Part shown: positions 1 through 64,000 of the stretch, piece by piece | Layout of the letters: every line of letters begins with the position of its first letter | How positions within the stretch are numbered: the first letter of the stretch is position 1 | Sequence record: NC_048205.1 | DNA length: 64,000 nt | Origin: Escherichia phage vB_Eco_mar004NP2 | Reading direction: 5' to 3' (one strand) | The notes under the pieces: generated by a model | The model's input: only the letters and a program-made list of their open reading frames with translations | What the model was told of the DNA's origin: nothing | The model's database searches: none | Position numbers and translations under genes: made by a program

Positions 1-136
1 CCTTTAATGTTAGCTGGGGGAGTTACAGCGTATTTCACCCTTTTCTCCCCGATACTTATGTACTCAATTTACCCAATAACTATGTATCTAGTTAGGAAAA
101 GATTTATACATGCAGTAGATTAAGATAAAAAAGTAG

Positions 137-165
137 TTGACTTTTAGCCCTAGTTATTATATAAT
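137..165 (+). promoter_or_regulatory. sigma70-type promoter TTGACT-N17-TATAAT
   Basis: -35 at 137-142, -10 at 160-165, 17-bp spacer; followed by conserved ATATACATAAATT box; upstream of ATG 199. Confidence 0.5.
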
Positions 166-198
166 ATATACATAAATTAGTTAAGAGAGGTATATATT

Positions 199-630
199 AT
201 GTCTGATCGTTTCTACACTCAAATGGCGGAACATTTTCGTATACCACATTACGAGCTAAACATTGCACTCCGTGATCATGACTCTCCTGAGTACAAAAAG
301 CTCGAAAAGAAAGCGGAAAAATCTATTGATACAAAGGTAGGTGCATCTATGTCTAAGGGCAAAAAGTTAACTCGTCTTGATCTTAATAAAATTTTAACTG
401 AACTTTTGGGTACTGATATTGAAGGTGCTAAATTACCACTTCTTGTACTAGAGACTATGATTAAAAAGGTCAAAAATAAAGAATATAAGAAGGTAGAAGT
501 CCCAGAGGGCAGATTAAAGGCTCCTTATCAGGAAGCATTAACCGAGTGTTTGGGTGTAAATCTTGATCTGAGCACCGCAACCGTAAAAACTATGAAAAAC
601 TTCTTAGAGGCCATTAATAACTATGAGTAA
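199..630 (+). CDS. hypothetical early protein (143 aa)
   Basis: ORF with RBS GAGAGG upstream; downstream of strong promoter. Confidence 0.6.
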   Translation: MSDRFYTQMAEHFRIPHYELNIALRDHDSPEYKKLEKKAEKSIDTKVGASMSKGKKLTRLDLNKILTELLGTDIEGAKLPLLVLETMIKKVKNKEYKKVEVPEGRLKAPYQEALTECLGVNLDLSTATVKTMKNFLEAINNYE

Positions 631-913
631 ATTAGTCTATCTATTAAAAGGTTCCACCTGTAACCCGTGTAAACTTTTCGAGCCAGTATTTGATAAAGTA
701 GTCAGTGACTATAATTTGGAAATCCATAAAGAGACTGATAATACAGAATTAATGCAGAAATTTGGTGTGCGCCAAGTTCCTGTAGTAGTTCTGGCGGATC
801 GCTTACCTAATGGTCGAGTAGAAGCTAATCATATTCTGATTGGACGTCAGCTTCGTAAAGAAACTATGCACGAAGCTATTAAAAATTTCCTGGATGATAA
901 TCCAGAGGACTAA
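623..913 (+). CDS. thioredoxin-like small redox protein (CNPC motif)
   Basis: 96 aa; C-x-x-C (STCNPCK) followed by KFGVRQVPVVVL, resembling thioredoxin-fold layout; ATGA-type overlap with upstream ORF. Confidence 0.5.
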   Translation: MSKLVYLLKGSTCNPCKLFEPVFDKVVSDYNLEIHKETDNTELMQKFGVRQVPVVVLADRLPNGRVEANHILIGRQLRKETMHEAIKNFLDDNPED

Positions 914-920
914 TAAACAA

Positions 921-952
921 AGCCTGATCTTAGCTGATCAGGCTTTTATTTT
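921..952 (+). terminator. rho-independent terminator
   Basis: hairpin AGCCTGATC..GATCAGGCT followed by TTTTATTTT. Confidence 0.55.
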
Positions 953-954
953 AC

Positions 955-983
955 TTGCTTTTTGCTAAAAATTTTGGTATAAT
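955..983 (+). promoter_or_regulatory. sigma70-type promoter TTGCTT-N17-TATAAT
   Basis: -35 at 955-960, -10 at 978-983; followed by conserved TATAAATTGATGA box. Confidence 0.5.
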
Positions 984-1040
984 ACTTATATAAATTGATG
1001 AAAAGGCTATCTACACACTACAAGAAATAGGGGTATTCCA

Positions 1041-1418
1041 ATGAACTATGCATATCTAATTATTAATAATAACGTAGTTTGTGGTACTCGCGCCGTTGAG
1101 ATGGGTATTACAGAAGAAAAGTATAAGTCACTTCCAGAAAAGGAACAACAATATTATGTTGAAGAAGCTGCTTGGGAATATGCTGATGTTTATCCCGAAC
1201 AGCGTGAAGATCGCGTTACTATTGTTGTCTCTTTGGGGCTGGTTGGCTGTGATACCGAAGTTGATACAGACCTAGAGACTTTAGAAGAGTGGGGAGAATT
1301 AGACATTTCAGCTAAAAACTCTTTAATCCGTGAGGCTTTTTGGGAAGCAGTTGACTGCCATGTTGTCTTTGAGCCTAACGATGAGGAAGCTGAGAAGCAT
1401 ACTAACCACTGGGGATAA
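1041..1418 (+). CDS. hypothetical early protein (125 aa)
   Basis: ORF with RBS AGGGG; acidic protein. Confidence 0.6.
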   Translation: MNYAYLIINNNVVCGTRAVEMGITEEKYKSLPEKEQQYYVEEAAWEYADVYPEQREDRVTIVVSLGLVGCDTEVDTDLETLEEWGELDISAKNSLIREAFWEAVDCHVVFEPNDEEAEKHTNHWG

Positions 1419-1422
1419 TTAA

Positions 1423-1668
1423 ATGTTAGCGGAACAAGCAAAACGTTTAGCTAGGATAAATAGAGCTGCAATTCTTAAGAGCAGAAAGAAACCATATAAG
1501 TATGTTAAAAAGAGAATAGTTTCTTCTGTGGAGATTGGAGGTTCTTTTGTACAGTTTAATCGTGATGAAATTAGTTATGAAGCTATAAAAGCCCTCTATA
1601 AAGAGGGTTATACTCTCCAACTATCTAATGAGTATGGCACAACTATTTTAACTGTTATTTGGGAATAA
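1423..1668 (+). CDS. hypothetical protein (81 aa)
   Basis: ORF tightly packed between neighbours. Confidence 0.5.
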   Translation: MLAEQAKRLARINRAAILKSRKKPYKYVKKRIVSSVEIGGSFVQFNRDEISYEAIKALYKEGYTLQLSNEYGTTILTVIWE

Positions 1669-2534
1669 TTATGAAAAAAGAATTTAATGTACATAAAACT
1701 CTAGTAGTGCCAGATGATGCCAACTTGTTTTTCGTTGGTGATATTCATGGATGCAATGATTTGCTGGAAGATGCGTTGAAATTAGCTGGGTATAATAGCA
1801 AGAAAGATTGCGTAGTATGTGTTGGTGACTTAATTGACCGGGGCACACAAAACTTACAAGTTTTAGCTAAATTCTTATATAATCCACGTTTTTGTAGCGT
1901 TCGTGGAAATCATGACCAGTTTATGATTGTAGGAGATTGGGCTAACTGGATGTATAATGGAGGTATGTGGGCTATGAATGAGCTGGACGCAGATACCATT
2001 AAAAATATTGCCGAAGACATGGCTGAAAAACTTCCAGTATTTATGACTGTGCTGCATCGTGGCAAGAAGTATGGTGTTGTTCATGGTGGTGTACCTTTTA
2101 CATACAAAGAATGTGGTAACGAAGTAGAAACTCCAGTATGGGATAACCTTATTGCACAAGTAGAAGCAGCTAAGGAAGACCCACATGACCATCCTGGATA
2201 CCATGTTGAACCATATTTATGGGATCGAGATGTAATACAAGAAATAGGCTTCCATTTGTCCAAAAATGGTGAGGAACACCCGTATTTCCAGCGTTATTCT
2301 GGGTTTAAAGAAAAATACATGGTAGAAATACCTCCAGTTAGTGGGGTAGACTTTGTGTTTCATGGGCATACTGGAGTACCTTACCCTATTTTACACCAAA
2401 ATCGTGTTTACTTAGATACTGGCGGTGTTTTCAACGGGCAGTTGACGGTTGCGCAAGTTAATGATGAAACTGGCAAAATCACAACATTTACCACGCTTCG
2501 CGAAGATAGCTGTGGCATACAGAGGATTCTTTAA
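1659..2534 (+). CDS. Ser/Thr protein phosphatase (calcineurin-like metallophosphatase)
   Basis: motifs GDIHG, GDLIDRG, GNHD read in translation; 291 aa. Confidence 0.8.
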   Translation: MGIIMKKEFNVHKTLVVPDDANLFFVGDIHGCNDLLEDALKLAGYNSKKDCVVCVGDLIDRGTQNLQVLAKFLYNPRFCSVRGNHDQFMIVGDWANWMYNGGMWAMNELDADTIKNIAEDMAEKLPVFMTVLHRGKKYGVVHGGVPFTYKECGNEVETPVWDNLIAQVEAAKEDPHDHPGYHVEPYLWDRDVIQEIGFHLSKNGEEHPYFQRYSGFKEKYMVEIPPVSGVDFVFHGHTGVPYPILHQNRVYLDTGGVFNGQLTVAQVNDETGKITTFTTLREDSCGIQRIL

Positions 2535-3055
2535 TGAAAGTCTGCTTTTGGAGCGATCTACACTTAGGACATGCAAATATTACTAAATTCAGACCAATCT
2601 TCTCTACTATGGAAGAGCATGATGAATTTATTATGGATACTATTACATCCATGAAAGATAAGCGTACAGTATTTTATATTTTAGGGGATGCATTTGTATC
2701 TAGAAATGGTTTGGAGAAATTCGAAAAACTCTTTAGTAATGTTAGAACTACATTAGTTTTGGGGAACCACGACTTAGAACGAGAAGGGTTATCTTTCAAA
2801 GACTTAGTGGGAGTTGTAGATAACGTACAATCCCTAGTTAAGTATAAAAACTTTTGGCTTTCCCATGCTCCAGTACATCCAGAAGAGTTAAGGGGCAAGA
2901 AGAACTTACATGGGCATACTCACTTTGAGTTAATGGGGGACCCTCGTTATATTAACGTTTGTGTAGAGTATGCAAAATCACCAGTACGCCTGGAAGACAT
3001 CATGAATGGTAAGTACACTTCTCATGATAAAACTAGCTGGATGTTAAATGTCTAA
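2534..3055 (+). CDS. small metallophosphoesterase-like protein
   Basis: DLHLGH, GNHD, HGHTH motifs; 173 aa; start overlaps upstream stop. Confidence 0.55.
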   Translation: MKVCFWSDLHLGHANITKFRPIFSTMEEHDEFIMDTITSMKDKRTVFYILGDAFVSRNGLEKFEKLFSNVRTTLVLGNHDLEREGLSFKDLVGVVDNVQSLVKYKNFWLSHAPVHPEELRGKKNLHGHTHFELMGDPRYINVCVEYAKSPVRLEDIMNGKYTSHDKTSWMLNV

Positions 3056-3163
3056 GTATATAGCTGAGGTTATTATTAAACGAATTATACAGGCGATAGC
3101 AATACTTATAATCATTTGTATTGCTATTGGCACAGGATTAGGCATTTTAATTGAAAGTTTTAT

Positions 3164-3192
3164 TTGCTAAAATGCCTAAGTTTCTGTATAAT
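3164..3192 (+). promoter_or_regulatory. sigma70-type promoter TTGCTA-N17-TATAAT
   Basis: -35 at 3164-3169, -10 at 3187-3192; conserved TTTATAAATTGATGAGAAGG downstream box. Confidence 0.55.
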
Positions 3193-3222
3193 TACTTTAT
3201 AAATTGATGAGAAGGAATCAAA

Positions 3223-3654
3223 ATGAACAAAGTTGATAAAGCTCTAGTTTTCACAGCAGCAGATAAGTTTGAACAAGTTAAGGCAACTTTCCGAACCTTG
3301 TTCCAGTCTTACGTTCAGGATAAGTCTAATCCTATCTCTGAACGTTTGATGGTCTGGGAATGTCATGCATGCAATGCCTTATTAATTGCTGATTATCGTA
3401 GCGATATAGATAAAGATCTGTGCGAAATTCTTATCGCTGAGGAGGCAGAACGTTATCAGTTAATCTCTTTCCAAGATTTGGCAGAGCATATCATTCCCGA
3501 TGATCTTTGGGATAAATACTATGGTGATCCTGAAGATGAAGGAATGACTCCAGAAGCATGCATTGAGCTGATCTGCAAAGATCATCCTGAAATTGCAGAG
3601 AAATTTGAAAAAGTTTTTGCTTCTGAGTTCTCCGGCGTTGTTAACGATTGGTAA
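3223..3654 (+). CDS. hypothetical early protein (143 aa)
   Basis: ORF with RBS GAAGGA. Confidence 0.6.
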   Translation: MNKVDKALVFTAADKFEQVKATFRTLFQSYVQDKSNPISERLMVWECHACNALLIADYRSDIDKDLCEILIAEEAERYQLISFQDLAEHIIPDDLWDKYYGDPEDEGMTPEACIELICKDHPEIAEKFEKVFASEFSGVVNDW

Positions 3655-3671
3655 GTAATTAAAAAATTCAG

Positions 3672-3700
3672 TTGCTTTAAGCCTTAAAATTCTGTATAAT
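3672..3700 (+). promoter_or_regulatory. sigma70-type promoter TTGCTT-N17-TATAAT
   Basis: -35 at 3672-3677, -10 at 3695-3700; same downstream ATAAATTAATGAGAGAGG box. Confidence 0.55.
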
Positions 3701-3714
3701 AAGTTCATAAATTA

Positions 3715-3984
3715 ATGAGAGAGGAAATTCTAATGGAAAACATGACTAAAAATGAAATGGCTAACGTTCTGGCAATTCTCCTCGACATGCAGGGTTTTGA
3801 AGGCCAGCTCATGAAGATGTCTATTCCGGCAATGAAAAAGATGTACGATTCCCTGAATAAGAATGCTATGGCGTTCAACCTTGCAAAACAAGAAGCACGT
3901 TTTGCTAAAGAGCATCAGGCAACTGCCGAACGTCGTGCAGCATCTTTTGAGCGTGAAGTTAAGCAACTGAAAGGTAAGAAATAA
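3715..3984 (+). CDS. hypothetical protein (89 aa)
   Basis: ORF after promoter; basic C-terminus. Confidence 0.55.
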   Translation: MREEILMENMTKNEMANVLAILLDMQGFEGQLMKMSIPAMKKMYDSLNKNAMAFNLAKQEARFAKEHQATAERRAASFEREVKQLKGKK

Positions 3985-4148
3985 TGGAAAGAATATCCAT
4001 TTTTATGCTATCACTCCTTTTAGGAGTGTTAATATATAGTATAGTTTCTCTTCACACACGTTTAGCAGAACTAGACAATTCTATCCACGAGTTAAATGTG
4101 GAGTTGTGTAAACTAGTTCCAAACAATGAAAAATGTAAGGATATTTAA
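3984..4148 (+). CDS. small single-pass membrane protein (54 aa), not in ORF track
   Basis: ATG overlaps upstream stop (TAATG); hydrophobic N-terminal helix then helical tail; coupled to next ORF. Confidence 0.4.
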   Translation: MERISIFMLSLLLGVLIYSIVSLHTRLAELDNSIHELNVELCKLVPNNEKCKDI

Positions 4149-4429
4149 TGTTGATTGAAATTCTTATTGGGTTACTAGTTCTTACTACACTAGTAGCGAT
4201 TGGTGGAGTTATTGGGATTGTGAATGCACGAAAAAACATGGAAAGTATGCTTAGTACTAATGATGGACTACACCACCGTTTGCTAGAGCAAGAGCAAGAT
4301 ATTGAATTAGCACAAAGACGCTCGGATATTCTTAAGGAAAAACTAAATAGTATAGAAGCAATAGTTGGGAATAATAAATTACCGGCTAAAGTAATGCGTA
4401 CACAGATAATCACGGAGATTAAAAAATGA
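4148..4429 (+). CDS. small membrane protein with coiled-coil tail (93 aa)
   Basis: N-terminal TM helix LIEILIGLLVLTTLVAIGGVIGIV then charged helix. Confidence 0.55.
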   Translation: MLIEILIGLLVLTTLVAIGGVIGIVNARKNMESMLSTNDGLHHRLLEQEQDIELAQRRSDILKEKLNSIEAIVGNNKLPAKVMRTQIITEIKK

Positions 4430-4671
4430 TGATGTTTATTCTAGCATTTTATCTAATCGTGGTGGGAGTTCTAGTTACTAAGTACCATACATGGGCACCA
4501 AAGAATGTAGTTAAGGTAGCACTATTTGTTATTCCAGTCCCACTTATTATACTTTCTATGTTACTGGTGATGTTAATTGGTAAAGTGACGAAGACCGATA
4601 TTAAACGCATTGCTGATGAATTGCAACAGTCTTGTGATATGGTAGAGGATATTCTTAAAGATGAAGCTTAA
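4426..4671 (+). CDS. small two-TM membrane protein (81 aa)
   Basis: two hydrophobic segments; ATGA overlap with upstream gene. Confidence 0.55.
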   Translation: MMMFILAFYLIVVGVLVTKYHTWAPKNVVKVALFVIPVPLIILSMLLVMLIGKVTKTDIKRIADELQQSCDMVEDILKDEA

Positions 4672-4987
4672 TTTTAATGAATTAAATACCTTACATGAGA
4701 TACTACAGTTTGTGAATAATAATATTAGCATTCCAGATGACACGCTAGAAGTTCTCATGTTAATCGAGAAAAAGGTAGGAATTGAAATTGAGGATTCTTG
4801 GAAACCACTTTCTGTATTAACACCACTTAATATGAAAGTGATAGTTAAAAATATTGATACTGGTGAAGAGTGTGAAATGATTCGTAAAGAACTAGCTGAT
4901 AGCTATTCACCAAAGTCTGTAGTAATGTACCATGATGATACCGCTAAGACTCTACAGACAGCTAATTATGTATGGCGTCTCCCATGA
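4661..4987 (+). CDS. hypothetical protein (108 aa)
   Basis: ORF. Confidence 0.5.
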   Translation: MKLNFNELNTLHEILQFVNNNISIPDDTLEVLMLIEKKVGIEIEDSWKPLSVLTPLNMKVIVKNIDTGEECEMIRKELADSYSPKSVVMYHDDTAKTLQTANYVWRLP

Positions 4988-5130
4988 TTGATTTAGTACC
5001 AATTACTGCGGGGCTAATAGCACTATTAGTGCTCGCAGTTTTCATTATTGTGGAGCAGGCCAAAGTAATAAGGAGACTTAAAAACAATGGTAAAACGTCT
5101 TGTTTATCAGGCACCAAAGATTGTAACTGA
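4984..5130 (+). CDS. possible small membrane protein (48 aa), not in ORF track
   Basis: ATGA overlap with upstream stop; hydrophobic core; overlaps next ORF start in another frame, so uncertain. Confidence 0.25.
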   Translation: MIDLVPITAGLIALLVLAVFIIVEQAKVIRRLKNNGKTSCLSGTKDCN

Positions 5131-5287
5131 GTATTTTGTATTACTGCCTCAGATTGTATTTCTAACAGCATTATTTAATATACTTTTTCGACATCTAGGA
5201 ATAACGGAAAATATCTTCTACACTTCTGGGCTACTTCCTTTTATGTACGAAGGCATCATCGTGGCAATTAACGGAGTTCGTAAATGA
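5087..5287 (+). CDS. small membrane protein (66 aa)
   Basis: strong RBS AAGGAGA; hydrophobic segment. Confidence 0.5.
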   Translation: MVKRLVYQAPKIVTEYFVLLPQIVFLTALFNILFRHLGITENIFYTSGLLPFMYEGIIVAINGVRK

Positions 5288-5745
5288 CAGCACTACAACA
5301 ACTACAGAATTACTGGTTTGATAACCAATTTAACGATCTCTTCATCCAGTTGTTTGTCGAAACGAACGGACGCTTCAACTACCGATTCTTTAATAAGTTT
5401 CACGAAACAAAATTCTCGCATACAGAAATTAATGCAGCAATCCAAGACCTAACTGGTTCTAAAGTAATTCAGTATCGTGAAGTAGACTTCACACCAGATT
5501 GTTTTGGGTTTGAATTGTTTAAGAAAGCGTATAAATTTGGTAAGTTTGAGGATGCTCGTCAATGGGTTCATGATTTCTGGTACAACACCGATATTGTCCC
5601 TAGTCGCGTGCTGATTCTTAACTGGATTGCTAAGCAACATCCACCTAAAACGCAATCATCCTTCTTACCGACTGACACAGGAAACCTCTACCATGACAGA
5701 AAAGAAAAACCCATTATTGGAGCAGATGAAGGAGTGGGAGAGTAA
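5284..5745 (+). CDS. hypothetical protein (153 aa)
   Basis: ORF, ATGA overlap with upstream gene. Confidence 0.55.
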   Translation: MTALQQLQNYWFDNQFNDLFIQLFVETNGRFNYRFFNKFHETKFSHTEINAAIQDLTGSKVIQYREVDFTPDCFGFELFKKAYKFGKFEDARQWVHDFWYNTDIVPSRVLILNWIAKQHPPKTQSSFLPTDTGNLYHDRKEKPIIGADEGVGE

Positions 5746-6064
5746 TATTGAAACTGGTCTAATAGACGGTGAAGATATTGTCAACTCCATGCTAGAAGTA
5801 ACAGTAGATAATATTAATCCTATTTTGGCTGGAGAAACCTCAGATCTTATAGGACTCTCTAGCACATTTGATTCTTTGGCTAAATTAGCTTTAGACGATG
5901 AAGATATAACCAAAGAAGATCTCGCTACAGCTATGAATATGGCTATTAATGCTTACATCGGTAAACGTACTGATGAACTTGGTAAACAGATCAATAAGCG
6001 TGATGCTACGCTAGGTCTTATGGAAACGGCCACTATGTTAAGAAGTGGTAAACAACTTCATTAA
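5693..6064 (+). CDS. hypothetical protein (start trimmed to MTEKK)
   Basis: ORF track start 5627 overlaps upstream gene by >100 nt; internal ATG with AGGA upstream chosen. Confidence 0.45.
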   Translation: MTEKKNPLLEQMKEWESNIETGLIDGEDIVNSMLEVTVDNINPILAGETSDLIGLSSTFDSLAKLALDDEDITKEDLATAMNMAINAYIGKRTDELGKQINKRDATLGLMETATMLRSGKQLH

Positions 6065-6071
6065 TTTTAGG

Positions 6072-6104
6072 AGGCCAGGACTTAGTTGTTCTGGCCTTTT
6101 ATGT
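6072..6104 (+). terminator. rho-independent terminator
   Basis: hairpin GGCCAGGAC..TCTGGCC followed by TTTTATGTTTT. Confidence 0.55.
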
Positions 6105-6120
6105 TTTCAAGGAACTTCAA

Positions 6121-6324
6121 ATGCAAGTATATGTCCTTACTAGAGATATAAATGAGTATAATCAGGATGGTGAGTATTTTGTAAAAGTATTCGCTGAAAA
6201 GCCAAGTAAACAACAATTATTAGATGCGGGGGTACCCGAAGACCAGGCTAAGTGTATACTACAAGATAAAGAGTTTACCGGGGATGCTTACGAATGTTTC
6301 TACCTTAACTGTGAGACTATTTAA
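6121..6324 (+). CDS. hypothetical protein (67 aa)
   Basis: ORF after terminator. Confidence 0.45.
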   Translation: MQVYVLTRDINEYNQDGEYFVKVFAEKPSKQQLLDAGVPEDQAKCILQDKEFTGDAYECFYLNCETI

Positions 6325-6325
6325 T

Positions 6326-6772
6326 ATGAGAGAGAAAGTAAATGAATTATTAATCGAGGAAGCTAACAACTTTCCAATAAATAGGTTCATCAAATCGGAT
6401 GGATCTATTAATAGAACTAAAATTAAGCAGCTACATCCCGACTTCCAACAAGAAGCACTAAACCTTATATTTATCAAGAAAGCTGTTGCAGCTCATGGAG
6501 CTTTCTTCGGGTATGAGCGTGTAAATTATAAGACAATGCAACAGCAAGTTGAGATCTATTGTCCAGATCACGATGGTTATTACTGGCAAACTGCTAGATC
6601 TCATTTAGAAGGTCATGGATGTCGACTGTGCGCACACAAGGTTGTGCAGCGTGTCACGGATTATGGAACTTATACCGTACCAGCATGTTACCATAAATTT
6701 GTAATTGACGATAATCATATAGTTTGGTATAATAAGTTTTCAAAGCTAAGAATGGAGATAAGTAGTGAGTAG
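6326..6772 (+). CDS. zinc-ribbon protein with homing-endonuclease-type CxxH..GxGCxxC motif
   Basis: YERVNYKTMQQQVEIYCPDHDGYYWQTARSHLEGHGCRLCAHK; same motif class as ORFs at 24721-25394; start trimmed to ATG 6326. Confidence 0.45.
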   Translation: MREKVNELLIEEANNFPINRFIKSDGSINRTKIKQLHPDFQQEALNLIFIKKAVAAHGAFFGYERVNYKTMQQQVEIYCPDHDGYYWQTARSHLEGHGCRLCAHKVVQRVTDYGTYTVPACYHKFVIDDNHIVWYNKFSKLRMEISSE

Positions 6773-7055
6773 CTATATTGTATGGTCAAACCCACTAGCA
6801 GCACTTAGTAACAAACTATTTAAAACAACGTGGGGGTATAATGAAATAGACTTAGGTAGTCGCCCAATACCAAACAAACACCCCTTAGTTCCAGAGCTGT
6901 ATAAGGTAGTGATAAATGGCACGGAGTATTTGGTTGATAAATTTGACAGAAAACGTTTACTAGAGGGTATCTACGATAATTCTACATCGATAAATGAATT
7001 AGTAGAACATGCCCAAATATACGATAAGAGCTGGATGTTAATATGGAGATCATAG
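6765..7055 (+). CDS. hypothetical protein (96 aa)
   Basis: ORF. Confidence 0.5.
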   Translation: MSSYIVWSNPLAALSNKLFKTTWGYNEIDLGSRPIPNKHPLVPELYKVVINGTEYLVDKFDRKRLLEGIYDNSTSINELVEHAQIYDKSWMLIWRS

Positions 7056-7276
7056 TAATTATTTTAGCAGTTATGTTATTTATTGTAACATTTGTATCGT
7101 TTGCTATTATGCGCAGAGCTATAGAACTAGCGGAAGATATAACAAAATTACGCGGTGAGTTGGCTGCTCTTAAACTACAACGTGAAGCCCTCAAGCTATT
7201 TGTAGCTCAAGGTAGCGTAGAGCATACAGCAGAAGACTTCATCATATATCTCAAACGTTACATGGGAGTTAAATAA
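7043..7276 (+). CDS. small membrane protein with coiled coil (77 aa)
   Basis: N-terminal TM helix plus heptad-like helix. Confidence 0.5.
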   Translation: MEIIVIILAVMLFIVTFVSFAIMRRAIELAEDITKLRGELAALKLQREALKLFVAQGSVEHTAEDFIIYLKRYMGVK

Positions 7277-7461
7277 TGGAAACTCTTTTTCTTTTAATGC
7301 TCGTAGGTTCCTTGCTAGTTATATTAGCACTTCTACTGATCTGCAATATTCTTAATAATAAGAATCTAGAGCTAAAGTGTGAGAACCAAATCCTTAACCG
7401 TGAACTTAAACAATATAATCTAGCAGCCCATAAACTGTTAGACAAACTGGAGAATAAATAA
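7276..7461 (+). CDS. small membrane protein with coiled coil (61 aa)
   Basis: TM helix LFLLMLVGSLLVILALLLI plus helical tail; coupled start. Confidence 0.5.
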   Translation: METLFLLMLVGSLLVILALLLICNILNNKNLELKCENQILNRELKQYNLAAHKLLDKLENK

Positions 7462-8063
7462 TGTTTACACAACAACCTATTCAAGTAGTACCAGACCATG
7501 AACTGAACACATGGGATTATAGCCTTAAAGATTTAACTGCTACTGTACAATTCAAATCTATGAAGCTAACATTTGCACACACTGACCTTAGAGCCTGTAA
7601 AGATCTTGAAGGTAAGCTCGAAGATGCTCGTAGGATTTTTGGCACGGCTCGCATCCCGGCTGATAACCTGATTAATGCACTAATCGATGCGGGATACAAA
7701 CTCGTGAAGACTGAGGTGAACCGCCCCAATACTCCAGTGACTATTAGAGACCCGTGGCAGTCAGGGCCAAATACAATGTGGAACAGCCCTAAAATAACGT
7801 CGGATTTGCACAATGTTCCTTGTGGGGGTGTGGTAAGTAGTACGAAGTCATATAAGTTTGGTGAAGATTATGGGCCTTCTGTACAGTTAAAGCATACCCA
7901 AGAAGCTCTTGAATCTGACATGAAAAGCGTAGCGCCTGCGGATACTGAAGGTTTTAGAAGTCCCATCTATGTTACTCACTTTAATAATCTTAGACCTGGG
8001 AGTATAAATGATACTATCCTTGAGGCGTTGGGAGCTGCTCTTAATGAGAGTAAAAAGGATTAA
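7461..8063 (+). CDS. hypothetical protein (200 aa)
   Basis: ORF, ATGA-type coupling. Confidence 0.55.
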   Translation: MFTQQPIQVVPDHELNTWDYSLKDLTATVQFKSMKLTFAHTDLRACKDLEGKLEDARRIFGTARIPADNLINALIDAGYKLVKTEVNRPNTPVTIRDPWQSGPNTMWNSPKITSDLHNVPCGGVVSSTKSYKFGEDYGPSVQLKHTQEALESDMKSVAPADTEGFRSPIYVTHFNNLRPGSINDTILEALGAALNESKKD

Positions 8064-8143
8064 TAATTTCCTAATACATGAGCCTCTACGGAGGCTCTAA
8101 AATAAAAAGAAGGTCATCCAGACCTTAAAAACGGGAGATAATA

Positions 8144-9028
8144 ATGTATAACTTTAAAGATAAACTAAGACAAAATGCTGGTAAAACAAAACCTAAAGAG
8201 AATAATAATGTTCCTAATGCCAAAGTATTACCATTTCCAGAACTGTCTCAAGAAGAAAAAGATAAGTTAGCATTTATGTTTGATGCTCTTCTAGGGCTAA
8301 GTGGACGTTTATATTCCTCACTCAATATTAATGAGAAACGTCTAGTAGAGATGTTCTGTAAACGTTACCAAGTTACTTCAAAGGGCAATTCTTATAAAGA
8401 AGGTGAAAAAGCATTTACAGTCTTAAAGATTAGCGCATATGCACATCGTTTCTTAGTTTATGGATTGCAAATGGAATACTTCACCATCCCATCATTTAGC
8501 TCTTTCCATATCTTTGAAGATGAACGAATGAATATTGATGATCTCTATGGGGATACGTACAAATACTCAGGAAGTCCATTCCACGATGCATTAAGGAGCT
8601 ACCCTACTAGTTACTTACCAGTTAGGGCATCTCAAGGTAAAGCTAGCGTTTTTGCTGTTTACTCAGGATCTAAAGCATCGGATCTAGAAACTTATATATT
8701 TAAAGAGCGTAAATCTGTACTTCCAGATGAAGCATTGTATAGCAATCCATTGCTTCCAGAAAAAGAACCAGAGAAAATTGATGTAACCCCACCAATCCCA
8801 TCTGATTCTCAATATTTAATTTATGAGAAACAAGTTAAGTTATCCCTAGAAATTGGGTTAGTTACACCGCTTGCTGCAGCGTTCATAAATAGATACCTAG
8901 AAATCCCAGATGAGTTCCACCAACGTTATAATACGAATATTCAGATAACGGATGAATTAATTGCGTTAGCAAAAGATACACCTACTGACACTGAGGCGTA
9001 TCAAAAAGCATACCAAGAGTTATTATAA
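8144..9028 (+). CDS. hypothetical protein (294 aa)
   Basis: ORF with RBS GGGAGA. Confidence 0.6.
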   Translation: MYNFKDKLRQNAGKTKPKENNNVPNAKVLPFPELSQEEKDKLAFMFDALLGLSGRLYSSLNINEKRLVEMFCKRYQVTSKGNSYKEGEKAFTVLKISAYAHRFLVYGLQMEYFTIPSFSSFHIFEDERMNIDDLYGDTYKYSGSPFHDALRSYPTSYLPVRASQGKASVFAVYSGSKASDLETYIFKERKSVLPDEALYSNPLLPEKEPEKIDVTPPIPSDSQYLIYEKQVKLSLEIGLVTPLAAAFINRYLEIPDEFHQRYNTNIQITDELIALAKDTPTDTEAYQKAYQELL

Positions 9029-9561
9029 TATTCTGCATGTCTCGGTGCACAATACCTGTACCGAGACTCAAATACAAACTCTCGTTGACAGATAGCTAAA
9101 TGTATGTTATCATAACTCTATGAGTTAATAGAATTAACCATTTAGAGTTGCCACACAGAAGGTGTGGTGGTTCAGTAATTTAAAATTACTAACTTGTAGC
9201 GGAGGATACGGAGCGACAGGACAAGTTAATAAGTAATTTAATATAAATTGCTAGAAACATCACGAGACCTTCTGGCGGGGGCAAAGCTCTATATGAGAAC
9301 CCTGGGGGATCTTATATTTAAAATAAAAGTAAAACTTTTGACCATATAATTTACATTCAAGATGATACACCTGTTGCCGCTCATCTGCTAGGATGGCACA
9401 ACACTTTCTTCTAGACTCCTAAGTTTCTAGGAAAACTCTTACACTCTAGGGCAGTTTCTCTCCAACGTTACATATCCTAGGCCGGTTTAATACAGGGCGG
9501 TTATTGGGAGGGCGGTTATTTCTAGAAGACATTTTTCCAAAACACATTTCCAGAAATTACT

Positions 9562-10163
9562 GTCGGATTCGCACATTGTGTTTCTAGAAATTTATGGTCG
9601 GATTTGCACAATTGCCTAAGTTTTCATGGACACATAATCTCCTGAAAATGGCAGCATTATTTCGGGCCGAAGGCCCATGATTGCCTGAGTTTTTAGAGCC
9701 ACAAGAATTTTCACTTGTCAAGCTATTTTGCCACCTTTAGCAAATAAAATTTTACTTTATCTCCACTAATCTCAAATTAACCCAAATCTTCTCAACTCTT
9801 CCCCCAAAAACGCAGCAAATCAGGCGTTGCACGCCACCCATGCTGCTCCTCCAGTTTCTCCACTTATTTTCTCTCGCTCTCTCATCTTCTCCTCAAACCT
9901 ATACAATCACACACCCTCCAATCGAAGTCACAAAAATCTTGTCGGATTCGCACATCTTAATCCTAGAAAAACCGTGTCGGATTTGCACATATCCCACAGG
10001 ATTCGAACGCAGTTCGAGATTGCTGGAGTTTTTGGGAAAATTCATTGTCGGATTTGCACACTATAAAAATTTTTGGGGTCGGATTTGCACACTACCAAAA
10101 ATTGTCGGATTCGCACATACACGCCCGCGCGTAATCCATGGTGGCAAATGTCGGATTTGCACA
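9562..10163 (+). repeat. array of 8 direct 14-bp iterons GTCGGATT(C/T)GCACA
   Basis: copies at 9562, 9597, 9941, 9976, 10047, 10078, 10104, 10150, all same orientation, irregular spacing. Confidence 0.85.
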
Positions 10164-10189
10164 AAAGCGCAGGGCAATTGCCCTGCGCT
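10164..10189 (-). terminator. perfect GC-rich palindrome; likely terminator for the minus-strand cassette
   Basis: AGCGCAGGGCAATTGCCCTGCGCT, 11-bp stem; on minus strand followed by TTTTGTG. Confidence 0.45.
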
Positions 10190-10190
10190 A

Positions 10191-10400
10191 AATACGAATG
10201 ATAATGAGAATCATTCGTATTTAAAAAGCGGAATAAGAATGATAATAGTTCTCATTTAGAAAGTGAAATGAGAATCAATCTCATTTAAGAAAGGGAATGA
10301 GAACTATTCAAAAAATGAAATGATTCTCATTTAAAAAATGGAATGATTATCGGTTAGATAGTGAAATGCGAATGATAATGATTCTCATTTAAGAATGGAA
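10191..10400. repeat. cluster of short palindromes AATGAGA-N-TCTCATT (hairpin/operator-like)
   Basis: at least 5 palindromic units read directly; extra copies at 10727-10747 and 19721-19738. Confidence 0.75.
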
Positions 10401-10420
10401 GCGAGAAACACTATTATTTA

Positions 10421-10530
10421 AGTTACCCACAGACTTATTAACAGCACGATTTGATTTGACAGAATCCTAGCCATTTTGAGGCGTTATCAACAGACTTATC
10501 CACAGCTTATCCTACTGTATAAATATACAG
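10421..10530. repeat. left arm of ~110-bp inverted repeat with DnaA-box-like sites and 16-bp palindrome
   Basis: reverse complement of 14001-14110 aligns with identical blocks AGTTAYCCACA..TTATTAACAGCAC and ACTTATCCACAG..TTATCCTACTGTATAAATATACAG. Confidence 0.8.
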
Positions 10531-10788
10531 TATTCCTACGCAGTGAATAATTCTAATATAGCGTTAAAACGTCCTAAATCGCATTCTAACGCGCTTAATT
10601 TTGATGGGGATACTAAAACAAGGGCAAAATTGGAGGAGGCTTAAAAATTAGTTAGCTTGCTAACGATCACACAAGGCGACACGTAACACCCTAATCATTA
10701 GCAGGCTAACCATCACGGGCGCGGTTAAATGAGAATCACTCTCATTTGAGAATTGGGGGCACTCCCTGGTAGTTGCGCCCCGTTATTA

Positions 10789-10983
10789 TTAGTCTGGTAG
10801 TCGATGCGTGATCTTTTCCTCCTCCCCGTAGGAATCCACCAAATGCTGATAATAACCATCGTGATCATAAATCACTTTATCATACTCGCCACGCTCGACC
10901 GCTTGTCGGTTTTCCGGCGTATCGGGCACGTAAAAAACATCAACCATTGTACTGATTTTGGTTACAACAATTTTATTGCTCAT
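10789..10983 (-). CDS. hypothetical protein (start trimmed to MSNKIVV)
   Basis: ORF; RBS AGGGG before internal ATG. Confidence 0.45.
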   Translation of the reverse strand: MSNKIVVTKISTMVDVFYVPDTPENRQAVERGEYDKVIYDHDGYYQHLVDSYGEEEKITHRLPD

Positions 10984-11085
10984 AATAACCCCTAGTAAAT
11001 ATATTTTTGCCAATAGTGGCGAACGTTATCGCCACCAGCGGAATCATTTGCAGCCTCAACATTACCCGCGAAAATATATATAATC

Positions 11086-11430
11086 TCATTGCGCCACCTT
11101 TCGAAACGCTGTTTCAATACTATCCGCAGTGGATTGAATATACGCGCCTTTCATTATCAGGCGCTCGGTGCATATCTTGCGAAAAATATTAATAAAATCA
11201 TCTTCATTTTCTGCAATTAACGCCTCACCCATGACCTGAACGTCGCAAGATGCAAAGGTCAAAAATTGAAACGCTAGTTCACGGGCAACGACCGCATTGA
11301 TTTTATAATGCGCCTTGCCTTCATAAATATTAATAACGCCCTTATAAGCTGGGGAAAGCTGATTTAAGTAGTTTGCTAGTAATGCCGGACGGCAATTAGC
11401 AACAAAACGATTGCCTTCATAAATTACCAT
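11086..11430 (-). CDS. hypothetical protein (start trimmed to MVIYEG)
   Basis: ORF; RBS GGGGAG before ATG 11430; abuts upstream gene. Confidence 0.5.
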   Translation of the reverse strand: MVIYEGNRFVANCRPALLANYLNQLSPAYKGVINIYEGKAHYKINAVVARELAFQFLTFASCDVQVMGEALIAENEDDFINIFRKICTERLIMKGAYIQSTADSIETAFRKVAQ

Positions 11431-11431
11431 T

Positions 11432-11644
11432 TTATAGCACTCCCCGAAACGCAGCGTAAAAGGTGGCAAAATGTTTAACTGTTTCAGCTATCACGTTGCC
11501 CCGTTTATCGAATTTTTTCTCGGTAACACGGAAGGCGTTTTTATTTCGCGCTACATATTCAATTTTACAATCTTCCCGCTCGAACGTGTTAACGTCCACC
11601 AGCTTAAAGCCTTTTGAACGTGCAAGGGAAACGTTACGAATCAT
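11432..11644 (-). CDS. hypothetical protein (70 aa)
   Basis: ORF. Confidence 0.5.
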   Translation of the reverse strand: MIRNVSLARSKGFKLVDVNTFEREDCKIEYVARNKNAFRVTEKKFDKRGNVIAETVKHFATFYAAFRGVL

Positions 11645-11646
11645 TT

Positions 11647-11796
11647 TTATTCTCCTTTACTAGTCATGCAGCCCAGCAGATAAGAAAATACAGCGATACC
11701 CGCACCAATAATAACCGCGTGAACGCCGAAAGCTATTGCAAAAAGTGATAAAATAGCGCCCAAGATACCTGCTAGAATAGCTCGAAAAATAACCAT
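11647..11796 (-). CDS. small membrane protein (49 aa), not in ORF track
   Basis: perfect RBS AGGAGG 6 nt before ATG; hydrophobic throughout. Confidence 0.45.
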   Translation of the reverse strand: MVIFRAILAGILGAILSLFAIAFGVHAVIIGAGIAVFSYLLGCMTSKGE

Positions 11797-11845
11797 TTGT
11801 GATAGCCTCCTAGTTATCGGGGGATATTATATCCCCCGTTATTAA

Positions 11846-12109
11846 TTACATTAAAACAATTTTTGCAGCTTGTTTTTTGGTGCAATGTTCCGCCTTCAGG
11901 GTATCCAGCAAAAAGCCAGCCGTTTGCTGATCGATTTTATCGGCGTTATATAGTTCCTGAATGGTATTATAGGTTTTAGCAATACCGAACTCCTGCACCA
12001 TTTCATAGATGACAGCACGATTAGATACCCAGCCTTGCGCGGTAAACAGATGACTAGCAGAAGAATAAGCAACCATTTTAAGCCTCCAAATTTTTGGGAA
12101 AATTTTCAA
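11846..12109 (-). CDS. hypothetical protein (87 aa)
   Basis: ORF. Confidence 0.5.
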   Translation of the reverse strand: MKIFPKIWRLKMVAYSSASHLFTAQGWVSNRAVIYEMVQEFGIAKTYNTIQELYNADKIDQQTAGFLLDTLKAEHCTKKQAAKIVLM

Positions 12110-12182
12110 CCGTCCTTAAACGGTGTAAAGGCATTATAACAAAAAAGGCCACCAATTATGGCGACCTTTACAAAACTTTACA

Positions 12183-12677
12183 TTAAACTACTTGTAATGT
12201 TTCAATATTGAAACATCGTTTCAATTCGTCATGCAAAACAGCGTATTCATCCCATCGGGTACTATCAGGGATATAAACAAGCTGTTTTAGTCGGTTTGCG
12301 TATATTACCGCTTTATTTCCGATTATTTCAGCGCCACCATATTTAATAATTAATTTCATGACGGAATTAATAGGATCGCCGCCGTTTACATATGTGCCGG
12401 ATTTACTTAATTGATAATGATAAAGGCTTGCATATACATTATCATTCTCATACCATTCGCCCGTTTCCTCATCTTCATAGCCATCGCTACCAAAACGAGA
12501 AGCATTATCAACAGCCATTTCATGAGCGAAAGCGTCGAGATCCGTACCAGCAGGAACAAAATATTCCTCAGTATTCCCTTCACCGCAATAGCCAGTATGA
12601 CAATCGACCAAAATGATCATATCATGTTTAGCCTTGCTCACTTCCCCTAGCGAAAACCCATATTTTTCCTCAGCCAT
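12183..12677 (-). CDS. hypothetical acidic protein (164 aa)
   Basis: ORF with RBS AGGAGG; Asp/Glu-rich. Confidence 0.6.
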   Translation of the reverse strand: MAEEKYGFSLGEVSKAKHDMIILVDCHTGYCGEGNTEEYFVPAGTDLDAFAHEMAVDNASRFGSDGYEDEETGEWYENDNVYASLYHYQLSKSGTYVNGGDPINSVMKLIIKYGGAEIIGNKAVIYANRLKQLVYIPDSTRWDEYAVLHDELKRCFNIETLQVV

Positions 12678-12742
12678 TTATTAGCCTCCTATTAATTAAT
12701 AAGGGAATAGTAAAGCGGGGAAACAATCCCCGCTAAATATTA

Positions 12743-13735
12743 TTACTCGCTTTCGGTGCTAGTGGTAAAAGTAGAAATATCGATACCTTTCACCATTTCA
12801 TCAATCATTTCAGCGATGTTAAAACTTTGCACCATTTCTAGCATTGCCGCTTCCATAGCTGCGCCTGCTACCGCTTTCGCTTTCTGGTTATTCGGGGCGT
12901 ACTGGTCAACCGCTACGCTCAGCAGGTTAGCAATAACTACCCGACCAATCGGCGTATCAATATAACCTTTAATCATAAACGGCGCTTTTTTAGCCGCTAC
13001 TTTCGTGATTTGAGTCAATGCAATTTTGCCAGCTTCCAGTTTTGCAGCATTTACAACAGCGGATTTATTAGCGGCAACGATATTAGCGATCTTGGTCATG
13101 GTATTATTTCCTTTGTTTTCAGTAGTTTGAGTGTTAACGCTTTGAGTGTTAGAATTTACAGCATGTTTTTCCGTGTTGTCAATAGGCTGATCTTCCTCCT
13201 TCCAGAAAGAAAAGCCCGCGCTTTCAATATCCCCATCATATACATAAGGGTACACTTCCGACGGTAACAAAAAATTACCGTTATCATCAAAGGCCATTAC
13301 AGCCGCGAAACGATACCCGTCACAATCCGACCGATTCCAGCCAACTGATAAATAACGCCAAAATGAATCAAGAAAATTTTCAATATCATAAAGATCATTG
13401 GGGTTGGCTTCATAATTTTCTATTGAAAAAACTTCTAAGCCTGCCCCAGTATCATAGGCTTTTACTGTGCTACCTTTTACGATTATGAAATCAGTATCCG
13501 GCCCTCGACTAGTGAGCAATTGATAATCTTGATTATATAAAACAAGCGTTGCCCCTTGTTTATATAACGGTAGAAAACTATTCATATCATAGGCATCGAA
13601 ATCACCAAAAAAGTTTTGGTGAATAGTTTCAGCCTTGTTAATAAAATGTTTAATGCTGGTTGTTCTGCTACCGTCCAGCAGGTTACGCAGCGCACCTTTT
13701 AAGACGGTTGCGTTATCTGGTTTATATAGCCTCAT
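12743..13735 (-). CDS. hypothetical protein (330 aa)
   Basis: ORF with RBS GAGGGAGG; first gene of minus-strand cassette. Confidence 0.6.
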   Translation of the reverse strand: MRLYKPDNATVLKGALRNLLDGSRTTSIKHFINKAETIHQNFFGDFDAYDMNSFLPLYKQGATLVLYNQDYQLLTSRGPDTDFIIVKGSTVKAYDTGAGLEVFSIENYEANPNDLYDIENFLDSFWRYLSVGWNRSDCDGYRFAAVMAFDDNGNFLLPSEVYPYVYDGDIESAGFSFWKEEDQPIDNTEKHAVNSNTQSVNTQTTENKGNNTMTKIANIVAANKSAVVNAAKLEAGKIALTQITKVAAKKAPFMIKGYIDTPIGRVVIANLLSVAVDQYAPNNQKAKAVAGAAMEAAMLEMVQSFNIAEMIDEMVKGIDISTFTTSTESE

Positions 13736-14000
13736 TTGTTGGCCTCCCTCGTTAATCGGTGAGTGAATGATAAAGGCAATTTTCTAGCATAGGCAAATAT
13801 TATTTTACCTTTTTATTTTCCTTGCCTAGCGCCTAGTTTTATGCTAACCGCGCAGCGGTACAGTAAAGAGCAAAACACGGTGAAGCCACCAGGGCGACGG
13901 GTGAAGGCTTCACTTTAATATTACCCCACCGCATTTAGCTCGTTAGAAAGCGTTTTAGGCCGCCTAAAATTGATTGCAGTTGTTAACACTACCTTTTTAC

Positions 14001-14110
14001 CCTGTATATTTATACAGTAGGATAACATGTGGATAAGTCTGTGGATAAGTCCTTATATCGTCGCCTATCGTGTCAAATCATTTTGTGCTGTTAATAAACT
14101 TGTGGATAAC
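14001..14110. repeat. right arm of ~110-bp inverted repeat with DnaA boxes
   Basis: TGTGGATAA at 14027-14035, 14039-14047, 14100-14108; palindrome CTGTATATTTATACAG 14001-14016. Confidence 0.8.
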
Positions 14111-14392
14111 TTAAATGATAGTGGTTCTCACTTAGGACGATAGTTTCTTATAGTTATTATTTCTATCGGTTACGATTTCTTATAATTATTATTTCTCATT
14201 AATTTATAAGTATATTATATATCATGAAATAGTTAGTTGGCTAATGAGATTTTCCGTGATTAATAGTCTGCTAACAGTTCCGGCTGTTACAATCCACCAG
14301 CATGATTATCATCCTAGCAACTATTAGTCTGCTATCTTTCCGATGCATACTAACAAATAAAAGTCAATTAATTTATTTCATAAAATAAGTAG

Positions 14393-14425
14393 TTATCCAC
14401 TGGAAAATAAAAGTCAAGTGGATAA
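14393..14425. promoter_or_regulatory. inverted pair of DnaA boxes
   Basis: AGTTATCCAC..N17..GTGGATAACT, perfect 10-bp inverted repeat matching DnaA-box consensus TTATCCACA. Confidence 0.6.
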
Positions 14426-14826
14426 CTAGGAAAATTTCATTTTTGCTTTTGGGGATAAGTTATCAACAAGGCTAGAATGCGCCTAAAACGCCCTATAACG
14501 CGATGAAGTTTTTAGCCATGCCATTGCATTGCCTACCCTCGTTTATCGCTACCACGAGCTTTTTAGTTTTTGTCAAGTAGGGCAAGGCAAATATAAATGA
14601 AAAAATTACTTGCCAACCTGCTGGGTTTTATGGTATTCGCGCGCCCGTTTCCTTTAATTTTAGTGCGCCGCGCCCAGGTCGCCGCACGGTGTCCGGTGGC
14701 ATTTTGTCTTTACGTTTCTTTACAAAAATAAGGTTGCGCCATTTTTACTATTTGCTATTATTTATCTCGTAGGGCGGCAATGACGAACTACACGGCGGGA
14801 AGTTTACCGCCGCGCTCTTTAAAAAT

Positions 14827-15116
14827 TGGGTACATCTTAAAGTCTATCGGCGGTAAACTTATATTATAAGGAATCGCAGATATGAAACAAACTTTATTGA
14901 TCACTGGTAAACCAGCTAAAAAATTAGATGGTACTACTAAAAAATTGTTGACAATAGCCCAGCAATCCGTAAAATACCGATTTGCTCAGTACAAGAAAGG
15001 CCGCCAGCAGGGTTTAGAAATGATCTGGCGTAATATTATGATCGACCTGAAAGAAAATCATAAAAAACTGCAAAAAACAGTTTGACACCCTAGCCGATAG
15101 GCTTTAAGATGTACCC
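14827..15116. repeat. 24-bp inverted repeat pair flanking the 67-aa gene
   Basis: GGGTACATCTTAAAGTCTATCGGC (14827-14850) versus GCCGATAGGCTTTAAGATGTACCC (15093-15116), 1 mismatch. Confidence 0.7.
14882..15085 (+). CDS. small basic protein (67 aa)
   Basis: ORF with RBS AAGGAA; Lys-rich. Confidence 0.5.
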   Translation: MKQTLLITGKPAKKLDGTTKKLLTIAQQSVKYRFAQYKKGRQQGLEMIWRNIMIDLKENHKKLQKTV

Positions 15117-15315
15117 AGTTCGATGAGAGCGATAACTTGATACAATTTGACGGTTAGGTGATTCCCCATAAATCATCCTGCCCCCTAACTGGGATATAGC
15201 AGCCTGCGTGGAGTTCCTTAAATTGATTATAGCGGTGAGCGGATTGTTGCTTATTACCTGCTACTTTCTAGCAGGTAATGCGGAACAATCCCCTAAATAA
15301 CTTGGAGTTTATACT

Positions 15316-15567
15316 ATGCAAAACGTTATTACCGCGCCTAAAATTGGTCAATCCGTTTTTATTCCTTTCGTTACTAAAACGGATGAACTAACCGGAAAAG
15401 CCGAACGTATTAAAGGTGCGGCGCTTATGCCGTTTGATACAATCGACGCGGTATACGCTGAAAATGAACGTAGTAACAACGGCAAAACCGTTTTTAGCGT
15501 TCGCGTTAAATCCGGCGACGTTGTAAAGGTTGTACAGCGTAACGAAAAATGGGAAGCTGTAGCGTAA
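15316..15567 (+). CDS. hypothetical pre-early protein (83 aa)
   Basis: ORF with conserved upstream box ..CCCCTAAAT..GGAGTTT.. Confidence 0.55.
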   Translation: MQNVITAPKIGQSVFIPFVTKTDELTGKAERIKGAALMPFDTIDAVYAENERSNNGKTVFSVRVKSGDVVKVVQRNEKWEAVA

Positions 15568-15663
15568 TAGTGTTACTTTTATATCCCCCAGTAGTTCGGG
15601 GGATATAACGATTAACATTATGTTAATCTTATCCCTTAAATTAAACTAATAGGAGTTTTTACC

Positions 15664-16071
15664 ATGACTAACGTTAAAACCGCAAAATTTGCTTGGAATG
15701 AAGAAAACACTCAAAAAGCTGTTTCTATGTACCAGCAGTTAATTAATGAAAACGGTTTAGATTTCGCAAATAGCGACGGTTTAAAAGAGATTGCAAAAGC
15801 AGTGGGCGCGTCTTCTCCCGTGTCTGTTCGCTCAAAATTGACCAGCGCAAAAGCGTATCAGAAAAGCGATAAGCCTCGCAAAGTTGGCGGCGGTAGCTCA
15901 ATCCGCAAAGCTCACTATGTACGCGTTATCGCTAAACATGCTATTGATTCCGGCATTATTAAAGACGCCGACGATCTGGCAAGTCTGGAAAGTGCAAAAC
16001 TTGAAACGCTGGACGCCGTAGCGCAACTGTTAGGCGTTGCCGATGAAGTAAAACAGGCCGCAGGTGAATAA
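15664..16071 (+). CDS. hypothetical pre-early protein (135 aa)
   Basis: ORF with conserved upstream box. Confidence 0.6.
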   Translation: MTNVKTAKFAWNEENTQKAVSMYQQLINENGLDFANSDGLKEIAKAVGASSPVSVRSKLTSAKAYQKSDKPRKVGGGSSIRKAHYVRVIAKHAIDSGIIKDADDLASLESAKLETLDAVAQLLGVADEVKQAAGE

Positions 16072-16127
16072 ATTTAATTAGTGGGGAATATTCCCCACTA
16101 TAATTTCCCTTTGACTGGAGTTTTAAA

Positions 16128-16325
16128 ATGATCTTTTACCCCACTGAATCGTTAATTTTAGGCTTATTTATTATGGCGGCCTCGTTATTATTCGCTTATT
16201 TTCAAAATGATTTAGACTCATATTATTTTAAACGTAAGTCTAAATTGGCAAAGCGTTTAGGTCTGATTTGTTTTATTGCCGCCATTGCTTGTGGTGTTAG
16301 TTCTAGCCTTATGCCTTTAAATTAA
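16128..16325 (+). CDS. small membrane protein (65 aa)
   Basis: two hydrophobic segments; conserved upstream box. Confidence 0.5.
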   Translation: MIFYPTESLILGLFIMAASLLFAYFQNDLDSYYFKRKSKLAKRLGLICFIAAIACGVSSSLMPLN

Positions 16326-16422
16326 TGTTGCAAATTATAACGCCTATTATTCAAGGCGTTATATTTGGCAATATTTGCCAATAACAAACGTTTTTTAATC
16401 CCTTTAATGGAGTTTTATTAAT

Positions 16423-18087
16423 ATGATTATTTCCGCAGAAAAACAAACCGTTATCCTGAAAATGGCCGCTGACTTTAATTTCTATGGTAAACGTCTGCGC
16501 GCTACTAAACTGGAGGTCTGCGACGATATATCAAAAGCGGTCTACGATACAACAAAACACTCGACCGCTATCTGCGACTGGTTGGAAGCAAATAAACCAG
16601 CTAAACCGAAAGCGGCGAAAGTAGCAAAAGCCATTAAAAACGATGAGCGTCCAGAAGCGGCGGGGATTGTTTCTAGCACGGTTGAGCAATGGGAAGTAAA
16701 GCAGGGTAAACGCTTTATTATTACGTCGATTCAGAATAATACTTTCCCGCATAAAAACTTTTTAGCCTCATTGGAGCAATTTGCTAAATATATCGGCGCT
16801 GATTTGCTGGTTAGCAAGTTTATTTATAACAAAAACGGTTTTCAAAATGGCGAGGGTGCAGAAGGAATAAAATATGATTCCGCATTTGACAAATATATCT
16901 GCAATAAAAACGTGTTTTTAAATAACCGCCGTTTTGCTTTCATGGCTGAAATTAACGTTTTGCCAACCGCAGATTATCCGCTTTCTGGATTCGCTGAAAC
17001 TGCAACGGCGCTTAATCTGGAAGGTCTGGCAATTGGTCACGCTAAAATTACCGCTGAAAGCGTGCCAGCTTTAAAAGGTGAAGTAGTGCGCCGTATGTAC
17101 TCAACCGGAACGGCAACGCTCAAAAACTACATTCAGCAGAAAGCAGGACAAAAGGCCGAGGCGCTGCATAACTTCGGTGCGCTAATTGTCGAGTTCGACG
17201 AGGACGGGGAATTTTTTGTACGCCAGCTCGAAACGATGGACGAAAGCGGGGTATTTTATGATCTGAATGTGTGCGCTACTCCTGCCGGATGCTATGAGAC
17301 ATCGGGGCATGTTTTAGGCTTGCAATACGGCGATATTCACGCAGAAAAACTAGATGATGATTGTGCCGTTGCGTCATGGGCTGGCGAAAATAGCTTGCTT
17401 GATATTCTCAAGCCTAAATATCAGTTTATCCATGACGTGCATGATTTTACATCACGCAACCATCACAACCGCGCATCCGGTGTATTCCTAGCAAAACAAT
17501 ACGCCGCCGGACGTGATAAGGTATTAGATGATCTTATCGATACGGGGCGCGTGCTGGAATCAATGGAACGTGATTTCTCGCAAACAATCATTGTTGAATC
17601 TAATCACGATTTGGCGCTATCCCGTTGGCTTGATGATCGTAATGCTAACATTAAAGACGATCCAGCAAACGCGGAACTATATCACCGCCTAAATGCCGCG
17701 ATTTATGGAGCTATTGCAGAAAAAGACGATACTTTCAACGTGCTAGATTATGCGCTGCGCAAGGTTGCAGGTTGTGAGTTTAACGCCATTTTTCTAACTA
17801 CTGACCAATCTTTCAAGATTGCAGGCATTGAATGCGGCGTACACGGTCACAACGGCATTAACGGCAGCCGTGGCAATCCTAAACAATTTAAGAAATTGGG
17901 CAAATTAAACACCGGACACACTCACACCGCCAGCATTTATGGCGGCGTGTATACCGCTGGCGTAGCTGGTAGTCTGGACATGGGTTACAACGTTGGCGCG
18001 TCAAGCTGGACGCAAACGCATTTAATTACCTATGCAAACGGTCAGCGCACTTTGATTGACTTTAAAAACGGTAAATTCTTTGCGTAA
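16423..18087 (+). CDS. A1: A1-like pre-early protein (554 aa)
   Basis: size and position next to dmp-like gene as in T5 pre-early region; GDIH and GHNG motifs compatible with phosphoesterase-like fold (recalled, not searched). Confidence 0.6.
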   Translation: MIISAEKQTVILKMAADFNFYGKRLRATKLEVCDDISKAVYDTTKHSTAICDWLEANKPAKPKAAKVAKAIKNDERPEAAGIVSSTVEQWEVKQGKRFIITSIQNNTFPHKNFLASLEQFAKYIGADLLVSKFIYNKNGFQNGEGAEGIKYDSAFDKYICNKNVFLNNRRFAFMAEINVLPTADYPLSGFAETATALNLEGLAIGHAKITAESVPALKGEVVRRMYSTGTATLKNYIQQKAGQKAEALHNFGALIVEFDEDGEFFVRQLETMDESGVFYDLNVCATPAGCYETSGHVLGLQYGDIHAEKLDDDCAVASWAGENSLLDILKPKYQFIHDVHDFTSRNHHNRASGVFLAKQYAAGRDKVLDDLIDTGRVLESMERDFSQTIIVESNHDLALSRWLDDRNANIKDDPANAELYHRLNAAIYGAIAEKDDTFNVLDYALRKVAGCEFNAIFLTTDQSFKIAGIECGVHGHNGINGSRGNPKQFKKLGKLNTGHTHTASIYGGVYTAGVAGSLDMGYNVGASSWTQTHLITYANGQRTLIDFKNGKFFA

Positions 18088-18143
18088 ATAATTAATCCCC
18101 TAGCGGCTTGAAATATAGCCGCTATTACAGGAGCTAAATTAGA

Positions 18144-18401
18144 ATGAAAGTTACATTACCCAAAACGCTAGACGAAAAAGCATTTATTTCACCGGATGAA
18201 ATGGAATCCGATAAAGTTTACAGCTTCGGGCCTATTCTAGCCGCCAAAACTAATACTGATGGGATTATTACGGTCGATTATCGTGATAATGATATTGTAC
18301 CCTTTGACGATGATGGTGCTTTTTATGAGTGGCTAAGCGATAATAATTTACCCGTAAACGGTGAATTAACGCCGTACCAGATGCAGATTATTATCAAATA
18401 A
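18144..18401 (+). CDS. hypothetical pre-early protein (85 aa)
   Basis: ORF. Confidence 0.5.
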   Translation: MKVTLPKTLDEKAFISPDEMESDKVYSFGPILAAKTNTDGIITVDYRDNDIVPFDDDGAFYEWLSDNNLPVNGELTPYQMQIIIK

Positions 18402-18439
18402 ATTAAATCCATTATTAAACTAATTGGAGTTTTATAAAC

Positions 18440-18832
18440 ATGAAAAAGCAAAATATTCCATTTGACCGCGCTCAATCCTCAATTGTTCTGGTTTATTCTA
18501 ATGGTGAGCGTTACCACGTCGAGGCGGGGCACGTTATTGATGAATTGCTAGATTTCAATGACGCTTTGCAGGTTACAACATTTGCATATATGCAAGGCAA
18601 ACTAACTAGCCATATTAAAGCAAAAGGCGTTTATGTTGACACGGTGAAACAAGAAACGATTATCATCGACGCAGTAAAATCCGGTCTAACCTTTGCAGTT
18701 GTCGCGCCTTGCCCCGCTTGCCTTGATGATCAATTGATTTCTGCAAAAGTATATACTTGTGCGGGGATTCGTTCCCATGTATCAGGTGAGGATGTTAGTT
18801 TTATCGCCGATGCGTTGGCTTATGGTCTTTAA
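18440..18832 (+). CDS. hypothetical pre-early protein (130 aa), possibly A2-like by size
   Basis: ORF between A1-like and dmp-like genes; assignment positional only. Confidence 0.5.
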   Translation: MKKQNIPFDRAQSSIVLVYSNGERYHVEAGHVIDELLDFNDALQVTTFAYMQGKLTSHIKAKGVYVDTVKQETIIIDAVKSGLTFAVVAPCPACLDDQLISAKVYTCAGIRSHVSGEDVSFIADALAYGL

Positions 18833-18911
18833 TAGTTAATTTATTATTACCCGCTTATAAATAGCGGGTAATGCTGAATTAATCTAATCCCTTAAATGGA
18901 GAACGTAACAA

Positions 18912-19646
18912 ATGAATAAAGCTATCATGAATCTTTCCCGCAGCTTCCCGCATATTTCCCGCGTCATGATTTGGGATTTAGACGGCACTATCATTAATTC
19001 TTTCCATCGTGTAGCACCCTGCTTTGATAGCGAGGGCAATTTAGATTTAAATAAGTATAAAAATGAAGCGTGTAAACACCATTTAATAATGCAAGATACT
19101 TTATTGCCATTGGTTGAATATATGCGCCAGTGCATGAATGACGCAAATACTTTAAACATTATTTGCACCGCTCGACTGATGAGTAAGTCGGACTATTATT
19201 TCTTGCGTAAACAAGGGTTGCGCGGTCGTGGTAATAGTAATATCCGCGTATTTTCCCGCGATACACTACACAAATATTTTAAAGCTGATAAGGTTAGCGA
19301 AATATACCACAGCAAAGACGCAGTATATAAATCTTATTATTTTGAATTATTTAAACAGTTATATCCTAACGCTGATTTTACAATGATTGATGATCATAAA
19401 GGCGTGCTATCAGCGGCAGCGTCATACGGATTTAAAACGCTGGACGCACAAGCCGTTAATGATATTCTATCAATCGGCGTGGCATTGATAGGTGAAACCT
19501 TTATTGATGAATCTCTCGACGATGATAATGATTATCAATTCCTAGCTGACCGTTTAAAATTATGCTGGGAAGGTATGACCGAGGAAGAACGCGCAGAATA
19601 TAGTTGCAGTCCTCAACAATATATTGAGAAATTAAAAGTTGCCTAA
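18912..19646 (+). CDS. dmp: HAD-family 5'-deoxyribonucleotidase (dmp-like)
   Basis: N-terminal HAD motif I MIWDLDGTI; 244 aa. Confidence 0.7.
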   Translation: MNKAIMNLSRSFPHISRVMIWDLDGTIINSFHRVAPCFDSEGNLDLNKYKNEACKHHLIMQDTLLPLVEYMRQCMNDANTLNIICTARLMSKSDYYFLRKQGLRGRGNSNIRVFSRDTLHKYFKADKVSEIYHSKDAVYKSYYFELFKQLYPNADFTMIDDHKGVLSAAASYGFKTLDAQAVNDILSIGVALIGETFIDESLDDDNDYQFLADRLKLCWEGMTEEERAEYSCSPQQYIEKLKVA

Positions 19647-19798
19647 CAATTAAAGTTGAAATAGTCACGGTGTGTAATGATACCATGCCGTGACTATTAG
19701 CCTGCTAAGTACCGGGCGGTAATGAGACTCATTCTCATCTGGGGGGCCACTGGACACACCCACGCGTACGTAATCCAAAGAAATTGGCAAAAGTCAAA

Positions 19799-20044
19799 TT
19801 AGCGCATAGAAGGGTCATCAAACCTGTATTCTGGTCTGAACTCACGGAATCTCTTCCGCGACGCCCGAGATCCATCCGACCACTCCCGCTCAAACTCCGC
19901 ACGTTTCTCGTCAAACTTCCGCTCCCTTTCCGCAATCTCCCGCGTCACTCCCGCAATATATTTACGATGCTTATTGATTGCCGCAGTCGTCCCGAAAACT
20001 CCCGTGAGTATCCCGATAATAAAAGCAATTACAATACTAAACAT
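19799..20044 (-). CDS. small membrane protein with charged helical tail (81 aa)
   Basis: TM helix FSIVIAFIIGILTGVFGTTAA; 8-nt overlap with upstream ORF. Confidence 0.5.
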   Translation of the reverse strand: MFSIVIAFIIGILTGVFGTTAAINKHRKYIAGVTREIAERERKFDEKRAEFEREWSDGSRASRKRFREFRPEYRFDDPSMR

Positions 20045-20231
20045 CTAATTCCCTCTCAATTTGCAGAATACGGGTACTATCACAGCGTTGAAGCTCTACT
20101 AATTTTTCTAGTGCAAATTGTTGCTGCTTTACCTGGGCCTCTAGAGTTTTTAGGCGAACATACGCGGTATAAGAAACAATGAAAATTGCCCAGATTAATA
20201 TTACTATTAATGTAGCTGCCACTTCCATCAT
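20037..20231 (-). CDS. small membrane protein with coiled coil (64 aa)
   Basis: TM helix plus heptad-like tail; ATGA overlap with upstream ORF. Confidence 0.5.
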   Translation of the reverse strand: MMEVAATLIVILIWAIFIVSYTAYVRLKTLEAQVKQQQFALEKLVELQRCDSTRILQIERELDV

Positions 20232-20335
20232 TTACGTTTCTCCAGCAATAAAGTTTCAATTCTAGCTAAGTGATTATCTAAAATACATTGCCCAATAATC
20301 ACAATCCCTAATAGTGCAATAATTACCCATTCCAT
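20228..20335 (-). CDS. tiny membrane protein (35 aa), not in ORF track
   Basis: translated by hand; TAATG overlap with upstream ORF, ATGA with downstream. Confidence 0.35.
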   Translation of the reverse strand: MEWVIIALLGIVIIGQCILDNHLARIETLLLEKRK

Positions 20336-20463
20336 TAAATCCACCCCGCCATAGCTGCTAACCAAAAACCTACGAAAATAAAGAATAGGAGAGTTCCGAA
20401 CCCAAAACTATTTATCCAACTCTCATACACCTCTCCGCGTCTATTATTTCTTTTGTTTGACAT
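20335..20463 (-). CDS. tiny membrane protein (42 aa), not in ORF track
   Basis: translated by hand; RBS GGAG upstream; hydrophobic C-terminal half. Confidence 0.35.
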   Translation of the reverse strand: MSNKRNNRRGEVYESWINSFGFGTLLFFIFVGFWLAAMAGWI

Positions 20464-20630
20464 ATCTTTCGTGCTCCCATAAATGTGATATTTTAAAATA
20501 TGTGCATAACCAACCGTGCTTGTGGACTCCTAGAAGGACTTCTACTTTTCTTACATAGTGGTTTCTGCCAATATACCATCCAAGAAATAAAAAATTTAGT
20601 TTACTTGGATGTCTTTTTGTTTTATACTAA

Positions 20631-20897
20631 TTACAGGTAATTAGATTGCTCTAGTTTAAATTTACAATCACCATATTTAAGGTCAAACTGACTGAGATCC
20701 CACCACCCAAATTTAGTACGGAGCTGTACTACTGGAAAGCGATCTCCCTTAATACGAACTTTTTGAACCTTGAGACCGTAATATTCTTCTCCCGCACCAC
20801 CAAAAGATTTTACAAATCCCGTACAAAATGGTTTGGGAGCAGGTACACAACCAGATAATATAACTGTGGCAACTAGTGCAATTACAAACTTTTTCAT
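20631..20897 (-). CDS. llp: Llp-like lipoprotein (receptor-blocking, superinfection exclusion)
   Basis: signal peptide plus lipobox LSGC; 88 aa; divergent from receptor-binding protein gene, as in T5 llp/oad. Confidence 0.65.
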   Translation of the reverse strand: MKKFVIALVATVILSGCVPAPKPFCTGFVKSFGGAGEEYYGLKVQKVRIKGDRFPVVQLRTKFGWWDLSQFDLKYGDCKFKLEQSNYL

Positions 20898-20982
20898 ATT
20901 TATCTCTCCATTTCTAATTTATGAATTTATTATAGCAAAATAGAGGGATGAAAGCAAATACATTTTTATAATAGGAGATTAT

Positions 20983-22740
20983 ATGGGTTTTTTCGCTGGA
21001 AAGTATAGCGATGGTAAGACCGTACTATCTTTAAATACTGAATCTGGGGGTGACATTAATCGTCACTATAGTCCAAGTAATAATAGTATTTTTCATAGTG
21101 ATATGCCATTTGTTCTAGTTGAGGGTACTTATGAGGCAGGATTAGGTGATGCCGGGAATGGGTTTTTCGTATGTCAGATGCCTCCTGATATAGTAAATAT
21201 TAAATCTAATGATCCTGGTAGAGTTATACTAACTGCTATTGAGATTAATGGTACTCACAGAGCTTTTCTTAATGGTACTCAGAGTAAAGTTGGTCAAACT
21301 ATAGTTGCCACTCAAGCAGACCCCTTTAGATCTTTTGCTAGTGTTTCTCAAACCAGTGGATTTGCATTTGGTAATAGTCTAGCATCTGGAACTTATAATT
21401 ATAACCCATCGATAGGGCACGAAGAATCTATCTCTAGGAGTGGTACAGGTGGTACTACGTTACATAGTACCTACCATGGGATAGTTAGGCCTGGTGCGGG
21501 AGCTCCTGTAGGTGTTACTGTTGCAGAAGCCTTTGCACAATTAGGTTTTCCTACTAATAGTAGCACAGTACCTGTAGATGGGAATAACCCGTACTATTGG
21601 GATCCTGGATGGATGTCGCCTCTAGGAGCAGCACATAGAGGGCATGATTGGTTTTATGTTTGCAACTCTAATATACGTGGATACGGTGGGGTTAGACAAG
21701 GGCTCCCAGGTAATGTAAATACTATGTACCACGACGGTGGGAACAGATTTGTTTGTAGGGGATCTACTACTAATTTAGCTAACCAGTCGGGTGACTCTAC
21801 AATACTACAGGATTGGTATAATATAACCCCTACTAAGGTTATTTGGTATGTTCTTAATTTAAGGTACTCTAATGGTGGAATGAGTATTTCAGGCAACCCC
21901 TTTACTGGTTCTGATATTCTTATATCTCCTTCTAATTTCATAATTAAAGGGGTAAGTCTCCCTAATACCGGGTATAAATTTATAAATCAGAATGCTTTTG
22001 GTAACCTAGGTTACCGTCCTGATATGGAGTATATAGGAAATAACGCAGCGTATACCGGGGTTTTTGGGGATACCACGGCAAGGTGTGAACTTGTAGGGTC
22101 TAGTAATGGAGGATTATGGTCTCCTGTAGACTATGGTGGAGCTAAATCCCAAATTAGCATTTACAAATTCGGAGCTGGTAAGCAATGGTATGTAAACTCT
22201 AGGGATAATACTATCGGTAATGAACACGGGGTTGTTTGGGGACCATCAGCAGTTCCATTACGACTTTTTGGTGGAAATGTAGGTAGCTCTTACATGGGGG
22301 ATGATATTACTCCCAGCTACCCGGGAACAGGGGATAGATACGTTGGTTTATCAACTATTGGGCTAGGTATACCGGGTGGCAATGCTACAGTAATTCTTAC
22401 CACTGAAGTTATATCAGGTAACCTTAACTGTGCAGGTGTTCCTGCTAATACATGGAATAACGGTGTGTTTCAAGTGCAAGGAAGAAGAGCATATAGCTAT
22501 AGTAATGGAGATGCAATATTCCACCAGATTTTAACATTACCAGTAGGGTATTTAGTACCTTTTCATACTACATCTGCTTTTAGGTACACACCTAACAATG
22601 CCCTAAGTAGAAATAGTTTTATATATACTGCTAAAAATCTGGGGAATGGAAATGTAGAGTTAGGGGTAGTTATGCACGTAAGTTTAGGTAGTGCAGTTTT
22701 CCTACCGAGATTAAGAGTAACAGTTCAACGCCTTACCTAA
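20983..22740 (+). CDS. receptor-binding tail protein (pb5/Oad-like)
   Basis: 585 aa Gly/Asn/Ser-rich protein divergent from llp-like gene; first gene of late block. Confidence 0.6.
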
Positions 22741-22750
22741 AGGAGGAAAT

Positions 22751-23233
22751 ATGGCAAATGATGTATTAGTACCAGATCTTATGTCCCCTGAAGGGATGGA
22801 TGTAATTGAAGCATATTTACAGTGTGGCAGCGATGTGCCTTCTGCCGCACGTAGTCTTGGGATGTCCGAAATTGCTTTTCGAGATATTATGAATCGTAGT
22901 GAAGTTAAGAACTACTTAAATGATATTTTTATGGAGAGTGGTTTCCGTAACAGAGATCGTTTATTTGGTGTTCTGGATGAAGTTATCAAGCGTAAACTAG
23001 AGGAACTAGAAGAAACTGGCATGGGTTCTGACCAAGATATTATGGATATTCTCTGGAAAGCACATAAAATGAAAATGGAAGAAATGAAAATGATGGTAGA
23101 ACTGGAGAAAGTGAAGGCAGCAGCCCGTACTCCAGCTAACCAGACCAACATCCAGAATAATATTATTGCTGGAGCTGGGGATCAAAACTACATGGACTTA
23201 ATTACTTCCCTAGCTACTGGAGGTAAGAAGTAA
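22751..23233 (+). CDS. putative terminase small subunit (160 aa)
   Basis: immediately upstream of and coupled to terminase large subunit; positional. Confidence 0.4.
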
Positions 23234-24549
23234 TGGAAGTATCAAGACCTTACGTTAATACAGTAGATGTTATTGATTTCGGAATAGATAAACGTTTCTT
23301 TCGTCTACCTGTTTCGGGAATACTAGCACAAGAAGGTATTACACCTAATGGTCCTCAAATAGCGATTATTAATGCTCTAGAGGATCCTAGACATCGTTTT
23401 GTAACGGCGTGTGTATCACGCCGTGTAGGTAAATCCTTCATCGCATATACTCTTGGGTTCCTAAAATTGCTGGAACCTAATGTGAAGGTGTTAGTAGTTG
23501 CTCCTAACTATTCACTGGCCAACATCGGATGGTCTCAGATTCGTGGTCTTATTAAAAAATATGGCCTACAAACTGAACGTGAGAACGCTAAAGATAAGGA
23601 AATTGAGTTAGCTAATGGTTCTCTGTTTAAACTAGCTTCCGCTGCTCAGGCTGACTCCGCGGTTGGACGTTCATATGATTTTATCATCTTTGACGAGGCG
23701 GCAATTTCCGATGTGGGTGGTGATGCCTTCAGGGTTCAGCTGCGTCCTACTCTAGATAAACCTAATTCTAAGGCTCTATTTATTTCCACACCTCGTGGAG
23801 GTAACTGGTTTAAAGAGTTTTACGCCTACGGATTTGATGATACGTTGCCTAACTGGGTATCTATTCATGGTACATATCGTGATAACCCTCGTGCTGACCT
23901 GAATGATATAGAAGAAGCACGTCGTACGGTTAGTAAAAACTACTTCCGCCAGGAATATGAAGCTGACTTCTCTGTATTTGAAGGTCAGATTTTTGATACT
24001 TTCAATGCTATTGACCATGTTAAAGACCTTAAGGGTATGCGTCATTTCTTTAAAGATGATGAAGCATTCGAAACGTTGCTTGGTATCGACGTTGGTTATC
24101 GTGATCCTACAGCAGTTCTTACTATTAAGTATCATTACGATACGGATACTTACTATGTATTAGAAGAGTATCAGCAGGCGGAGAAAACTACAGCTCAGCA
24201 TGCTGCTTACATTCAGCACTGTATAGATCGTTATAAAGTTGATCGTATTTTTGTTGACTCCGCGGCAGCTCAGTTCCGTCAAGACTTAGCTTATGAGCAT
24301 GAAATTGCATCAGCTCCAGCTAAAAAATCTGTCCTAGATGGCCTAGCATGCCTGCAAGCACTGTTCCAACAGGGTAAGATTATTGTAGATGCCTCATGCT
24401 CCTCCTTAATTCATGCACTGCAGAACTATAAGTGGGACTTCCAAGAAGGTGAAGAGAAATTATCACGTGAAAAACCACGTCATGATGCTAATTCTCACCT
24501 TTGTGATGCGCTGCGCTATGGAATTTACTCTATTTCCCGTGGTAAATAA
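23233..24549 (+). CDS. terL: terminase large subunit
   Basis: 438 aa; Walker A-like SRRVGKS; position upstream of portal. Confidence 0.8.
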   Translation: MEVSRPYVNTVDVIDFGIDKRFFRLPVSGILAQEGITPNGPQIAIINALEDPRHRFVTACVSRRVGKSFIAYTLGFLKLLEPNVKVLVVAPNYSLANIGWSQIRGLIKKYGLQTERENAKDKEIELANGSLFKLASAAQADSAVGRSYDFIIFDEAAISDVGGDAFRVQLRPTLDKPNSKALFISTPRGGNWFKEFYAYGFDDTLPNWVSIHGTYRDNPRADLNDIEEARRTVSKNYFRQEYEADFSVFEGQIFDTFNAIDHVKDLKGMRHFFKDDEAFETLLGIDVGYRDPTAVLTIKYHYDTDTYYVLEEYQQAEKTTAQHAAYIQHCIDRYKVDRIFVDSAAAQFRQDLAYEHEIASAPAKKSVLDGLACLQALFQQGKIIVDASCSSLIHALQNYKWDFQEGEEKLSREKPRHDANSHLCDALRYGIYSISRGK

Positions 24550-24827
24550 ATAAGTATAGGATGGGATACTACTCAGTTGGTATCCCATTCCTGCATTTTA
24601 AAATCCCCTTTACAAATTCGATACGATTATGTATACTATATTCATTGATCGGGAGAACTTCTCCCATAATAGAACGTAAACAAGAAAAATTAATGCTCTA
24701 CATGGGGTGTAGGAGATTCTATGGGTCGACAAAAGCTAACAATAAAAGATATAAATATTAGATTAGCTGATCGTGGAATCCAAATTGTCGGTGAGTATGT
24801 AAACCAACGTACAAAAACAGTATTTAA

Positions 24828-25394
24828 ATGCCAGAGAGCACATGTTTGGGAAGCAACACACATTCTATACTCCATATGGGGAGAGGTTGTCCACACTGCT
24901 CCAATAATACAATATCGTTAGATGAAGTTAATAACAGAATATCTAATATAGGGTATACTCTGTTAAGCAGCTATACTAATGCTAAAACAAAACTACATCT
25001 ACGCTGCAATAAGGGGCATGACTGTTTACTTACCTTAGATGGATTGACTCAAGGTAAGAGATGTCCTTATTGTTCTCTTAAGTGGGAGAATGGCGGATTC
25101 CTCTATATCATGTCCTCCTCTAGTGGTACTAAAGTAGGCATAAGCTTATACCCTGAGAAACGGCTGAATGAAGTTAAAAGAGAATCTGGATTTTCTGACC
25201 TATACTTGTTCACCATGTATCATCTGCCAGATAGAGAGACTGCTTTAGATTTAGAAAAGGAAGTTCACAGAGAATATTATAATAAAAACTGTGGGTTTTC
25301 TAATTTTACAGGAAGCACGGAATTTTTTAATGTTGCTCCTGAGGATATAGTAATCTTTCTAAGTAGCTTTGGATTGGAGGATTATGGCCACTAA
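24828..25394 (+). CDS. homing-endonuclease-like protein (zinc ribbon plus GIY-YIG-like/T5orf172-type region)
   Basis: CPHCS..CPYCS zinc motifs; GFLYIMSSSSGTKVGIS resembles GIY-YIG-like core; upstream 24721-24921 fragment in another frame has the same motif. Confidence 0.5.
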   Translation: MPESTCLGSNTHSILHMGRGCPHCSNNTISLDEVNNRISNIGYTLLSSYTNAKTKLHLRCNKGHDCLLTLDGLTQGKRCPYCSLKWENGGFLYIMSSSSGTKVGISLYPEKRLNEVKRESGFSDLYLFTMYHLPDRETALDLEKEVHREYYNKNCGFSNFTGSTEFFNVAPEDIVIFLSSFGLEDYGH

Positions 25395-25821
25395 TACTAA
25401 GTACAAACGTGATGCCATTTCCATAATGAGGGATGGTATAAAATCTAGGTATAGTAAGGATGGTTGCTGTGCTATATGTGGTAGTAGTGAAGACCTAGAA
25501 CTTCACCATTATCATACTATATCTCAGCTAATAAAAAAATTTGCTAAAGAACTCCAGCTGGATTTCACTGATGAGAATATCGTCCTTTCAAATAGGGAAG
25601 CATTCTACAAGAAATATGAGCATGAGTTAGTTAGGGACGTGGTAACATTGTGCCAGCACCATCACCAATTATTACATAAGGTTTACACAAAAGAACCTCC
25701 TTTATTTTCTGCTAATAAGCAAAAAGCGTGGGTTCAAAAGCAGAAAGACAAATTACAGAATCCTCAAGAAAAGACACAAGTCAAGACTGAAACAAAATCA
25801 GGATTCGCAAGGTTCTTATAA
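25369..25821 (+). CDS. HNH endonuclease
   Basis: CAICGSSEDLELHH and LCQHHHQLLHK motifs. Confidence 0.7.
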   Translation: MDWRIMATNTKYKRDAISIMRDGIKSRYSKDGCCAICGSSEDLELHHYHTISQLIKKFAKELQLDFTDENIVLSNREAFYKKYEHELVRDVVTLCQHHHQLLHKVYTKEPPLFSANKQKAWVQKQKDKLQNPQEKTQVKTETKSGFARFL

Positions 25822-27032
25822 TGGGTTTAAAAAGCTGGATTACTGAAAAGTTAAATCCGGGTCAACGTATTATAAGAGACATGGAACCAGTTAGTCATCG
25901 CACTAACCGTAAGCCTTTTACCACTGGACAAGCCTACAGTAAAATTGAGATTCTCAATAGAACTGCTAATATGGTTATAGATAGTGCGGCGGAGTGTTCT
26001 TATACTGTCGGAGATAAATATAATATTGTTACGTACGCTAATGGCGTCAAAACAAAGACTCTAGACACTCTCTTAAATGTACGACCTAATCCATTCATGG
26101 ATATAAGCACATTCCGTAGACTTGTAGTCACTGACCTACTTTTTGAAGGTTGTGCATACATCTATTGGGATGGCACATCGCTTTACCATGTCCCGGCTGC
26201 TCTTATGCAGGTCGAGGCAGATGCCAATAAGTTTATCAAAAAGTTTATATTTAATAATCAGATAGACTATCGCGTAGATGAGATTATCTTTATAAAGGAT
26301 AACAGTTACGTGTGTGGCACAAATTCTCAAATTTCTGGACAATCTCGTGTTGCTACTGTTATTGATTCTCTTGAAAAGCGTTCTAAGATGCTTAACTTTA
26401 AAGAGAAATTCCTAGATAACGGAACCGTGATTGGTCTTATTCTTGAGACGGATGAAATCCTGAACAAGAAATTGCGTGAGCGTAAACAAGAAGAATTACA
26501 ACTCGATTATAATCCTAGTACTGGTCAGTCTTCTGTCCTGATTCTAGATGGTGGTATGAAAGCTAAACCGTACTCCCAAATATCCTCTTTTAAAGATCTA
26601 GACTTTAAGGAAGACATTGAAGGATTTAATAAATCTATCTGTCTAGCCTTTGGTGTTCCGCAAGTGTTGCTTGATGGGGGTAATAATGCGAACATTCGAC
26701 CAAACATCGAACTGTTCTATTATATGACTATCATTCCTATGCTGAACAAACTGACTAGTTCTCTTACTTTCTTTTTTGGTTATAAGATCACTCCGAATAC
26801 TAAGGAAGTCGCAGCATTAACACCAGATAAAGAAGCAGAGGCTAAACATTTAACCTCATTGGTTAATAATGGTATTATAACCGGTAACGAAGCTCGTTCA
26901 GAGCTGAACCTTGAACCTTTAGATGATGAGCAGATGAATAAGATCCGTATTCCTGCTAACGTCGCTGGTTCTGCAACAGGTGTATCTGGTCAAGAAGGTG
27001 GTAGACCCAAGAGTTCCACCGAGGGAGATTAA
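25821..27032 (+). CDS. portal protein
   Basis: 403 aa; between terminase and prohead protease. Confidence 0.7.
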   Translation: MGLKSWITEKLNPGQRIIRDMEPVSHRTNRKPFTTGQAYSKIEILNRTANMVIDSAAECSYTVGDKYNIVTYANGVKTKTLDTLLNVRPNPFMDISTFRRLVVTDLLFEGCAYIYWDGTSLYHVPAALMQVEADANKFIKKFIFNNQIDYRVDEIIFIKDNSYVCGTNSQISGQSRVATVIDSLEKRSKMLNFKEKFLDNGTVIGLILETDEILNKKLRERKQEELQLDYNPSTGQSSVLILDGGMKAKPYSQISSFKDLDFKEDIEGFNKSICLAFGVPQVLLDGGNNANIRPNIELFYYMTIIPMLNKLTSSLTFFFGYKITPNTKEVAALTPDKEAEAKHLTSLVNNGIITGNEARSELNLEPLDDEQMNKIRIPANVAGSATGVSGQEGGRPKSSTEGD

Positions 27033-27034
27033 GA

Positions 27035-27520
27035 ATGATTGATTATAGTGGTCTGAGGACCATTTTTGGTGAAAAACTGCCAGAATCTCATATCTTCTTT
27101 GCTACGGTTGCTGCGCATAAATATGTTCCTAGCTATGCTTTTCTGCGTAGAGAACTAGGGCTTTCATCTGCGCATACTAATCGTAAAGTATGGAAGAAAT
27201 TTGTAGAGGCTTATGGTAAAGCAATTCCTCCGGCTCCACCATTAACTCTTTCTAAAGATTTAACTGCGAGCATGTCAGTTGAAGAGGGAGCAGCATTAAC
27301 ACTTTCTGTTACTGCAACTGGGGGTACTGGTCCATATACTTATGCATGGACTAAAGATGGTTCTCCTATTCCTGGTGCTTCAGGAGCTACCTATACTAAG
27401 CCTACAGCAGCAGCTGAGGATGCCGGCTCTTATAAAGTAACTGTAACAGATAGTAAGCAAGTAAGTAAGGATTCTACTGCATGTGCTGTAACAGTTAATC
27501 CTACTGTTCCTGGAGGCTAA
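27035..27520 (+). CDS. capsid decoration protein with Ig-like domain (pb10-like)
   Basis: 161 aa; C-terminal Ig-like repeat TGGTGPYTYAWTKDGSPIPGASGATY. Confidence 0.6.
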   Translation: MIDYSGLRTIFGEKLPESHIFFATVAAHKYVPSYAFLRRELGLSSAHTNRKVWKKFVEAYGKAIPPAPPLTLSKDLTASMSVEEGAALTLSVTATGGTGPYTYAWTKDGSPIPGASGATYTKPTAAAEDAGSYKVTVTDSKQVSKDSTACAVTVNPTVPGG

Positions 27521-27523
27521 TAA

Positions 27524-28156
27524 ATGACACAAGCTGCTATTGACTATAACAAGTTAAAATCAGCACCGGTTCATTTAGATGCTTATATTAAATCTATTGA
27601 TAGCGAATCCAAAGAGGGTGTTGTAAAAATACGTGGATTCGCTAATACAATTAGTAAAGATCGCGCTGGTGATGTAATTCCTGCTTCTGCATGGAAAACA
27701 TCTAATGCACTTACTAACTACATGAAAAACCCGATTATTCTTTTCGGACACGATCATCGTCGTCCAATCGGTAAGTGTATTGATCTTAACCCCACTGAAA
27801 TGGGTCTCGAAATCGAATGCGAGATCTATGAAAGTTCTGACCCGGCTATCTTTTCACTAATTAAAAACGGTGTACTGAAAACTTTTAGTATCGGATTCCG
27901 CTGCCTAGATGCAGAGTGGGATGAAGCTACTGATATATTTATTATTAAAGATTTAGAACTATACGAAGTTTCGGTAGTTTCTGTACCTTGTAATCAGGAC
28001 TCAACATTCAATCTCGCTAAGAGCATGAATGGTCATGATTATACTGAATGGCGTAAATCTTTTACTGCAATAAGTTCTAAAGCTGTCCCAGCTCAAGAAC
28101 GTAATCTTTCTGAACTAGAAAAACTTGCGATAGCTTTAGGCTACGTTAAAGAATAA
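27524..28156 (+). CDS. prohead protease
   Basis: 210 aa immediately upstream of major capsid gene. Confidence 0.65.
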   Translation: MTQAAIDYNKLKSAPVHLDAYIKSIDSESKEGVVKIRGFANTISKDRAGDVIPASAWKTSNALTNYMKNPIILFGHDHRRPIGKCIDLNPTEMGLEIECEIYESSDPAIFSLIKNGVLKTFSIGFRCLDAEWDEATDIFIIKDLELYEVSVVSVPCNQDSTFNLAKSMNGHDYTEWRKSFTAISSKAVPAQERNLSELEKLAIALGYVKE

Positions 28157-28173
28157 CGGAGAATTATTTAAAA

Positions 28174-29550
28174 ATGACTATTGATATTAATAAGCTGAAA
28201 GAAGAACTTGGTCTGGGTGATCTGGCTAAATCTCTGGAAGGTCTGACCGCTGCTCAGAAAGCCCAGGAAGCTGAACGTATGCGTAAAGAGCAGGAAGAAA
28301 AAGAACTGGCTCGTATGAATGACCTGGTTTCTAAAGCAGTTGGCGAAGATCGTCAGAAACTGGAACAAGCTCTGGAACTGGTTAAGTCCCTGGATGAAAA
28401 ATCTAAGAAGAGCGCAGAACTGTTCGCACAGACTGTAGAAAAGCAGCAGGAAACCATTGTTGGTCTTCAGGATGAAATTAAATCTCTGCTAGCAGCTCGT
28501 GAAGGTCGTTCCTTCGTCGGTGATAGCGTAGCTAAAGCACTGTATGGTACTCAGGAAGCTTTTGAAGATGAAGTTGAAAAACTAGTTCTCCTGTCTTATA
28601 TGATGGAGAAGGACGTATTTGAAACTGAACATGGTAAAGCCCACGTTAAAGCTGTTAATACTTCTTCCTCTGTACAGGTTTCCAGTGAAAACTACGAAAC
28701 TATTTTCTCTACCCGTATCCTTCGTGACCTGCAGAAAGAGTTAGTAGTTGGTGCACTGTTCGATGAACTGCCAATGTCCAGCAAAATTCTTACTATGCTG
28801 GTTGAGCCTGAAGCTGGAAAAGCTACTTGGGTAGATGCTGGTTCCTACGGTACTGATGCTACTGTTGGTAACGAAGTTAAAGGTACTCTGACTGAAATTA
28901 GTTTTAAAACCTACAAACTGGCTGCTAAGTCCTTCATTACTGATGAAACTGAAGAAGATGCAATCTTCTCCCTGCTGCCGCTGCTGCGTAAGCGTCTGAT
29001 TGAAGCACATGCTGTTTCTATCGAAGAAGCTTTTATGACTGGTGATGGTACTGGTAAGCCGAAAGGTCTGTTGAAACTGGCTGAAGATGATGGTGCTAAA
29101 GTTACTACTGAAGCTAAAGCTGATGGTACTGTTCTGGTAACTGCTAAAACTATCTCTAAACTGCGTCGTAAACTGGGTCGTCATGGTCTGAAACTGAGCA
29201 AACTGGTACTGATAGTATCTATGGATGCTTACTACGATCTGCTGGAAGACGAAGAATGGCAGGATGTTGCACAGGTTGGTAACGATGCTGTTAAACTGCA
29301 AGGTCAGGTTGGTCGTATCTATGGTCTTCCGGTTGTAGTTTCTGAATACTTCCCAGCTAAAGCAGCAGATAAAGAGTTCGCAGTTATTGTTTATAAAGAT
29401 AACTTCGTAATGCCGCGTCAGCGTGCTGTTACTGTTGAACGTGAGCGCCAAGCTGGTAAACAGCGTGATGCGTACTACGTTACTCAGCGTGTTAACCTGC
29501 AACGTTACTTCGAAAACGGCGTTGTATCTGGTGCTTACGCTGCATCTTAA
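28174..29550 (+). CDS. major capsid protein precursor (pb8-like, with N-terminal scaffold domain)
   Basis: 458 aa; coiled-coil N-terminal ~150 aa; very optimal codon usage; followed by terminator. Confidence 0.85.
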   Translation: MTIDINKLKEELGLGDLAKSLEGLTAAQKAQEAERMRKEQEEKELARMNDLVSKAVGEDRQKLEQALELVKSLDEKSKKSAELFAQTVEKQQETIVGLQDEIKSLLAAREGRSFVGDSVAKALYGTQEAFEDEVEKLVLLSYMMEKDVFETEHGKAHVKAVNTSSSVQVSSENYETIFSTRILRDLQKELVVGALFDELPMSSKILTMLVEPEAGKATWVDAGSYGTDATVGNEVKGTLTEISFKTYKLAAKSFITDETEEDAIFSLLPLLRKRLIEAHAVSIEEAFMTGDGTGKPKGLLKLAEDDGAKVTTEAKADGTVLVTAKTISKLRRKLGRHGLKLSKLVLIVSMDAYYDLLEDEEWQDVAQVGNDAVKLQGQVGRIYGLPVVVSEYFPAKAADKEFAVIVYKDNFVMPRQRAVTVERERQAGKQRDAYYVTQRVNLQRYFENGVVSGAYAAS

Positions 29551-29562
29551 TACAGGCTTTTC

Positions 29563-29596
29563 AGCCGATAAGGAGAGCTTCGGCTCTCCTTTTTTA
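29563..29596 (+). terminator. rho-independent terminator
   Basis: AAGGAGAGC-TTCG-GCTCTCCTT then TTTTTTATT. Confidence 0.7.
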
Positions 29597-29609
29597 TTGG
29601 GAAAAATAA

Positions 29610-30122
29610 ATGCAAATCATCACAGCCGAAGATTATAGATTATATGGTGGTTTAAAACGACCTGAATTAGAATCTGGTGTAGAAATGATGATTACTGCTG
29701 CCAATGCGCTGATCACAAGCCTTCTAGGCATGGATGACGCTGATGCGGTAGACCAGTTAATCAATACAAAACCTACACGTAGGAAATATTTTCTGAGCTC
29801 ACCATCTGCTACCTCCGTAACTAAAGTGACGATTAACGATAATGAGATTGACCCAGAGCAGTATAGGCTATACTCTGACGGTATTATCCTTCTCAAATTT
29901 AATCCTCCAGAAGGTTATATGGATGTAGCATATACACAAGGTGGATTCAATCCAATACCTGAAGATCTCAAACTTGCAGCATGTATGTTAGTAGATCATT
30001 GGCACAAACAAGATTATCGCCAAGCTAAAACAATTGGTGGTGAAACAGTAACCTTCAATAGCACTAAGTCTGGTATTCCAGAGCATATTCGTACTATTAT
30101 TGAAGTATATAGGAGAGTATAA
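29610..30122 (+). CDS. head completion/adaptor protein (170 aa)
   Basis: position after capsid gene. Confidence 0.45.
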   Translation: MQIITAEDYRLYGGLKRPELESGVEMMITAANALITSLLGMDDADAVDQLINTKPTRRKYFLSSPSATSVTKVTINDNEIDPEQYRLYSDGIILLKFNPPEGYMDVAYTQGGFNPIPEDLKLAACMLVDHWHKQDYRQAKTIGGETVTFNSTKSGIPEHIRTIIEVYRRV

Positions 30123-30889
30123 TGTCTCTTTCCGATCTAGCTAAACAAATTATTAAAGAGCAGCTAGATACTGCAGGACGATCTGAAAATAATAAGAATA
30201 CTGTTGTATACTCTGTTGAAACAGGGCTAAAAGATCCTACCAGAGATGGTACTGTTGCTCAAGTATCTTTTAAGTTTTCAAAGCCTGTATCCCAAGATCT
30301 TCTTGATGTTAGAACAGCCTCTATACTAAAAGCTGTATCCTCTAGTTTAGATCTTTCGGGAGATTTAGGTGCTTTAGAGAATTTAATACAAGCAACCGCT
30401 GGTAAAAAATCTGCTGTAGGTAAAAAACGTTCTACAGGCAGAGTACAGGTAAACTTTGGGGATCCTAGAGACGTAGAGGATGGATACTCAGGTGCAATAA
30501 CAGGTGCTTCCGGACGTTTTGTATCAAATAGCAATATGAAGGTTATATTAGAGATAGTTGCTAAAGAGTACTTAATAAAGGATATGAAAAAGACAGGAGC
30601 GCCATTAAAATTTAGAACCGGTCGCTTTGCAAATTCTCTGAAAATTAAGGATGTTATACTTAGAGATGCAGAGACTAGTAAAGGCTCTCCTGAATTGAAC
30701 GTAACATATAATTATATGACTCGTCCATATTCTGTATTCAACCCTGCAGTATCTACGTATAGAAGATTATCTCTAAGACCTTATCCTGGCGCTAGAAATC
30801 CACAAAAACTTATTGGTGAGGCTATAGCAAAAGCTGCAAGAGACCTGATTCACTCTAGATATAAAATCAAGGTTAATCAAGGAACCTAA
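30122..30889 (+). CDS. head-tail connector protein (255 aa)
   Basis: position; coupled start. Confidence 0.4.
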   Translation: MSLSDLAKQIIKEQLDTAGRSENNKNTVVYSVETGLKDPTRDGTVAQVSFKFSKPVSQDLLDVRTASILKAVSSSLDLSGDLGALENLIQATAGKKSAVGKKRSTGRVQVNFGDPRDVEDGYSGAITGASGRFVSNSNMKVILEIVAKEYLIKDMKKTGAPLKFRTGRFANSLKIKDVILRDAETSKGSPELNVTYNYMTRPYSVFNPAVSTYRRLSLRPYPGARNPQKLIGEAIAKAARDLIHSRYKIKVNQGT

Positions 30890-30892
30890 TAA

Positions 30893-31378
30893 ATGGACCA
30901 TAGAACAAGTATTGCACAAGCTCTGGTTGACCGTATATCTAAACAGTTGGACGGTTCTCAACCTGACGAATATTTTAATAACCTATATGGAAACGTTTCT
31001 CGTCAAACTTATAAATTTGAGGAAATACGAGAGTTTCCTTATGTGGCAGTTCATATCGGAACTGAAACTGGGCAGTATCTTCCTTCAGGCCAACAGTGGA
31101 TGTTTTTAGAACTTCCAATCCTGGTGTATGATAAAGAGAAAACAGACATTCAAGAGCAACTTGAAAAACTCGTAGCGGATATAAAAACCGTTATTGACAC
31201 AGGTGGAAATTTAGAATATACTGTTAGTAAACCTAATGGATCGACCTTCCCATGTGAGGCAACTGATATGATCATTACATCAGTTAGTACAGATGAGGGT
31301 CTACTGGCCCCATATGGTTTAGCAGAAATAAATGTAACAGTGAGGTATCAGCCTCCACGTAGGTCACTTCGCAGATAA
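30893..31378 (+). CDS. tail completion/terminator protein (161 aa)
   Basis: position upstream of tail tube gene. Confidence 0.4.
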   Translation: MDHRTSIAQALVDRISKQLDGSQPDEYFNNLYGNVSRQTYKFEEIREFPYVAVHIGTETGQYLPSGQQWMFLELPILVYDKEKTDIQEQLEKLVADIKTVIDTGGNLEYTVSKPNGSTFPCEATDMIITSVSTDEGLLAPYGLAEINVTVRYQPPRRSLRR

Positions 31379-31404
31379 GTTACAGATTAGGAGAAAATAA
31401 TTAA

Positions 31405-32814
31405 ATGTCTTTACAACTATTACGTAATACTCGAATCTTCGTGTCTACGGTTAAGACTGGTCATAATAAGACCAACACGCAAGAGATTCTAGTTCAGGAT
31501 GATATTTCTTGGGGTCAGGACAGTAACTCAACAGATATTACTGTTAATGAAGCTGGTCCGCGTCCAACTCGTGGTTCTAAACGTTTTAATGACTCTTTAA
31601 ACGCGGCTGAGTGGAGTTTCTCTACTTATATCCTGCCATATAAAGATAAAACTACTAACAAACAGATTGTCCCTGACTATATGTTATGGCATGCTCTTTC
31701 TAGCGGTAAAGCTCTTAACCTAGAAGGTGATACAGGAGCACATAATAACGAAACCAATTTTATGGTTAACTTTAAAGATAACGCGTACCACGAACTGGCA
31801 ATGCTGCATATCTACATCCTGACTGACAAAGCATGGAGTTACATCGACTCTTGCCAGATCAACCAGGCAGAAGTTAACGTTGATATTGAGGATATTGGTC
31901 GTGTAACTTGGTCAGGTAATGGTAACCAGCTTATTCCTTTGGATGAGCAACCATTTGATCCTGATACTGTAGGTATTGATGATGAAACTTATATGACTAT
32001 TCAGAGTTCTTATATCAAGAACAAATTGACTATCCTGAAAATTAAGGATATGGATTCTGATAAGGCATATGATATCCCTATTACTGGAGGTACTTTCACC
32101 ATTAATAACAATATTACGTACCTAACCCCCAATATTATGTCCCGTGTAAATATTCCGATCGGTTCATTTACTGGTGCGTTTGAACTAACTGGTTCTCTGA
32201 CAGCTTACCTTAATGATAAAGCTCTAGGATCTATGGAGCTATATAAAGATCTAATTAAAACTCTTAAGGTAGTTAACAAGTTTGAAGTTGCACTTATCCT
32301 TGGTGGTGAATATGATGATGAACGTCCGGCAGCTGTGTTAGTTGCTAAACAGGCGCATGTTAATATTCCTACTATTGAGACTGATGATGTACTTGGTACT
32401 TCAGTAGAGTTTAAAGCTATCCCTACAGATCTGGATACTGGTGATGAAGGTTATCTTGGTTTTTCTAACAAGTATACTAAAACCACTGTGGCTAATCTGA
32501 TTGCTACAGGAGATGGCGCTAAAACTCCACCAAAACTAGTTGAATCAATCACAGTTAAATCAGCTGGTAATGTCACTTCAGTGGAGAATAGCAATACTCT
32601 ACAGATGTCTGTTGAAGTAACTCCGCCAGATGCTACTAATAGTGCTGTAACTTGGTCTATTTCTAGCGGTGATGCAGCTACAATTGATCCAGAATCTGGT
32701 CTATTAACTGCGGATACTACTAAGACTGGAGAAGTTACTGTGAAAGCTGTAGCTAAAGACGGTTCTGGTGTAGAAGGTACTAAGAGCATTACAGTTACTG
32801 GTTCTGGTGGCTAA
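31405..32814 (+). CDS. major tail tube protein with C-terminal Ig-like (Big_2-type) domain (pb6-like)
   Basis: 469 aa; C-terminal VTWSISSGDAATIDPESGLLTA..VTVKAVAKDGSG. Confidence 0.7.
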   Translation: MSLQLLRNTRIFVSTVKTGHNKTNTQEILVQDDISWGQDSNSTDITVNEAGPRPTRGSKRFNDSLNAAEWSFSTYILPYKDKTTNKQIVPDYMLWHALSSGKALNLEGDTGAHNNETNFMVNFKDNAYHELAMLHIYILTDKAWSYIDSCQINQAEVNVDIEDIGRVTWSGNGNQLIPLDEQPFDPDTVGIDDETYMTIQSSYIKNKLTILKIKDMDSDKAYDIPITGGTFTINNNITYLTPNIMSRVNIPIGSFTGAFELTGSLTAYLNDKALGSMELYKDLIKTLKVVNKFEVALILGGEYDDERPAAVLVAKQAHVNIPTIETDDVLGTSVEFKAIPTDLDTGDEGYLGFSNKYTKTTVANLIATGDGAKTPPKLVESITVKSAGNVTSVENSNTLQMSVEVTPPDATNSAVTWSISSGDAATIDPESGLLTADTTKTGEVTVKAVAKDGSGVEGTKSITVTGSGG

Positions 32815-32818
32815 TTAA

Positions 32819-33721
32819 ATGTACTACTCTCTAATGAGAGAGTCAAAAGTTATAGTTGAGTATGATGGTAGGGCATTTCATTTTGATGCCCTATCAAACT
32901 ATGATATACAGACTTCCTACGAGGAATTCAAGACTCTTCGTAGGACTGTTCATCGTAGAACTAACTATGCAGACTCTATTATAAATGCTCAAACCCCCTC
33001 TTCTATCTCTCTAGCAGTAAATTTCAGTAATACTCTTACGGAGGCTAACTTCTTTGAATGGTTAGGTTTTGATAGAAAAGGTAATACTTTCTTACTCCCA
33101 CTATATAGTAATAATATTGAACCTATTATGTTTAATATCTATATAGTAAATAAAGATAATAACTGTGTATATTTTGAAAACTGCTATGTATCTACAGTAG
33201 ATTTTTCTTTAGATAAGAACATACCAATTCTTAATGTTGGTATTGAGTCTGGGAAATTCTCAGAAGTATCTACCTATAGAGAAGCAGCTTCTATTATACA
33301 GGGTGAAGTAATGTCTTACAGCCCAGTAATAGCTTCTACTAATGGCAGCATCTTACCCGGTCTTATTTCTGCCTCTTTATCTTTCCAGCAGCAGTGCTCT
33401 TGGAGAGAGGATAAGAGTGTTTTTGATATAAATAAAATTTATAATAATAAAAGAGCCTATGTAACTGAAATGAATGCTTCGGCAACCCTTTCTTTGTATT
33501 ACTTAAAACGTTTTGCAGGGGATATGGTTTATAATATAGAACCGGAGACAGATGTACCTTTAAATATAAGAAATAATAATATTTCTATAGATTTTCCTTC
33601 AGCACGTATTACAAAACGCCTAGATTTCTCAGATGTGTATAGAGTTGAGTGGGATATTATACCTACTGCTTCCTCAGACCCAGTGAGAATAGATTTCTTT
33701 GGAGAAATTAAAAATGATTAA
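32819..33721 (+). CDS. tail structural protein (300 aa)
   Basis: position between tube and tape measure genes. Confidence 0.4.
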   Translation: MYYSLMRESKVIVEYDGRAFHFDALSNYDIQTSYEEFKTLRRTVHRRTNYADSIINAQTPSSISLAVNFSNTLTEANFFEWLGFDRKGNTFLLPLYSNNIEPIMFNIYIVNKDNNCVYFENCYVSTVDFSLDKNIPILNVGIESGKFSEVSTYREAASIIQGEVMSYSPVIASTNGSILPGLISASLSFQQQCSWREDKSVFDINKIYNNKRAYVTEMNASATLSLYYLKRFAGDMVYNIEPETDVPLNIRNNNISIDFPSARITKRLDFSDVYRVEWDIIPTASSDPVRIDFFGEIKND

Positions 33722-34118
33722 TTTAAAAGATATTACTCTTGATACTCGTACTATTACTCTTTCCTACCCAGGTATGCCGAACTTTAAACTAGAACTTAAC
33801 TATATGTCTCGTGCTACCTCTAAACGTGTTATTTCTTCTGCTAAACGCGATGAATGGGTTAATGGTACTTTGATTCAGGTACAGGATGATGATAAGTTCA
33901 TTGAAGCCTTCGTTGACGCAGCTATTAAAGGTTGGACCGGTTTGACTGTAGGTGACGTTGAAAAACTGATGCTGATTGAAACAGATGCTGATCCTGCTAC
34001 TGAAGTTCCTTTTAGCCGCGATAATGCTGTAATGCTCATGCAGAACTCTGCTGCGTTTGACTCTTGGATCAACCAGACAGTGTTCCACTTAGACACTTTT
34101 CGTAGCCCAAAAGCGTAA
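33699..34118 (+). CDS. tail assembly chaperone (139 aa)
   Basis: acidic small protein upstream of tape measure gene. Confidence 0.45.
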   Translation: MEKLKMINLKDITLDTRTITLSYPGMPNFKLELNYMSRATSKRVISSAKRDEWVNGTLIQVQDDDKFIEAFVDAAIKGWTGLTVGDVEKLMLIETDADPATEVPFSRDNAVMLMQNSAAFDSWINQTVFHLDTFRSPKA

Positions 34119-34179
34119 AGAACTCCTAGATGCTGTTGCTGATTTTGCAGATAAATGTATTAAAAGCTCAGCATCTAAA

Positions 34180-34548
34180 ATGACCAAACAACAATATTTA
34201 ATACTTTGTGAGTCAATGGGTATAGAACCTGATCCTAAGGCTATGCCTGTTGAGCTTGAAGATTTTCCACCTATTGTAGCTATTAGTATGAATATTTATA
34301 ATAGTCTAGTTGACTGTTTCATACCTGGTGACTTTCCTATCTTTATAGGTAAAGATAAAGCTGCTCTAGGTGTTTTATTTGATATTTATGGGATTACCGA
34401 TCCTATAGAAAAAGAATTTGTTCTACACATTATCAATATATTTGATGCTAAAGCTGTAGACGCTGCACGTAAACGTGCCGAGAAGCATAAACCGCAAAAC
34501 GGAAGAATACCTAACGTTAAGCCACATGCTAGATCTCGGGCGCGATAA
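34180..34548 (+). CDS. tail assembly protein/chaperone (122 aa)
   Basis: position. Confidence 0.4.
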   Translation: MTKQQYLILCESMGIEPDPKAMPVELEDFPPIVAISMNIYNSLVDCFIPGDFPIFIGKDKAALGVLFDIYGITDPIEKEFVLHIINIFDAKAVDAARKRAEKHKPQNGRIPNVKPHARSRAR

Positions 34549-34583
34549 AAGTTTCCTCCAATGGGCGTTCCACGATGAGGCTT

Positions 34584-34616
34584 GGCTCTGGGTGATTTGC
34601 CCAGAGCCTTTTTTAT
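34584..34616 (+). terminator. rho-independent terminator
   Basis: GGCTCTGGG-TGATTTG-CCCAGAGCC then TTTTTTATT. Confidence 0.7.
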
Positions 34617-34631
34617 TGGGAAAAATAAAAT

Positions 34632-37600
34632 ATGACTGATAAGCTAATACGAGAATTACTGATAGACGTTAAACAGAAGGGGGCAACTCGTACTGCAAAG
34701 TCTATTGAAAACGTATCTGATGCATTAGAGAATGCTGCTGCGGCTTCTGAGCTAACGAATGAACAGTTAGGTAAAATGCCCAAAACTCTATACTCCATTG
34801 AGAGAGCAGCAGACAGGGCAGCAAAAAGTCTTACTAAAATGCAAGCTAGTAGGGGTATGGCTGGTATCACTAAATCCATTGATGGTATTGGTGATAAGCT
34901 AGATTACCTGGCTATCCAACTTATTGAAGTAACAGATAAGCTAGAAATTGGATTCGACGGAGTTTCTAGATCTGTTAAAACAATGGGCAATGATGTTGCA
35001 GCTGCAACAGAGAAAGTTCAAGATAGATTGTATGACACCAATAGAGTTTTAGGCGGTACAACTAGAGGTTTTAATGACACTGCAGGTGCCGCTGGTAGAG
35101 CTTCTAGAGCTATTGGTAATACTTCTGGTTCGGCACGTGGGGCTACCCGTGATTTTGCAGCAATGGCTAAGATCGGTGGTAGTTTACCTATTATGTATGC
35201 AGCTCTTGCTTCCAACATCTTCGTTTTGCAATCTGCATTCGAACAACTTAAGTTAGGTGATCAGCTAAATCGTCTAGAAAAATTTGGTGTTATAGTAGGT
35301 ACTCAGACAGGTACTCCTGTTCAGTCTCTTGCTAGATCACTACAAGAAGCTGCCGGATATGCTATCTCCTTTGAAGAAGCAATGAGACAAGCATCCTCTG
35401 CTTCTGCGTACGGATTTGATGCTGAACAACTTAATAAATTTGGTCTAGTAGCTCGTCGTGCTGCTGCTGTTCTTGGCGTTGATATGACTGATGCACTTAA
35501 CCGTGTAATTAAGGGTGTATCTAAACAAGAAATCGAACTTCTGGATGAACTTGGTGTTACTATTCGTCTTAATGACGCATATGCTGATTACGTTAAACAG
35601 TTGAATGCTGCAAACACAGGTATAACATATAATATTAATAGCCTTACTACCTTCCAGAAACAGCAAGCGTATGCTAATGCTGTTATAGCAGAGTCTACTA
35701 AACGTTTTGGTTACTTAGATGAAGTTTTACGTGCTACTCCGTGGGAGCAGTTTGCCGCTAATGCTGATGCCGCACTGAGAAAGATTCAGCAGGCTGCTGC
35801 TAAGTATTTAGGGCCGGTAATTGATGCTATCAACACAGTATTTTATACTTCTCAGGCTTCTATATCTGCTGAAGCAGCTAGAGCTCAAGAAAAAACCAAT
35901 AGACAGATAGATCCTACCAACGTTGGTGCTGTTGCTTTAAGTTTGGCCGCTTCTGAAGAAGGCTATAATAAAGCTCTAGATATGTACAAGGAATCTCTTG
36001 ATAAGCGTAATAAGCTAAAATCCGAATTCGATAAACGAATGGAGCAAGCGGATTTCTATACAAGATTAGCCATACGTCAAGTTGGTGAAGGTATTCCTGT
36101 TGGTCTTGCTGCTGCTGGTGCTTCCGAAGCTAATAAAAAGTTCGTAGAAGAAACTGCGGCTATGGGTCTACAAGTAACCAGACTAGGTAAGGAAGTAGAA
36201 GATTCTACTGAAAACCTTAATGCTTGGAAGTCAGCCTATCAAGCTGCGGGTGCTGCTGCTGCAAAAGCTAATCCAGAGTTTCAGAAACAGATTAATCTAC
36301 AGAGAGATACTACTGATCCTGGTGCTGTATATGACTTTAACTCCACAGTATTAAAAGGACTAACTGAACAACAGAAAGCATATAATCAAACTAAGAAAAC
36401 TGCTAGTGACTTAGCTAATGATATACAGAACGTTGCTCAGAATACAGATACTGCTGCTAAAACTAGTGCTACTTTAGCAGATGCTATAAAAAACATAGAA
36501 TCTCTATCCTTAGGCACTGGTAAGAGTGCCGATGAGTATGTTAAAAACCTTAACCTGGGCTATAACACACTGTCTGAAATGAAAACTGCATCTCAGGCTC
36601 TATCTGAGTATGTTAAACTAACTGGTAATGAAACTAAAAATCAGTTAGCAGTTCAACAGAAAATAGCTGATGTGTACAACCAAACTAAGGATAAGGAAAA
36701 GGCTCAGGAAGCGGGTAGACGTTTAGAGTTGCAACAGTTAGAAGAGCAAGAAGCTGCTTTACGCCGTGTTCTTCAAACAAACCAGGGAAATAAAGCTGTT
36801 GAGAAAGAAATTGAAAAAATTCAGCTGGAGAAACTTAGACTTACCAATCAGGGTATGGAAGCCCAGAAGAAGGTCAAGGATTACACAGATAAAATTCTTG
36901 GTGTAGATCGTGAGATAGCTCTCCTGAATGACCGTACTATGACTACTACTCAATATAGATTAGCTCAGCTAAAACTAGAACTAACTGTAGAGAAAGAGAA
37001 GTACGAATGGTATACAAAACAAGCGGACAAACAGAAAGAGGCGGAACAGTCTAGACGTGCGCAAGCACAAATAAGCCGGGAGTTATGGGAAGCGGAGAAG
37101 CAGGCAACTGCCTCACATGTATCAGCTCTCATGGATGCACTAGAAGTCAGCCAAACACAAAGAAATGTTACTGGCCAAGCTCAGATTCTTACGGAAAGAT
37201 TATCTGTTTTGCAAGAACAGCTAGAACTATCTAAGGGCAATACCGAAGAAGAGATCAAGTATCGTAATGAGATCTATAAAACTGCTGCTGCTCTAGAGCA
37301 ACTTAGAAAGCAAAGAGAAGGCCAAATGCAGCAACAGGTAGGATCTTCTGTGGGTGCTGTGTACACTCCTACAACTGGACTATCTGGGGAAGACAAAGAT
37401 TTTGCAGATATGCAAAATAGAATGGCTTCTTATGATCAGGCAATCTCTAAGCTATCTGAATTAAATTCTGAAGCAACCGCTGTGGCTCAAAGTATGGGTA
37501 ACTTAACTAACGCTATGATTCAGTTCTCTCAGGGATCCTTAGATACTACCTCCTTGATTGCTTCTGGCATGCAAACTGTATCTTCTATGATTCAGTATAG

Positions 37601-38312
37601 TACTAGTCAACAGGTTAGTGCTATTGATGCAGCTATCGCAGCGGAGCAGAAACGTGATGGTAAATCAGAAGCATCTAAAGCTAAATTGAAGAAGCTAGAA
37701 GCTGAAAAGCTGAAGATTCAACAAGACGCAGCTAAGAAGCAGATTATCATCCAAACTGCGGTAGCAGTAATGCAAGCGGCAACAGCTGTACCGTACCCGT
37801 TCTCTATTCCTTTGATGGTGGCGGCAGGTTTAGCAGGTGCCTTAGCTCTTGCTCAAGCATCTTCTGCTTCTGGTATGTCAAGTATTGCTGATTCTGGAGC
37901 GGATACAACTAGTTACTTAACCTTAGGAGAGCGTCAGAAGAATATAGATGTGTCTATGTCTGCTAATGCTGGTGAATTATCTTATATCCGTGGTGATAAA
38001 GGCATAGGCGGTGCTAACTCTTTCGTTCCTCGTGCTGAGGGTGGTAATATGTACCCTGGGGTTAGCTATCAAATGGGTGAGCATGGTACAGAAGTAGTTA
38101 CCCCTATGGTTCCTATGAAAGCTACGCCTAATGATGAGCTAAAAACCTCATCTAACTCAACTTCAGGAAGACCTATCATCCTGAATATTAGTGCTATGGA
38201 TGCTGCAAGTTTTAGAGAGTTTGCTTCTAGTAATAGTAGTGCTCTAAGAGACGCAGTGGAATTAGCTCTGAATGAGAACGGTGCTAGTCTGAAAACATTA
38301 GGAAATTCTTAA
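34632..38312 (+). CDS. tape measure protein (pb2-like)
   Basis: 1226 aa, extensive coiled coil, hydrophobic Ala/Gly-rich segment near C-terminus. Confidence 0.9.
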   Translation: MTDKLIRELLIDVKQKGATRTAKSIENVSDALENAAAASELTNEQLGKMPKTLYSIERAADRAAKSLTKMQASRGMAGITKSIDGIGDKLDYLAIQLIEVTDKLEIGFDGVSRSVKTMGNDVAAATEKVQDRLYDTNRVLGGTTRGFNDTAGAAGRASRAIGNTSGSARGATRDFAAMAKIGGSLPIMYAALASNIFVLQSAFEQLKLGDQLNRLEKFGVIVGTQTGTPVQSLARSLQEAAGYAISFEEAMRQASSASAYGFDAEQLNKFGLVARRAAAVLGVDMTDALNRVIKGVSKQEIELLDELGVTIRLNDAYADYVKQLNAANTGITYNINSLTTFQKQQAYANAVIAESTKRFGYLDEVLRATPWEQFAANADAALRKIQQAAAKYLGPVIDAINTVFYTSQASISAEAARAQEKTNRQIDPTNVGAVALSLAASEEGYNKALDMYKESLDKRNKLKSEFDKRMEQADFYTRLAIRQVGEGIPVGLAAAGASEANKKFVEETAAMGLQVTRLGKEVEDSTENLNAWKSAYQAAGAAAAKANPEFQKQINLQRDTTDPGAVYDFNSTVLKGLTEQQKAYNQTKKTASDLANDIQNVAQNTDTAAKTSATLADAIKNIESLSLGTGKSADEYVKNLNLGYNTLSEMKTASQALSEYVKLTGNETKNQLAVQQKIADVYNQTKDKEKAQEAGRRLELQQLEEQEAALRRVLQTNQGNKAVEKEIEKIQLEKLRLTNQGMEAQKKVKDYTDKILGVDREIALLNDRTMTTTQYRLAQLKLELTVEKEKYEWYTKQADKQKEAEQSRRAQAQISRELWEAEKQATASHVSALMDALEVSQTQRNVTGQAQILTERLSVLQEQLELSKGNTEEEIKYRNEIYKTAAALEQLRKQREGQMQQQVGSSVGAVYTPTTGLSGEDKDFADMQNRMASYDQAISKLSELNSEATAVAQSMGNLTNAMIQFSQGSLDTTSLIASGMQTVSSMIQYSTSQQVSAIDAAIAAEQKRDGKSEASKAKLKKLEAEKLKIQQDAAKKQIIIQTAVAVMQAATAVPYPFSIPLMVAAGLAGALALAQASSASGMSSIADSGADTTSYLTLGERQKNIDVSMSANAGELSYIRGDKGIGGANSFVPRAEGGNMYPGVSYQMGEHGTEVVTPMVPMKATPNDELKTSSNSTSGRPIILNISAMDAASFREFASSNSSALRDAVELALNENGASLKTLGNS

Positions 38313-38316
38313 AACT

Positions 38317-38346
38317 GGAGGAGGACTTTGAGTCCTCCTTTTCTTT
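38317..38346 (+). terminator. rho-independent terminator
   Basis: GGAGGACT-TTG-AGTCCTCC then TTTTCTTT. Confidence 0.65.
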
Positions 38347-38421
38347 ATGGAAAAATAAAAATTTCTTGATAAAATTTTCTAATACTATTATAATATTGTT
38401 ATTAAAGAGGAGAAATTAACT

Positions 38422-39036
38422 ATGAGATTACCAGACCCATACACGAATCCAGAACTTTCAGGCTTAGGATTCGAAAGTGTTAACCTGATTGATAATGACC
38501 CAGTAATTCGTGATGAGTTACCAAATGGTAAAGTTAACGAAGTTAAGGTATCTGCTCAATACTGGGGTATAAATATTTCTTATCCAGAATTATTTCCAGA
38601 TGAATATAGTGTTCTAGATGCATTTATTCTAGAATACAAAAGGACTGGTGGTTATATAGATGTTATATTACCACAATACGAAGCTTTTAGAGTTAGAGGT
38701 AATACTAGCCTAGTAAATATACCTGCTGGACAGAAGGGTTCTAATATAACTATGGATACAAAAGGACTTCTCACAGGTATTCCAAAACCAGGGGATCTAT
38801 TTAAGCTATCTAACCATCCAAAAGTATATAAAATAACATCATTCAATAAATCAGGCAATACGTGGTCTATAAACTTATACCCTGATTTATTTATAACTAC
38901 TACTGGGGCTGAGAAACCAGTGTTTAACGGAATACTATTTAGAACAAAACTCATGAATGGTGATGCTTTCGGATCTACATTAAATAATAACGGAACATAT
39001 TCCGGCATCTCATTAAATTTACGGGAAAGTTTATGA
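38422..39036 (+). CDS. distal tail protein (Dit, pb9-like)
   Basis: 204 aa directly after tape measure gene. Confidence 0.6.
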   Translation: MRLPDPYTNPELSGLGFESVNLIDNDPVIRDELPNGKVNEVKVSAQYWGINISYPELFPDEYSVLDAFILEYKRTGGYIDVILPQYEAFRVRGNTSLVNIPAGQKGSNITMDTKGLLTGIPKPGDLFKLSNHPKVYKITSFNKSGNTWSINLYPDLFITTTGAEKPVFNGILFRTKLMNGDAFGSTLNNNGTYSGISLNLRESL

Positions 39037-41882
39037 AGAAAATACTAGATAGTGCTAGAAACTACTTAAAAAATAATAGCAGAATAAAAACTGCTAGTCT
39101 AATTTCCCTAGAATTACCTGGCTCTACTGGTACTAGTACTGCTTTTATTTATTTAACTGATTATTTTAGAGATGTACTATATAATGGTATTTTGTACCAG
39201 GCCGGTAAGGTTAAGTCCATTAGCACACATAAACAAAATAGAGATTTATCTATTGGCAGTCTATCTTTTACTATTACGGGTACAGCGCAGGATGAAGTAC
39301 TGAAATTAGTGCAGAATGGTGTGTCCTTTTTAGATAGAATAGTAACAATCCACCAAGCAATTATTACAGAGGATGGTTCTATTTTACCTGTAGACCCAGA
39401 CACAAATGGCCCTTTATTATACTTTAGAGGGAGAATTACCGGTGGGGGTATTAAGGACAACATTAGTACTTCTGGGGTTGGAACCTCCACAATTACTTGG
39501 AATTGTTCTAACCAATTCTATGACTTTGATAGGGTTAACGGTAGATTTACTGATGATGCTTCTCATAGAGGGCTTGAGGTTGTAGCAGGGCAATTAGTTC
39601 CATCTAACGGGGCTAAAAGACTTGAGTACCAAGAAGATTATGGGTTCTTTCATGCTAATAAAAGTATCTCTATTTTAGCAAAATATCAGGTACAGGAAGA
39701 GAGATACAAGCTAAAGTCTAAGAAAAAGCTATTTGGCCTATCTAGAAGCTATAGTCTTAAAAAGTATTATGAGACTGTTACTAAAGAAGTAGATATAGAT
39801 TTTAACCTTGCTGCTAAGTATATACCAGTAGTTTATGGTGTACAGAAAATACCAGGAATACCTATTTTTGCGGATACGGAACTACACAATCCTAATATAG
39901 TTTATGTAGTATACGCCTTTGCTGAAGGGGAGATAGACGGTTTTCTTGACTTTTCCTTCGGGGATAACCCTATGATTTGTATGGACTCTAATGATAGCTC
40001 TGCTAGAACCTGTTTCGGTGTTAAAAAAGTAGCAGGAGACACCATGCAAAGAATAGCATCAGGAATATCTTCTAGTAGTCCTTCTGTGCATGGTCAGGAA
40101 TATAAGTATAATGATGGTAATGGTGATATAAGGATTTGGACTTATCATGGAAAAGCTGATCAAACGGCTTCTGAAGTATTAGTAGACATAGCGAAAGAAC
40201 GTGGGTTCTACCTTCAGAATATGAATGGCAATGGACCGGAGTACTGGGATGCTAGGTATAAACTACTAGATACTGCATACGCAGTGGTGCGCTTCACTAT
40301 TAATGAAAATAGGACTGAGATTCCTGAAGTTAGTGCTGAAATTCAAGGTAAAAAAGTAAAAGTCTATCATTCTGATGGTAGAGTAACTGCTAATAGTACT
40401 AGTTTAAATGGTATTTGGCAAACACTTGACTACTTAACCTCCGATAGATACGGTGCTAATATTACCATTGATCAGTTCCCTCTTCAGCAATTAATACAGG
40501 AAGCAGCTATTTTAGATATTATAGATGAATCCTATCAGGTATCTTGGCAGCCATATTGGAGATACGTTGGGTGGACTGATCCACTAGCAGAAAATAGACA
40601 AATAGTACAAATGAATACTATTCTGGATACATCTGAATCAGTATTTAAAAATGTGCAAGGTTTATTAGAGTCCTACGGTGGGGCTATTAACAACTTATCT
40701 GGCCAGTACAGGATTACTGTAGAAAAATACTCTAATACTCCATTAGAGATTAATTTTCTAGATACTTACGGTGATTTGGAGCTATCAGATACTACTGGTA
40801 GAAATAAATTCAACTCAGTTCAAGCATCTATCGTAGATCCAGCCCTTAGCTGGAAAACTAATTCCATTACATTCTATAACTCCAAGTATAAGGAACAGGA
40901 CAAGAACCTAGACAAAAAATTACAATTATCTTTTGCAAATATAACTAACTACTATACTGCTAGAAGTTTTGCAGACAGAGAACTTAAGAAATCTAGGTAT
41001 TCTAGAACCCTCTCATTTTCTTTACCATATCAATTCATTGGTATTGAGCCTAATGATGCTATTGCATTTACATACGACCGTTACGGATGGGATAAGAAGT
41101 ACTTTTTAGTAGATGAAGTCGAAAACTCTAGGGAAGGAAAGATAAATGTTACTCTACAGGAGTATGGAAAAGATGTATTCATCAACTCTGATCAAGTAGA
41201 TAATAGTGGTAATGATATACCAGATATTAGTAACAACGTTCTTCCTCCTAGAGATTTTAAGTATACTCCTACACCCGGTGGCTTAGTTGGTTCTATAGGT
41301 AAAAATGGTGAGTTATCCTGGCTTCCGAGTCTAACCAATAATGTAGTTTATTACTCTATTGTGCACTCAGGCCATGCCGAACCTTACATAGTACAACAGT
41401 TAGAGACCAATCCTAACGAACGTATGATCCAAGAAATAATTGGGGAACCAGCAGGTCTGGCTATATTTGAGATAAGAGCAGTAGATATTAATGGTAGAAG
41501 AAGTTCCCCGGTGACTCTGTCTATAGAACTTAACTCTGCTAAAAACCTTAGTGTAGTATCTAATTTTAGGGTAACTAATACTGCTTCTGGAGATGTAACT
41601 GAGTTTGTTGGCCCAGATGTAAAACTAGCTTGGGATAGAATACCTGAAGAAGATATAATAGAGAGTATATTTTATACACTTGAAATACACGATTCGCAAA
41701 ATAGGATGTTAAGAAGTGTACGTATTGAAAATCAGTATACTTATGACTATTTATTAACATATAATAAGGCAGACTTTGCTCTCCAGAACAGCGGTGCTCT
41801 AGGTATAAATAGAAAATTGTATTTTCGTATTAGGGCTGAAGGGGATGATGGAGAACAGTCTGTGGAGTGGGCATCCATTTAA
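39033..41882 (+). CDS. baseplate hub/tail tip protein (pb3-like)
   Basis: 949 aa following Dit. Confidence 0.65.
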   Translation: MKKILDSARNYLKNNSRIKTASLISLELPGSTGTSTAFIYLTDYFRDVLYNGILYQAGKVKSISTHKQNRDLSIGSLSFTITGTAQDEVLKLVQNGVSFLDRIVTIHQAIITEDGSILPVDPDTNGPLLYFRGRITGGGIKDNISTSGVGTSTITWNCSNQFYDFDRVNGRFTDDASHRGLEVVAGQLVPSNGAKRLEYQEDYGFFHANKSISILAKYQVQEERYKLKSKKKLFGLSRSYSLKKYYETVTKEVDIDFNLAAKYIPVVYGVQKIPGIPIFADTELHNPNIVYVVYAFAEGEIDGFLDFSFGDNPMICMDSNDSSARTCFGVKKVAGDTMQRIASGISSSSPSVHGQEYKYNDGNGDIRIWTYHGKADQTASEVLVDIAKERGFYLQNMNGNGPEYWDARYKLLDTAYAVVRFTINENRTEIPEVSAEIQGKKVKVYHSDGRVTANSTSLNGIWQTLDYLTSDRYGANITIDQFPLQQLIQEAAILDIIDESYQVSWQPYWRYVGWTDPLAENRQIVQMNTILDTSESVFKNVQGLLESYGGAINNLSGQYRITVEKYSNTPLEINFLDTYGDLELSDTTGRNKFNSVQASIVDPALSWKTNSITFYNSKYKEQDKNLDKKLQLSFANITNYYTARSFADRELKKSRYSRTLSFSLPYQFIGIEPNDAIAFTYDRYGWDKKYFLVDEVENSREGKINVTLQEYGKDVFINSDQVDNSGNDIPDISNNVLPPRDFKYTPTPGGLVGSIGKNGELSWLPSLTNNVVYYSIVHSGHAEPYIVQQLETNPNERMIQEIIGEPAGLAIFEIRAVDINGRRSSPVTLSIELNSAKNLSVVSNFRVTNTASGDVTEFVGPDVKLAWDRIPEEDIIESIFYTLEIHDSQNRMLRSVRIENQYTYDYLLTYNKADFALQNSGALGINRKLYFRIRAEGDDGEQSVEWASI

Positions 41883-43939
41883 TGATTTCAAATAATGCAC
41901 CAGCCAAAATGGTCTTAAATAGTATAATGACTGGATATACTTTGGCTTATGTCCAGCACTCCATTTATACTGATTATGATGTTATTGGTAGATCTTTTTG
42001 GTTAAAAATAGGAGAAAGTATAGATAGACGTGATTACACCGGTATAGATACTTTCTTCGTAATGATTAATAATTTAACCCCCTCTACCTCCTATGAGATT
42101 CAGGGGGCTTTCTATGACTCAATTATTGACTCAGAGTTACTAGAAGCTAAGATTGGTATCAACCTCTCTAATGAAACTAACTTTAGAACAAAGGAAAAGC
42201 CAATAATTACTGCAGCAAGATCTGAATCAGAACCCGTTGACGTTGGTGTTGGTGCTCCAATAGTTGTTGTAGAGACTGCTGGTGAGGCTAGTTACTGCAC
42301 TATTGAATTAAAAAGTACTGCATCAGAAGATAGTGAATGGGTTAAATATTACATAGGAGCACTGGGACCTACTATCAAATTTGGTGGTGTTCCTGTTGGC
42401 AACTATAAGATCAGAATATCTGGTCAAGTTACTATGCCAGATGGTGTTACAGTTGACTCATCTGGCTATTATGAATATCCTAGCGTTTTCACTGTAGCTT
42501 ATAATTTCGTACCACCTACTGCACCTACTAACATTGACTTTAAAGCTGCACGAATCGCAGACGGTAAGGAACGATATGATGTTAGAATAGAGTGGGACTG
42601 GGAACGTGGTGCTGGTGCTAATGTCCGTGAATTTCTGGTTACTTATATAAACTCTGAAGAATATTCTAAGACTGGCTGGGCTAAAGCTCAAAAGATAAAC
42701 GTTGGTGCTGCCAGAGCCGCAACGATTATATCATTCCCATGGAAAGTTGAGCATACTTTTAAGGTATCATCAATTGCCTGGGGACCAAATAAGCAAGATA
42801 TAGCAGAATCAGCTCCTGTAACGTTTATACTTAATGAAGATACTCCTCTAGACAACAGCTTTGTCAATGAGACTGGTATTGATGTTAACTATGCCTTTAT
42901 TAAGGGCAGCATGAAAGATGGAGAAATCTGGAGACAGACATTCTTAATCGACGCAGCTACTGGTGCTATTAACATTGGTCTGCTAGATGAAGAAGGAAAA
43001 GCACCTATTTCTTTTGACCCTATAAACCGTGTTGTTAACGTTGATGGTAAAGTAATTACTAGAGATATTAATGCTGCGAACTTTATCATGACTAACTTAT
43101 CTGGTAAGGATAATCCAGCAATTTACACTCAAGGTAAATCTTGGGGTGATAATAACTCCGGTATTTGGATGGGTATGGATAATACTTCTGCCAAAGCTAA
43201 ACTAGACATTGGTAACGCCACACAATGGATACGTTATGATGGTGATGTGCTACGTATTTCTAGTGGAGTAGTTATTGGAACTCCTAATGGCGATGTAGAT
43301 CTGGGTACTGGTATGCAAGGTAAGCAAACAGTATTTGTTTATAAGTTAGCAACATCTCTACCTGCTAAACCACTAGAACAAGATTATCCGCCTCCTGGTT
43401 GGTCAAAAACTCCACCTAACCGTACAGATATGACACAAAATATCTATACCACTACAGGTACGCTTGATCCAGTTACTAATAGGTTATTAGAGGGTACTAG
43501 CTGGTCGGATGTAGTTCAGTGGAGTGGTACTGAAGGTACTATAGGGCATGATGGACAACGTGGTCCTGGGATGTATTCTGTAGGTATAGCAGGTTTAGGT
43601 GGTTGGGATGATGGACAAGCTAATTCCTTCTTTCAAAGTAACTTCGGTTCTCCACCAGTTAAATACGATGTATTAACTGAATTTAATAGTAATGCCCCCC
43701 AATCAGCATTTACAAGGCAATGGAATGGGTCTGGTTGGGTTAACCCTGCAATGGTTCTCCATGGAAACATGATTGTTAATGGGACGGTGACGGCAGATAA
43801 AATTGTAGCAGGAAATGCTTTCTTATCTCAGATCGGTGTTAACATCATTTATGATAGGAATGCTGCATTATCGGGAAACCCTGAGGCATACTACAAGATG
43901 AAGATAGACCTAAATAGTGGGTATATCCATATAAGGTAA
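41867..43939 (+). CDS. central tail fibre/straight fibre protein (pb4-like)
   Basis: 690 aa following hub gene. Confidence 0.55.
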   Translation: MGIHLMISNNAPAKMVLNSIMTGYTLAYVQHSIYTDYDVIGRSFWLKIGESIDRRDYTGIDTFFVMINNLTPSTSYEIQGAFYDSIIDSELLEAKIGINLSNETNFRTKEKPIITAARSESEPVDVGVGAPIVVVETAGEASYCTIELKSTASEDSEWVKYYIGALGPTIKFGGVPVGNYKIRISGQVTMPDGVTVDSSGYYEYPSVFTVAYNFVPPTAPTNIDFKAARIADGKERYDVRIEWDWERGAGANVREFLVTYINSEEYSKTGWAKAQKINVGAARAATIISFPWKVEHTFKVSSIAWGPNKQDIAESAPVTFILNEDTPLDNSFVNETGIDVNYAFIKGSMKDGEIWRQTFLIDAATGAINIGLLDEEGKAPISFDPINRVVNVDGKVITRDINAANFIMTNLSGKDNPAIYTQGKSWGDNNSGIWMGMDNTSAKAKLDIGNATQWIRYDGDVLRISSGVVIGTPNGDVDLGTGMQGKQTVFVYKLATSLPAKPLEQDYPPPGWSKTPPNRTDMTQNIYTTTGTLDPVTNRLLEGTSWSDVVQWSGTEGTIGHDGQRGPGMYSVGIAGLGGWDDGQANSFFQSNFGSPPVKYDVLTEFNSNAPQSAFTRQWNGSGWVNPAMVLHGNMIVNGTVTADKIVAGNAFLSQIGVNIIYDRNAALSGNPEAYYKMKIDLNSGYIHIR

Positions 43940-43945
43940 TAAATA

Positions 43946-44368
43946 ATGAGTACTGAAAATAGAGTTATAGACTTAGTAATAGATGAAAAAGTACCTTATG
44001 GTCTAATGATGCAATTCTTAGATGTTGATGATAGTACTTATCCACCTACAAATACCCCTGTTAACTTAACAGGGTATTCCCTAAGGGGTACTATAAAGGC
44101 GGGGCTTGATGAGAACGCGGAAACTTTGGCATCTTTTACTACTAAAATTATTGATGCTGCTCAAGGTGCTATAGCTATAAGTTTACCTGTAGAGGCGGTA
44201 GATAATATTGGTGAAAAAGCTACCAAAGAGAGAGATAAGTATAACCCTCGCCAACGTTTTGCAGGATACTATGATATAATTATGACACGAGATGTCATAG
44301 GATCAGCTATTAGCTCTTTTCGTATAATGGAGGGTAAAGTATTTATCAGTGATGGGGTAACTAGATAA
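43946..44368 (+). CDS. tail collar protein (140 aa)
   Basis: position. Confidence 0.4.
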
Positions 44369-46758
44369 TGGCAATAACTACTAAGATTATTGTACAACAA
44401 ATATTAAATATTGATGATACTAAAGCTACTGCTAGTAAATTTCCTAGATACACAGTAACTCTTGGAAATTCTATTAGCTCTATTACTGCTAATGAGTTAG
44501 TATCTTCTATAGAGGCTGCTGCTAAATCTGCTGCGGCTGCAAAAGATTCTGAAATAGCTGCTAAAACCTCAGAACTTAATGCTAAGAACTCTGAACAGAA
44601 AGCTGCTATTTCTGCTGGAGCTTCTGAAGCTTCTGCTACTCAGTCTGCTACCTCTGCTACTCAGTCTGCCACTTCTGCTACTAAATCCGCAGAATCAGCT
44701 GCAGCTGCAAAAACCTCTGAAACCAATGCTAAGTCTAGTGAAACAAAAGCTAAAACTAGCGAAACTAATGCAAAAGCTAGTGAAACAAAAGCTAAAACTA
44801 GCGAAACTAATGCAAAAGCTAGTGAGGATAAGGCAAAGGCTAGTGAAACCAACGCTGCTGCTTCCGCTGCTGCTGCAAAAATTAGCGAAACTAACGCTAA
44901 AATTAGTGAGACTAATGCTGCTGCGTCTGCTGCCGATTCTAAAGGTTTTAGGGATGAAGCAGAAACATTCGCTAGACAAGCTGCAACATCTGCATCCGCT
45001 GCTAAAGTATCCGAGACTAATGCAAAAGCTAGTGAGACTAAAGCCAAAGCTAGTGAGACTAAAGCCAAAGCTAGTGAGACTAACGCAGCTAGTTCCGCAA
45101 CTTCAGCTAGTCAGTCAGTAACTACTATTCAAGGCTTAAAATCAGATGTTGAGCAGCTAAAATCAGATACTCAGGCCATTAAAAACAGTGCTGTAACAGA
45201 GACAACAGCTATAAAGGCAGATGTTGCGCAGTTAAAAACAGACACACAAGGCATTAAGAATAGCGCGATAACAGAAACTACCACGCTAAAAAACCAAGCT
45301 GCTAATTCTGCAACTAGTGCTGCTAATTCTGCTACTGAAGCAGGAAAACAAGCTACTAATGCTGCTAATAGTGCTAATACTGCTAAAACTGAAGCCGATC
45401 GTTCAAAAACTGAGGCTGATAGATCAGAAGCTGCTGCTAATTCTACCCCCGACATTCAACCTCTTCCAGATGTATGGATACCGTTTAACGATTCTCTAGA
45501 TATGATCACCGGCTTTGCGCCAGGCTATAAAAAAATAACAGTCGGTGATGAGGAAATAACACTGCCCAGTGACAAGATTGTTAGCTTTACACGTGCATCA
45601 ACTGCGACATATATTAATAAATCAGGTGTATTAACTGTTGCGGGGATTGATGAACCTAGATTTGAAAAGGATGGTTTGCTCATTGAGGGGCAAAGAACTA
45701 ACTATCATCTTAACTCACTTACGCCATCTAAGTGGGGAGCTACAACAAGTGTAACTATAACAGAAAGTGGTGTTGATGAGTTTGGATTTACTTATGGGCG
45801 GTTTCAAATAAAGGACGAAAAAATTGGGACAAATACGGCAATGAATATCGCTGCGATTTCAGGAGGAAGAGGTGTCGATGTTACCGGAACTGAAAAGTAT
45901 GTTACAACATCATGTCGTGTAAAAAGCGATAGTGCTAATATACAATGTCGTATAAGATTTGAAAGATATGACGGATCCGCATATTTTTATCTAGCAGATG
46001 CATATCTTAATATAACAGATATGTCCATTAGAAAAACGGGAGTAGGGGCTGCAAGAATAACCGCCCGAGCGGAGAAAGAATCTAATGGATGGATTTATTT
46101 CGAGGTTACATATCAATCTGAAGCTATTGATAATATGGTTGGCTCTCAGATCCAAATTGCTCCACCTGTTTCACCTGGCACTTATTCTGGTGGAGAGTAC
46201 TTACAGGTAGCTACCCCTCAAGTTGAAGGCGGGGCGTGCGCTTCATCGTTTATTATTACAGAAGCGACTCCAGTAACACGGGCAAGCGATATGGTCACAT
46301 TACCAATAAAAAACAACCTTTACAATTTGCCGTTTACAGTACTTGTGGAAGCTCATAAAAACTGGAGTATAACGCCAAATGCAGCGCCACGTGTTTTTGA
46401 TACCAGCGGTCATCAAACCGGAGCGGCTATTATTCTTGCTTTCGGATCTGCCGAAGGCGATAATGATGGTTTCCCTTATTGCGATATAGGTAAATCAAAC
46501 AGAAGGGTTTACGAGAATGCAAAACTAAAAAAGATGATCATGGGAATGAGAGTAAAGAGTGATTACAATACTTGCTGTGTAAGTAATGCCAGAATATCAA
46601 GCGAAACAAAAACGGAATGGAGATACATACAATCAACGGCTACTATAAGGATTGGAGGACAAACAACTACGGGCGAACGTCATCTTTTCGGGCACGTTAG
46701 AAACTTTAGAATCTGGCATAAGGAACTAACTGATAGACAAATGAAGGAGTATGTATGA
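44368..46758 (+). CDS. L-shaped tail fibre protein A with N-terminal tandem repeats and C-terminal LamG-like domain
   Basis: 796 aa; SETNAKASETKAKT repeats; C-terminal RNFRIWHKELTDRQMKEY resembles LamG/ConA-like domain ending. Confidence 0.6.
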   Translation: MAITTKIIVQQILNIDDTKATASKFPRYTVTLGNSISSITANELVSSIEAAAKSAAAAKDSEIAAKTSELNAKNSEQKAAISAGASEASATQSATSATQSATSATKSAESAAAAKTSETNAKSSETKAKTSETNAKASETKAKTSETNAKASEDKAKASETNAAASAAAAKISETNAKISETNAAASAADSKGFRDEAETFARQAATSASAAKVSETNAKASETKAKASETKAKASETNAASSATSASQSVTTIQGLKSDVEQLKSDTQAIKNSAVTETTAIKADVAQLKTDTQGIKNSAITETTTLKNQAANSATSAANSATEAGKQATNAANSANTAKTEADRSKTEADRSEAAANSTPDIQPLPDVWIPFNDSLDMITGFAPGYKKITVGDEEITLPSDKIVSFTRASTATYINKSGVLTVAGIDEPRFEKDGLLIEGQRTNYHLNSLTPSKWGATTSVTITESGVDEFGFTYGRFQIKDEKIGTNTAMNIAAISGGRGVDVTGTEKYVTTSCRVKSDSANIQCRIRFERYDGSAYFYLADAYLNITDMSIRKTGVGAARITARAEKESNGWIYFEVTYQSEAIDNMVGSQIQIAPPVSPGTYSGGEYLQVATPQVEGGACASSFIITEATPVTRASDMVTLPIKNNLYNLPFTVLVEAHKNWSITPNAAPRVFDTSGHQTGAAIILAFGSAEGDNDGFPYCDIGKSNRRVYENAKLKKMIMGMRVKSDYNTCCVSNARISSETKTEWRYIQSTATIRIGGQTTTGERHLFGHVRNFRIWHKELTDRQMKEYV
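44560..45110 (+). repeat. tandem 21-nt (7-aa) coding repeats inside tail-fibre gene
   Basis: repeated GCTAGTGAAAC(A/T)AA(A/T)GC(T/A)AAA units. Confidence 0.8.
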
Positions 46759-47033
46759 GAGATATAATCCTAAAATTCACGGATAAATCAGCATATAAAG
46801 ATTTTCTCTTAAAAATAGAGTGGGATACTAATGAAAATTTGCAAAACCAAATAATGCTTGACGAAATTGGATATACTTATACTGAAATCTCTCCGCTAGG
46901 TGATGAGGAACCTAGATGCATCCGTAATGAAGGGTATTATATTAATGTAAGGATTCTTGATGAATCCTTTACTTACGAATCCTTCGAGCCTTTTATAGTT
47001 CAGCTAGAACAGCCTCTTAGAGTATGGGCATAA
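46755..47033 (+). CDS. hypothetical protein (92 aa)
   Basis: ORF coupled between the two fibre genes. Confidence 0.45.
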   Translation: MRDIILKFTDKSAYKDFLLKIEWDTNENLQNQIMLDEIGYTYTEISPLGDEEPRCIRNEGYYINVRILDESFTYESFEPFIVQLEQPLRVWA

Positions 47034-47042
47034 GGTTTTATA

Positions 47043-48812
47043 ATGGTAACTAAAACAGTAATTCCTACGGATATTACAAAACTTAAAAATGAGTCACTTA
47101 ATAAAAATAATAACCTGAGTGACTTAGCAGACCGTGCAGCAGCATGGCTAAATGTGCGTCCTATTGGATCTACCCCTCTTGCTGGAGATCCTGTTAGTGA
47201 CTATGATGCCGCAACTAAGCGTTGGGTGGAGAACAAACTTAATACTGGCACAGTAGGACCCACAATGAATGGTGTTATGAACTACGGGGTGGGGGATTTT
47301 CATCTTCGAGATAGCCGTGCGTATATTCAACCTTATGAGGTAGTTTCTGATGGGCAGCTTCTTAACAGGGCTGACTGGCCTGAACTTTGGGCGTATGCAC
47401 AAATGGTTGGAGCTATAGATGATTCAGTTTGGTTAGCAGATGTAGGACAACGTGGGAAATATTCTACGGGAGATGGTACCACTACTTTCCGCGTCCCAGA
47501 TCGTAATGGTGTGCAACTAAATTCAATCAAAGGGTTATTCGCTCGTGGTGACGGTGGGGGGGATGCTGGTCAAGCTGGTTCAATATCAGAAGCTGCAGCA
47601 CCCAATATTACTGGTAGTTTTCCTGGCGCTATTGCTGGTGCATATGAAGAAGCGCTTAATAGATATTCATCTAGATTTGGTCTTATTGGGGCGATTGGTG
47701 GTGAAAACGGCTTAGGTGCCGCTCCTGGAGGTGCATCTAAATCATTCGCCGTAGTTAATCCTGATAACCAATACGGATTTAGTTTTGATGCAAACTTAGC
47801 GGACCCTGTTTATGGGCGTTATGGAATAAAAGGTACTATTATTCCAAACAGCTTTATAGGTGTCTGGGTAATCCGTGCTTCTGGTGGGTTCGTGGCTGCA
47901 AAGACTTCGTGGAGTGTTATTAGTGGTGATGCTGTCAAACCTAATACTGGTACTACTGTTTATGGCGGGAGTGTACTATCTGAGTATAAAGTAGGTACTA
48001 GTAGTGAGGCTGTAAGTACACTACGAGCTAAAGCTACTATTGGTGGCACCTACTCTACTGAACTACTAATAGACAATAAATCTACCGGTAAATCGAATTC
48101 CGCCCAGCTTGTAGATAATGGGGATTTTGTAACGGATCGTTTTAAAGCTAGATTAGTTACTGGCATGGCGTGGTCTCAGACTGGCTGGGTACAAGGTACT
48201 CTTTCTCAGAACGAGGTCAATATAGGTAGTACATTTAACTTTAATAGTATATTGAGCGGTTCCCAGTCTTCTTCCGCAGGGTATAAGACATCTGCACATT
48301 TTGGATTAATTCATAATGACTTAGGCTCATTTGCAGATTCTTGTTGGCAGGTAGCGGGAGATGATGATAATAAATTTGGTGTGCGTTTAAAAATTCAGCC
48401 GAATAATAATAGTATTTATTTTTATTCTTGGTGGCCAGGTGCTTCAGCAACCTATACTTTGCAATTAAATGCTGTATCTGATTCTCGCTTAAAGCATGAT
48501 ATTAAGGCTATAGACGCAACTAAGTCCATCGAGGTATTAAAAGGATTAGAATTCCAATCCTTTGTATATAATAACGATGAAAAATCTCGTGTCCGACGTG
48601 GGGTTATTGCTCAGCAAGTAGAGACTATAGAACCACTTTATGTAAAAACTAGAAAATTTTATAATGATGACGGAATAGAGCAGGAGCAAAAGGAATTAGA
48701 TACAACTCCAATGCTTCTTGACACTATGCATGTTGTGCAAGATCTTATTAAACGGATTGAAGATCTAGAGAAAGAGCTTGAGCAATTAAAGGTACAATTA
48801 GTATCACAATAA
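47043..48812 (+). CDS. tail fibre protein B with C-terminal intramolecular chaperone (S74-type autoproteolytic domain)
   Basis: 589 aa; SDSRLKHDI motif and C-terminal coiled coil. Confidence 0.65.
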   Translation: MVTKTVIPTDITKLKNESLNKNNNLSDLADRAAAWLNVRPIGSTPLAGDPVSDYDAATKRWVENKLNTGTVGPTMNGVMNYGVGDFHLRDSRAYIQPYEVVSDGQLLNRADWPELWAYAQMVGAIDDSVWLADVGQRGKYSTGDGTTTFRVPDRNGVQLNSIKGLFARGDGGGDAGQAGSISEAAAPNITGSFPGAIAGAYEEALNRYSSRFGLIGAIGGENGLGAAPGGASKSFAVVNPDNQYGFSFDANLADPVYGRYGIKGTIIPNSFIGVWVIRASGGFVAAKTSWSVISGDAVKPNTGTTVYGGSVLSEYKVGTSSEAVSTLRAKATIGGTYSTELLIDNKSTGKSNSAQLVDNGDFVTDRFKARLVTGMAWSQTGWVQGTLSQNEVNIGSTFNFNSILSGSQSSSAGYKTSAHFGLIHNDLGSFADSCWQVAGDDDNKFGVRLKIQPNNNSIYFYSWWPGASATYTLQLNAVSDSRLKHDIKAIDATKSIEVLKGLEFQSFVYNNDEKSRVRRGVIAQQVETIEPLYVKTRKFYNDDGIEQEQKELDTTPMLLDTMHVVQDLIKRIEDLEKELEQLKVQLVSQ

Positions 48813-48817
48813 AAGAA

Positions 48818-48850
48818 AACCCCAGTGGACAAAATCCACTGGGGTTTATT
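48818..48850. terminator. bidirectional rho-independent terminator
   Basis: CCCCAGTGGA-CAAAAT-TCCACTGGGG with T-tract on plus and A-tract upstream. Confidence 0.75.
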
Positions 48851-48868
48851 ATTTATTTTATATGTAGA

Positions 48869-49315
48869 TTACTTACTTCCTGAACTTCCAAATCCTCCTT
48901 CTCCACGTACAGTCTCTTCTAACTCATCAACGATTTCAAAATTATGAGTTGAGTAATGTGGCAATACCACTAGCTGACAAAGTCTCTCGAAATTCTCCAG
49001 AGTTTGCATTTCAGAACCGTAATTATAGAGGTTCATCTTAATAGTACCACGATAGTCCGAGTCGATCACCCCTGCGGTGTTTGCAATCATCAAATAGCGC
49101 TTACCTAAAGAGCTACGAGGAACCACCAAACCGAACCAACCTCGCGGAATTTCTACCGCGACACCGGTGTCAATCATTAGGGATTTGCCTGGCGCAATAG
49201 CACGTAAATCTGCGGCAGGGTTTGTACCAAAGAATGCTCGCAGATCCATACCTGCGGCATCTTCGGAACCAATCTTAGGCATACAATCTGGATGAGTTAA
49301 TTTAATTTTAATCAT
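48869..49315 (-). CDS. dut: dUTPase
   Basis: 148 aa; motifs VPRSSLG and GVIDSDYRG. Confidence 0.85.
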   Translation of the reverse strand: MIKIKLTHPDCMPKIGSEDAAGMDLRAFFGTNPAADLRAIAPGKSLMIDTGVAVEIPRGWFGLVVPRSSLGKRYLMIANTAGVIDSDYRGTIKMNLYNYGSEMQTLENFERLCQLVVLPHYSTHNFEIVDELEETVRGEGGFGSSGSK

Positions 49316-50187
49316 TGTTCTGCAATCTCCAAAATATCTTTTGTAAACTTATCTAATACATCTTGACCTACAGCAGCAATAGCGTCCACACAGTAGGTAG
49401 GTAAATCAACTAAAATTAGGTTTCGATAAAGCAATTCTTCCGAAGCATTTAAATTCTGTATATATTTCTGTTTTCCAGGTAGTGGAAGCTGATCAATAAT
49501 ATCCAGAACGTTACCAAATTCACGAATAATATTATACCCGCGTTTTGCCCCAATACCTTCAACACCACGGATATTATCCCCTAAATCACCCATAATTGCT
49601 TTCAGAGAGATAAACTGCTCTACATCGTCAACATTATGGTGCTCATACATATCACGAAGATGATATTCACGACGTGTTGTAAAAGAGAAGCGAGAAACTT
49701 TATCAGTTAATAAAGTATCCCAGTCACCATCGGTAGAAATTAGCCAAACATGATCATATAGATGCCCAATCAGCTTAACAATATAAGCTGCCATATCATC
49801 TGCTTCTACACCACGAATAGTGAAGGTTGGGAATGTAGTTTCACATAGTTCGAAAGCATCTTTCAAATACTCGAAAAACTGCTCATCTAACGCTTTTTCC
49901 TCTTCCGTACGCTGAGAGTATTTCTCATCTCGATTCCCTTTATACTCTGGAAGATGCTCTAGGCGGAATGCAGACTTTCCTTTATCCCCTAAAACTATTG
50001 TAGTTCTAGCAGAATAAGATTTTGCTAGAGACTGAATAGTGGAAACATAACTTGAGGCAAATGGTTTTTTACTATTGTTATGTTTGAAGCGGAAGCCTAA
50101 GTTAGTTCCATCAACAATCATTAGGTTACGACGGGAAGCCATTTCAGCTTCCTCTTCTTCAATAAATTTTCCCCAGGATTTACTCAT
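49312..50187 (-). CDS. flap endonuclease/5'-3' exonuclease (D15-like)
   Basis: 291 aa; N-terminal LMIVDGTNLGFR PIN-like motif. Confidence 0.8.
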   Translation of the reverse strand: MSKSWGKFIEEEEAEMASRRNLMIVDGTNLGFRFKHNNSKKPFASSYVSTIQSLAKSYSARTTIVLGDKGKSAFRLEHLPEYKGNRDEKYSQRTEEEKALDEQFFEYLKDAFELCETTFPTFTIRGVEADDMAAYIVKLIGHLYDHVWLISTDGDWDTLLTDKVSRFSFTTRREYHLRDMYEHHNVDDVEQFISLKAIMGDLGDNIRGVEGIGAKRGYNIIREFGNVLDIIDQLPLPGKQKYIQNLNASEELLYRNLILVDLPTYCVDAIAAVGQDVLDKFTKDILEIAEQ

Positions 50188-50669
50188 TATTTAATTAAGT
50201 CCTCAACAGATGCATGATGTAGCCACGGTTCAAATAAACCAATTACGATTTCCATGTCTTTCTTATTTAACACCATATGGGTACGACTCATTAAGTTGTC
50301 AACCATCGGGTCTGCGCTATCCAAAGCTATTAACCACTGTCCTCTGTCTTTTTTGAATATTAATGCAGACTTGGAGTTCATCTGCTCACCTTCACGTGAG
50401 CATTGCTGCCACCACTTCTCTAGAGTGGATTCACCGACATTAAATAAATTACTTGATATATTATCATCTTTATACCACTTAACTTCGAAGCAGTATTTAC
50501 TAATGTGTCCGCTTTGTGGTGGAAGGTAGATGTCACCTTTCAGTCCGTGGCTCTGGCCAAAAGCACCAGAGCCAGGAACACGTTCCCACTCAAGACCTGT
50601 ACGCTCGCGTAGAATATCTCTTACCTGATATTCACCACGTTTACCTTTCTCTCTACTATCTACAGCCAT
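50187..50669 (-). CDS. hypothetical replication-module protein (160 aa)
   Basis: ORF coupled to neighbours. Confidence 0.55.
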   Translation of the reverse strand: MAVDSREKGKRGEYQVRDILRERTGLEWERVPGSGAFGQSHGLKGDIYLPPQSGHISKYCFEVKWYKDDNISSNLFNVGESTLEKWWQQCSREGEQMNSKSALIFKKDRGQWLIALDSADPMVDNLMSRTHMVLNKKDMEIVIGLFEPWLHHASVEDLIK

Positions 50670-50672
50670 GTT

Positions 50673-52511
50673 TTATTCTAAGTAGGAAAATCCTTCTGCA
50701 TCTTTTTTGACAGTAATCTTATGGGCCAATGGATGCGTATGCCCATGAGAAACAATGATAGAGTTTAGACTTTCTTCCTCATTTAATAATTCAACAAGGG
50801 TGTCAAGTCCTTTCGTATCAATAAAGCTAATTACTTCATCAAGGAATAGAAGATTAATATTAACTTTACTAATAGATGTTAGTAGCATTCGAATAGCTAA
50901 CAGAGTTGCTAGGTTGATTCGACTTTGCTGACCAGTAGAGCAGTTCTCCATACTGGTACGGTTTCCATCATTGAAGATTACTACTTGTAATTTTGTTTCA
51001 TCAAGTTCAAATCCAAGTGCGAACTTACCACCAGTCATAATGGAAAGGTATTTATTAATTAGTTCTTCAAATACTTTCACACTATGCTCTAGCTTATACC
51101 CTACCAGATTTTTCAATGCGGCGATCAGAATATCGAGATCAGCAACAGCTTCTGATACTTCATCCAGTTTGGAAGTAATCTCAGACATTTCTGCCTCAGC
51201 TTTCTCAATCTGTTCTAGTTTCGCTTTATATTTTGCATTGGCTAATTCAACATTTGCATTATGCTCTTTGGCAATTGCAACCTTAGAACGTCCATCAGCA
51301 ATTTCCTGTTCTAATTGTCGTATTTGCACCTGTAGGTTTTGCACATTGAGTTCTTCAAAAGAAGCATCACTCATTGAATTTTTGAACTCGTCTCTAGCTG
51401 CTACTGCTTTATCCAAAGCATCCTTTGCTCTAATATACGTAGTGTACTCAAGTTGTTCTTTCTTCAGCTGTTCTAGCTTGGTTTCAAGAGATTGCTTCTC
51501 TTTGAACAGAGGATCATATTCTGTTCTAGCCATATCCATTGCTTTTTGAGCAGCAGTTGTATCCAGGTGAGTACCACAAGTAGGACATTCAGTATTTGAA
51601 GCCTCTTGCTTGAACTTCTGATAACGTTTCTTGACTTCGCCCGCACGTGAGGTCACAATCGTTAGGTCACGCGTAACACTCGAGATCTCTTCATTTTGGT
51701 CGGTGGGCGCAGGCAAATTTTTGAAAGGCTCGAAAGATTGTTCGGCAACTTGTACAGCTTTGTCCAAATTACGCAATTTAGTAATATTAGCCTCTTGAGA
51801 CTTGGCTAATGCCGCCTTAATTTTCGATTCTGTAAGTTCTTGTGCTAATGGTTCTTCATCAAATTCTGGTACTTCGACTGGTTCTTGTAAGGTTCCCAAG
51901 TTATTCTTTCCATTAAGGATTTTTGTAATTACAGCCATTTGGCCCTGCAAATTATTTAAGGTATTTGCTATTTCTTTACGGTCAGCCTTAATAGTTTCTG
52001 ACATTTCTTTATACTGTTCTTGATTGAACAAGTTAACAAGAAAAGCCTTACGTGTTGCATCTGTTGCTTTGAGGAAGTCTAGATTGGAACCAACAGATTG
52101 ATAGATTAGTTTAGTGAATGTTTGGAAGTCACCACCCATAATCTCTTCAATCATCTTGTACGTTTGAGTTGCTGTGTGTCCACTGATATCTTCTCCATTC
52201 TTAATCAGTGTAACCTTAGCAGTTGATTTAACTACTTTATGCAATTCATACTCATCTTCATCTTTCGAGAAGTAAGCATGCATATCATACTCTTTCTTCG
52301 GAGAACCCCAAGAGAATAGGGCGTCCTTCTTGATACCACGTGAGTTCTTGTTATAAAACAATTCCTCAATAACAGTAGCAATAGTGGACTTCCCTAGACC
52401 GTTTCCTCCGATTAACTGAGTAACTGGATTCTTATCGAAATGAATTACGATGTCCCTACCGTAAGACATAACGTTACTAAATTTTAGTGTCTTAATTGTA
52501 ATCTTTGACAT
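50673..52511 (-). CDS. SbcC/Rad50-like ATPase
   Basis: Walker A GGNGLGKST, long coiled-coil middle, C-terminal D-loop LFLDEV; start trimmed to MSKITIKTLKF. Confidence 0.8.
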   Translation of the reverse strand: MSKITIKTLKFSNVMSYGRDIVIHFDKNPVTQLIGGNGLGKSTIATVIEELFYNKNSRGIKKDALFSWGSPKKEYDMHAYFSKDEDEYELHKVVKSTAKVTLIKNGEDISGHTATQTYKMIEEIMGGDFQTFTKLIYQSVGSNLDFLKATDATRKAFLVNLFNQEQYKEMSETIKADRKEIANTLNNLQGQMAVITKILNGKNNLGTLQEPVEVPEFDEEPLAQELTESKIKAALAKSQEANITKLRNLDKAVQVAEQSFEPFKNLPAPTDQNEEISSVTRDLTIVTSRAGEVKKRYQKFKQEASNTECPTCGTHLDTTAAQKAMDMARTEYDPLFKEKQSLETKLEQLKKEQLEYTTYIRAKDALDKAVAARDEFKNSMSDASFEELNVQNLQVQIRQLEQEIADGRSKVAIAKEHNANVELANAKYKAKLEQIEKAEAEMSEITSKLDEVSEAVADLDILIAALKNLVGYKLEHSVKVFEELINKYLSIMTGGKFALGFELDETKLQVVIFNDGNRTSMENCSTGQQSRINLATLLAIRMLLTSISKVNINLLFLDEVISFIDTKGLDTLVELLNEEESLNSIIVSHGHTHPLAHKITVKKDAEGFSYLE

Positions 52512-53469
52512 ATTTCGCAGCTCTAGCCAAGATTCTATCAATGTCGCCTTGAGACAGCTTCTCGACTTCACGGAAGTAAAGTTCAAGTTCCCCTAACATA
52601 TCAAGATCAACAAGATTTAACTTAGCGTCTTTAGTAACTCGATGGTTAATCTTCTTATCTAACAAATCAGAGTCTTTAATAGACTTTAATTGAACAACGT
52701 CACCAGTAACTTCATAGACTACACGATCATAATCACTAGGTTCCATCTCTTCACCTGCTCCGATTGTTTTACGAATCAGTTGTGGTAAATCACCTAGTTC
52801 AATCCATTCTACTTTTAATGTGTCGGTATCAATGATAAAGCAACCATTTGTACCTTTTGTGCGTTCTCTATGGAACGATGTAGTTAATGGAGATCCTGGG
52901 TAGAGAAGTCTAGTAGATCCGATAGTCTGGCTATTAGTATAAGAATGTAAATCGCCAGCAATTACAGTATCATAACAGTTGTACTTAGTTAGATCAATTT
53001 CTGGTTTTACATGTGGAGGGATTTCACCACGAACATGCGTGAAACATAGTTTTGATACAGGAGGTTTCCACTTAGATTTATGGATTTCGTCATATGGAAC
53101 AATATCAAATTCAGGGGAACGATATGGTTTGGTAATTACTTCCCACTTACCACTCGTTACTTTATTAATAACTCCTGCATAATGATATAGGCATGAAATA
53201 GTCTTAGTTATTAATTCATGATTACCTGTAAATACCATTCCTATATGATCTAGCCTAGACATAAATTTTTCTAGAAGTTCTACTTCTTCCGACGACGGGT
53301 CGGAATGATCAAATAAATCACCACCAATAATATGCAAATCACAGTTATGATTATGGAATATATCATTTAACCGTTCTCCTAGCATCAGGAAGCGACGCTT
53401 CTGCCATTCTTTGGGTATCTTATCTTGGCCCAGCTTAATATGATGATCAGCACTAAATAATATTCTCAT
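52492..53469 (-). CDS. SbcD/Mre11-like nuclease
   Basis: MRILFSADHH and GDLFD metallophosphatase motifs; 325 aa. Confidence 0.8.
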   Translation of the reverse strand: MRILFSADHHIKLGQDKIPKEWQKRRFLMLGERLNDIFHNHNCDLHIIGGDLFDHSDPSSEEVELLEKFMSRLDHIGMVFTGNHELITKTISCLYHYAGVINKVTSGKWEVITKPYRSPEFDIVPYDEIHKSKWKPPVSKLCFTHVRGEIPPHVKPEIDLTKYNCYDTVIAGDLHSYTNSQTIGSTRLLYPGSPLTTSFHRERTKGTNGCFIIDTDTLKVEWIELGDLPQLIRKTIGAGEEMEPSDYDRVVYEVTGDVVQLKSIKDSDLLDKKINHRVTKDAKLNLVDLDMLGELELYFREVEKLSQGDIDRILARAAKYVKDYN

Positions 53470-53477
53470 AAGTTAAA

Positions 53478-53497
53478 AAGAAAGGGGCCGAAGCCCC
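53478..53497 (-). terminator. terminator-like hairpin on minus strand
   Basis: AGGGGC-TTCG-GCCCCT followed on minus strand by TTCTTTTT. Confidence 0.5.
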
Positions 53498-53505
53498 TCT
53501 ATTTA

Positions 53506-54279
53506 TTAGTCGTCCAGATCGCTTGCAGCTTCTGTGTCAATACCTTTCTGGGAGCCTGCATTGCTATTACCAGATTTGGCATCATCATCTTTATTCTCAC
53601 GACCCTCCATGAAGGCTTGAATTGCTTCTTTCTGCTCTTCATAGGTAGGAACCGGATAGGTTTGTTCCAGAGAAGGAACTTTTTCGAACTTAATGATGTC
53701 GCCATCTTCATCACACATAGCTTCACCGATCAGATCTACATCTGCAGCATATTGCTTAGATTCTGCACTGTTAGGATCTTGCAGCTTAATCTGGAACTGC
53801 ATAGCAGCAATCTGCTGTACATCATACTCAGTATCGAAACCTTTACCTTTTTTCTCGATAGAAATATCAATATCAAACGGAGTTGCCAGATTCAACTGCT
53901 TCATGATAGACTGGATGCCTTTCAGAATAGTAGCCTTGACTTCCATTACTTTCAGTTTGTTATCAGAACGGTCGATAACAAAAGCGATATAGTTTTTCTT
54001 CGGTTTCAGCGGAACACGATTACCGTCTTTATCCAGCTCTTTCTCGAAGAAGCCCATCTCATGAACCGGATCAGCTTTACCACGAACAAAGCTCTCTTTG
54101 TCACGGTTAAAACGGAGACATTCAAAAGGAGCTACGTTACCCTCTTTATTAGTCAGCCAATAGACATAACGTGGAAGAACACCAGAAACGATACGGACAC
54201 GAGTGATACCGTTGTTGAACTTCAGGAATTCGATTTTATCGTTAGAACCGCCAGTAGTTTCGCCCCAAGACTTAGCCAT
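53506..54279 (-). CDS. hypothetical replication-associated protein (257 aa)
   Basis: ORF with acidic C-terminus. Confidence 0.6.
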   Translation of the reverse strand: MAKSWGETTGGSNDKIEFLKFNNGITRVRIVSGVLPRYVYWLTNKEGNVAPFECLRFNRDKESFVRGKADPVHEMGFFEKELDKDGNRVPLKPKKNYIAFVIDRSDNKLKVMEVKATILKGIQSIMKQLNLATPFDIDISIEKKGKGFDTEYDVQQIAAMQFQIKLQDPNSAESKQYAADVDLIGEAMCDEDGDIIKFEKVPSLEQTYPVPTYEEQKEAIQAFMEGRENKDDDAKSGNSNAGSQKGIDTEAASDLDD

Positions 54280-54556
54280 ATTTTATTTCCTCTTTAAAGA
54301 TTAATTTCGATTTGTTAATTGCGATTAGTGGGTTAGTGTCGATTACTAAACGTGGTATCCATACTGGAACATATTGTATGTTCAAACTAGGATCGTTTGT
54401 AAACTTGTATTCGGCATAATTTCGTAGACTTAAAATTCCTAGATATTCTGCCAGTTGTCTATTAGACAATTTATTTGGATTATCAACTATTGTTGACTCA
54501 TTCAAAATGAATGAGGAACCGACCAATAATTGGTGAGCATCAGGCTCTATGAGCAT
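54272..54556 (-). CDS. hypothetical protein (94 aa)
   Basis: ORF downstream of two promoters. Confidence 0.5.
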   Translation of the reverse strand: MLIEPDAHQLLVGSSFILNESTIVDNPNKLSNRQLAEYLGILSLRNYAEYKFTNDPSLNIQYVPVWIPRLVIDTNPLIAINKSKLIFKEEIKYG

Positions 54557-54663
54557 TCTTTTGAATAACTTAATAATTAGGTCGGAATTTCCTCTAGCTA
54601 GTAAGTATAGCTTTTCATAATCGAAGAATTTAATTTTTGTTTTCTCCTCGAATTTATGTATAT

Positions 54664-54693
54664 ATTATACTAGATTTCGAGAGAATTTAGCAA
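54664..54693 (-). promoter_or_regulatory. sigma70-type promoter TTGCTA-N18-TATAAT (minus strand)
   Basis: reverse complement read directly; contains conserved TATAATATATACATAAATT element. Confidence 0.5.
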
Positions 54694-54764
54694 CTAAAAT
54701 TTTTATTTTTCTGCTTCGGACTTTCTTATCAATCCGAAACTTTCTCTCTCAAATTTATGTATAT

Positions 54765-54793
54765 ATTATACATCATTTATGAGCTGTTGCCAA
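54765..54793 (-). promoter_or_regulatory. sigma70-type promoter TTGGCA-N17-TATAAT (minus strand)
   Basis: second copy of TATAATATATACATAAATT element; overlaps 3' end of helicase gene. Confidence 0.5.
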
Positions 54794-56129
54794 ATGCAAT
54801 TTTAGCTAATTGAACTGCTTTCTCAGGAGTCATGGTAATAGTTTTCCACCCATTGTTACGATATACTGCCATACGTCCAGAAGCCTGCCTTAGTCCAGTG
54901 CCACCTTTCATAATTAGATCTACAACAATAGGGTCGAGTTTACCATCGACAATACGTTGAACACGTCCTGCAAGCTGTTCAATGAGAGATTCATTATTAA
55001 TGAGGCTTCCCATTATTAAACAAGACAGCTCATTAAGGGAAATACCTTCAGAGAAGATACTTTGAGCTGCTGCAAGTACACAAGGCCCACCTTTTGCTAT
55101 ATCTTCCTGAATTTTTAATCGGTCATCCAAGTGAGTTGCCCCTATAATTTCATATGTTGTAACACCACGTTGTGCAAGAGCTTCTAGTACTGTTTGGATT
55201 AACTCTGTTCTATCACTTACAATGAGTACTTTATGTCCCATATTCACATATAAATGTGCTAGGTTTATAATAGTTTCTCGATATTCAGGATGATTATACA
55301 CATCATTAGCACGTAATGCCCACGGTACGTTTTGGTTTCCAGACAACTCAACTGGTACGGAGTACCTGTGGATTGTAGGTGCAACAGTATTATTAACCGG
55401 TGGGCTAAAGATCTTATATCCAAAGAAATCTTTGAACATAACTTGTAGACCATCTTTACGTTTTAATGTTCCAGATAGCCCAATCTTATAGCGAGCACAT
55501 GATATTTCTAGGAAGTTAGTGAAAGTTGTAGCCACACAATGGTGAACTTCATCAACTATAACAGTACCGAATACTTTAGAAAGATTATTCGCATGTTTAT
55601 TCACTGTTTGAATATTACTGACTACAATTGGTGGATCAATATTGTATTTCCCAGAACCTATAATACCTGGCTCAAATCCAAACCATTTACGAACTTCTGC
55701 TGCCCACATCTCACGAATAGATGTGTTAGTACAAATTACCAGAGTTTTCTGGCCAAATTTATACGCAAGTGCAAGGGCTAGGATAGTTTTGCCAAATCCA
55801 GGCTTACCATTAATAATACAGGTATCATCACACTCTTCATATATTGGGAGCTGGTCTTCTTCACGCAGCTTGAACTTAGGTTTTGGTATATCTACCGGAG
55901 CTAATGTGCGTTTATCGACTAATTCGTATTTTACTCCTTTAGCATCTAGTAAGTCCAGACGCGTAATAGGAATCCACTTAATCTCTTTGGCAACAACACC
56001 ACTATTCTTATACATAATAGGGTATTTACTAGTCATTGTCTCAATGTGATAAGTGGTTTGCTTACTACAATAATCCCAAAGTTCATCATCGGGCTTGAAA
56101 TAGGCTTTATTAGATATAACAACCTTCAT
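54777..56129 (-). CDS. superfamily 2 DNA helicase (DExH)
   Basis: Walker A GKPGFGKT, VIVDEVHH motif; 450 aa. Confidence 0.8.
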   Translation of the reverse strand: MKVVISNKAYFKPDDELWDYCSKQTTYHIETMTSKYPIMYKNSGVVAKEIKWIPITRLDLLDAKGVKYELVDKRTLAPVDIPKPKFKLREEDQLPIYEECDDTCIINGKPGFGKTILALALAYKFGQKTLVICTNTSIREMWAAEVRKWFGFEPGIIGSGKYNIDPPIVVSNIQTVNKHANNLSKVFGTVIVDEVHHCVATTFTNFLEISCARYKIGLSGTLKRKDGLQVMFKDFFGYKIFSPPVNNTVAPTIHRYSVPVELSGNQNVPWALRANDVYNHPEYRETIINLAHLYVNMGHKVLIVSDRTELIQTVLEALAQRGVTTYEIIGATHLDDRLKIQEDIAKGGPCVLAAAQSIFSEGISLNELSCLIMGSLINNESLIEQLAGRVQRIVDGKLDPIVVDLIMKGGTGLRQASGRMAVYRNNGWKTITMTPEKAVQLAKIAFGNSS

Positions 56130-56623
56130 AATTTTATTCTAAGTCTAGGAATTTCAGGCTCCTCTTGATGGACTTGATAAATAACAGGGCTATTATTTAC
56201 CAGAATATAGCTTATATAAGCTGGAACATAGGATAATACAAATGGATAAGGAACTTTAGCCACATAGCATTGGTATTTTCCATTATAAATTCTAGCTGAA
56301 TGCAAAACTTTAGAGGTGACAACATCATAGAACGTAGTTTTCTTCCAGTTAATAAGATTTCCATCAGAATCTATAAATTGGCTACGCTTTGACCCAACTA
56401 ATTGAGACAACATTGATATTCTACCTCTAATAGGGTAGAGCTTGTATGGTAATTCTTTCCGTTTCTCAAATAGAATAAGTCTACGTTGAGAAAACGTGCC
56501 AGGCAACTTCCTGTTATCTAGCACATATTTATTATATCTTGTTGTAATTACGGAATAATCACCTTCTTGCTCAATTGATACAAACGCCCGTAAAGCATAT
56601 ACGGGCAATTTGAAATTAAGCAC
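56126..56623 (-). CDS. hypothetical protein (165 aa)
   Basis: ORF coupled between polymerase and helicase. Confidence 0.5.
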   Translation of the reverse strand: MLNFKLPVYALRAFVSIEQEGDYSVITTRYNKYVLDNRKLPGTFSQRRLILFEKRKELPYKLYPIRGRISMLSQLVGSKRSQFIDSDGNLINWKKTTFYDVVTSKVLHSARIYNGKYQCYVAKVPYPFVLSYVPAYISYILVNNSPVIYQVHQEEPEIPRLRIKL

Positions 56624-59183
56624 CGAGAATCCTTCTCACGTTATCCAAATCTTTACATATAGCAATAAACTTATCATCCTTGTACTTGCTATGATCTGGA
56701 TGCTCTTTATCCATTGCAGCTAGTTTCTTATACTCGAACTCTGCATCAAGTAATACACCCTTGACATAACGAGTATATTCATCATCATCAATACAAGCGA
56801 TTGATGGGTGCTGTTTCTTCATCTTACCACAAGAATAGTCACGAGAACCTCCTGCTTCAGAATCTGAATCAATACCAATCGGACAGCCAGGAATACTAAT
56901 ACCACGGTCTTTCTGAATATTACGAATCAGGATTTCATTGTATTGGTCGATCAAGTCTTCACGAACAATAGCAACTACGGAGTCATGAACTAGCATAACA
57001 ATCTTCATCTCTTGTTCTAGGCCAAGAGAAATGATCTCATTATCTGCATCTACAGCACCTAAAAGGAGACTGTCGGAAGAAGCAGACTGAATGATTGCGT
57101 TAAATCCAGAACGGATTTCTTCACCCTGAACACCACGGTCTTCGGAATGGATATTATGCAGACGACGTTTACGACCAAAGTGACTATAGATAAATCCATG
57201 ATTCTTGATCTGGTCGTGACACTTATCAATCCAACGCTTAAGCTGCGGGAACTGACCGAAGTAAGTTTCGATATAGTCCTTCGCATCCGCAACAGTACAC
57301 TCTACAAACGGTTCACCTGTCTTAGCAGCCTGTTCCAGAAGAGCTTCGTTAACAGAATGAGCTACTTTAGCCGGGCCAGAACCATACAGAATACCAAAGG
57401 TGATTGCTTTAGCAGCCTGACGCAGAGCTGGGAATAACTTTTTAACATCACGAGGCTCGCATTGGAGTTTAAATACCATGTGTGCGATGTTAGAGTGGAA
57501 GTCAGGGTATTTATCAGGTTCATTTCTCATGTTGATAAATACTTGTTGCATATTTCTATCACCAGATAGAACAGCAGCATAATAAACTTCCGCAGTTGTT
57601 AAGTCCCATGCAATTACACGATACCCGGGAGGAGCTACTACACAACCCTTGATAATAGATTCATCACGAGGTAACTGTTGCAGGTTCAGTTTACCAGAAG
57701 AACTCAGACGACCAGAAGTAGTCATATGTTCATGGAAACCAGTACGAATGCAACCATCTGCATCAATACTCAGAAGAATCTTCTCAACATAAGTAGAGAT
57801 CAGCTTAGTCAGCTTACGAATCTCTAGTAGAGTCTTAGCAATTGGATGCTGCGTAGCCAGTTCATTCAGAGCTTCTGCATCTGTAGAGTCTGCCCCAGTA
57901 TCCGTCAATTTACCTGTTGGAGTTAAGCCAACATAATCAAACAGAAGAACACGCAGTTGCTTAACAGAGTTTGGGTTAAACGCCTCGTTCTGGTCTTTTT
58001 CTAGCTGAACGACTTCTGGATAAGTATACAGTTTCTCACGAGCCTTATTCAGATTATGGGTTAACTGGTACTGAGCTTCTTTTAAACGATCAATAGAAAT
58101 AGGTACACCACGATCCTCAACACGCTGGAGAAATACACAACCAGGCATTAGGACATCATAATACAGACTGCAAAGTTTTTCATTCTTCTCAATTTTTGGT
58201 AAGAAGAAGTTGTGCAAACGTATGGTGGCATCGGTATCTTTTGCAGCGTAAGGCCACATAATATCAAACGGAATTAAATCATAGGTGAAATCTTCTTTCT
58301 TGATTTTATGTGCTTTGCAGTAATCCTCCTTGAACTTATCTAGTTCAAAGTCATAGTCGCCCATATCGGTATACTTCATTGCTAGAGATTTCAAGCCATG
58401 AGTACCACGACGCTCATCTAGAACATAATGCTGCAACATGGTATCATGGAGCCTGCGTTCTTTATGTGCTTTATCAAAAGTAAGTCCCAGATGGTACTTA
58501 TAAAAGTGCATATCAAACTTCAAGTTGTGAAAAACAATAGTGTGGTTTTCACTATCCAGAATTTTCTGGAGATAATATACTGCAACCTCTGTGAGACAAT
58601 CAGAATCGATATATACACCCTGATACTCTTGGTGAGACATAGAAACACCAAGCAGATAACCATCTCGACAGTATAGTGCTGAGGTTTCGGAGTCGAATGC
58701 GACAGGTCCGATAACCATATTATACACCATCTTGATATATTCTTCCGCCTCGTCAGGGTCAGTAATAGGACGGTAATCACCAGCTTTTGCAATCTTCTCA
58801 CGACCATTGATAATATCGTGGATATTCTCTACTGTTGCATCGAAAACTGGTTTCATTTCAGGCTTAAAGTGTAACTGGGCGGGGCTGATACTCGCAATCC
58901 AGTTAGCATATCCATTATACTCTACACGTTTACCAGTATAGTCACCAATGCCTTTCTTACCTGCAAAGTACAGGAAAGGCTCGGCACCTACCAGTATAAC
59001 AAAATCATAATCATTCGGGTCAAATGGGTTTTCCGGAGTCCCGATAGTAATATGCTTTTTGAGCAAACGACCGGATAACTTCTCGTTACACATATGGAAT
59101 ACATCAACTTCCTCGCCGTATAGCTGGAAATGTTTATCATAACGAGTGTTATTTAGAGCTTTATCAACTACTGCGATTTTCAA
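56616..59183 (-). CDS. DNA polymerase, family A, with 3'-5' exonuclease domain
   Basis: 855 aa; motifs FDSETS and ITFGILYGSG; apparent TTG start with GGAGA RBS. Confidence 0.85.
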   Translation of the reverse strand: MKIAVVDKALNNTRYDKHFQLYGEEVDVFHMCNEKLSGRLLKKHITIGTPENPFDPNDYDFVILVGAEPFLYFAGKKGIGDYTGKRVEYNGYANWIASISPAQLHFKPEMKPVFDATVENIHDIINGREKIAKAGDYRPITDPDEAEEYIKMVYNMVIGPVAFDSETSALYCRDGYLLGVSMSHQEYQGVYIDSDCLTEVAVYYLQKILDSENHTIVFHNLKFDMHFYKYHLGLTFDKAHKERRLHDTMLQHYVLDERRGTHGLKSLAMKYTDMGDYDFELDKFKEDYCKAHKIKKEDFTYDLIPFDIMWPYAAKDTDATIRLHNFFLPKIEKNEKLCSLYYDVLMPGCVFLQRVEDRGVPISIDRLKEAQYQLTHNLNKAREKLYTYPEVVQLEKDQNEAFNPNSVKQLRVLLFDYVGLTPTGKLTDTGADSTDAEALNELATQHPIAKTLLEIRKLTKLISTYVEKILLSIDADGCIRTGFHEHMTTSGRLSSSGKLNLQQLPRDESIIKGCVVAPPGYRVIAWDLTTAEVYYAAVLSGDRNMQQVFINMRNEPDKYPDFHSNIAHMVFKLQCEPRDVKKLFPALRQAAKAITFGILYGSGPAKVAHSVNEALLEQAAKTGEPFVECTVADAKDYIETYFGQFPQLKRWIDKCHDQIKNHGFIYSHFGRKRRLHNIHSEDRGVQGEEIRSGFNAIIQSASSDSLLLGAVDADNEIISLGLEQEMKIVMLVHDSVVAIVREDLIDQYNEILIRNIQKDRGISIPGCPIGIDSDSEAGGSRDYSCGKMKKQHPSIACIDDDEYTRYVKGVLLDAEFEYKKLAAMDKEHPDHSKYKDDKFIAICKDLDNVRRILGA

Positions 59184-59276
59184 ATTTAATCTCCTCTTGG
59201 TAAGTAAGTATAACTTCAGTGTTTCTTCTCTAACTTACCAATATATTATATCAAAATATTGGGATAATAGCAAATA

Positions 59277-59606
59277 CTATTTATAGGTGTGAAGTAATTT
59301 ACGCATTTCATTGCGCTGCTTTTCTAGTACCCGAAATTCTTCATCTATACGCAGAAAAGCATCTAGCGCTTTCATAGATTGCTCAGTATTTTCTACAACA
59401 GCCCAATCATATGTTAGGTATACCTCTTGACCTGTATCTTTTACTTTAAAGTAAATATAAGATGCAGGTAATTTAGGATCACCAAATAAATGGAAATTCT
59501 TTCGTTTATTAAGGGACTCCAGTGTTGTAAACCGCTCTAGTTTAACCTCTTTGTGTGTTACACTATCATACACTGGAACATCCGCATAAATATATACATA
59601 TTCCAT
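59277..59606 (-). CDS. hypothetical protein (109 aa)
   Basis: ORF. Confidence 0.5.
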   Translation of the reverse strand: MEYVYIYADVPVYDSVTHKEVKLERFTTLESLNKRKNFHLFGDPKLPASYIYFKVKDTGQEVYLTYDWAVVENTEQSMKALDAFLRIDEEFRVLEKQRNEMRKLLHTYK

Positions 59607-59632
59607 AGTAGCTCCTCAGTTATTTAGGACTA

Positions 59633-60523
59633 TTATACCAAATCTTTAAGCGATTCAGCAACTAAAATTTCAATACGTTTTGCTAACATATCAATTTCAT
59701 CTTTGTTTAAATCACCTGGATCTTTGCCTTCAGGTAGGAGAAAGTTAGCAACTACAGGTGTTAAACGCGTTTTTGTACGAATTAGCTTAGCCAATGCTTG
59801 TGCAGCTTTATTACCAGAAGCATCATTATCTAGTAAGATAACAACAACTTTTACACCAGCAATAATATAAGGACTGAACTTATCTGCAATGTTATCCGAA
59901 GTAAACTGATGTGTACCAAAGCAGCAAGAAGCATAGTCTATACCATTATCCTCTAGGTTCAGCATATCAAAGATACCTTCAACTAGAATAAGAACTGGAG
60001 TATTATATCGTACAGGGAAAATCGGTGGTGAAACTTGTTTTGGTTTTACTAAGTATTTAGGAGGGGCAGAACTGTTTATAGAACGACCCAAAAATAGGAT
60101 ATTGCGTCCAACAGCATCTGTGATTGGGAATACAATTCTGCCTTCCCAGTCTGCTTGGTGTTGGAAAGCAAAATATTTCTTCAAGGTCTTAGAACTTATA
60201 CCTCGGAAATCACCTTCGAAAAGGTAAGCAGATTCAGGAATTGCAAGATTCGTAGATCCATTCCTAATCTCTGAAATCTTTTTACGTACCTGCGATAGTC
60301 TTGGAGACTGTCGGTACTGAGTCTCATTAAAATAATGGTAAATGCTCGGTATACCTTTACCGAAGCCACAACTCAAGCAGTGCATAATACCTGTTTCAGG
60401 GTCAATACGCAAACTTGGGTGTTTATCGTCATGATCTGGATTGAGACAACAGATGAGGATGTCCCCACCTGTGTCTTTATATTCAATGCCTTTCAGATCA
60501 AGTAGTTCTGTTATTCTACTCAT
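59633..60523 (-). CDS. DNA primase (zinc-binding plus TOPRIM)
   Basis: CCLNPDHDDKHPS..HCLSCG zinc motif; VILLDNDASG TOPRIM-like. Confidence 0.75.
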   Translation of the reverse strand: MSRITELLDLKGIEYKDTGGDILICCLNPDHDDKHPSLRIDPETGIMHCLSCGFGKGIPSIYHYFNETQYRQSPRLSQVRKKISEIRNGSTNLAIPESAYLFEGDFRGISSKTLKKYFAFQHQADWEGRIVFPITDAVGRNILFLGRSINSSAPPKYLVKPKQVSPPIFPVRYNTPVLILVEGIFDMLNLEDNGIDYASCCFGTHQFTSDNIADKFSPYIIAGVKVVVILLDNDASGNKAAQALAKLIRTKTRLTPVVANFLLPEGKDPGDLNKDEIDMLAKRIEILVAESLKDLV

Positions 60524-61992
60524 ATATCGCTGGCCTGTTCACCTGTTGAATTTTCAGCTTTGTCTTTCTTAGCACGTTTAGATTGAGCCGGCTTATCCTT
60601 CTCAATAGGGATAACGAACTCAGCTTCCATTTGAGATATATCTTCCATTGCTAGGTTGGTAGTGTTATCCATCCGCAGGGTTTCCCAGTTCATTTTAGGC
60701 ATAAACTTCACGCTATCAGAAGAACGAGTCTTAACGAAGTCAAACATAATAGCACCTTGACCATTATCAGCTTTTGCAGCATTAAGATTAGCAGCCATGT
60801 CTGCAGAATCAAGAATCCCCTTTGACATACGTGTTCTACCATCTTGATCGATCTGGTAAGGAGCTACACCAGCCACGTTATGTTTCTGGCAGATGGATTT
60901 GAAAGACGAGCTAACAACCATCTGTTCTTTCCAGTCATACATATCAATGGTTTTAGAGTCTGGAAGTCTGGTTTGGTTAATATAGTCCAGTAAAGCTACT
61001 GTAACTTTATCCCCATATCTAGCAACTAATTTATTTAATTCTACATCAACTGTTGTAATAGACAGCTCAGGGTCATAAACAATAATCATAGGAGTATGTA
61101 GCTCATACCCTTCTATTAGCTTACTCTCCATATCGTAGAAATCACTCATCTTAGCCATTGTGTACTGTTTAACGAAGTTGTCGAAAAGCTCTTCACCACC
61201 ATTAAACATTCTAGCTCTAGTTCTGGCTAATCTCAACAGAGCTGCACCTTCTAGAGTATTATTACGCATTGCTAGTGCTGATACACCAGCTAACATGGCT
61301 AGATTACGTCTAAATACTTCATGTTCTTTCATCTCAATTGAGAAGTATGGAGCAATATCTCCATTCAAATATTGCTGAACCTGTATGTTTGAACAGATAA
61401 TGGATTTACCAGTACCACGCCAACCACCAAGCAGTAACGTTTCTGTGCGAGCTAAACCAATTTGAGCGTCGAACTCATTACAAATACCAAGAGCGATTAA
61501 ATTCAGTTTGGTATCTTCTTCTCTCTGGAAAATACGCATGTTATCTGCGTTGAATACTTTTCCAGTATTCGTTACTTTCTCTTCTAATTTTAAGTGAAGG
61601 GAGGCAACTCGGTTGAGAATTTCTCCCTGATCCAGCATTGTTAAATCTTGAAGCACGTCTGTTTCTAGAAGCTTCAGGAATAAATCCTGTGTATATTCAG
61701 CCTCTAGGACTTCAAGTGCCTGTTCCATGCTCACTTCTGGAATTTGAGTGTTAGCTAAGACGACTAGAGCTTGAGAAAGGCGGGCGTTTCTATTAGCTTC
61801 AAGCATAAGTGCGTCAATGGACGGCATTGTGTTATATTTTTTATAATAATTCTGGACGGCTTGGTAAATTGAGGAGAAAGCGTCATTAAAATGATCTTTA
61901 TGCAGTTTTGAGAATGTTTCCAATGCTATTTGCTTCTGTTCGGAAGCTAGAAGCATCTTCAACACTACAGCTTGCACGTTAAACAAGGTCAT
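60520..61992 (-). CDS. replicative helicase/RecA-fold ATPase (DnaB-like)
   Basis: Walker A GGWRGTGKS; start trimmed to MTLFNV with RBS AAAGGAGA. Confidence 0.65.
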   Translation of the reverse strand: MTLFNVQAVVLKMLLASEQKQIALETFSKLHKDHFNDAFSSIYQAVQNYYKKYNTMPSIDALMLEANRNARLSQALVVLANTQIPEVSMEQALEVLEAEYTQDLFLKLLETDVLQDLTMLDQGEILNRVASLHLKLEEKVTNTGKVFNADNMRIFQREEDTKLNLIALGICNEFDAQIGLARTETLLLGGWRGTGKSIICSNIQVQQYLNGDIAPYFSIEMKEHEVFRRNLAMLAGVSALAMRNNTLEGAALLRLARTRARMFNGGEELFDNFVKQYTMAKMSDFYDMESKLIEGYELHTPMIIVYDPELSITTVDVELNKLVARYGDKVTVALLDYINQTRLPDSKTIDMYDWKEQMVVSSSFKSICQKHNVAGVAPYQIDQDGRTRMSKGILDSADMAANLNAAKADNGQGAIMFDFVKTRSSDSVKFMPKMNWETLRMDNTTNLAMEDISQMEAEFVIPIEKDKPAQSKRAKKDKAENSTGEQASDI

Positions 61993-62027
61993 TCTCCTTT
62001 GCACGCTTTCGTGCCTTCTAAATGCAA

Positions 62028-62058
62028 AAAGGGGAAGGAGCATAGCCCCCTCCCCTTA
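62028..62058 (-). terminator. terminator-like hairpin on minus strand
   Basis: GGGGAAGGAG..CCCCCTCCCC imperfect stem, followed on minus strand by TTTTTGC. Confidence 0.45.
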
Positions 62059-62074
62059 GGTTTAATTTACCAGA

Positions 62075-62842
62075 TTATTCAGCAGCCGCAGCTTTTGCAT
62101 CCAGTTTAGCACGCTTAGCGGCACCATCATAGTCCTTAGCAACCAGACCACGACGAGACAGCATAGATTTAACACCACGCTCAGACTTGCCAGTTTTCTC
62201 AGCGATCTCAGCAACAGTCATGTTAACCAGATCCAGACCCTCTAACAGATCTTCACGAGTTTTAGCACTTGAGGTTTCCTGTACCGGCATAGCCGCGATA
62301 CGACCTTCACGAAGCAGGCTCAGAGCTTTACCACGGATCTGCTTGATATTACGACCGAAGTGAGCAGCGATAGCTTCAATAGTAGCACCAGCAACAACCT
62401 GATTAACAAAATCAGTTTCTTCATCCGGAGTGAAGGAACGAACAGCAGCAGCTTTTTCGGTTGGCTTAACAGAAGCGGTCATTTCCAGACTCAGAATCTT
62501 ACCCTGTACCTGTTTAGCACCGAACTGACCACCAGCTACAGCAGCAGCGATTTCAGCATAGGTATACTGACCAGCATGAGCGTTCAGGAAATCAACCAGT
62601 TCAGCTTCCTGCTCAGGAGTCCACGGGGATTTCTGTACTTCGTTAGCTTTTTGTACTTCAAAACCTTCTTTACGCAGCTTAGAGCCAACAGAGCGAGCGG
62701 TAACGTCTTTGCCAGTTTCAGCAGCCAGTTCAGCAGCGATAGCAGCTACTTGTTCTTGAGAGATTACAGCAACACCCAGAGCAGTGGCTTTTGCTTTCAG
62801 AGACTCGGTTACACCTTCTACGTTCCAGTTCAGTTTAGACAT
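62075..62842 (-). CDS. putative DNA-binding protein, Ala/Lys-rich (255 aa)
   Basis: ORF; helix-rich; function positional guess. Confidence 0.5.
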   Translation of the reverse strand: MSKLNWNVEGVTESLKAKATALGVAVISQEQVAAIAAELAAETGKDVTARSVGSKLRKEGFEVQKANEVQKSPWTPEQEAELVDFLNAHAGQYTYAEIAAAVAGGQFGAKQVQGKILSLEMTASVKPTEKAAAVRSFTPDEETDFVNQVVAGATIEAIAAHFGRNIKQIRGKALSLLREGRIAAMPVQETSSAKTREDLLEGLDLVNMTVAEIAEKTGKSERGVKSMLSRRGLVAKDYDGAAKRAKLDAKAAAAE

Positions 62843-63617
62843 TATTATTTTTCTCCAATAGTTCTTTAATCGACAGGATTTCTATCCCATTCGTTTCGGC
62901 TTTCTTATAAGATGAGGAAGAACGTTTTGATTCATCCTCACAGATTAGGTATTTGACGTCTTTAGTAACTGATTTCTTAACCGTATACCCTAGACCTTCT
63001 AAATAGTTTGTTGCATCCGTTCGATTTGCAAAATCTTGCAAAGATCCGGTAATACATACCGCGATTCCATTTGGCTGGGCAACTAATTCATCTGTAATGA
63101 TGACGTCAGCTTTAGTGCCCTTAATACCAGTTGAAAATTTCCACGGTAGTTCGATAACATCCTTGCCTTGTGGGGAATTTAGCCAGGCTTTGTAATTTTC
63201 TCCAGCCTTGCCGTCAGCCTTCACATCATGGAAGCTAGTGCAATTTTGGGATAATTTCTTTGCTGCAACCTCTCCAATTAGAGGGATTCCTAAAGAACCG
63301 AGAACTGAACCAAAGTCAATGTCTCCGCGAACTTTAGTATTTAATTCGCTAATTAACTTAGCGGCAACCTTGCTACCCACGGCTCTAACCAAATCTTCTT
63401 CGGTTAGGTAAAATAGTTCTGAAATCTTCGTCAGCTCCAGCTTCTCAATAGTTTTTGGGCCAAAGCCCTTTAACTTCATTTTTGAACAGAAGTTCTCAAT
63501 TAACTTACTTGATTGCGCTGGACAGTTGGACTTATTCCGACAGAATAATTGTCCGTTGACAAGATCTAGCTTAGAACCACAAGAGGGACATTGTGTTGGA
63601 ATTTCGATTTTCATCAA
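62835..63617 (-). CDS. NAD-dependent DNA ligase, C-terminal subunit (zinc finger, HhH, BRCT-like)
   Basis: N-terminal CPSCGS..C..C zinc motif aligns with LigA zinc finger; 260 aa. Confidence 0.6.
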   Translation of the reverse strand: MMKIEIPTQCPSCGSKLDLVNGQLFCRNKSNCPAQSSKLIENFCSKMKLKGFGPKTIEKLELTKISELFYLTEEDLVRAVGSKVAAKLISELNTKVRGDIDFGSVLGSLGIPLIGEVAAKKLSQNCTSFHDVKADGKAGENYKAWLNSPQGKDVIELPWKFSTGIKGTKADVIITDELVAQPNGIAVCITGSLQDFANRTDATNYLEGLGYTVKKSVTKDVKYLICEDESKRSSSSYKKAETNGIEILSIKELLEKNNNV

Positions 63618-63644
63618 ATTTCTTCCTTATCAATTTATATAAAT

Positions 63645-63673
63645 ATTATAGCAAGTATTTAAGCATTTAGCAA
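63645..63673 (-). promoter_or_regulatory. sigma70-type promoter TTGCTA-N17-TATAAT (minus strand)
   Basis: reverse complement read directly; between the two ligase ORFs. Confidence 0.55.
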
Positions 63674-63774
63674 CTACAATTTTAACTAACTTTGCTTACC
63701 CTCGCCATAACTTTCTATCCCTCAACTGAATGATAATAGTATATACCTAAGCGGCGAAAATGTCAATAACCACT

Positions 63775-64000
63775 TTATAATTCCGATATGGTAGATGGGT
63801 AGCAAAGGGTTATGTATTAATCGTATACTCGCTCTACTATACACGGGATTACACCACCAGCACGAATCACTCGAATCTGGCAACCGATCTCTAGATCGAG
63901 AGAGTTAATATAATCAACGTTATTAAGAGTCGCCTTAACAATTGTAGCATCATCAATAATTACCGGTTCGAAATAGCCAACTGGAGTTACTTTACCAGAA
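63775..64000 (-). CDS. NAD-dependent DNA ligase, N-terminal subunit (3' end only; 5' end beyond window)
   Basis: hand translation gives OB-domain segment [37 protein letters not shown], then 22 unrelated residues and a stop. Confidence 0.5.

Follow-up and report, generated by a model that had tools for sequence, protein, structure and literature searches.

The closest described system is the IRCspacerIRD/IRD'spacerIRC' element of phage T5 (Heusterspreute et al. 1987; Wang et al. 2005; Davison 2015; Davison 2020), and the locus examined here is the same one. How T5 DNA entry halts once 8% of the genome is inside, and how it later resumes, has been a puzzle since the 1960s, and DnaA boxes are the sole published candidate handle for the entry stop. 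As told in Davison 2020 (bioRxiv 10.1101/866236), DnaA boxes in the injection-stop copy were first reported in 1987. The same preprint compared 25 T5-like phages and found eight boxes per first-step-transfer (FST) region, arranged in pairs with a 3-bp gap, T5 itself having lost one box of the set; it proposed that membrane-bound DnaA on the boxes halts DNA entry, and it drew attention to an old gel with a minor FST band that maps close to the second copy of the module (bioRxiv 10.1101/866236). In FhuA proteoliposomes, DNA transfer is complete and the stop is missing (bioRxiv 10.1101/866236), which implies that a host factor is needed for the stop. The T5 origins lie near the genome centre, which was counted against a replication role of the boxes (bioRxiv 10.1101/866236). 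According to a 2023 paper on BF23, experimental studies on these DnaA sites are lacking, and a 2026 PNAS paper still treated the entry-stop mechanism as open; our literature search returned nothing on T5 growth in dnaA hosts.

The window analysed here, that is, the whole stretch of 64,000 nucleotides, belongs to a BF23-like Tequintavirus, and the earlier note, made from the sequence alone, had correctly recognised a T5-type phage. Positions 13000-15500 matched Salmonella phage PMBT29 at 100% identity and BF23 at 92%, with the BF23 match falling within the annotated left terminal repeat. The DnaA-box region occupies an untranslated gap of about 860 bp that separates two divergent pre-early operons, as seen from the annotation of BF23 and SIA3lw and from the T5 alignment. 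The leftward operon contains the homologue of T5 gene 011 (DUF7566, 12743-13735), and the rightward operon leads through small ORFs to A2 (15664-16071) and, downstream of these, A1 (16423-18087). Judged by alignment, the gap is the T5 "Repeat Regions 1+2", the untranslated block of the terminal repeat within the FST DNA. Window positions 13601-14132 aligned to T5 6551-6022, the annotated inverted repeats C and D included, and 14363-14800 aligned to T5 5418-5001; in T5 the homing-endonuclease gene hegG sits between the two matching stretches. Two further plus-strand arms, which T5 annotates as IRB/IRB', pair with each other at 13934-13960 (IRB') and 14481-14507 (IRB, which closes the repeat region), and a motif related to IRB' lies upstream of each module copy. 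Small ORFs in the gap (such as 14027-14143) were rejected as genes, given that their conservation is blockwise with indels and matches the repeat elements, and that the annotation of the gap is inconsistent among relatives. A search of the gap for known RNA families in Rfam at a permissive E-value gave only matches far under the gathering scores, and comparison with E. coli genomes, made for a host origin of the module, gave no meaningful match.

At the centre of the locus stands a 132-nt module at 14002-14133 (plus strand; hereafter the g copy), which is the published IRCspacerIRD, or T5 Repeat Region 2, and aligns to T5 AY587007 6022-6152. The core of our finding, a DnaA-box module of the T5 type, is therefore already known from the literature. 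Its partner (the r copy, IRD'spacerIRC') lies on the minus strand at 10399-10530, is likewise 132 nt long and is 80% complementary to 14002-14133. Each copy consists, in this order, of a 16-bp palindrome, a box pair, a 40-bp spacer, a second box pair and a 24-nt tail, with the four boxes in the same orientation and a 3-bp gap within each pair. Exact TTATCCACA on the reverse strand (read as TGTGGATAA) starts at 14028, 14040 and 14101, and the fourth copy in the window is at 10496. The earlier note had found the three TGTGGATAA copies, although its range of 14027-14108 is off by one; its statement that the tandem copies are 12 bp apart is right for their starts but not for the gap between them, which is actually 3 bp. 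In the g copy, box 1 (14028-14036) and box 2 (14040-14048, 3 bp (GTC) past box 1) are perfect TTATCCACA on the minus strand, as is box 4 (14101-14109), which follows 3 bp past box 3. Box 3 itself (14089-14097, minus strand), absent from the earlier list, reads TGTTAATAA, that is, TTATTAACA with 2 mismatches, and is a 'DnaA*' box in Davison's terms. The earlier note likewise passed over the palindrome at 14002-14017, the inverted partner at 10399-10530 and the back-to-back pair at 14450-14468. The conserved tail CTTAAATGATAGTGGTTCTCACTT (14110-14133, plus strand) is a diverged relative of the repeat family AATGAGAATCAnTCTCATTTAA of the injection-stop region.

The partner boxes are found at 10423 (TTACCCACA), 10435 (TTATTAACA), 10484 (TTATCAACA) and 10496 (TTATCCACA), and its palindrome at 10515-10530. 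Perfect TTATCCACA, agreeing with TT(A/T)TNCACA, thus occurs three times in the g copy and once in the partner, and the remaining nine box-like 9-mers in both untranslated regions are 1-2 positions off consensus. T5 records annotate the location of the partner as the injection stop signal, and also as IRD'/IRC'/palD; the r copy sits just inside the FST shear point, where DNA entry pauses. An extra box-like 9-mer, TTATTCACT (10542-10550, minus strand), lies 9 nt from the r-copy palindrome in the opposite orientation to boxes 1-4; it is kept in r copies and reads TTATCCACT in two of the loci compared (L024 and L042). Repeats that resemble Fur boxes adjoin the modules, at the calculated shear point, a resemblance that is apparently new.

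The clustering of DnaA boxes is not due to chance. In the 64-kb window, 0.62 exact boxes are expected; 4 are present, a number that no shuffle reached. When the densest 450-bp interval was scored in 300 first-order Markov simulations of the window, box-like 9-mers (at most 1 mismatch) averaged 2.0 with a maximum of 4, compared with 7 observed, and the three exact boxes found within 100 bp exceeded the simulated maximum of 2.

For comparison across T5-like phages we used the FST regions of annotated relatives together with 79 IMG/VR loci pulled by an A1 protein profile, and substitutions were counted over 86 distinct module copies, in which the architecture is retained. The succession palindrome-box-box-spacer-box was present in all loci of cultured T5-like phages, down to 43% A1 identity, and the hosts covered were Escherichia, Salmonella, Klebsiella, Serratia, Proteus, Providencia and Vibrio. 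In every cultured-phage locus, a palindrome with a box cluster stands some 6 kb upstream of A1, on the injection-stop side, and all except those of Proteus phages have a second one about 2.4 kb upstream of A1; on the A2 side, the Proteus phages have kept the palindrome and lost the boxes. All 32 distant metagenomic contigs that carry A1 homologues (39-47% identity) lacked the module. The paired four-box layout with 3-bp gaps was found in 18 of 19 aligned copies. In Vibrio, Proteus and Providencia phages the flanks of the module are no longer alignable, and the layout survives there: the palindrome is followed after 9-11 nt by a box, after a further 2-4 nt by a second and after about 48 nt by a third, with the boxes mostly perfect TTATCCACA.

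The substitutions were unevenly distributed among the boxes. Box 1 was perfect TTATCCACA in 53 of the 86 copies, TTATCCCCA in 9 and TTATCAACA in 9, with at most one mismatch in 76/86, and box 4 was perfect in 62, TTATTCACA in 7 and TTATCCCCA in 6, with TTWTNCACA fitting 71/86. At the inner positions, box 2 was perfect in 27 copies, TTATTAACA in 17, TTTTACACA in 13, TTATCAACA in 10 and TTTTGCACA in 6, and box 3 was TTATTAACA in 27, perfect TTATCCACA in 23 and TTATCAACA in 20. At boxes 1, 2 and 4 the perfect consensus is hence more frequent than any variant. In box 2, the variants TTTTACACA and TTTTGCACA differ solely at positions 3 and 5, which are free in TT(A/T)TNCACA, and the inner boxes often show a change of C6 to A (TTATCAACA, TTATTAACA) that the stringent consensus does not allow. 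By sequence, the outer boxes 1 and 4 rank as strong and the inner boxes 2 and 3 usually as weaker. A literature search on DnaA binding to the variants TTATCAACA and TTATCCACT yielded incidental sequence matches only. The GTC of the 3-bp gap was kept in 77/86 copies, on par with the boxes, and spacer motifs and the tail were conserved too, indicating that the constraint exceeds the DnaA 9-mers. The same 9-mer was kept while A2 and the flanks diverged, which would point to a conserved reader from the host more than to a phage reader that co-evolves with its sites.

The palindrome CTGTATATTTATACAG (14002-14017), the 'palindrome D' of T5, is contained in a 20-mer, CCCTGTATATTTATACAGTA (14000-14019), that resembles a LexA operator. 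It matched the LexA consensus TACTGTATATATATACAGTA, which serves as the LexA site string in the literature, at 17/20 positions, and the corresponding 20-mer of the r copy, TACTGTATAAATATACAGTA (10513-10532), matched it at 19/20, making coincidence unlikely. CTGT-W8-ACAG occurs at these two sites only in the window, compared with a simulated mean of 0.017, and never occurred twice in 300 simulations. No other part of the module is as conserved, or as widespread, as the palindrome: CTGT and ACAG were intact in at least 74 of the 86 aligned copies, among the variants listed, and the AT-rich centre varies between phages, being non-palindromic in the Proteus phages (ATATAATT). Such a pattern of conservation is what would be expected of a LexA-type site rather than of a hairpin. 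The palindrome persists in T5-like phages of Klebsiella, Serratia, Proteus, Providencia and Vibrio. T5 records label it merely "palindrome D", Davison 2020 (bioRxiv 10.1101/866236) weighed it as a possible cleavage site, and our literature search found no paper tying T5-like phages to LexA boxes, so that its likeness to a LexA operator, seen at the level of sequence, is apparently new.

A second group of box-like 9-mers lies at 14390-14468. The inverted repeat TAGTTATCCACTGGA/TCAAGTGGATAACTA (14390-14428) carries two TTATCCACT 9-mers, at 14393 on the plus and 14417 on the minus strand, and AGTTATCCAC (14391-14400) and GTGGATAACT (14418-14427) are the cores of its 15-nt arms (14390-14404 and 14414-14428, 93% complementary). 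The back-to-back pair TGGGGATAA-G-TTATCAACA (14450-14468) consists of TTATCCCCA (14450-14458, minus strand) and TTATCAACA (14460-14468, plus strand), each with one mismatch, and 14456-14470 is an inverted copy of box 4 plus flanks. Across loci, the site exists as three alleles. Allele A, the BF23 type found in this window, has the two TTATCCACT arms and TGGGGATAA-G-TTATCAACA; allele B, of Epseptimavirus and Klebsiella phages, has the right arm AAGTGGATAACT only and a degenerate back-to-back pair (TGTATAAGTTATyAACA); allele C, the T5 type, has zero boxes and no back-to-back pair. The earlier note had described AGTTATCCAC/GTGGATAACT as a perfect inverted pair with 17 bp between, at 14391-14427, and such a pair does exist in the window, but it does not generalise, as it is one of three alleles and T5 is boxless there. 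As T5 manages without boxes at 14390-14468, the second cluster is dispensable, and on the alleles compared the inverted pair is lineage-specific and its right arm alone is old. The Davison 2020 preprint makes no mention of the four box-like 9-mers at 14393, 14417, 14450 and 14460; the recognition of the second cluster as one of three alleles is apparently new and, like the LexA and Fur resemblances, a modest addition.

We place the probability that the module consists of conserved binding sites for host proteins, DnaA and probably LexA, that help to pause or anchor the first-transferred DNA at roughly 40%. On this reading, host proteins that bind DNA and are plentiful in the cell would assemble on the module as on a landing pad. 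DnaA would first occupy the perfect boxes and extend from there to the weak ones beside them, LexA would probably take the palindrome, and the nucleoprotein complex so formed would help to arrest or anchor the entering DNA, which A1 and A2, both pre-early proteins, would later set moving again. The g copy (14002-14133) might act as a secondary or partner site to the r copy. The comparisons establish what the element is, its departure from chance, its conservation and its pattern of substitutions; binding of the host proteins in vivo, and the pause as its consequence, we infer. The stalling hypothesis fits the location of the r copy at the shear point, the minor FST band and the proteoliposome result. 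The earlier note had put stalling of DNA entry in a list with replication initiation, titration and transcription control; the first is the published hypothesis, and the other three fared less well. Titration of DnaA is implausible, as the approximately 12 sites on single-copy DNA should not be able to deplete it. A more specific form, in which the modules are composite pads for DnaA, LexA and perhaps Fur and the complex formed on them is the host factor that pauses entry at 8%, we regard as rather unlikely.

Several points speak against pausing by host proteins. The model does not explain how proteins of the cytoplasm or membrane would halt translocation by binding DNA that has already entered; the boxes are spaced by 3 bp, unlike the low-affinity arrays of oriC, which are reportedly spaced by 2 bp; the inner boxes carry C6-to-A changes, and the constraint reaches beyond the DnaA 9-mers; and one box is lost in T5, with the second cluster missing from T5-type phages.

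Among the alternatives, transcriptional control or insulation survives best, though we still think it unlikely: depending on DnaA or LexA, the modules and hairpins would serve as roadblocks, operators or terminators between the divergent operons and stop read-through from the terminal repeat. The gap does separate divergent operons with promoters nearby, and the r copy is located downstream of the leftward operon. However, the predicted sigma-70 promoter of the leftward operon (TTGCCT-18-TATCAT, 13767-13796, minus strand; T5.011 homologue) is about 200 bp off the 14002-14133 module and does not overlap it, and the T5 promoters P-H22 and P-D/E20 lie farther right by several hundred bp. The annotated T5 promoter at AY543070 6411-6489 corresponds by alignment to approximately 13741-13819 in the window, and the promoter upstream of gene 011 has been characterised experimentally, according to the literature. 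The window allele also has a predicted promoter whose -10 hexamer lies inside the palindrome, but the g copies of Epseptimavirus and T5-type phages have a different -35 and the r copies have none, and a conserved promoter over the palindrome or the boxes was rejected on the alignments of g and r copies. Termination was considered for the inverted pair at 14390-14428, which forms a stable stem-loop (-10.2 kcal/mol as DNA, -16.5 as RNA, z -4.6). One variant of allele C (locus L034) has at this position a strong terminator-like hairpin followed by a T-run, with compensatory changes, in line with a role in termination. The hairpin is nevertheless allele-dependent: no T-run follows the stem in the window allele, where the plus strand continues GGAAAATTTC and the terminator scan was blank, the T5 hairpin at this site (-3.2 kcal/mol) is not significant, and allele B of Epseptimavirus is without a significant fold. 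With hairpin strength varying by allele, a conserved terminator was rejected as a general feature.

Reading of the modules by phage proteins, for example A2 with A1, is in our estimate quite unlikely; the sites would then serve restart, cleavage or circularisation, and their likeness to host sites would be incidental or competitive. Second-step transfer does depend on A1 and A2, the latter a DNA-binding protein according to annotation and literature. The entire 132 bp are conserved, including gap, spacer and tail, as would suit readers beyond DnaA, and the AlphaFold2 (AF2) model of A2 is all-helical, with a basic linker and, at the N-terminus, a unit that resembles an HTH. Yet A2 has no significant structure or sequence match to DnaA domain IV, LexA or anything else: the fold search with the AF2 model returned no significant match (best E 0.4), A2 had no sequence match in the PDB, and Pfam gave only DUFs for the pre-early proteins. 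Furthermore, the host consensus is held where A1 is 33-46% identical, whereas a co-evolving reader would be expected to drift, and the 19/20 match to the LexA consensus would have to be accidental, which is unlikely.

It is improbable that the inverted modules serve mainly as recombination anchors, bracketing the variable right-hand pre-early cassette and providing homology for cassette exchange. The gene content of 10530-14002 is indeed highly variable between phages and the flanking modules are conserved, with homing-endonuclease insertions beside them; but plain homology does not need the retention of a host-factor consensus, and the box arrays survive recognisably in phages that are no longer alignable. 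A DnaA-dependent replication origin is the least probable reading of those weighed here, for although the four boxes are followed by the most AT-rich part of the gap (14100-14250, GC 0.20-0.27), a potential unwinding region that holds both 21-nt direct repeats of TTTCTTATAgTTATTATTTCT (plus strand, starts 14144 and 14176, span 14144-14196), nothing in the T5 alignment corresponds to the AT-rich repeat segment 14134-14199, the r copy has no such neighbour, there are no replication genes nearby, and the T5 origins map near the genome centre, with the replication genes on second-step DNA that is outside the cell during FST.

Pausing by host proteins remains our preferred reading of the module, and the present analysis narrows the focus to the constrained outer boxes 1 and 4 and away from the dispensable 14390-14468. 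It also points to a putative near-consensus LexA site in every T5-like phage examined, including the Proteus, Providencia and Vibrio phages. If the reading is true, the host DnaA-ATP level, SOS state and iron status could affect infection by a sizeable group of phages that are used in biocontrol.

Compared with known systems, the locus is closest to the T5 element, with which it shares a 131-132-bp inverted repeat, four boxes in each copy, the 3-bp gap within pairs and a constant distance between pairs, and the locus is placed in the same way with respect to A2, gene 011 and the injection-stop region. It differs in the four further box-like 9-mers (14393, 14417, 14450, 14460), which T5 does not have, and the palindrome that heads the element was left without a LexA interpretation in the preprint. 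The E. coli clusters of the oriC, datA and DARS type likewise hold several R-type TTATCCACA boxes within about 100 bp. The module also has strong boxes flanking weaker ones, an arrangement in which strong sites nucleate cooperative filling. Unlike these E. coli clusters, the module has all its boxes in one orientation and gaps of 3 bp, not 2 bp; its weak sites are C6-to-A variants instead of the I, tau and C sites, and origin activity at the module is not expected. The LexA operators of Gammaproteobacteria (CTGT-N8-ACAG) are resembled by both module palindromes, with the 19/20 and 17/20 matches to TACTGTATATATATACAGTA noted above. A CCAG variant occurs in natural E. coli LexA operators, and it is also seen among the phage palindromes. 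The palindrome departs from these operators in belonging to a virulent phage, in having no consistent overlap with a promoter and in forming a composite with DnaA boxes.

The palindrome that heads each 132-nt module closely resembles the LexA/SOS operator consensus, matching it at 19 of 20 positions in the injection-stop-side copy (10513-10532) and at 17 of 20 in the A2-side copy (14000-14019). This near-invariant element corresponds to 'palindrome D' of T5 and was present in every T5-like phage examined, including phages of Proteus, Providencia and Vibrio; we found no paper that notes its match to the LexA operator. On the A2 side of Proteus phages Stubb and PM135 (loci L061 and L062), about 2 kb upstream of the pre-early gene A1, only the palindrome is kept, directly followed by TTGACA, and DnaA boxes are absent. 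The LexA-like palindrome can thus persist on its own.

Beside the injection-stop-side module, a further box-like 9-mer, TTATTCACT, lies at 10542-10550, 9 nt from the palindrome, and reads TTATCCACT in some phages, such as those of loci L024 and L042. Because this 9-mer is oriented opposite to the four DnaA boxes of the module (boxes 1-4), boxes converge on the LexA-like site of this copy. In the second DnaA-box cluster, the block AAATTTCATTTTTGCTTTT (14431-14449) is common to all three alleles, slightly altered in T5-type phages. It looks like the half of a T5-type promoter that holds the -35 hexamer and the sequence upstream of it, but no -10 hexamer occurs 16-18 bp past it.

Homologues of A1 with 39-47% identity are encoded by 32 metagenomic contigs (L063-L094; GC content 32-66%), most of them aligning only from about residue 58-98 onward, and T5-type untranslated modules were found in none of the 32. 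Encoding A1 homologues without such modules, these contigs indicate that the nuclease or phosphoesterase core of A1 is distributed well beyond T5-like phages.

Providencia phages (L058 and L059) carry tandem GTCTAAACGTCT / GGACGTCT repeats downstream of the module, and related motifs of the IRB inverted-repeat type, CGTTTTAGG / CCTAAAACG, flank both module copies of the window (13934-13960, 14481-14507 and about 10560-10590). Fur-box-like 19-mers, defined by at most five mismatches to GATAATGATAATCATTATC, are enriched, with 21 matches against a simulated 4.8 ± 2.5. They form two clusters of AT-rich, low-complexity sequence, one among the repeats of the injection-stop region, surrounding the calculated shear point (10200-10392), the other, with the best matches (16/19), just beyond the estimated outer terminal-repeat boundary (19518-19736); alternatively, these sequences may be terminase sites. 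Finally, about ten copies of GTCGGATT(T/C)GCACA at 9555-10170 in the injection-stop region straddle the estimated inner terminal-repeat boundary (~9743), and they are probably the counterpart of the 'direct repeat D' series of T5.

Follow-up and report, generated by a model that had tools for sequence, protein, structure and literature searches.

Sequence comparison suggests that the inverted repeat at the P-D/E20 promoter of T5-like phages pairs in mRNA beside a boxA element

The pre-early region of T5-like phages includes an inverted repeat that brackets a small gene, and comparison of the two arms among relatives suggests that they pair with each other in the mRNA, beside the host antitermination signal boxA. 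The repeat was analysed in a 64,000-nt stretch of Escherichia phage vB_Eco_mar004NP2 (sequence record NC_048205.1), referred to below as the window, which represents the pre-early region of a T5-like phage.

The left (5′) arm, GGGTACATCTTAAAGTCTATCGGC (14828–14851), and the right (3′) arm, GCCGATAGGCTTTAAGATGTACCC (15093–15116), are complementary at 23 of 24 positions and flank an open reading frame at 14882–15085, in agreement with the near-perfect 24-bp repeat reported around this ORF in the first-pass annotation. The single mismatch places T opposite G, giving a U·G wobble in RNA of the + strand and an A·C opposition on the − strand. When G·U pairs are counted, the pairing grows to 28 bp (14824–14851 with 15093–15120). 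In both the MFE and the centroid fold, these 28 contiguous pairs, three of them G·U, are extended beyond a 4×4 internal loop by an outer helix of 7 bp (14813–14819 with 15125–15131). A repeat search of the window listed 15 inverted repeats with a length of 20 nt or more, among which this element, with 39-nt arms (82%), ranked second. Neither arm is itself palindromic, and neither recurs in the 64-kb window with up to five mismatches allowed. From base composition, chance would produce ~3.5e-5 such repeats within 700 nt per window.

The element has been catalogued before, as the IRA/IRA′ repeat of phage T5. Window position x corresponds approximately to T5 coordinate 19800 − x, and record AY587007 annotates IRA at 4682–4706, IRA′ at 4950–4974 and a pre-early promoter, T5P1, over IRA. 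The left arm (+ strand, 14824–14851 with the core at 14828–14851) is T5 'inverted repeat A′' and the right arm (+ strand, 15093–15120 with the core at 15093–15116) is 'inverted repeat A', both delimited from sequence, folding and relatives. In the accessible portions of the earlier sources, the names IRA and IRA′ are those of Wang et al. 2005 (AY587007) and the same element is 'Repeat Region 1' of Davison; it is presented there as a DNA repeat in a region termed untranslated, with no function proposed. Absent from those portions are the enclosed gene, the boxA beside IRA′, the sense-strand G·U pattern and the retention of the same layout with unrelated arm sequences. The overlap of the right arm with the core of promoter P-D/E20 is a new observation.

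The ORF bracketed by the repeat (14882–15085, + strand) encodes a basic protein of 67 aa, as first described, and starts with ATG preceded by an AAGGA Shine-Dalgarno sequence at 14868–14872. The protein, T5p008 or T5.008 in T5, belongs to Pfam family DUF7416 (E=7e-37) and to PHROG 4718, and 99 homologues were found. Polymorphic sites in the gene number 21, 14 and 37 at the first, second and third codon positions, respectively. AlphaFold models the protein as a two-helix hairpin (pLDDT 76), for which Foldseek gave no match in the PDB at E<1. Bas33 RNA-seq data show that the gene is transcribed; they are gene-level data in which reads from the internal promoter P-H22 (see below) are not separable. 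Among relatives, the bracket contains the DUF7416 gene alone, an ORF of 55–57 aa together with the DUF7416 gene, or, in phage DT57C, the 55–57-aa ORF alone. Because DT57C lacks the 67-aa gene yet keeps the bracket, the repeat is not tied to that gene. The enclosed ORF is oriented as A2 in all loci. An invertible DNA segment was also considered and was rejected on account of this single orientation and the lack of a recombinase gene among the neighbours.

The right arm, which begins 7 nt past the stop codon of the ORF, coincides with the core of P-D/E20, a promoter much used in expression vectors. P-D/E20 (TTGACA-17-TAAGAT; 15082–15110, + strand; 10/12 in the promoter scan) includes the TGA stop codon of the ORF in its −35 region, and the part from its spacer through the −10 to the start region makes up the right arm. 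The right arm is thereby part of a sigma-70 promoter as defined by the hexamers and a spacing of 16–18 nt, with activity as given by the annotations, namely P-D/E20 in AY692264 and T5P1 in AY587007, both over the arm; AY543070 has a P-D/E20 feature at 4338–4664, just downstream of the arm. A promoter scoring 9–11/12 occupies this position in all related loci. A further promoter, P-H22 (TTGACA-16-TAAAAT; 14948–14975, + strand; 11/12 in the scan), lies within the ORF. It is annotated in AY692264 and AY543070, is named T5P2 in AY587007, and was found by primer extension to be active in vivo as a pre-early promoter (PMC7472727). P-H22 transcripts include the right arm and exclude the left arm. The identity of the right arm with P-D/E20, the location of P-H22 inside the ORF and the independence of the repeat from the 67-aa gene had been overlooked in the first pass.

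Transcription from a candidate promoter further upstream, TTGCGC-16-TATTAT (14734–14761, + strand; predicted start near 14768), would give a transcript carrying both arms. This candidate comes from reading the sequence and was missed by the consensus scan, as its −35 hexamer agrees at only 3/6 positions. The same hexamers and 16-nt spacing recur in a Klebsiella phage (L041) and in a metagenomic locus (L046), and Proteus phage Stubb has a near-consensus TTGACA-16-GATAAT at the equivalent place. A mirror-image divergent promoter at the left arm was rejected, since a usable −35 is found there in no clade.

Upstream of the left arm lies a GC hairpin, CGGCGG-N8-CCGCCG (14793–14812, + strand), that forms in both the MFE and the centroid fold. 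It is located directly 5′ of boxA, where rrn leaders have boxB, and its region is ~98% identical over 51 nt between the window and a Klebsiella phage. The boxA-like element, GCTCTTTAAAA (14814–14824, transcribed strand, C at position 4), agrees at every position with GYTCTTTAANA, the consensus for NusB/NusE binding (Baniulyte et al.), and may be an antitermination element that recruits NusB/NusE. It recurs at the equivalent position and in the same orientation in 75/75 T5-like loci having a match, and its distance from the 5′ arm is −2 to +3 nt in all loci. For reference, the boxA of E. coli rrn was inspected in L076. In the rrnG leader the order is hairpin, AC, boxA, and the hairpin-boxA order is the same in the window. 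Stubb carries four + strand copies of boxA, of which three trail TTGACA-16/17-TATAAT-like promoters by ~20–30 nt; for the boxA of the window, the upstream promoter is only the candidate at 14734–14761. A literature search returned no paper mentioning boxA together with phage T5.

On the other side of the bracket, the sequence GAGAGCG (15125–15131, + strand), here termed anti-boxA, provides the second strand of the predicted outer helix and is complementary to 14813–14819, the first 7 nt of the boxA region. Anti-boxA is present in Tequintavirus and in L037, L042 and L070, while most other clades have a second, direct boxA 10–17 nt past the right arm and no anti-boxA. Another boxA match in the window (30151–30161, − strand) is probably due to chance, being antisense inside a coding ORF. 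Intrinsic terminators were sought at two places and rejected: at 14793–14825 none was called and no usable U-run follows the hairpin, and after 15116 none was called, the sequence past the right arm, AGUUCGAUG, having no U-run. No terminator was called between the arms. A search of 13500–16500 against Rfam (E up to 1) gave just two chance-level matches, and no tRNA genes were found in the window.

The comparison set consisted of about 75 T5-like relatives; scanning metagenome and genome collections yielded only 17 more loci. An A2 match is present in roughly 890 Demerecviridae records. The repeat proved to be conserved, being present in 69/69 related loci with alignable arms and in DT57C. The layout is kept in Tequintavirus, Epseptimavirus and relatives infecting Klebsiella, Yersinia, Pectobacterium and Proteus, with a helix of 24–40 bp and a loop that ranges from 241 nt in the window up to 435 nt. 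The arms diverge among clades yet remain complementary, and this includes matched insertions (L046, L050, L051 and Klebsiella phages). In DT57C, the altered −10 hexamer, TAAAAT, is offset by a matching change in the left arm. Pectobacterium phage My1 and Proteus phage Stubb have arm sequences unrelated to those of the window in the same layout; My1 has two consecutive brackets, and the arms of Stubb are complementary at 19/19 positions. A 26-nt repeat of Vibrio phage D332 was set aside; it flanks a DnaA-box cluster, has no adjacent boxA and is apparently another kind of element. Both a repeat and a boxA are absent from Vibrio phage Athena.

Either strand of an inverted repeat can fold just as well as the other, and from compensatory change alone, here represented by five base pairs changed on both sides, RNA pairing cannot be separated from concerted evolution of two DNA sites. 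The two strands of the repeat differ in their mismatches. Across the relatives, 97.6% of the cells are paired when the + strand is read, as compared with 90.9% on the − strand, and the mismatches within the 24-bp core comprise 25 G·U cells versus 3 A·C cells on the + strand. Transitions in the flanking DNA (91 versus 106) have no comparable bias; hence strand-biased mutation was rejected as the source of the G·U excess. A hand tally of distinct mismatch states, some of which may share ancestry, gave ~22 G·U versus 7 A·C (binomial P = 0.001), and the most conservative count, by column, gave 8 versus 3 (P = 0.07). The + strand duplex is the stabler one in 43/49 distinct arm pairs, which are not phylogenetically independent. 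Exceptions to the bias are DT57C, with two A·C, and My1, L043 and L051, which slightly favour the − strand, while Stubb is neutral.

The long-range helix was recovered independently by RNAalifold, with 24 pairs, three double-sided changes and 3/360 cells broken, and is also present in the MFE and centroid folds (z = −7.2). A local 13-bp alternative (14800–14812 with 14848–14860) competes for 4 nt of the arm, and with a loop of 241–435 nt co-transcriptional formation of the helix is not guaranteed. The Shine-Dalgarno sequence and AUG lie 17–31 nt outside the helix; therefore, the enclosed cistron should still be translatable, and the translational control proposed in the first-pass annotation is unsupported. 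The long-range stem proposed there fared better. Compensatory changes, matched indels, the G·U bias, RNAalifold and the abutting boxA all argue for pairing in the sense strand. As the comparative evidence favours a long-range stem in the sense strand, a role of the stem in RNA processing is plausible.

An alternative that takes the repeat at the DNA level is that the arms are two binding sites for a phage or host protein, for example a pre-early shut-off factor or the DNA-binding A2 protein, with one copy over the P-D/E20 core and the second ~265 bp upstream for cooperative binding or looping. The right arm coincides exactly with the section of a strong promoter from spacer through −10 to start, where operators typically lie; pre-early shut-off is known to be A1-dependent (Davison preprint); and paired sites co-evolving with their binding protein could mimic compensatory change. 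A bias of mismatches towards G·U in the sense strand would not be expected of DNA sites, however, and the left arm is always joined to boxA, an RNA signal. The spacing of the arms varies from 241 to 435 bp without helical phasing. My1 and Stubb retain the layout with arms of unrelated sequence, so that a binding protein would have had to acquire a new specificity repeatedly. We regard this explanation as unlikely.

The reading that we prefer, and to which we give about an even chance, is by analogy with rRNA: read-through pre-early transcripts would form a helix resembling that between rRNA leader and trailer, which is probably a substrate of RNase III and is possibly formed with the aid of Nus factors. 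Pre-early transcripts starting upstream of 14828, possibly at the candidate promoter (14734–14761), would carry in order the GC hairpin, boxA, the 5′ arm, the Shine-Dalgarno sequence, the small ORF or ORFs and the 3′ arm, the last being an RNA copy of the core of the next promoter, P-D/E20. NusB/NusE bound at boxA may render RNA polymerase resistant to termination and may retain the 5′ arm close to the RNA exit channel for as long as it takes the 3′ arm to appear. The arms would then pair to give the 28-bp helix and the outer 7 bp, with the whole cistron in the loop. Host RNase III would most likely cut this helix, which would free the first cistron as an mRNA of its own whose ends are base-paired and would give the RNA of the downstream A2-A1 operon a 5′ end near the native P-D/E20 start, presumably to the benefit of the phage. 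In Tequintavirus the outer helix would pair with boxA, an arrangement that is impossible while NusB/NusE are bound. This model supplies no reason for the coincidence of the 3′ arm with a promoter core. No paper combining T5 pre-early and RNase III was returned by a literature search.

All evidence for RNA pairing applies equally to a helix with a role other than as an RNase III substrate. It may close the two ends of the mRNA and so protect the first cistron from RNase E and exonucleases, release NusB/NusE through anti-boxA and thereby reset the polymerase where the cassette ends, or cause read-through polymerases to pause or terminate, sparing P-D/E20 from occlusion. Two further observations speak for this group of roles: the 3′ side is predicted to pair with boxA in Tequintavirus and some Epseptimavirus, and a run of 5–6 U follows the right arm in L037, L042 and L070; in the window, there is neither a U-run nor a called terminator after the right arm. 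A perfect helix of 24–28 bp is an expected RNase III substrate in E. coli, and escape from cleavage would thus need special features. The variants of this explanation are not told apart computationally, and taken together they also appear unlikely.

A somewhat weaker case can be made for a left arm that arose as an inverted duplicate of the P-D/E20 core, now vestigial or cryptic, when promoter-leader modules were duplicated, and that is kept similar to it by gene conversion or recombination between modules, the repeated promoter/boxA modules serving mainly as recombination joints in the shuffling of small gene cassettes. Arbiol et al. in 2010 reportedly proposed such a role for the PeSL cassettes of T4-type phages. 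Consistent with such an origin, promoter-leader modules are repeated in these phages, many clades have a further boxA in direct orientation past the right arm, and in Epseptimavirus the leader of P-D/E20 resembles a shortened version of the upstream one, CGTAG...GCTCTTTAAAAATTTGG. The content of the cassette differs among relatives, and T5 carries an inserted HNH endonuclease gene close by. On the other hand, the left arm read on the minus strand lacks a −35 at usable spacing in every case, and its mirror-image matches reach 7–9/12 at best, with a defective −10. A neutral relic should decay, while complementarity with matched indels is kept across genera, and the sense-strand G·U bias is left unexplained. 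A promoter relic can coexist with the RNA model, since it explains the origin of the repeat and not its maintenance; as an explanation in its own right we consider it quite improbable.

Insertion of a miniature inverted-repeat transposable element (MITE) or other mobile cassette together with the 67-aa gene, as had also been suggested at first, would account for short terminal inverted repeats around a small segment and for the 11–17-nt direct repeat (the boxA motif) outside both arms in some clades, but is hardly credible for a single copy in 64 kb that has no direct target-site duplication abutting the arms, occupies a fixed site and has one orientation in every relative, with no empty site found and only the enclosed genes differing, has a functional promoter core as its right arm and no transposase or recombinase gene nearby, and is flanked by a direct repeat that is a conserved functional motif found also at bracket-free promoters (Stubb).

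The closest precedent for the rRNA-like helix is the rrn operon itself, where a leader strand anchored by boxA pairs with the trailer and is cleaved by RNase III (PMC10250234, PMC4807359). The E. coli rrn operon and the T5-like locus share the order of hairpin, boxA, 5′ strand of a 25–40-bp long-range helix (predicted in the phages), enclosed RNA and 3′ strand, preceded by a promoter that in the window is a candidate, as well as a consensus boxA and covariation in the helix that includes G·U exchanges. Unlike in rrn, the T5-like bracket encloses a protein-coding cistron of 0.25–0.43 kb instead of rRNA; its 5′ strand abuts boxA, whereas rrn boxC lies 18–19 nt after boxA, and its 3′ strand also serves as the core of the promoter that follows.

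In the virulent coliphage T7, host RNase III cuts the polycistronic early transcript made by the host polymerase into separate mRNAs with structured ends. The T7 sites differ from the T5-like bracket in that they are local intergenic hairpins with internal loops, enclose no cistron in a long-range helix and have no boxA. The nut sites of phage lambda are similar in having an early leader boxA beside a hairpin, recognised by NusB/NusE in lambda and known from sequence in the T5-like phages. However, the T5-like order is hairpin and then boxA, as in rrn, and the T5-like boxA is of the high-affinity rrn type (GCTCTTTAA), that of lambda being weaker. T5 is not known to encode an N-like protein. 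In icaR of S. aureus, pairing between the 5′UTR and 3′UTR of one cistron creates an RNase III substrate; that pairing masks the Shine-Dalgarno sequence, whereas the T5-like helix leaves it free.

The rRNA analogy can be carried further, to the doubtful view that T5-like phages copy the host design for rRNA transcription and processing for their first mRNAs. An rrn-type boxA after each pre-early promoter would recruit Nus factors and SuhB without a phage N, the 5′ arm, tethered to the polymerase, would await a 3′ arm placed inside the next promoter, the resulting leader-trailer helix would let RNase III excise each small cistron, and in Tequintavirus the boxA-pairing 3′ side would serve as a built-in switch, freeing the Nus complex once the cassette has been transcribed.

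The T5 pre-early genes kill the host and let the remaining genome enter, and T5-like phages are widely used for therapy and as models. The expression and shut-off of these genes are poorly understood, and most of the repeats in the region are without an assigned role. If the RNA-helix model is wrong, the repeat will stand as a conserved, unexplained feature overlapping P-D/E20. If it is correct, IRA/IRA′ would gain a testable function, and a classical virulent phage would be seen to exploit host Nus antitermination through an rrn-type boxA without a phage N. Long-range helices in the style of rRNA would then organise and process protein-coding transcripts, and the model of "RNA polymerase as RNA chaperone" would extend beyond rRNA. 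T5-like phages would also be predicted to depend on nusB, nusE, suhB and rnc.

The 67-aa ORF (DUF7416) at 14882–15085 on the plus strand is flanked by arms at 14828–14851 and 15093–15116 that are complementary at 23 of 24 positions. The inverted repeat that the first-pass annotation reported around a gene for a basic protein is therefore present, and the ORF matches its description. The sole mismatch, a T opposite a G, gives a U·G wobble in plus-strand RNA; in minus-strand RNA it is an A·C mismatch. With wobbles the helix reaches 28 bp (14824–14851 with 15093–15120), beyond which lie a 4 × 4 internal loop and possibly 7 bp more (14813–14819 with 15125–15131). From base composition, ~3.5e-5 such repeats within 700 nt are expected per window, and no further copy of either arm was found in the 64-kb window with up to 5 mismatches allowed. 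The right and left arms are the same sequences as IRA and IRA' of T5, respectively, and the repeat is thus already catalogued: AY587007 (T5, Wang et al.) carries "inverted repeat A" at 4682–4706, "inverted repeat A'" at 4950–4974, and a "putative pre-early promoter T5P1" at 4663–4737 covering IRA. Davison (preprint) placed both arms in "Repeat Region 1", termed untranslated, and gave no function; in two other phage records the left arm is labelled merely "repeat_region".

The DUF7416 gene is genuine and conserved (Pfam E = 7e-37; 99 homologues), with identity to the protein of the window as low as 34% in an alignment of 33 sequences and polymorphic sites enriched at third codon positions (21, 14 and 37 at positions 1, 2 and 3). 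The predicted structure is a two-helix hairpin, for which no informative structural match was found. The function of DUF7416 has no bearing on the repeat.

The segment 14000–16400 shares 99.9% identity with PMBT29 and SPLA5b, two Salmonella phages, and 92–95% with T5 and BF23, and the repeat region is in the pre-early, first-step-transfer part of the Tequintavirus terminal repeat. Downstream on the plus strand are DUF7177 (T5p007; 15316–15567), A2 (15664–16071), a small membrane protein gene (16128–16325) and A1 (16423–18087). The 5' untranslated region of DUF7177 includes a local hairpin at 15238–15294 (26-nt arms, 85% complementary, 5-nt loop) resembled by hairpins in relatives, e.g. L043 1622–1675. 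Another with 22-nt arms (16324–16375) lies directly 3' of the membrane protein gene, before A1, where a rho-independent terminator is predicted in the BF23 record. Upstream of the 67-aa ORF, DnaA-box-like repeats (TGTGGATAA / TTATCCAC) cluster as direct and inverted copies at 14028–14470, flanked by a 27-nt inverted repeat (13934–13960 / 14481–14507, 78%). This cluster is the counterpart of Davison's Repeat Region 2 (IRC-spacer-IRD), for which a role in the injection stop was proposed (preprint). Nested inverted repeats of AATGAGAATC-like units with arms of 21–48 nt, at 10238–10747, probably correspond to the proposed injection-stop region, a large repeat region located at the terminal repeat's inner end.

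The right arm coincides with a promoter. In AY692264 (Paris-Orsay T5), the P-D/E20 annotation extends over the right arm together with the 3' end of the ORF; in AY543070 (Moscow) the arm is closely followed by the P-D/E20 feature (4338–4664). The window has the P-D/E20 sequence, TTGACA-17-TAAGAT, at 15082–15110. Its -35 element includes the TGA stop codon of the ORF, and the right arm forms the spacer, -10 element and start region. P-H22, a pre-early promoter active in vivo (PMC7472727), is annotated within the ORF in both of these records and corresponds to TTGACA-16-TAAAAT at 14948–14975. Given these positions, transcripts from P-D/E20 lack both arms and those from P-H22 have the right arm only; both arms occur only on transcripts begun further upstream. 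A candidate upstream promoter, TTGCGC-16-TATTAT, is found at 14734–61, and its hexamers and spacing recur in a Klebsiella phage (L041) and a metagenomic locus (L046). A 44-aa ORF of uncertain coding status (14597–14731; PHROG 17446), which several relatives carry as an annotated gene, ends 3 nt upstream of this candidate. RNA-seq of Bas33 gave expression values, in which spanning transcripts are not distinguished, of ~1,230 for the DUF7416 gene vs ~12,200 for the gene that follows P-D/E20, which fits strong internal promoters supplying the downstream genes.

The 11 nt at 14814–14824, GCTCTTTAAAA, adjoin the left arm and match perfectly the gamma-proteobacterial boxA consensus GYTCTTTAANA (Baniulyte et al.). 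They directly follow a GC hairpin (14793–14812), an order of hairpin and boxA shared with the rrnG leader of E. coli, which was confirmed to be 130 nt upstream of 16S rRNA. The 64 kb contain two boxA matches vs 0.8 expected, a single match not being significant alone; the second is antisense, inside a gene, and probably due to chance. The place of boxA is constant, -2 to +3 nt from the 5' arm, in every T5-like locus with a match. Downstream of the right arm, two designs occur. In Tequintavirus and a few Epseptimavirus the boxA region recurs in inverted form ("anti-boxA", 15125–15131), lengthening the repeat to ~40 nt, and most other clades have a direct second boxA 10–17 nt past the arm, e.g. 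L036 1362–1372 and L041 2523–2533. Proteus phage Stubb has four plus-strand boxA copies, three of them ~20–30 nt or less after a promoter. No paper treating boxA and phage T5 together was found in the searchable library. The ~75-nt leader at 14756–14830, spanning the candidate -10 TATTAT, CGTAGGGCGGCAATGACGAACTACA, the GC hairpin and boxA, is near-identical to that of Klebsiella Sugarland-like phages (98% over 51 matched nt), and its flanks have diverged. G- and C-rich runs in the leader (GGGCGG, CGGCGG, CCGCCG; CGGCGG at 14848) permit other pairings, among them a perfect helix of 13 bp (14800–12 / 14848–60) that would place the left arm in its loop.

Among 75 T5-like loci drawn from GenBank and from viral and metagenomic collections, compared together with one E. 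coli rrn locus, the repeat was kept in 69/69 with alignable arms, representing 32 distinct arm pairs. In all 69 the right arm is inside a promoter matching at 9–11 of 12 positions and starts 3–8 nt past the stop codon (6–8 nt in all but one). Between clades the arms are strongly changed, with complementarity kept and insertions matched: GGTATAGGTTGAATATTAAAGCCTATCGGC pairs with GCCGGTAGGCTATAATATTCAACTCGTACC in L046, arm ends are CTAGTGT / ACACTAG in L050, and arms are CCTTTCGGC / GCCGAAAGG in L051 and TTGGGATTCTATAAAAAGCGTTATCGGC / GCCGATAACGCTTTATTATAGAATCTCAA in the Klebsiella phages. The arm-to-arm distance ranges from 241 to 435 nt, since an extra 55–57-aa ORF precedes DUF7416 in many relatives. 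The repeat is not tied to the 67-aa gene: DT57C lacks DUF7416 by tblastn and retains the bracket around a 55–57-aa ORF, its -10 now being TAAAAT and its left arm altered to match. Pectobacterium phage My1 has two successive brackets with unrelated arm sequences and a promoter at the end of each, and in Stubb a perfect 19-nt bracket encloses two unrelated ORFs, its right arm lying within a consensus TTGACA-17-TATAAT promoter.

The 55–57-aa ORFs form a second family (TVE.AE..I.FC...G.E....HKDG), alone in DT57C (L071 4424–4594, minus strand) and ahead of DUF7416 elsewhere (L041 2105–2272; L046–L053). In T5 itself an HNH endonuclease gene is inserted just upstream. Cassette content is clearly shuffled among relatives. 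Vibrio phage D332 (L074) has three GCTTAGAATGGCTTACAGG copies (1227–1252, 1537–1562 and 2002–2020; one inverted, two direct). A DnaA-box cluster lies between the inverted pair, which has no adjoining boxA, and the single boxA (2334–2344) is within the A2 leader; these repeats seem to be a separate system.

The repeat folds on both strands alike, and compensatory change fits RNA pairing and co-evolving DNA sites equally; the informative signal is the type of mismatch. Over 18 distinct arm pairs from Tequintavirus and Epseptimavirus, pairing holds in 97.6% of cells on the plus strand vs 90.9% on the minus strand, with 25 G·U and 3 A·C cells in the 24-bp core of the plus strand. The G·U states are frequent and common to several sequences; each A·C state was seen in one sequence only (L066, DT57C). 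Strand-biased mutation was ruled out as the cause, since flanking DNA has no corresponding transition bias (91 G·U-type vs 106 A·C-type changes). Across all clades, a hand tally in which ancestry may be shared gave ~22 distinct G·U vs 7 A·C states (binomial P = 0.001; 0.07 on the most conservative count, 8 columns vs 3). The plus-strand duplex is the stabler in 43/49 distinct arm pairs, which are not phylogenetically independent; DT57C, My1, L043 and L051 are exceptions slightly favouring the minus strand. RNAalifold, applied to natural sequences with no imposed structure, gave a consensus whose main element is the long-range helix; of its 24 pairs, 3 have changed on both sides, and 3/360 cells are broken. 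This comparison offers moderately strong evidence, not proof, that selection acts on the sense-strand RNA.

Of the RNA processing or translational control element suggested in the first-pass annotation, the long-range helix in sense RNA is supported by the G·U bias, RNAalifold and boxA adjacency; the processing step we infer. The helix model as a whole is an evenly balanced proposition. That the arms are instead paired protein-binding DNA sites overlapping P-D/E20 is unlikely, as it leaves the G·U bias, the variable spacing and the boxA link unexplained. Other roles of the RNA, such as end protection, release of the Nus complex or a pause hairpin, are improbable too, although sequence analysis cannot separate them from RNase III processing. 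A left arm that is a relic inverted copy of the promoter module kept by recombination may account for the origin of the repeat and agrees with the cassette-like gene content, but leaves its maintenance unexplained, and in no clade does the left arm have a -35 element; this reading is quite doubtful. A mobile element is scarcely credible, and the miniature inverted-repeat insertion proposed earlier finds no support, the window having no further arm copies and the bracket being in 69/69 alignable loci.

The helix model draws on the rrn operons, in which boxB-boxA-boxC follow promoter P2, 16S and 23S are bracketed by 25–40-bp leader-trailer helices cut by RNase III, and NusB/NusE on boxA are proposed to keep the leader strand tethered to the polymerase until the trailer has emerged (PMC10250234, PMC4807359). 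The T5 order is similar: promoter, hairpin, boxA, 5' arm, enclosed RNA, 3' arm. From this parallel, read-through pre-early transcripts would fold into a leader-trailer-like helix. In E. coli, perfect helices of 24–28 bp are expected RNase III substrates. Cleavage would free the first cistron with paired ends and give the downstream operon RNA a 5' end close to the native P-D/E20 start. Translation would not be blocked, because the Shine-Dalgarno sequence (14868–72) and AUG are outside the helix. The RNase III and Nus-tether steps are drawn by analogy, and the two systems differ: the T5 arm abuts boxA, whereas rrn boxC is 18–19 nt downstream of it, and the outer helix of Tequintavirus would pair boxA itself, which is incompatible with bound NusB/E. 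The analogy is weakened further in that the upstream promoter is a candidate and the model does not account for the coincidence of the 3' arm with a promoter core. The adjacency of boxA and the retention of the layout despite unrelated arm sequences are new here. Since that layout persists across differing genes and arms, the bracket belongs to the architecture of promoter and leader and not to the 67-aa gene.

Follow-up and report, generated by a model that had tools for sequence, protein, structure and literature searches.

A box upstream of the Shine-Dalgarno sequence recurs along the pre-early operon of a T5-like phage and co-varies with it in related lineages

The closest described systems are the operators that sequester the Shine-Dalgarno (SD) sequence, such as those of the MS2 replicase gene, with its bulged A, and of T4 gene 43. 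The locus described here shares with them a short predicted stem-loop that contains the ribosome-binding site, with a bulged A and a short loop rich in A and U, and in both cases the stem sequence may vary while staying paired. The T5-type hairpin differs in being found at nearly every cistron of a temporal class, in two operons, in its lower stability and in its bulged A, which is the A of the SD and lies on the 3' arm; no binding protein is known for it. T4 RegB targets the GGAG of early genes, cutting within early SDs. As in the class control by RegB and RegA, one temporal class shares a start-region signature (the SD was nearly always GGAG in the pre-early class) and a coordinated shut-off is possible; unlike in T4, the signature consists of structure plus box and not of GGAG alone, and scans of ten pre-early proteins turned up no homologue of RegB or RegA. 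In T4-type PeSL cassettes, repeated intergenic stem-loop modules likewise stand on either side of small early genes, at the boundaries of cassette exchange. An early promoter lies inside the PeSL module, whereas the T5-type module has none (no + strand sigma-70-like site was placed on the boxes), and its conserved part is, unlike that of PeSL, the translation initiation region (TIR). C-rich (UCCC) anti-SD motifs are present in the Rsa small RNAs of Staphylococcus aureus (PMC2790875). An unpaired C-run there is likewise reported to pair with a G-rich SD, with the difference that the Rsa motifs act in trans, whereas the T5-type box would act in cis from a position 3-20 nt before the SD. An Rfam search of 9-21 kb at a permissive E-value returned only chance-level matches, far below gathering scores, and the searchable literature (older subscription-journal T5 papers being outside its scope) contained no mention of the motif, of boxA in T5 or of T5 transcript-end mapping.

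The pre-early operon and its recurring box

The window, that is, the whole stretch of 64,000 nucleotides of Escherichia phage vB_Eco_mar004NP2 (NC_048205.1) that was analysed, comes from a relative of T5, and its region 14.8-19.7 kb is the pre-early (first-step-transfer) operon, with the gene order T5.008-T5.007-A2-T5.005-A1-T5.003-T5.002-dmp. Two sigma-70 promoter-like sites were located by promoter scan, and a divergent second pre-early operon on the - strand carries the same kind of anti-SD hairpin:

14948-14975, + strand: sigma-70 promoter-like site TTGACA-16-TAAAAT, counterpart of T5 P-H22 (T5 annotation)
15082-15110, + strand: sigma-70 promoter-like site TTGACA-17-TAAGAT, within the fragment annotated P-D/E20 in T5
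12084-12098, - strand: predicted anti-SD hairpin CCCAA-aaau-UUGGAG, divergent pre-early operon
12686-12704, - strand: predicted anti-SD hairpin CCUUAUU-aauu-AAUAGGAG, divergent pre-early operon
13748-13759, - strand: predicted anti-SD hairpin CCG-auuaa-CGAG, upstream of the T5.011 homologue

A first-pass annotation of this DNA had described a recurring box before the operon genes, and this was borne out: the box AATCCC(T)TWAAT was found 0-16 nt upstream of a GGAG SD at seven of the eight cistrons, always on the coding strand. With at most one mismatch, AATCCCTTAAAT gave six matches when both strands of the 64 kb were searched. Four of them are on the + strand within the 3.6-kb operon (15287, 15630, 16397 and 18886), each a short way upstream of a start codon. 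Looser copies were present at 16102-16115 (AATTTCCCTTTGAC) and 18405-18416 (AAATCCATTATT), and one that the first-pass annotation had not listed lies at 18092-18103, before the gene starting at 18144, where it overlaps the 5' arm of a hairpin. The sequence GGAGTTTT occurred in eight exact copies in the window, four of them in the operon, where chance would give 2.7 in the entire window. The seven TIRs are as follows:

15287-15318, + strand: TIR of the T5.007 homologue; box AATCCCCTAAAT at 15287-98, SD GGAG at 15304-07, ATG at 15316
15630-15666, + strand: A2 TIR; box TATCCCTTAAAT at 15630-41, SD GGAG at 15652-55, ATG at 15664; a mosaic of two other modules
16102-16130, + strand: TIR of the T5.005 homologue; box AATTTCCCTTTGAC, SD GGAG at 16117-20, ATG at 16128
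16397-16425, + strand: A1 TIR; box AATCCCTTTAAT, SD GGAG at 16409-12, ATG at 16423
18092-18146, + strand: TIR of the gene at 18144; box TTAATCCCCTAG, hairpin 18101-18124, SD GGAG at 18130-33, ATG at 18144
18405-18442, + strand: TIR of the T5.002 homologue; degenerate box AAATCCATTATT, SD GGAG at 18426-29, ATG at 18440
18886-18914, + strand: dmp TIR; box AATCCCTTAAAT, the exact consensus, SD GGAG at 18898-901, ATG at 18912

The A1 TIR fits a 13-nt frame, CCC-UUUAAU-GGAG. At the gene starting at 18144 the box and the SD stand on either side of the hairpin 18101-18124, an arrangement also found in Vibrio phage D239 (L005, gene at 5925), and at the T5.002 homologue, where no hairpin lies upstream of the TIR, UCCA of the box can pair with UGGA. 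A strict C-box pattern, set post hoc, preceded 8 of 15 pre-early starts, as compared to 2 of 66 starts of other genes (Fisher P = 7.5e-6). The first-pass annotation had joined box, U-tract and SD in one element of about 25 nt; the spacing between box and SD proved variable (0-16 nt), and the U-tract, present at four of the seven box sites, was not conserved outside the T5 genus.

The box contains TTAAAT, which resembles a -10 hexamer, and A2 is annotated as a DNA-binding protein, so that an action in DNA, as a -10-like element or as a site for a protein such as A2, was considered. With 12-30 nt between box and ATG, a transcript starting at the box would have no SD, and the -10 role was rejected on this position together with the promoter scan. 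Every copy sits on the coding strand, its distance from the SD being variable, and G.U pairs make the complementarity described below strand-specific. Any function of the box in DNA is thus scarcely credible.

Predicted pairing of the box with the SD in T5-like lineages

Comparison was extended to 12 other T5-like lineages, with A1 protein identity down to 31%. Six further sequences carry the box; they range from T5 to lineages in which intergenic DNA can no longer be aligned. In the predicted mini-hairpin the C-run of the box supplies the 5' arm and the SD the 3' arm, and the two arms co-vary (CCCA/UGGAG, CCGC/GCGAG, CCCGU/ACGGAG and CCUA/UAGAG). As in a cis anti-SD hairpin, there is an upstream complement of the SD that is maintained by compensatory change. 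The divergent pre-early operon of Vibrio-type phages, like that of the window, carries the predicted hairpin, and additional pair types occur, among them CCGCCA/UGGCGAG and CCACGA/UCGUGAG.

The hairpin model, drawn up after inspection of the data, was scored with custom scripts on 69 unselected pre-early TIRs of 13 lineages, for which gene starts in the relatives were partly heuristic and TIRs of related phages were not independent. At least three, four and five consecutive pairs were found in 81, 61 and 26% of these TIRs, as compared to 14, 8 and 3% of 66 non-pre-early genes (Fisher P = 5e-16, 2e-11 and 1e-4, respectively) and to 25, 12 and 4% after shuffling of the 5' part. In the partner-swap control, 42 TIRs had at least four pairs with their own SD context vs. 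25.0 ± 3.2 in permuted sets, and none of 2000 permutations reached 42. A cruder own-versus-cross stem test with 191 TIRs (means 3.04 vs. 2.88) had no power, near-identical T5-genus sequences dominating the set. Pair types at position 3 were C:G (22), G:C (5), U:A (7) and U.G (22), and at position 4 A:U (21), U:A (8), C:G (6) and G:C (5); because of the G.U pairs, the pairing is specific to the mRNA strand. The second C was kept in 41 of 47 helices anchored without requiring it, vs. a background of 23%. The motif was mostly absent from distant A1-encoding contigs (L066, L068, L069 and L070), and it appears to be confined to first-step-transfer regions of T5-like (Demerecviridae-type) phages.

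Predicted stabilities were low. In the T5 genus, where most sites had three pairs only and loops of 5 to 16 nt, the free energy of the mini-hairpin came to around -1.5 to -2.2 kcal/mol, and elsewhere to -3 to -5 kcal/mol; the pair next to the bulged A usually fell outside the minimum-energy fold, and at the first cistron the predicted fold places the box within a long helix of the leader rather than in the mini-hairpin. Generic thermodynamics gave SD-paired probabilities that did not differ significantly between pre-early and other genes of the window (P = 0.08), and thermodynamics alone is insufficient to define the pre-early class. Within the window the strict hairpin pattern was modestly enriched (4 of 20 matches in 6% of the bases; P = 0.03). 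The coordinated translational control suggested in the first-pass annotation as one possible role gained specific support: the box co-varies with its own SD and can pair with it, only in the pre-early class and throughout the family. The predicted hairpins are weak.

The TIR modules are mosaics of one another, with 89-95% identity (that of A2 combines families D9 and D10). The place of T5.003 is taken by an unrelated ORF, the replacement extending exactly from one module to another, and gene content between modules differs among relatives. These observations would be expected if the similarity had no special function, ordinary ribosome-binding cassettes having been duplicated, homogenized by gene conversion and kept only as homology patches for cassette exchange. 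Neutral paralogy would not preserve complementarity, which disfavours this explanation; the motif and its compensatory changes persist where spacers cannot be aligned, and other gene classes are devoid of the motif. Similarity without function is, in consequence, very unlikely. Being near-identical paralogues, the modules may nonetheless double as recombination boundaries for the swapping of gene cassettes, in addition to their proposed function in the mRNA.

Hairpins at gene ends and a boxA at the operon head

Strong hairpins without a U-tract were found 3' of five of the seven box-bearing cistrons. Those at 15581-15606, 16079-16100, 18101-18124, 18847-18871 and 19660-19698 had free energies of -13.7 to -20.8 kcal/mol and z-scores of -3.1 to -6.7. 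Individual hairpins, other than that at 18101-18124 within the TIR given above, were:

15254-15278, + strand: leader hairpin before the first box; dG -15.3 kcal/mol, z -6.1
15581-15606, + strand: hairpin after the T5.007 homologue; dG -14.8 kcal/mol, z -3.1; no U-tract
16079-16100, + strand: hairpin after A2; dG -15.2 kcal/mol, z -4.1
16336-16363, + strand: first hairpin after the T5.005 homologue; dG -13.3 kcal/mol, z -6.6
16365-16381, + strand: second hairpin after the T5.005 homologue; dG -7.1 kcal/mol, z -1.8
18847-18871, + strand: hairpin after the T5.002 homologue; dG -16.1 kcal/mol, z -5.6
19660-19698, + strand: long hairpin after dmp, closing the operon; dG -20.8 kcal/mol, z -6.7

All five hairpins cited in the first-pass annotation were real, and its statement that one follows each gene needed correction, as none lies after 18401 and two lie after 16325. 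The leader hairpin and that at 18847-18871 are paralogues (family D1, 77% identity). Gene-end hairpins were kept by position in the relatives, either with compensatory changes, as after the T5.005 homologue, or with wholesale replacement of the sequence; at the end of dmp, T5 has a hairpin of unrelated sequence in the same place.

These hairpins share with intrinsic (Rho-independent) terminators a G+C-rich stem-loop directly 3' of the stop codon. Intrinsic terminators, however, have a run of U just 3' of the stem, and among the + strand hairpins of 15.2-19.7 kb none was followed by a qualifying U-tract (3' tails AACGAUU, AUAAUUU, AUUUGG, UUACAGG, UGCUGAA and AGCCUGC), and the operon runs on past them. 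Because U-tracts are absent, the gene-end hairpins were ruled out as canonical terminators, and their absence is compatible with a role as 3' stabilisers. Stable hairpins of this kind just upstream of AU-rich linkers, together with the nearly constant GGAG, would also suit the segmental mRNA processing suggested in the first-pass annotation as another role, with an endonuclease (RNase E or a T4 RegB-like enzyme) cutting between the gene-end hairpin and the SD, with protected monocistronic segments or inactivation at shut-off as the outcome. Such processing leaves the covariation of box and SD unexplained unless the hairpin is the recognition structure, and a scan of ten pre-early proteins, all of them other than A1 and dmp, recognised no nuclease family; we regard such processing as distinctly improbable.

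At the operon head a second kind of element was found:

14793-14830, + strand: small hairpin at 14793-14812, then a boxA like those of rrn operons and lambda, CGCTCTTTAAAAATTGGG, at 14813-30

The element at 14813-14830 matches the consensus, lies just downstream of a promoter and is kept in relatives, and from its sequence it is a putative boxA antitermination site. The motif was present in 57 of 70 related loci, in most of them as CGCTCTTTAA at the equivalent + strand position. The region overlaps the ORF annotated as T5.009 in T5, an annotation that may instead correspond to an RNA signal.

In suhB, a boxA located 6 nt from the SD represses translation (bioRxiv 10.1101/091223). The intercistronic box could in the same manner be a single-stranded site for a pre-early or early phage regulator or for host NusB/NusE, whose binding would repress or time translation, the pairing with the SD being incidental. 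The T5- and Proteus-type boxes (UCCCUUUAA) resemble boxA (GCUCUUUAA), with 7 of 9 positions matching, genuine boxA elements stand at the head of the same operon, and each lineage has its own flavour of the box, as would follow from co-evolution with a factor. Moreover, at least 12 nt of the box are kept within a genome, more than pairing needs; in the T5 genus this 12-nt identity fits paralogy or a sequence-specific binder equally well. Against NusB/NusE, the Vibrio-type boxes (AACCGCAAAAG and AACCCAUAAU) are unlike boxA, and the boxes of Roth37, KEY and the Vibrio type did not match GCUCUUUAA. One phage may hold CCGC/GCGAG, CCCA/UGGAG and CCU/AGAG stems, which speaks against a sequence-specific reading of the box, and the partner-swap result ties each box to its own SD context. 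Scans of the ten pre-early proteins against Pfam and PHROG recognised no RNA-binding domain, only domains of unknown function. A protein site in the unpaired box is accordingly rather unlikely. Complementarity of the box to loops of 16S rRNA (the 790 loop and the helix 17 'epsilon' region) was considered and was inconsistent between sites.

A mini-hairpin model for the pre-early class

We favour, with a probability of roughly 60%, the view that the box is the upstream anti-SD arm of a small mRNA hairpin and, together with the stable stem-loop found after most ORFs, belongs to a repeated module peculiar to the pre-early genes of T5-like phages. The first C of the C-run would pair with the last G of the SD GAG, leaving the A of GAG bulged, and the second C with the G preceding that A, followed by 1-4 further pairs. 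The predicted stem would close an A/U-rich loop, mostly of 4-5 nt, with loops as long as 16 nt in the T5 genus, and the start codon lies 7-10 nt downstream. Each intercistronic module would then consist of stop codon, stable hairpin, AU-rich linker, anti-SD box, loop, SD and AUG. In such a module the mini-hairpin would gate or mark ribosome access at every pre-early cistron, either as an intrinsic setting of initiation rates on a very heavily transcribed mRNA or as an operator common to the class through which pre-early protein synthesis would be shut off, and the gene-end hairpins would insulate and stabilise segments of the mRNA rather than end transcription. The evidence points to a shared post-transcriptional control of the pre-early class; we infer both the direction of its effect and any trans-acting factor.

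A wider proposal, tentative and on balance doubtful, is that the first-injected DNA of T5-like phages is organized as a unit resembling an rRNA operon, with very strong promoters, boxB-boxA antitermination, read-through hairpins and a bulged-A mini-hairpin operator at every cistron, through which a dedicated phage or host factor would switch translation of the whole pre-early class off (or on); this would be the mechanism of A1-dependent pre-early shut-off.

The timing and shut-off of T5 pre-early expression have been a question since the 1970s, and most pre-early proteins have no assigned function. A family-wide, class-specific predicted hairpin at the pre-early ribosome-binding sites and a boxA at the operon head are concrete cis-elements open to mutation, by which transcriptional and post-transcriptional models can be separated, and they predict which host factors are relevant (Nus factors, ribosomal protein S1 and RNases). 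The modules also explain the clean exchange of gene cassettes between phages in the pre-early region, and they are best left intact when pre-early genes are engineered or deleted.

Pre-early operons and their recurring box

The window was 100% identical to Salmonella phage PMBT29 and 80-95% identical to hundreds of T5-like phages. Comparison with the annotated T5 genome identified 14.8-19.7 kb as the leftward pre-early operon of first-step-transfer (FST) DNA.

Pre-early features of the window (cistron starts from the T5 comparison; promoters, strong and sigma-70-like, from a promoter scan and the T5 annotation)
14882, + strand, T5.008 cistron
15316, + strand, T5.007 cistron
15664, + strand, A2 cistron
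16128, + strand, T5.005 membrane protein cistron
16423, + strand, A1 cistron
18144, + strand, small ORF at the T5.003 position
18440, + strand, T5.002 cistron
18912, + strand, dmp cistron
10.7-13.8 kb, minus strand, divergent pre-early operon
14948-14975, promoter, P-H22 counterpart
15082-15110, promoter, P-D/E20 counterpart

The recurring box that the first-pass annotation had described before most genes of the leftward operon proved real. Across the 128 kb of both strands, AATCCCTTAAAT matched six times when no more than one mismatch was allowed; four of these matches fell in the leftward operon, on its coding strand, with start codons immediately downstream. Degenerate copies preceded the starts at 16128 and 18440, and gene 18144 was also preceded by a copy, previously overlooked. 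GGAGTTTT occurred eight times, including four copies in the same operon. The box was enriched, a strict C-box pattern being found before 8 of 15 pre-early starts vs. 2 of the 66 other genes called heuristically in the window. Three of these eight starts belonged to the divergent operon, indicating that the C-box is a feature of the gene class and not of a single operon. The same boxes were present in T5 itself. Identity of the intercistronic box with boxA was ruled out, since outside two lineages this box did not match the boxA consensus.

Early genes shared a different leader, consisting of TATAAT, a few bases, TTCATAAATT(A/G) and the Shine-Dalgarno sequence (SD), which resembled the classic N25-type early promoters of T5 (3185-3222, 3695-3732 and 6725-6764, + strand; 20898-20945 and 63615-63660, - strand). 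Each temporal class thus seems to own a distinct leader signature.

A boxA of the rrn/lambda type (CGCTCTTTAAAAATTGGG) lay directly downstream of the strong pre-early promoters; in the window a small hairpin stood immediately 5' of it (14793-14830 together, + strand), in the same boxB-boxA order as in rrn leaders. Of 70 related loci, 57 carried CGCTCTTTAA, mostly on the + strand and upstream of the operon, and Erwinia phage KEY carried the form CGCTCTTTAACAATTTGG. Further boxA sites were located in T5 (L001, ~4980, - strand), Vibrio phage D239 (L005, 2737) and the related loci L002 (1731), L003 (1854 and 2259), L004 (1572, 1747, 2183 and 2270) and L006 (2313). These sequences suggest Nus-factor antitermination of pre-early transcription. 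The T5 element lies inside T5.009, so this 35-codon ORF may not be a gene. No paper connecting boxA with T5 was found in the searchable literature.

The large non-coding region between the pre-early operons, counterpart of the injection stop signal annotated in T5, contained DnaA-box-like clusters of TGTGGATAA and TTATCCAC repeats (~14027-14112 and 14390-14470); two loci of Vibrio phages, L005 and L006, had similar repeats.

Gene-end hairpins and cassette boundaries

The hairpins reported after each gene were real (dG -13 to -21 kcal/mol, z -3 to -6.7), but not one per gene, as two followed 16325 and none followed 18401; an additional, unlisted hairpin preceded the first box, within the operon leader. 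Their positions were conserved among relatives while their sequences were replaced or compensated. No U-tract accompanied any of them and a + strand terminator scan called none, which speaks against intrinsic terminators; owing to this lack of U-tracts, a role as 3' stabilisers or insulators is more likely than one in termination.

Within the window the modules of intercistronic hairpin, box and SD were mosaics of one another.

Similarity between modules
15623-41 and 18879-97, 95% identity
15640-59 and 18414-33, 95% identity
16396-412 and 18885-901, 94% identity
15251-85 (leader hairpin) and 18844-78 (hairpin before dmp), 77% identity, TTATTACCyGC...GCrGGTAATGC

Duplication inside the operon has taken in gene-end hairpins as well as boxes. 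The ORF 18144-18401, between A1 and T5.002, gave no BLASTP alignment with T5.003 (L001 1371-1649) and is unrelated to it. The start-region modules flanking this ORF were ~95% identical between the window and T5, DNA identity stopping exactly at the 18144 start codon and returning with the final codons and the box that follows; some relatives lacked a gene at this position altogether, yet kept hairpin, box and SD. Such cassette replacement bounded by modules indicated that the punctuation also acts as cassette boundaries, as in the PeSL cassettes of T4; the T5-type modules lack promoters, and PeSL identity was ruled out on this ground.

A non-coding element whose core is GGGCGGTAAtGAGACT (~19725-19790, + strand) followed the dmp hairpin, ~35 nt inside the counterpart of the left physical terminus of T5 DNA (...GTGGACA), showing that the assembly of the window spans the genome end. 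The element was conserved in T5-like phages ranging from those of Salmonella to those of Proteus and Vibrio (L001 1-75, - strand; L003 ~6755-6850; L004 ~6985-7090; L006 ~6160-6260) and might be recognised as a terminus or in packaging.

Proposed pairing between box and Shine-Dalgarno sequence

Besides T5, the homologous operon was read in Klebsiella phage Roth37 (A1 72% identical), Erwinia phage KEY (66%), Proteus phage 1 (42%), Vibrio phage D239 (34%) and Vibrio phage IW18 (31%). Spacers of these five operons were no longer alignable; nearly every cistron carried an A/U-preceded C-run 3-19 nt upstream of the SD.

Arms of the predicted mini-hairpin (5' arm, 3' arm containing the SD, source; L-numbers are related lineages)
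CCCuuuaau, GGAG, T5 genus
CCCA-nnnn, UGGAG, many lineages
CCCG-aaac, CGGAG, Roth37 dmp
CCGC-aaaa, GCGAG, IW18
CCGCU-aua, AGCGAG, L060
CCGCA-aaa, UGCGAG, L060
CCCGU-aaug, ACGGAG, L052, three cistrons
CCUA / CCUAU / CCUCA, UAGAG / AUAGAG / UGAGAG, L056

Because C-run and SD context varied jointly across lineages, the box is best read as the 5' arm of a mini-hairpin and the SD as its 3' arm, the A of GAG being formally bulged in the model. The divergent operon of Vibrio-type phages presented the same hairpin (stems CCGCCA/UGGCGAG, CCACGA/UCGUGAG and CCAAU/AUUGAG), as did that of the window (12084-98, 12686-704 and 13748-59). At another minus-strand site (11807-11838), before the small gene 11647-11796, a C-run able to pair with the SD (CCCCCgauaacuAGGAGG) also served a strong GGGGGAUAUAAUAUCCCCC hairpin as its 3' arm; both structures being mutually exclusive, the site could be a switch.

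The pairing model required CC extended by additional pairs, a 3-12-nt loop and a closing G-A-G located 4-13 nt before ATG. It was applied to 69 translation initiation regions (TIRs) from 13 lineages, comprising all cistrons of the A2-A1-dmp operon with a non-coding leader, unselected for pairing.

Sequences with at least 3, 4 and 5 pairs
Pre-early TIRs (69): 81%, 61%, 26%
Non-pre-early window genes (66): 14%, 8%, 3%
Shuffled 5' part: 25%, 12%, 4%

Fisher P values for pre-early vs. non-pre-early genes were 5e-16, 2e-11 and 1e-4, respectively, for a model set after data inspection and TIRs sharing ancestry, the informative lineages being those with differing stems. When TIRs exchanged their 3' arms, the count with at least four pairs fell from 42 to 25.0 ± 3.2, and none of 2000 permutations reached 42. 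Pair types were C:G, G:C, U:A and U.G at position 3 and A:U, U:A, C:G and G:C at position 4; the presence of G.U pairs makes the hairpin specific to the mRNA strand. In one-C-anchored helices the next 5' base was also C in 41 of 47 cases vs. 23% background, supporting an additional C-G pair on the other side of the bulged A. Predicted stability was weak (~-2 kcal/mol for the T5 genus and -3 to -5 kcal/mol for the other lineages), and enrichment of the strict hairpin pattern in the window alone was only modest. Within the T5 genus, conservation of the 12-nt box sequence outweighed the three base pairs as a signal. At the first cistron the box was predicted within a long leader helix.

Possible modes of control

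Complementarity between C-box and SD was shown by these comparisons to be class-specific, strand-specific and family-wide. This partly supports coordinated translational control, which the first-pass annotation had proposed with segmental mRNA processing as the alternative. A generic SD-accessibility calculation did not separate pre-early from other gene classes. We put the probability that the box works by pairing with the SD in mRNA at roughly 0.6. Ribosome access would then be controlled or marked by a hairpin at each pre-early cistron. As an intrinsic setting, a local hairpin that forms quickly would fix the level of initiation, and insulate it, on mRNA synthesised about as fast as rRNA. 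Alternatively, the conserved shape with bulged A, A/U tetraloop and freely varying stems, which recalls the MS2 operator, would constitute a shared operator through which pre-early synthesis could be shut off in concert; classical genetics ties A1 to this shut-off.

The closest known systems are cis-acting SD-sequestering hairpins and translational operators, the C-rich anti-SD motifs of small RNAs, the class-wide control of T4 early mRNA (RegB, RegA) and the PeSL cassettes. No Rfam family matched the punctuation motif, and no description of it was found in the searchable literature, whose range does not extend to older T5 papers. The pre-early hairpins are ordinary in principle, yet they are unusually systematic and family-wide, and they bear on an old question of T5 biology.

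Follow-up and report, generated by a model that had tools for sequence, protein, structure and literature searches.

Bacteriophage T5 is a classical model phage, and the use of T5-like phages in biocontrol is widespread; to our knowledge, llp is the sole exclusion gene of T5 to have been characterised. Other phages encode small exclusion proteins of the inner membrane, among them Imm and Sp of T4 and gp15 of HK97, which are dispensable in the laboratory and provide a second barrier besides the blocking of a receptor. Small transmembrane proteins with charged cytoplasmic tails are also typical of holin and antiholin systems, while proteins such as LapA/YciS and ZapG/YhcB are N-terminally anchored, cytoplasmic coiled-coil adaptors that take part in envelope biogenesis.

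The closest described system to the locus considered here is found in T5 itself. The reference record for that phage (NC_005859/AY543070, dated 2004) places the genes T5.159-T5.162 between llp (T5.158) and the right terminal repeat (start 111532 in T5), and gives for each of them the remark "contains single transmembrane domain". A search of the literature by locus tag returned no paper discussing T5.159-T5.162, and the papers describing the Llp structure, the BF23 genome and the proteogenomics of phiR2-01 make no mention of the four genes. HIDEN-SEQ, for its part, covered no T5-like phage.

Relationship of the four reading frames to T5.159-T5.162

The window analysed here (that is, the whole stretch of 64,000 nucleotides from Escherichia phage vB_Eco_mar004NP2, record NC_048205.1) contains four consecutive reading frames on its minus strand, of 42, 35, 64 and 81 amino acids, just as the original prediction had listed them. 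ORF1 (20335..20463, 42 residues) is followed by ORF2 (20228..20335; 35 residues counted from its ATG, with a 45-residue version beginning at a TTG appearing in the ORF listing as an alternative extension), by ORF3 (20037..20231, 64 residues) and by ORF4 (19799..20044, 81 residues). Their overlaps, which had been put at 1 to 8 nucleotides with TAATG and ATGA junctions, measure 1, 4 and 8 nucleotides: ORF1 and ORF2 meet at TAATG and have a single nucleotide in common, ORF2 and ORF3 share four nucleotides at ATGA, and ORF3 and ORF4 share eight at ATGTTTAG. A purine-rich, Shine-Dalgarno-like element can be read off the sequence 5' of all four frames. Scans of the four-ORF locus against Rfam and for tRNA genes produced no match.

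The placement of these frames between a dmp-like gene and a lipoprotein gene was likewise borne out. The upstream neighbour of ORF1, on the same strand, is llp (20631..20897, minus strand), whose 88-residue product matches phrog_1119 (E 7e-24), carries a lipobox that matches LPAM_1, and belongs to the lytic-conversion or Cor-type superinfection-exclusion lipoproteins; beyond llp lies a plus-strand gene for a receptor-binding protein of 585 amino acids. On the other side, the plus strand carries an A1-like gene, two small genes and dmp (18912..19646, plus strand). The last of these encodes a deoxynucleoside-5'-monophosphatase that is 93% identical to its T5 counterpart; dmp opens the terminal repeat and runs convergently to the four-gene operon.

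The four frames are almost certainly the T5.159-T5.162 operon, encoding single-pass inner-membrane proteins, with ORF1, ORF2, ORF3 and ORF4 as the respective orthologues of T5.159, T5.160, T5.161 and T5.162. The T5 genes, at 129, 108, 195 and 246 nucleotides, are of the same lengths as the frames in the window, and their order, overlaps and position are also the same, leaving differences at the level of sequence only (84-94% amino-acid identity across the set, with 88% for ORF1 against T5.159 and 94% for ORF2 against T5.160). In hmmscan comparisons that covered the whole of each profile, ORF1 matched phrog_8596 (E 2.4e-30), ORF2 phrog_6369 (E 1.7e-25), ORF3 phrog_5851 (E 1.9e-34) and ORF4 phrog_6447 (E 7.2e-47). 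Membership in the T5.159-T5.162 cluster is therefore indicated by sequence, by synteny, and by the single transmembrane helix predicted for each protein. The surrounding 1-kb region is 99.9% identical to that of Salmonella phage SPLA5b, and finds matches in 344 records of T5-like phages. Because synteny with T5, gene lengths, overlaps and PHROG matches all agree, the window must be a T5-like genome, seen in reverse orientation and with its terminal repeat collapsed; the locus is not new, having already been annotated as a set of hypothetical genes in the T5 reference.

Selection, conservation and modularity

The four ORFs are genuine genes. When the window and 27 related loci were compared, the pooled Nei-Gojobori dN/dS was 0.115 for ORF1, 0.101 for ORF2, 0.279 for ORF3 and 0.313 for ORF4, and the variable sites within the four frames were found mostly at third codon positions. 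The geometry of the overlaps is kept in 22 of 22 distinct relatives at the ORF1/ORF2 junction, in 19 of 19 at the ORF2/ORF3 junction and in 19 of 20 at the ORF3/ORF4 junction; moreover, in phages that lack ORF3 an overlap has been re-created between ORF2 and ORF4 (7 of 7 cases). The conservation of these overlaps, and their re-creation in the absence of ORF3, argue for selected translational coupling. The earlier description of the locus as a translationally coupled operon of membrane proteins is accordingly sustained, both by these junctions and by its transcription in the T5-like phage Bas33 (see below).

That the frames might be chance ORFs, or non-functional remnants at an intergenic junction, could be argued from their very small size (two are shorter than 45 residues) and from the fact that some GenBank records do not annotate them. 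Such an explanation is exceedingly improbable in the face of the third-position variation, the conserved overlaps, the full-length PHROG matches, the occurrence of the genes in approximately 440 genomes, and the transcription of the locus. The original prediction had staked its case on expression and conservation, and both were found, the one in the Bas33 RNA-seq data and the other in dN/dS values of 0.10-0.31 that themselves speak against chance ORFs.

ORF1 and ORF4 were found in 446 and 442 phage records, respectively, and ORF3 in only 313. Since approximately 440 records contain a dmp gene at least 80% identical (the yardstick adopted for universality), ORF1 and ORF4 are essentially universal in the Tequinta- and Epseptimaviruses. 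The composition of the middle of the cluster is more fluid. Most phages, T5 included, carry four genes; some relatives carry three and lack ORF3; the cluster of Yersinia phage phiR2-01 has three genes, and lacks ORF2; and others carry five, the additional one encoding a 51-residue protein that is a clear paralogue of ORF2 (BLASTP E 1e-6). The ORF2 and ORF3 families themselves display a profile-profile match (hhalign probability 73%, E 3e-5), and are probably distant paralogues, of which the cluster would hold between one and three copies as its middle genes.

ORF3 is naturally missing in approximately 30% of genomes, and on this comparison is an optional member of the cluster; its loss on that scale is better evidence of the point than the knock-down screen of T5 described below. 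In some isolates ORF3 and ORF4 have undergone natural loss, truncation or frameshift. ORF4 displays at least four alternative C-terminal tails among the relatives, and in single isolates, which are apparently viable, it carries an internal deletion or a frameshift.

The cluster is also independent of the type of receptor-binding module beside it. The neighbouring llp/pb5 module of the window is of another type than the FhuA-specific module of T5: the FhuA-type llp of T5 has no detectable similarity to the llp of the window, and pb5 is only 30% identical. The same four genes are nevertheless present in T5 (FhuA type) and in its BtuB-type relatives, and because T5 keeps them at 84-94% identity despite the differences in llp and pb5, cluster and receptor module do not vary together. 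This sets the four genes apart from their neighbour: Llp is an outer-membrane lipoprotein that acts on one receptor and co-varies with pb5, whereas the products of the cluster are predicted to reside in the inner membrane and display no such co-variation.

Two more distant T5-like phages depart from this arrangement. In a Klebsiella T5-like phage llp is missing from this position, where two genes of 74 and 151 amino acids are found instead; their products each have an N-terminal transmembrane segment followed by a coiled-coil or charged tail. The possibility that these are homologues of ORF3 and ORF4 is unsupported (hhalign probabilities of 18% and 2%), and as judged by profile comparison they are analogous in architecture only. 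Since this phage has similar genes without llp, the association of the cluster with llp is perhaps only positional. In a Proteus T5-like phage, unrelated soluble genes occupy the same position.

Searches for relatives elsewhere were extensive. ORF4 and ORF1 were each searched by word index against 5.8 billion proteins, and a profile of ORF4 was run exhaustively against 1.84 billion representatives. These searches retrieved T5-like phage proteins only, and on their evidence the families are orphans confined to T5-like phages. A single match labelled "Bilophila" belongs to a contig of 461 bp, and contamination is its most likely source. Pfam and PDB sequence searches with the ORFs gave nothing above threshold, and none of the four ORFs matched a PADLOC-DB family at E <= 1.

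Transcription of the cluster

RNA-seq data for Bas33, a T5-like phage, have been collected 20 minutes after infection (bioRxiv 10.64898/2026.01.13.699316, Table S1; a 2026 preprint; reads in ENA PRJEB101990). The cluster of this phage has five genes, numbered bas33_0191 to bas33_0187. In replicates 1 and 2 of that experiment, the ORF2 paralogue bas33_0190 (156 nt) reached 162 and 137 TPM, the ORF3 gene bas33_0188 (195 nt) 462 and 408 TPM, and the ORF4 gene bas33_0187 (246 nt) 22 and 13 TPM; the corresponding values were 219 and 127 TPM for llp (bas33_0192), and 252 and 162 TPM for pb5 (bas33_0193). The 156- and 195-nt genes of the cluster, at 137-462 TPM, may be set against 127-219 TPM for llp, and the locus as a whole is transcribed at a level close to that of llp. 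The 108- and 129-nt genes drew 1-2 reads each, and these near-zero counts are assumed to be an artefact of per-gene read assignment in tiny overlapping genes. When infection was arrested after first-step transfer with daunorubicin, all genes of the Bas33 cluster stood at zero while dmp was still expressed (bioRxiv 10.64898/2026.01.13.699316).

The position of the cluster agrees with this behaviour. The terminal repeat begins downstream of ORF4, so that the four genes belong to unique sequence and directly precede the right terminal repeat; the boundary, placed according to the annotation of T5 and chee24, falls in the hairpin region between ORF4 and dmp. A reading of the genes as pre-early (first-step-transfer) genes was rejected, given that they lie outside the repeat and that their transcripts are zero under the arrest that follows first-step transfer. 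In Bas33 the cluster is transcribed only after second-step DNA transfer. Control over the entry of the phage's own DNA, which had been among the roles suggested for these proteins at the outset, is very unlikely on the same two grounds.

The signals that surround the cluster point to a shared transcript with llp. A promoter and terminator scan of the locus found no convincing internal or sigma-70 promoter and no canonical terminator, and manual inspection upstream of ORF1 found weak -35/-10 candidates only, none of them conserved in T5; the T5 record itself annotates a promoter upstream of llp, and none before T5.159. A hairpin predicted by folding just past the llp stop codon (20577..20611, minus strand) has an 8-bp stem, a 19-nt loop and no U-tract. 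Because such a structure would make a poor terminator, read-through from the llp promoter is likely, and ORF1 to ORF4 are likely to be co-transcribed with llp. A further folded hairpin in the gap between ORF4 and dmp (19660..19698, minus strand) has an 11-bp stem followed by a U-rich stretch, and is the probable terminator of the operon.

An alignment of upstream regions defines a conserved leader immediately before ORF1 (20464..20513, minus strand), whose GGGAG Shine-Dalgarno-like element precedes the ATG of ORF1 by 10 nt. When T5 (FhuA type) is aligned with the BtuB-type phages, homology restarts approximately 50 nt upstream of ORF1, a point that in these alignments is the left edge of the conserved module; because homology resumes only there, the small-ORF module can be separated from llp in evolution.

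Protein features and proposed function

Each of the four proteins contains one strongly hydrophobic segment of 19 residues (Kyte-Doolittle 2.09-2.61), in keeping with the hydrophobic helix that had been claimed for every one of them, and the two charged or coiled-coil tails that had also been claimed can be recognised in ORF3, where the tail is heptad-like, and in ORF4, where it is highly charged (18 K+R and 13 D+E). In ORF1 the transmembrane helix forms the extreme C-terminus (residues 24-42), with nothing beyond it; it is preceded by a K/R-rich N-terminus, and the protein displays a conserved GEVYxxWxN motif and an invariant FVGxWLAAMAGW. ORF1 is therefore predicted to be a tail-anchored protein with its N-terminus inside. 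In ORF2, ORF3 and ORF4 the transmembrane segment occupies the first 20 or so residues and basic residues follow it. ORF2 continues into a short DNHLARIETLL..KRK tail; ORF3 continues into a helical or coiled-coil (heptad-like) tail of approximately 40 residues that ends in an invariant QRxDxxRIxQxERELDV. The transmembrane helix of ORF4 contains an invariant G11xxxG15xxG18 and is followed by an invariant basic juxtamembrane NKHR, and then by a long helix rich in E, R and K and a variable C-terminal tail; an AlphaFold2 model presents residues 2-69 as one continuous helix (pLDDT 75), with a low-confidence tail.

Because basic residues follow the N-terminal helices, the positive-inside rule places the tails of ORF2 to ORF4 in the cytoplasm, with a predicted N-out/C-in topology; and since ORF1 is predicted to be N-in, all soluble segments of the four proteins would be cytoplasmic and almost nothing would be periplasmic. 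Conserved small-xxx-small motifs in the transmembrane helices of ORF1 and ORF4 suggest helix-helix packing.

A single set of functional data was found, and it concerns T5. In a CRISPRi-ART knock-down screen (Adler et al., Nat Microbiol 2025, PMC11879866; source data for Fig. 6a, transcriptome-wide knock-down), T5.159-162 received values of -3.86, -3.55, -4.11 and -3.60. All four genes were classed as "Not Fit", and llp likewise; so too were lys, ltf and the tail gene N4 (PMC11879866). Since these last three fall in the same class, the screen is insensitive for T5, and the case that it makes for the dispensability of T5.159-162 is weak.

Our preferred reading, put forward tentatively and as a possibility, is that the four proteins form a small inner-membrane complex that gives receptor-independent protection or exclusion. 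They would pack into this complex through their transmembrane motifs and helical tails, with ORF1 and ORF4 as its core and the ORF2/ORF3-type paralogues, in one to three copies, as exchangeable adaptors. Such an accessory complex, co-expressed with Llp, would condition the inner membrane of the infected cell, and would furnish a second, receptor-independent layer of protection, perhaps through a block on the formation of an inner-membrane channel, or on the entry of DNA, by superinfecting phages that Llp cannot stop. A stronger version, which we regard as unlikely, holds that a lineage-specific, bilayer-only complex, with ORF1 and ORF4 as core and exchangeable ORF2/ORF3-type paralogues, would bring about receptor-independent exclusion, or would neutralise a membrane-embedded host defence, and would represent a new mechanistic class of exclusion protein; its action would be limited to the bilayer and the cytoplasmic side of the membrane, and might consist in blocking the channel that the tape-measure protein of an incoming phage forms. 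A bilayer-acting exclusion or anti-defence complex would explain why T5-like phages keep the cluster whatever their receptor.

Superinfection exclusion by the four proteins is plausible in several respects. They are adjacent to Llp/Cor on the same strand, are probably on the same transcript, and share its "Not Fit" class, and this class, together with natural loss in isolates, gives them an accessory character. Like Imm and Sp of T4 and gp15 of HK97, they are small phage proteins of the inner membrane expressed during infection. Against this reading, neither sequences nor profiles link the four to those three proteins or, in Pfam and PADLOC, to known exclusion proteins, and they are set apart from such proteins by being single-pass with virtually no predicted periplasmic exposure. 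Exclusion, if true, must be receptor-independent, because FhuA-type T5 and its BtuB-type relatives share the four genes; and contact with an incoming phage would be possible only within the bilayer, because essentially no residues are predicted to be periplasmic. What the present analysis adds is that the genes are real, are not pre-early, are independent of receptor type, are modular in copy number and are predicted to face the cytoplasm. Should a second layer of exclusion or anti-defence exist, it would bear on the design of phage cocktails, since T5-like phages that use different receptors might, on co-infection, still shut one another out, and it would introduce a new type of bilayer-only small-protein effector.

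A role in lysis had also been suggested for these proteins, and here the two parts of the suggestion fare differently. A direct effector is not to be expected: the endolysin, holin and two Rz-like spanins of T5 are already encoded elsewhere, and the predicted topology faces the cytoplasm and offers no periplasmic domain, so that a lysis-effector or spanin role is unlikely. (A two-component spanin of the Rz/Rz1 type was rejected in its own right, given that the tails of ORF2 to ORF4 are predicted to be cytoplasmic and ORF1 ends with its transmembrane helix; the separate Rz-like spanins of T5 also count against it.) What survives, as a rival that we consider distinctly doubtful, is the regulation of lysis timing. 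On this view the proteins, anchored in the membrane and facing the cytoplasm, would work with T5.041, a holin that resembles T of T4, in the way of an antiholin or an RIII-type co-factor, and would tune its triggering, possibly in response to superinfection. A regulatory influence exerted on that holin at its cytoplasmic end is possible, and there is a parallel with T4, whose single-TM holin (T) is tuned by the small accessory proteins RI and RIII and whose rI and rIII mutants are viable: the T5 holin is single-TM and T-like, "Not Fit" accessory genes would suit an antiholin-like role, and ORF3 very weakly resembles the MS2 lysis protein, at a sub-threshold 13 bits where the gathering score is 25. 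The T5 lysis genes (T5.040-045), however, lie approximately 90 kb from the cluster, the locus has no lysis gene or endolysin beside it, and the four ORFs have no Pfam or PHROG match to holins or antiholins; RI is periplasmic and RIII soluble, neither has any similarity to the four proteins, and the predicted N-out/C-in arrangement without a periplasmic part is unlike RI or known holins. We know of no description of lysis inhibition as a trait of T5. A further proposal, that ORF4 serves as a membrane anchor in the DNA metabolism of the phage, as p16.7 does in phi29, with its basic helical tail and its partners tethering replicating or packaging T5 DNA, takes its appeal from an N-terminal transmembrane helix that leads into a long helix containing 18 K/R, and from the adjacency of the cluster to the terminal repeat, the site of concatemer processing. 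It is highly unlikely: genomic position is a weak argument, the 18 K/R are nearly balanced by 13 D/E, Pfam and PDB sequence searches recognised no DNA-binding fold, all four genes are "Not Fit" in the T5 screen, and ORF4 is internally deleted or frameshifted in some apparently viable isolates.

Another rival is the modulation of a host inner-membrane protein, or an anti-defence function, which we hold to be somewhat unlikely. The transmembrane helices would bind a host membrane protein and either inhibit or redirect it (FtsH or another protease, a transporter, an envelope-biogenesis factor and a membrane-embedded abortive-infection effector are conceivable targets), and the tails would act on partners in the cytoplasm by recruiting or blocking them. 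Residues of the ORF1 and ORF4 transmembrane helices are conserved beyond mere hydrophobicity; the genes are accessory, lineage-restricted orphans of variable copy number, as is typical for host-interaction genes; and the Klebsiella phage that lacks llp carries genes of a similar build in this place. Near-universal occurrence and the strong purifying selection on ORF1 and ORF2 are, on the other hand, less typical of fast-evolving anti-defence genes, and matches at curated thresholds or in PADLOC are lacking. Of some relevance to this rival is the size and architecture (transmembrane segment, basic stretch, cytoplasmic helix) that ORF3 and ORF4 share with LapA/YciS (PF06305), ZapG/YhcB and PspB. 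Ten of 11 members of the ORF4 family tested match LapA_dom at E <= 0.1, the best of them at 21.6 bits against a gathering threshold of 28 that none of the 11 reaches; homology is not demonstrable at such scores, the exhaustive profile search having returned T5-like phage proteins only, and the resemblance is best read as one of shared architecture. One member of the family also weakly resembles ZapG-like proteins.

Insertion, duplication and apparent loss between llp and dmp

Judging from the gene content of related T5-like loci, the interval that separates the lipoprotein gene llp from the convergent deoxynucleoside-5'-monophosphatase gene dmp, and that houses the four overlapping membrane-protein genes ORF1 to ORF4, is an insertion hot spot. 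An HNH/AP2-like homing endonuclease of 115 aa is encoded between llp and ORF1 in one relative (L021, 2434-2781), while a 71-aa 'putative homing endonuclease' follows ORF4 in SuperGirl (L029, 2915-3130), and an extra 540-nt gene (bas33_0186) lies between ORF4 and dmp in Bas33. Some T5-like phages carry a further gene between ORF1 and ORF2, among them Bas33 (bas33_0190), in which its transcript level was 137-162 TPM by RNA-seq. In loci L015 and L016, where that gene occupies the stretch about 555 to 400 nt before ORF4 begins, its 51-aa product is a clear paralogue of ORF2 (BLASTP E 1e-6), with which it has in common a MEWVII start and an RIETLL..K end.

The spacer between llp and ORF1 (window 20464-20630) was found by tblastn and blastn to contain a trace, interrupted by stops, that corresponds to the C-terminal portion of a 104-aa acidic protein (tblastn E 0.004, obtained in a tiny search space), and to match SuperGirl at 76-79% (blastn). 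Epseptimaviruses encode this protein at the same position, in a gene that overlaps ORF1 (for example, bas29_0207), and its loss from upstream of ORF1 seems to have occurred in the window's lineage. In the Klebsiella phage vB_Kpn13-P2, the interval between the receptor-binding protein gene and dmp lacks the llp lipoprotein and contains two genes (L031, 3861-4544). Their products (74 and 151 aa) each combine an N-terminal transmembrane helix with a tail of coiled-coil or charged character, and the 151-aa one ends in a long Ser/Gly-rich low-complexity region; these proteins resemble those of ORF3 and ORF4 in architecture, but homology is not detectable.

The ORF4 terminus and its antisense strand

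Across the window and relatives L016-L027, the final ~14 residues of ORF4 (window 19799-19840) take at least four forms that are unrelated to one another (EFRPEYRFDDPSMR, MSESGDKPVDRRSS, AKVSDEE and SKIDGKS). Because the point of tail replacement adjoins the terminal-repeat boundary, this arrangement suggests recurrent recombination at that point. A TTG-initiated plus-strand ORF of 132 aa (window 19784-20182) runs antisense to ORF3 and ORF4, and is most likely a shadow ORF, since the codon-position pattern of variation favours the minus-strand frames.

Expression, knock-down and annotation

Reads assigned to consecutive operon genes in the Bas33 RNA-seq data alternated (2, 479, 1, 1704 and 104), which is probably an artefact of read assignment to tiny overlapping genes; if real, the pattern would imply unusual transcript processing. 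In the CRISPRi-ART source data for T5, lys (endolysin), ltf (L-shaped tail fibre), the tail gene N4 and llp are all classed as 'Not Fit', and the screen therefore suffers from many false negatives and is unable to establish dispensability.

Annotation errors have propagated among GenBank records: in several of them, small ORFs of the ORF1-4 type bear the name 'tail assembly protein', 'tail fiber protein' or 'H-N-H endonuclease', and dmp is frequently termed 'polynucleotide kinase', following phrog_415. The T5 early region (T5 10-26 kb) contains many more small ORFs for which the annotation gives one or two transmembrane domains (T5.020, 021, 027, 029-031, 048 and 049), so that the possession of small membrane proteins is a general, unexplored trait of T5 rather than a peculiarity of the T5.159-162 locus.
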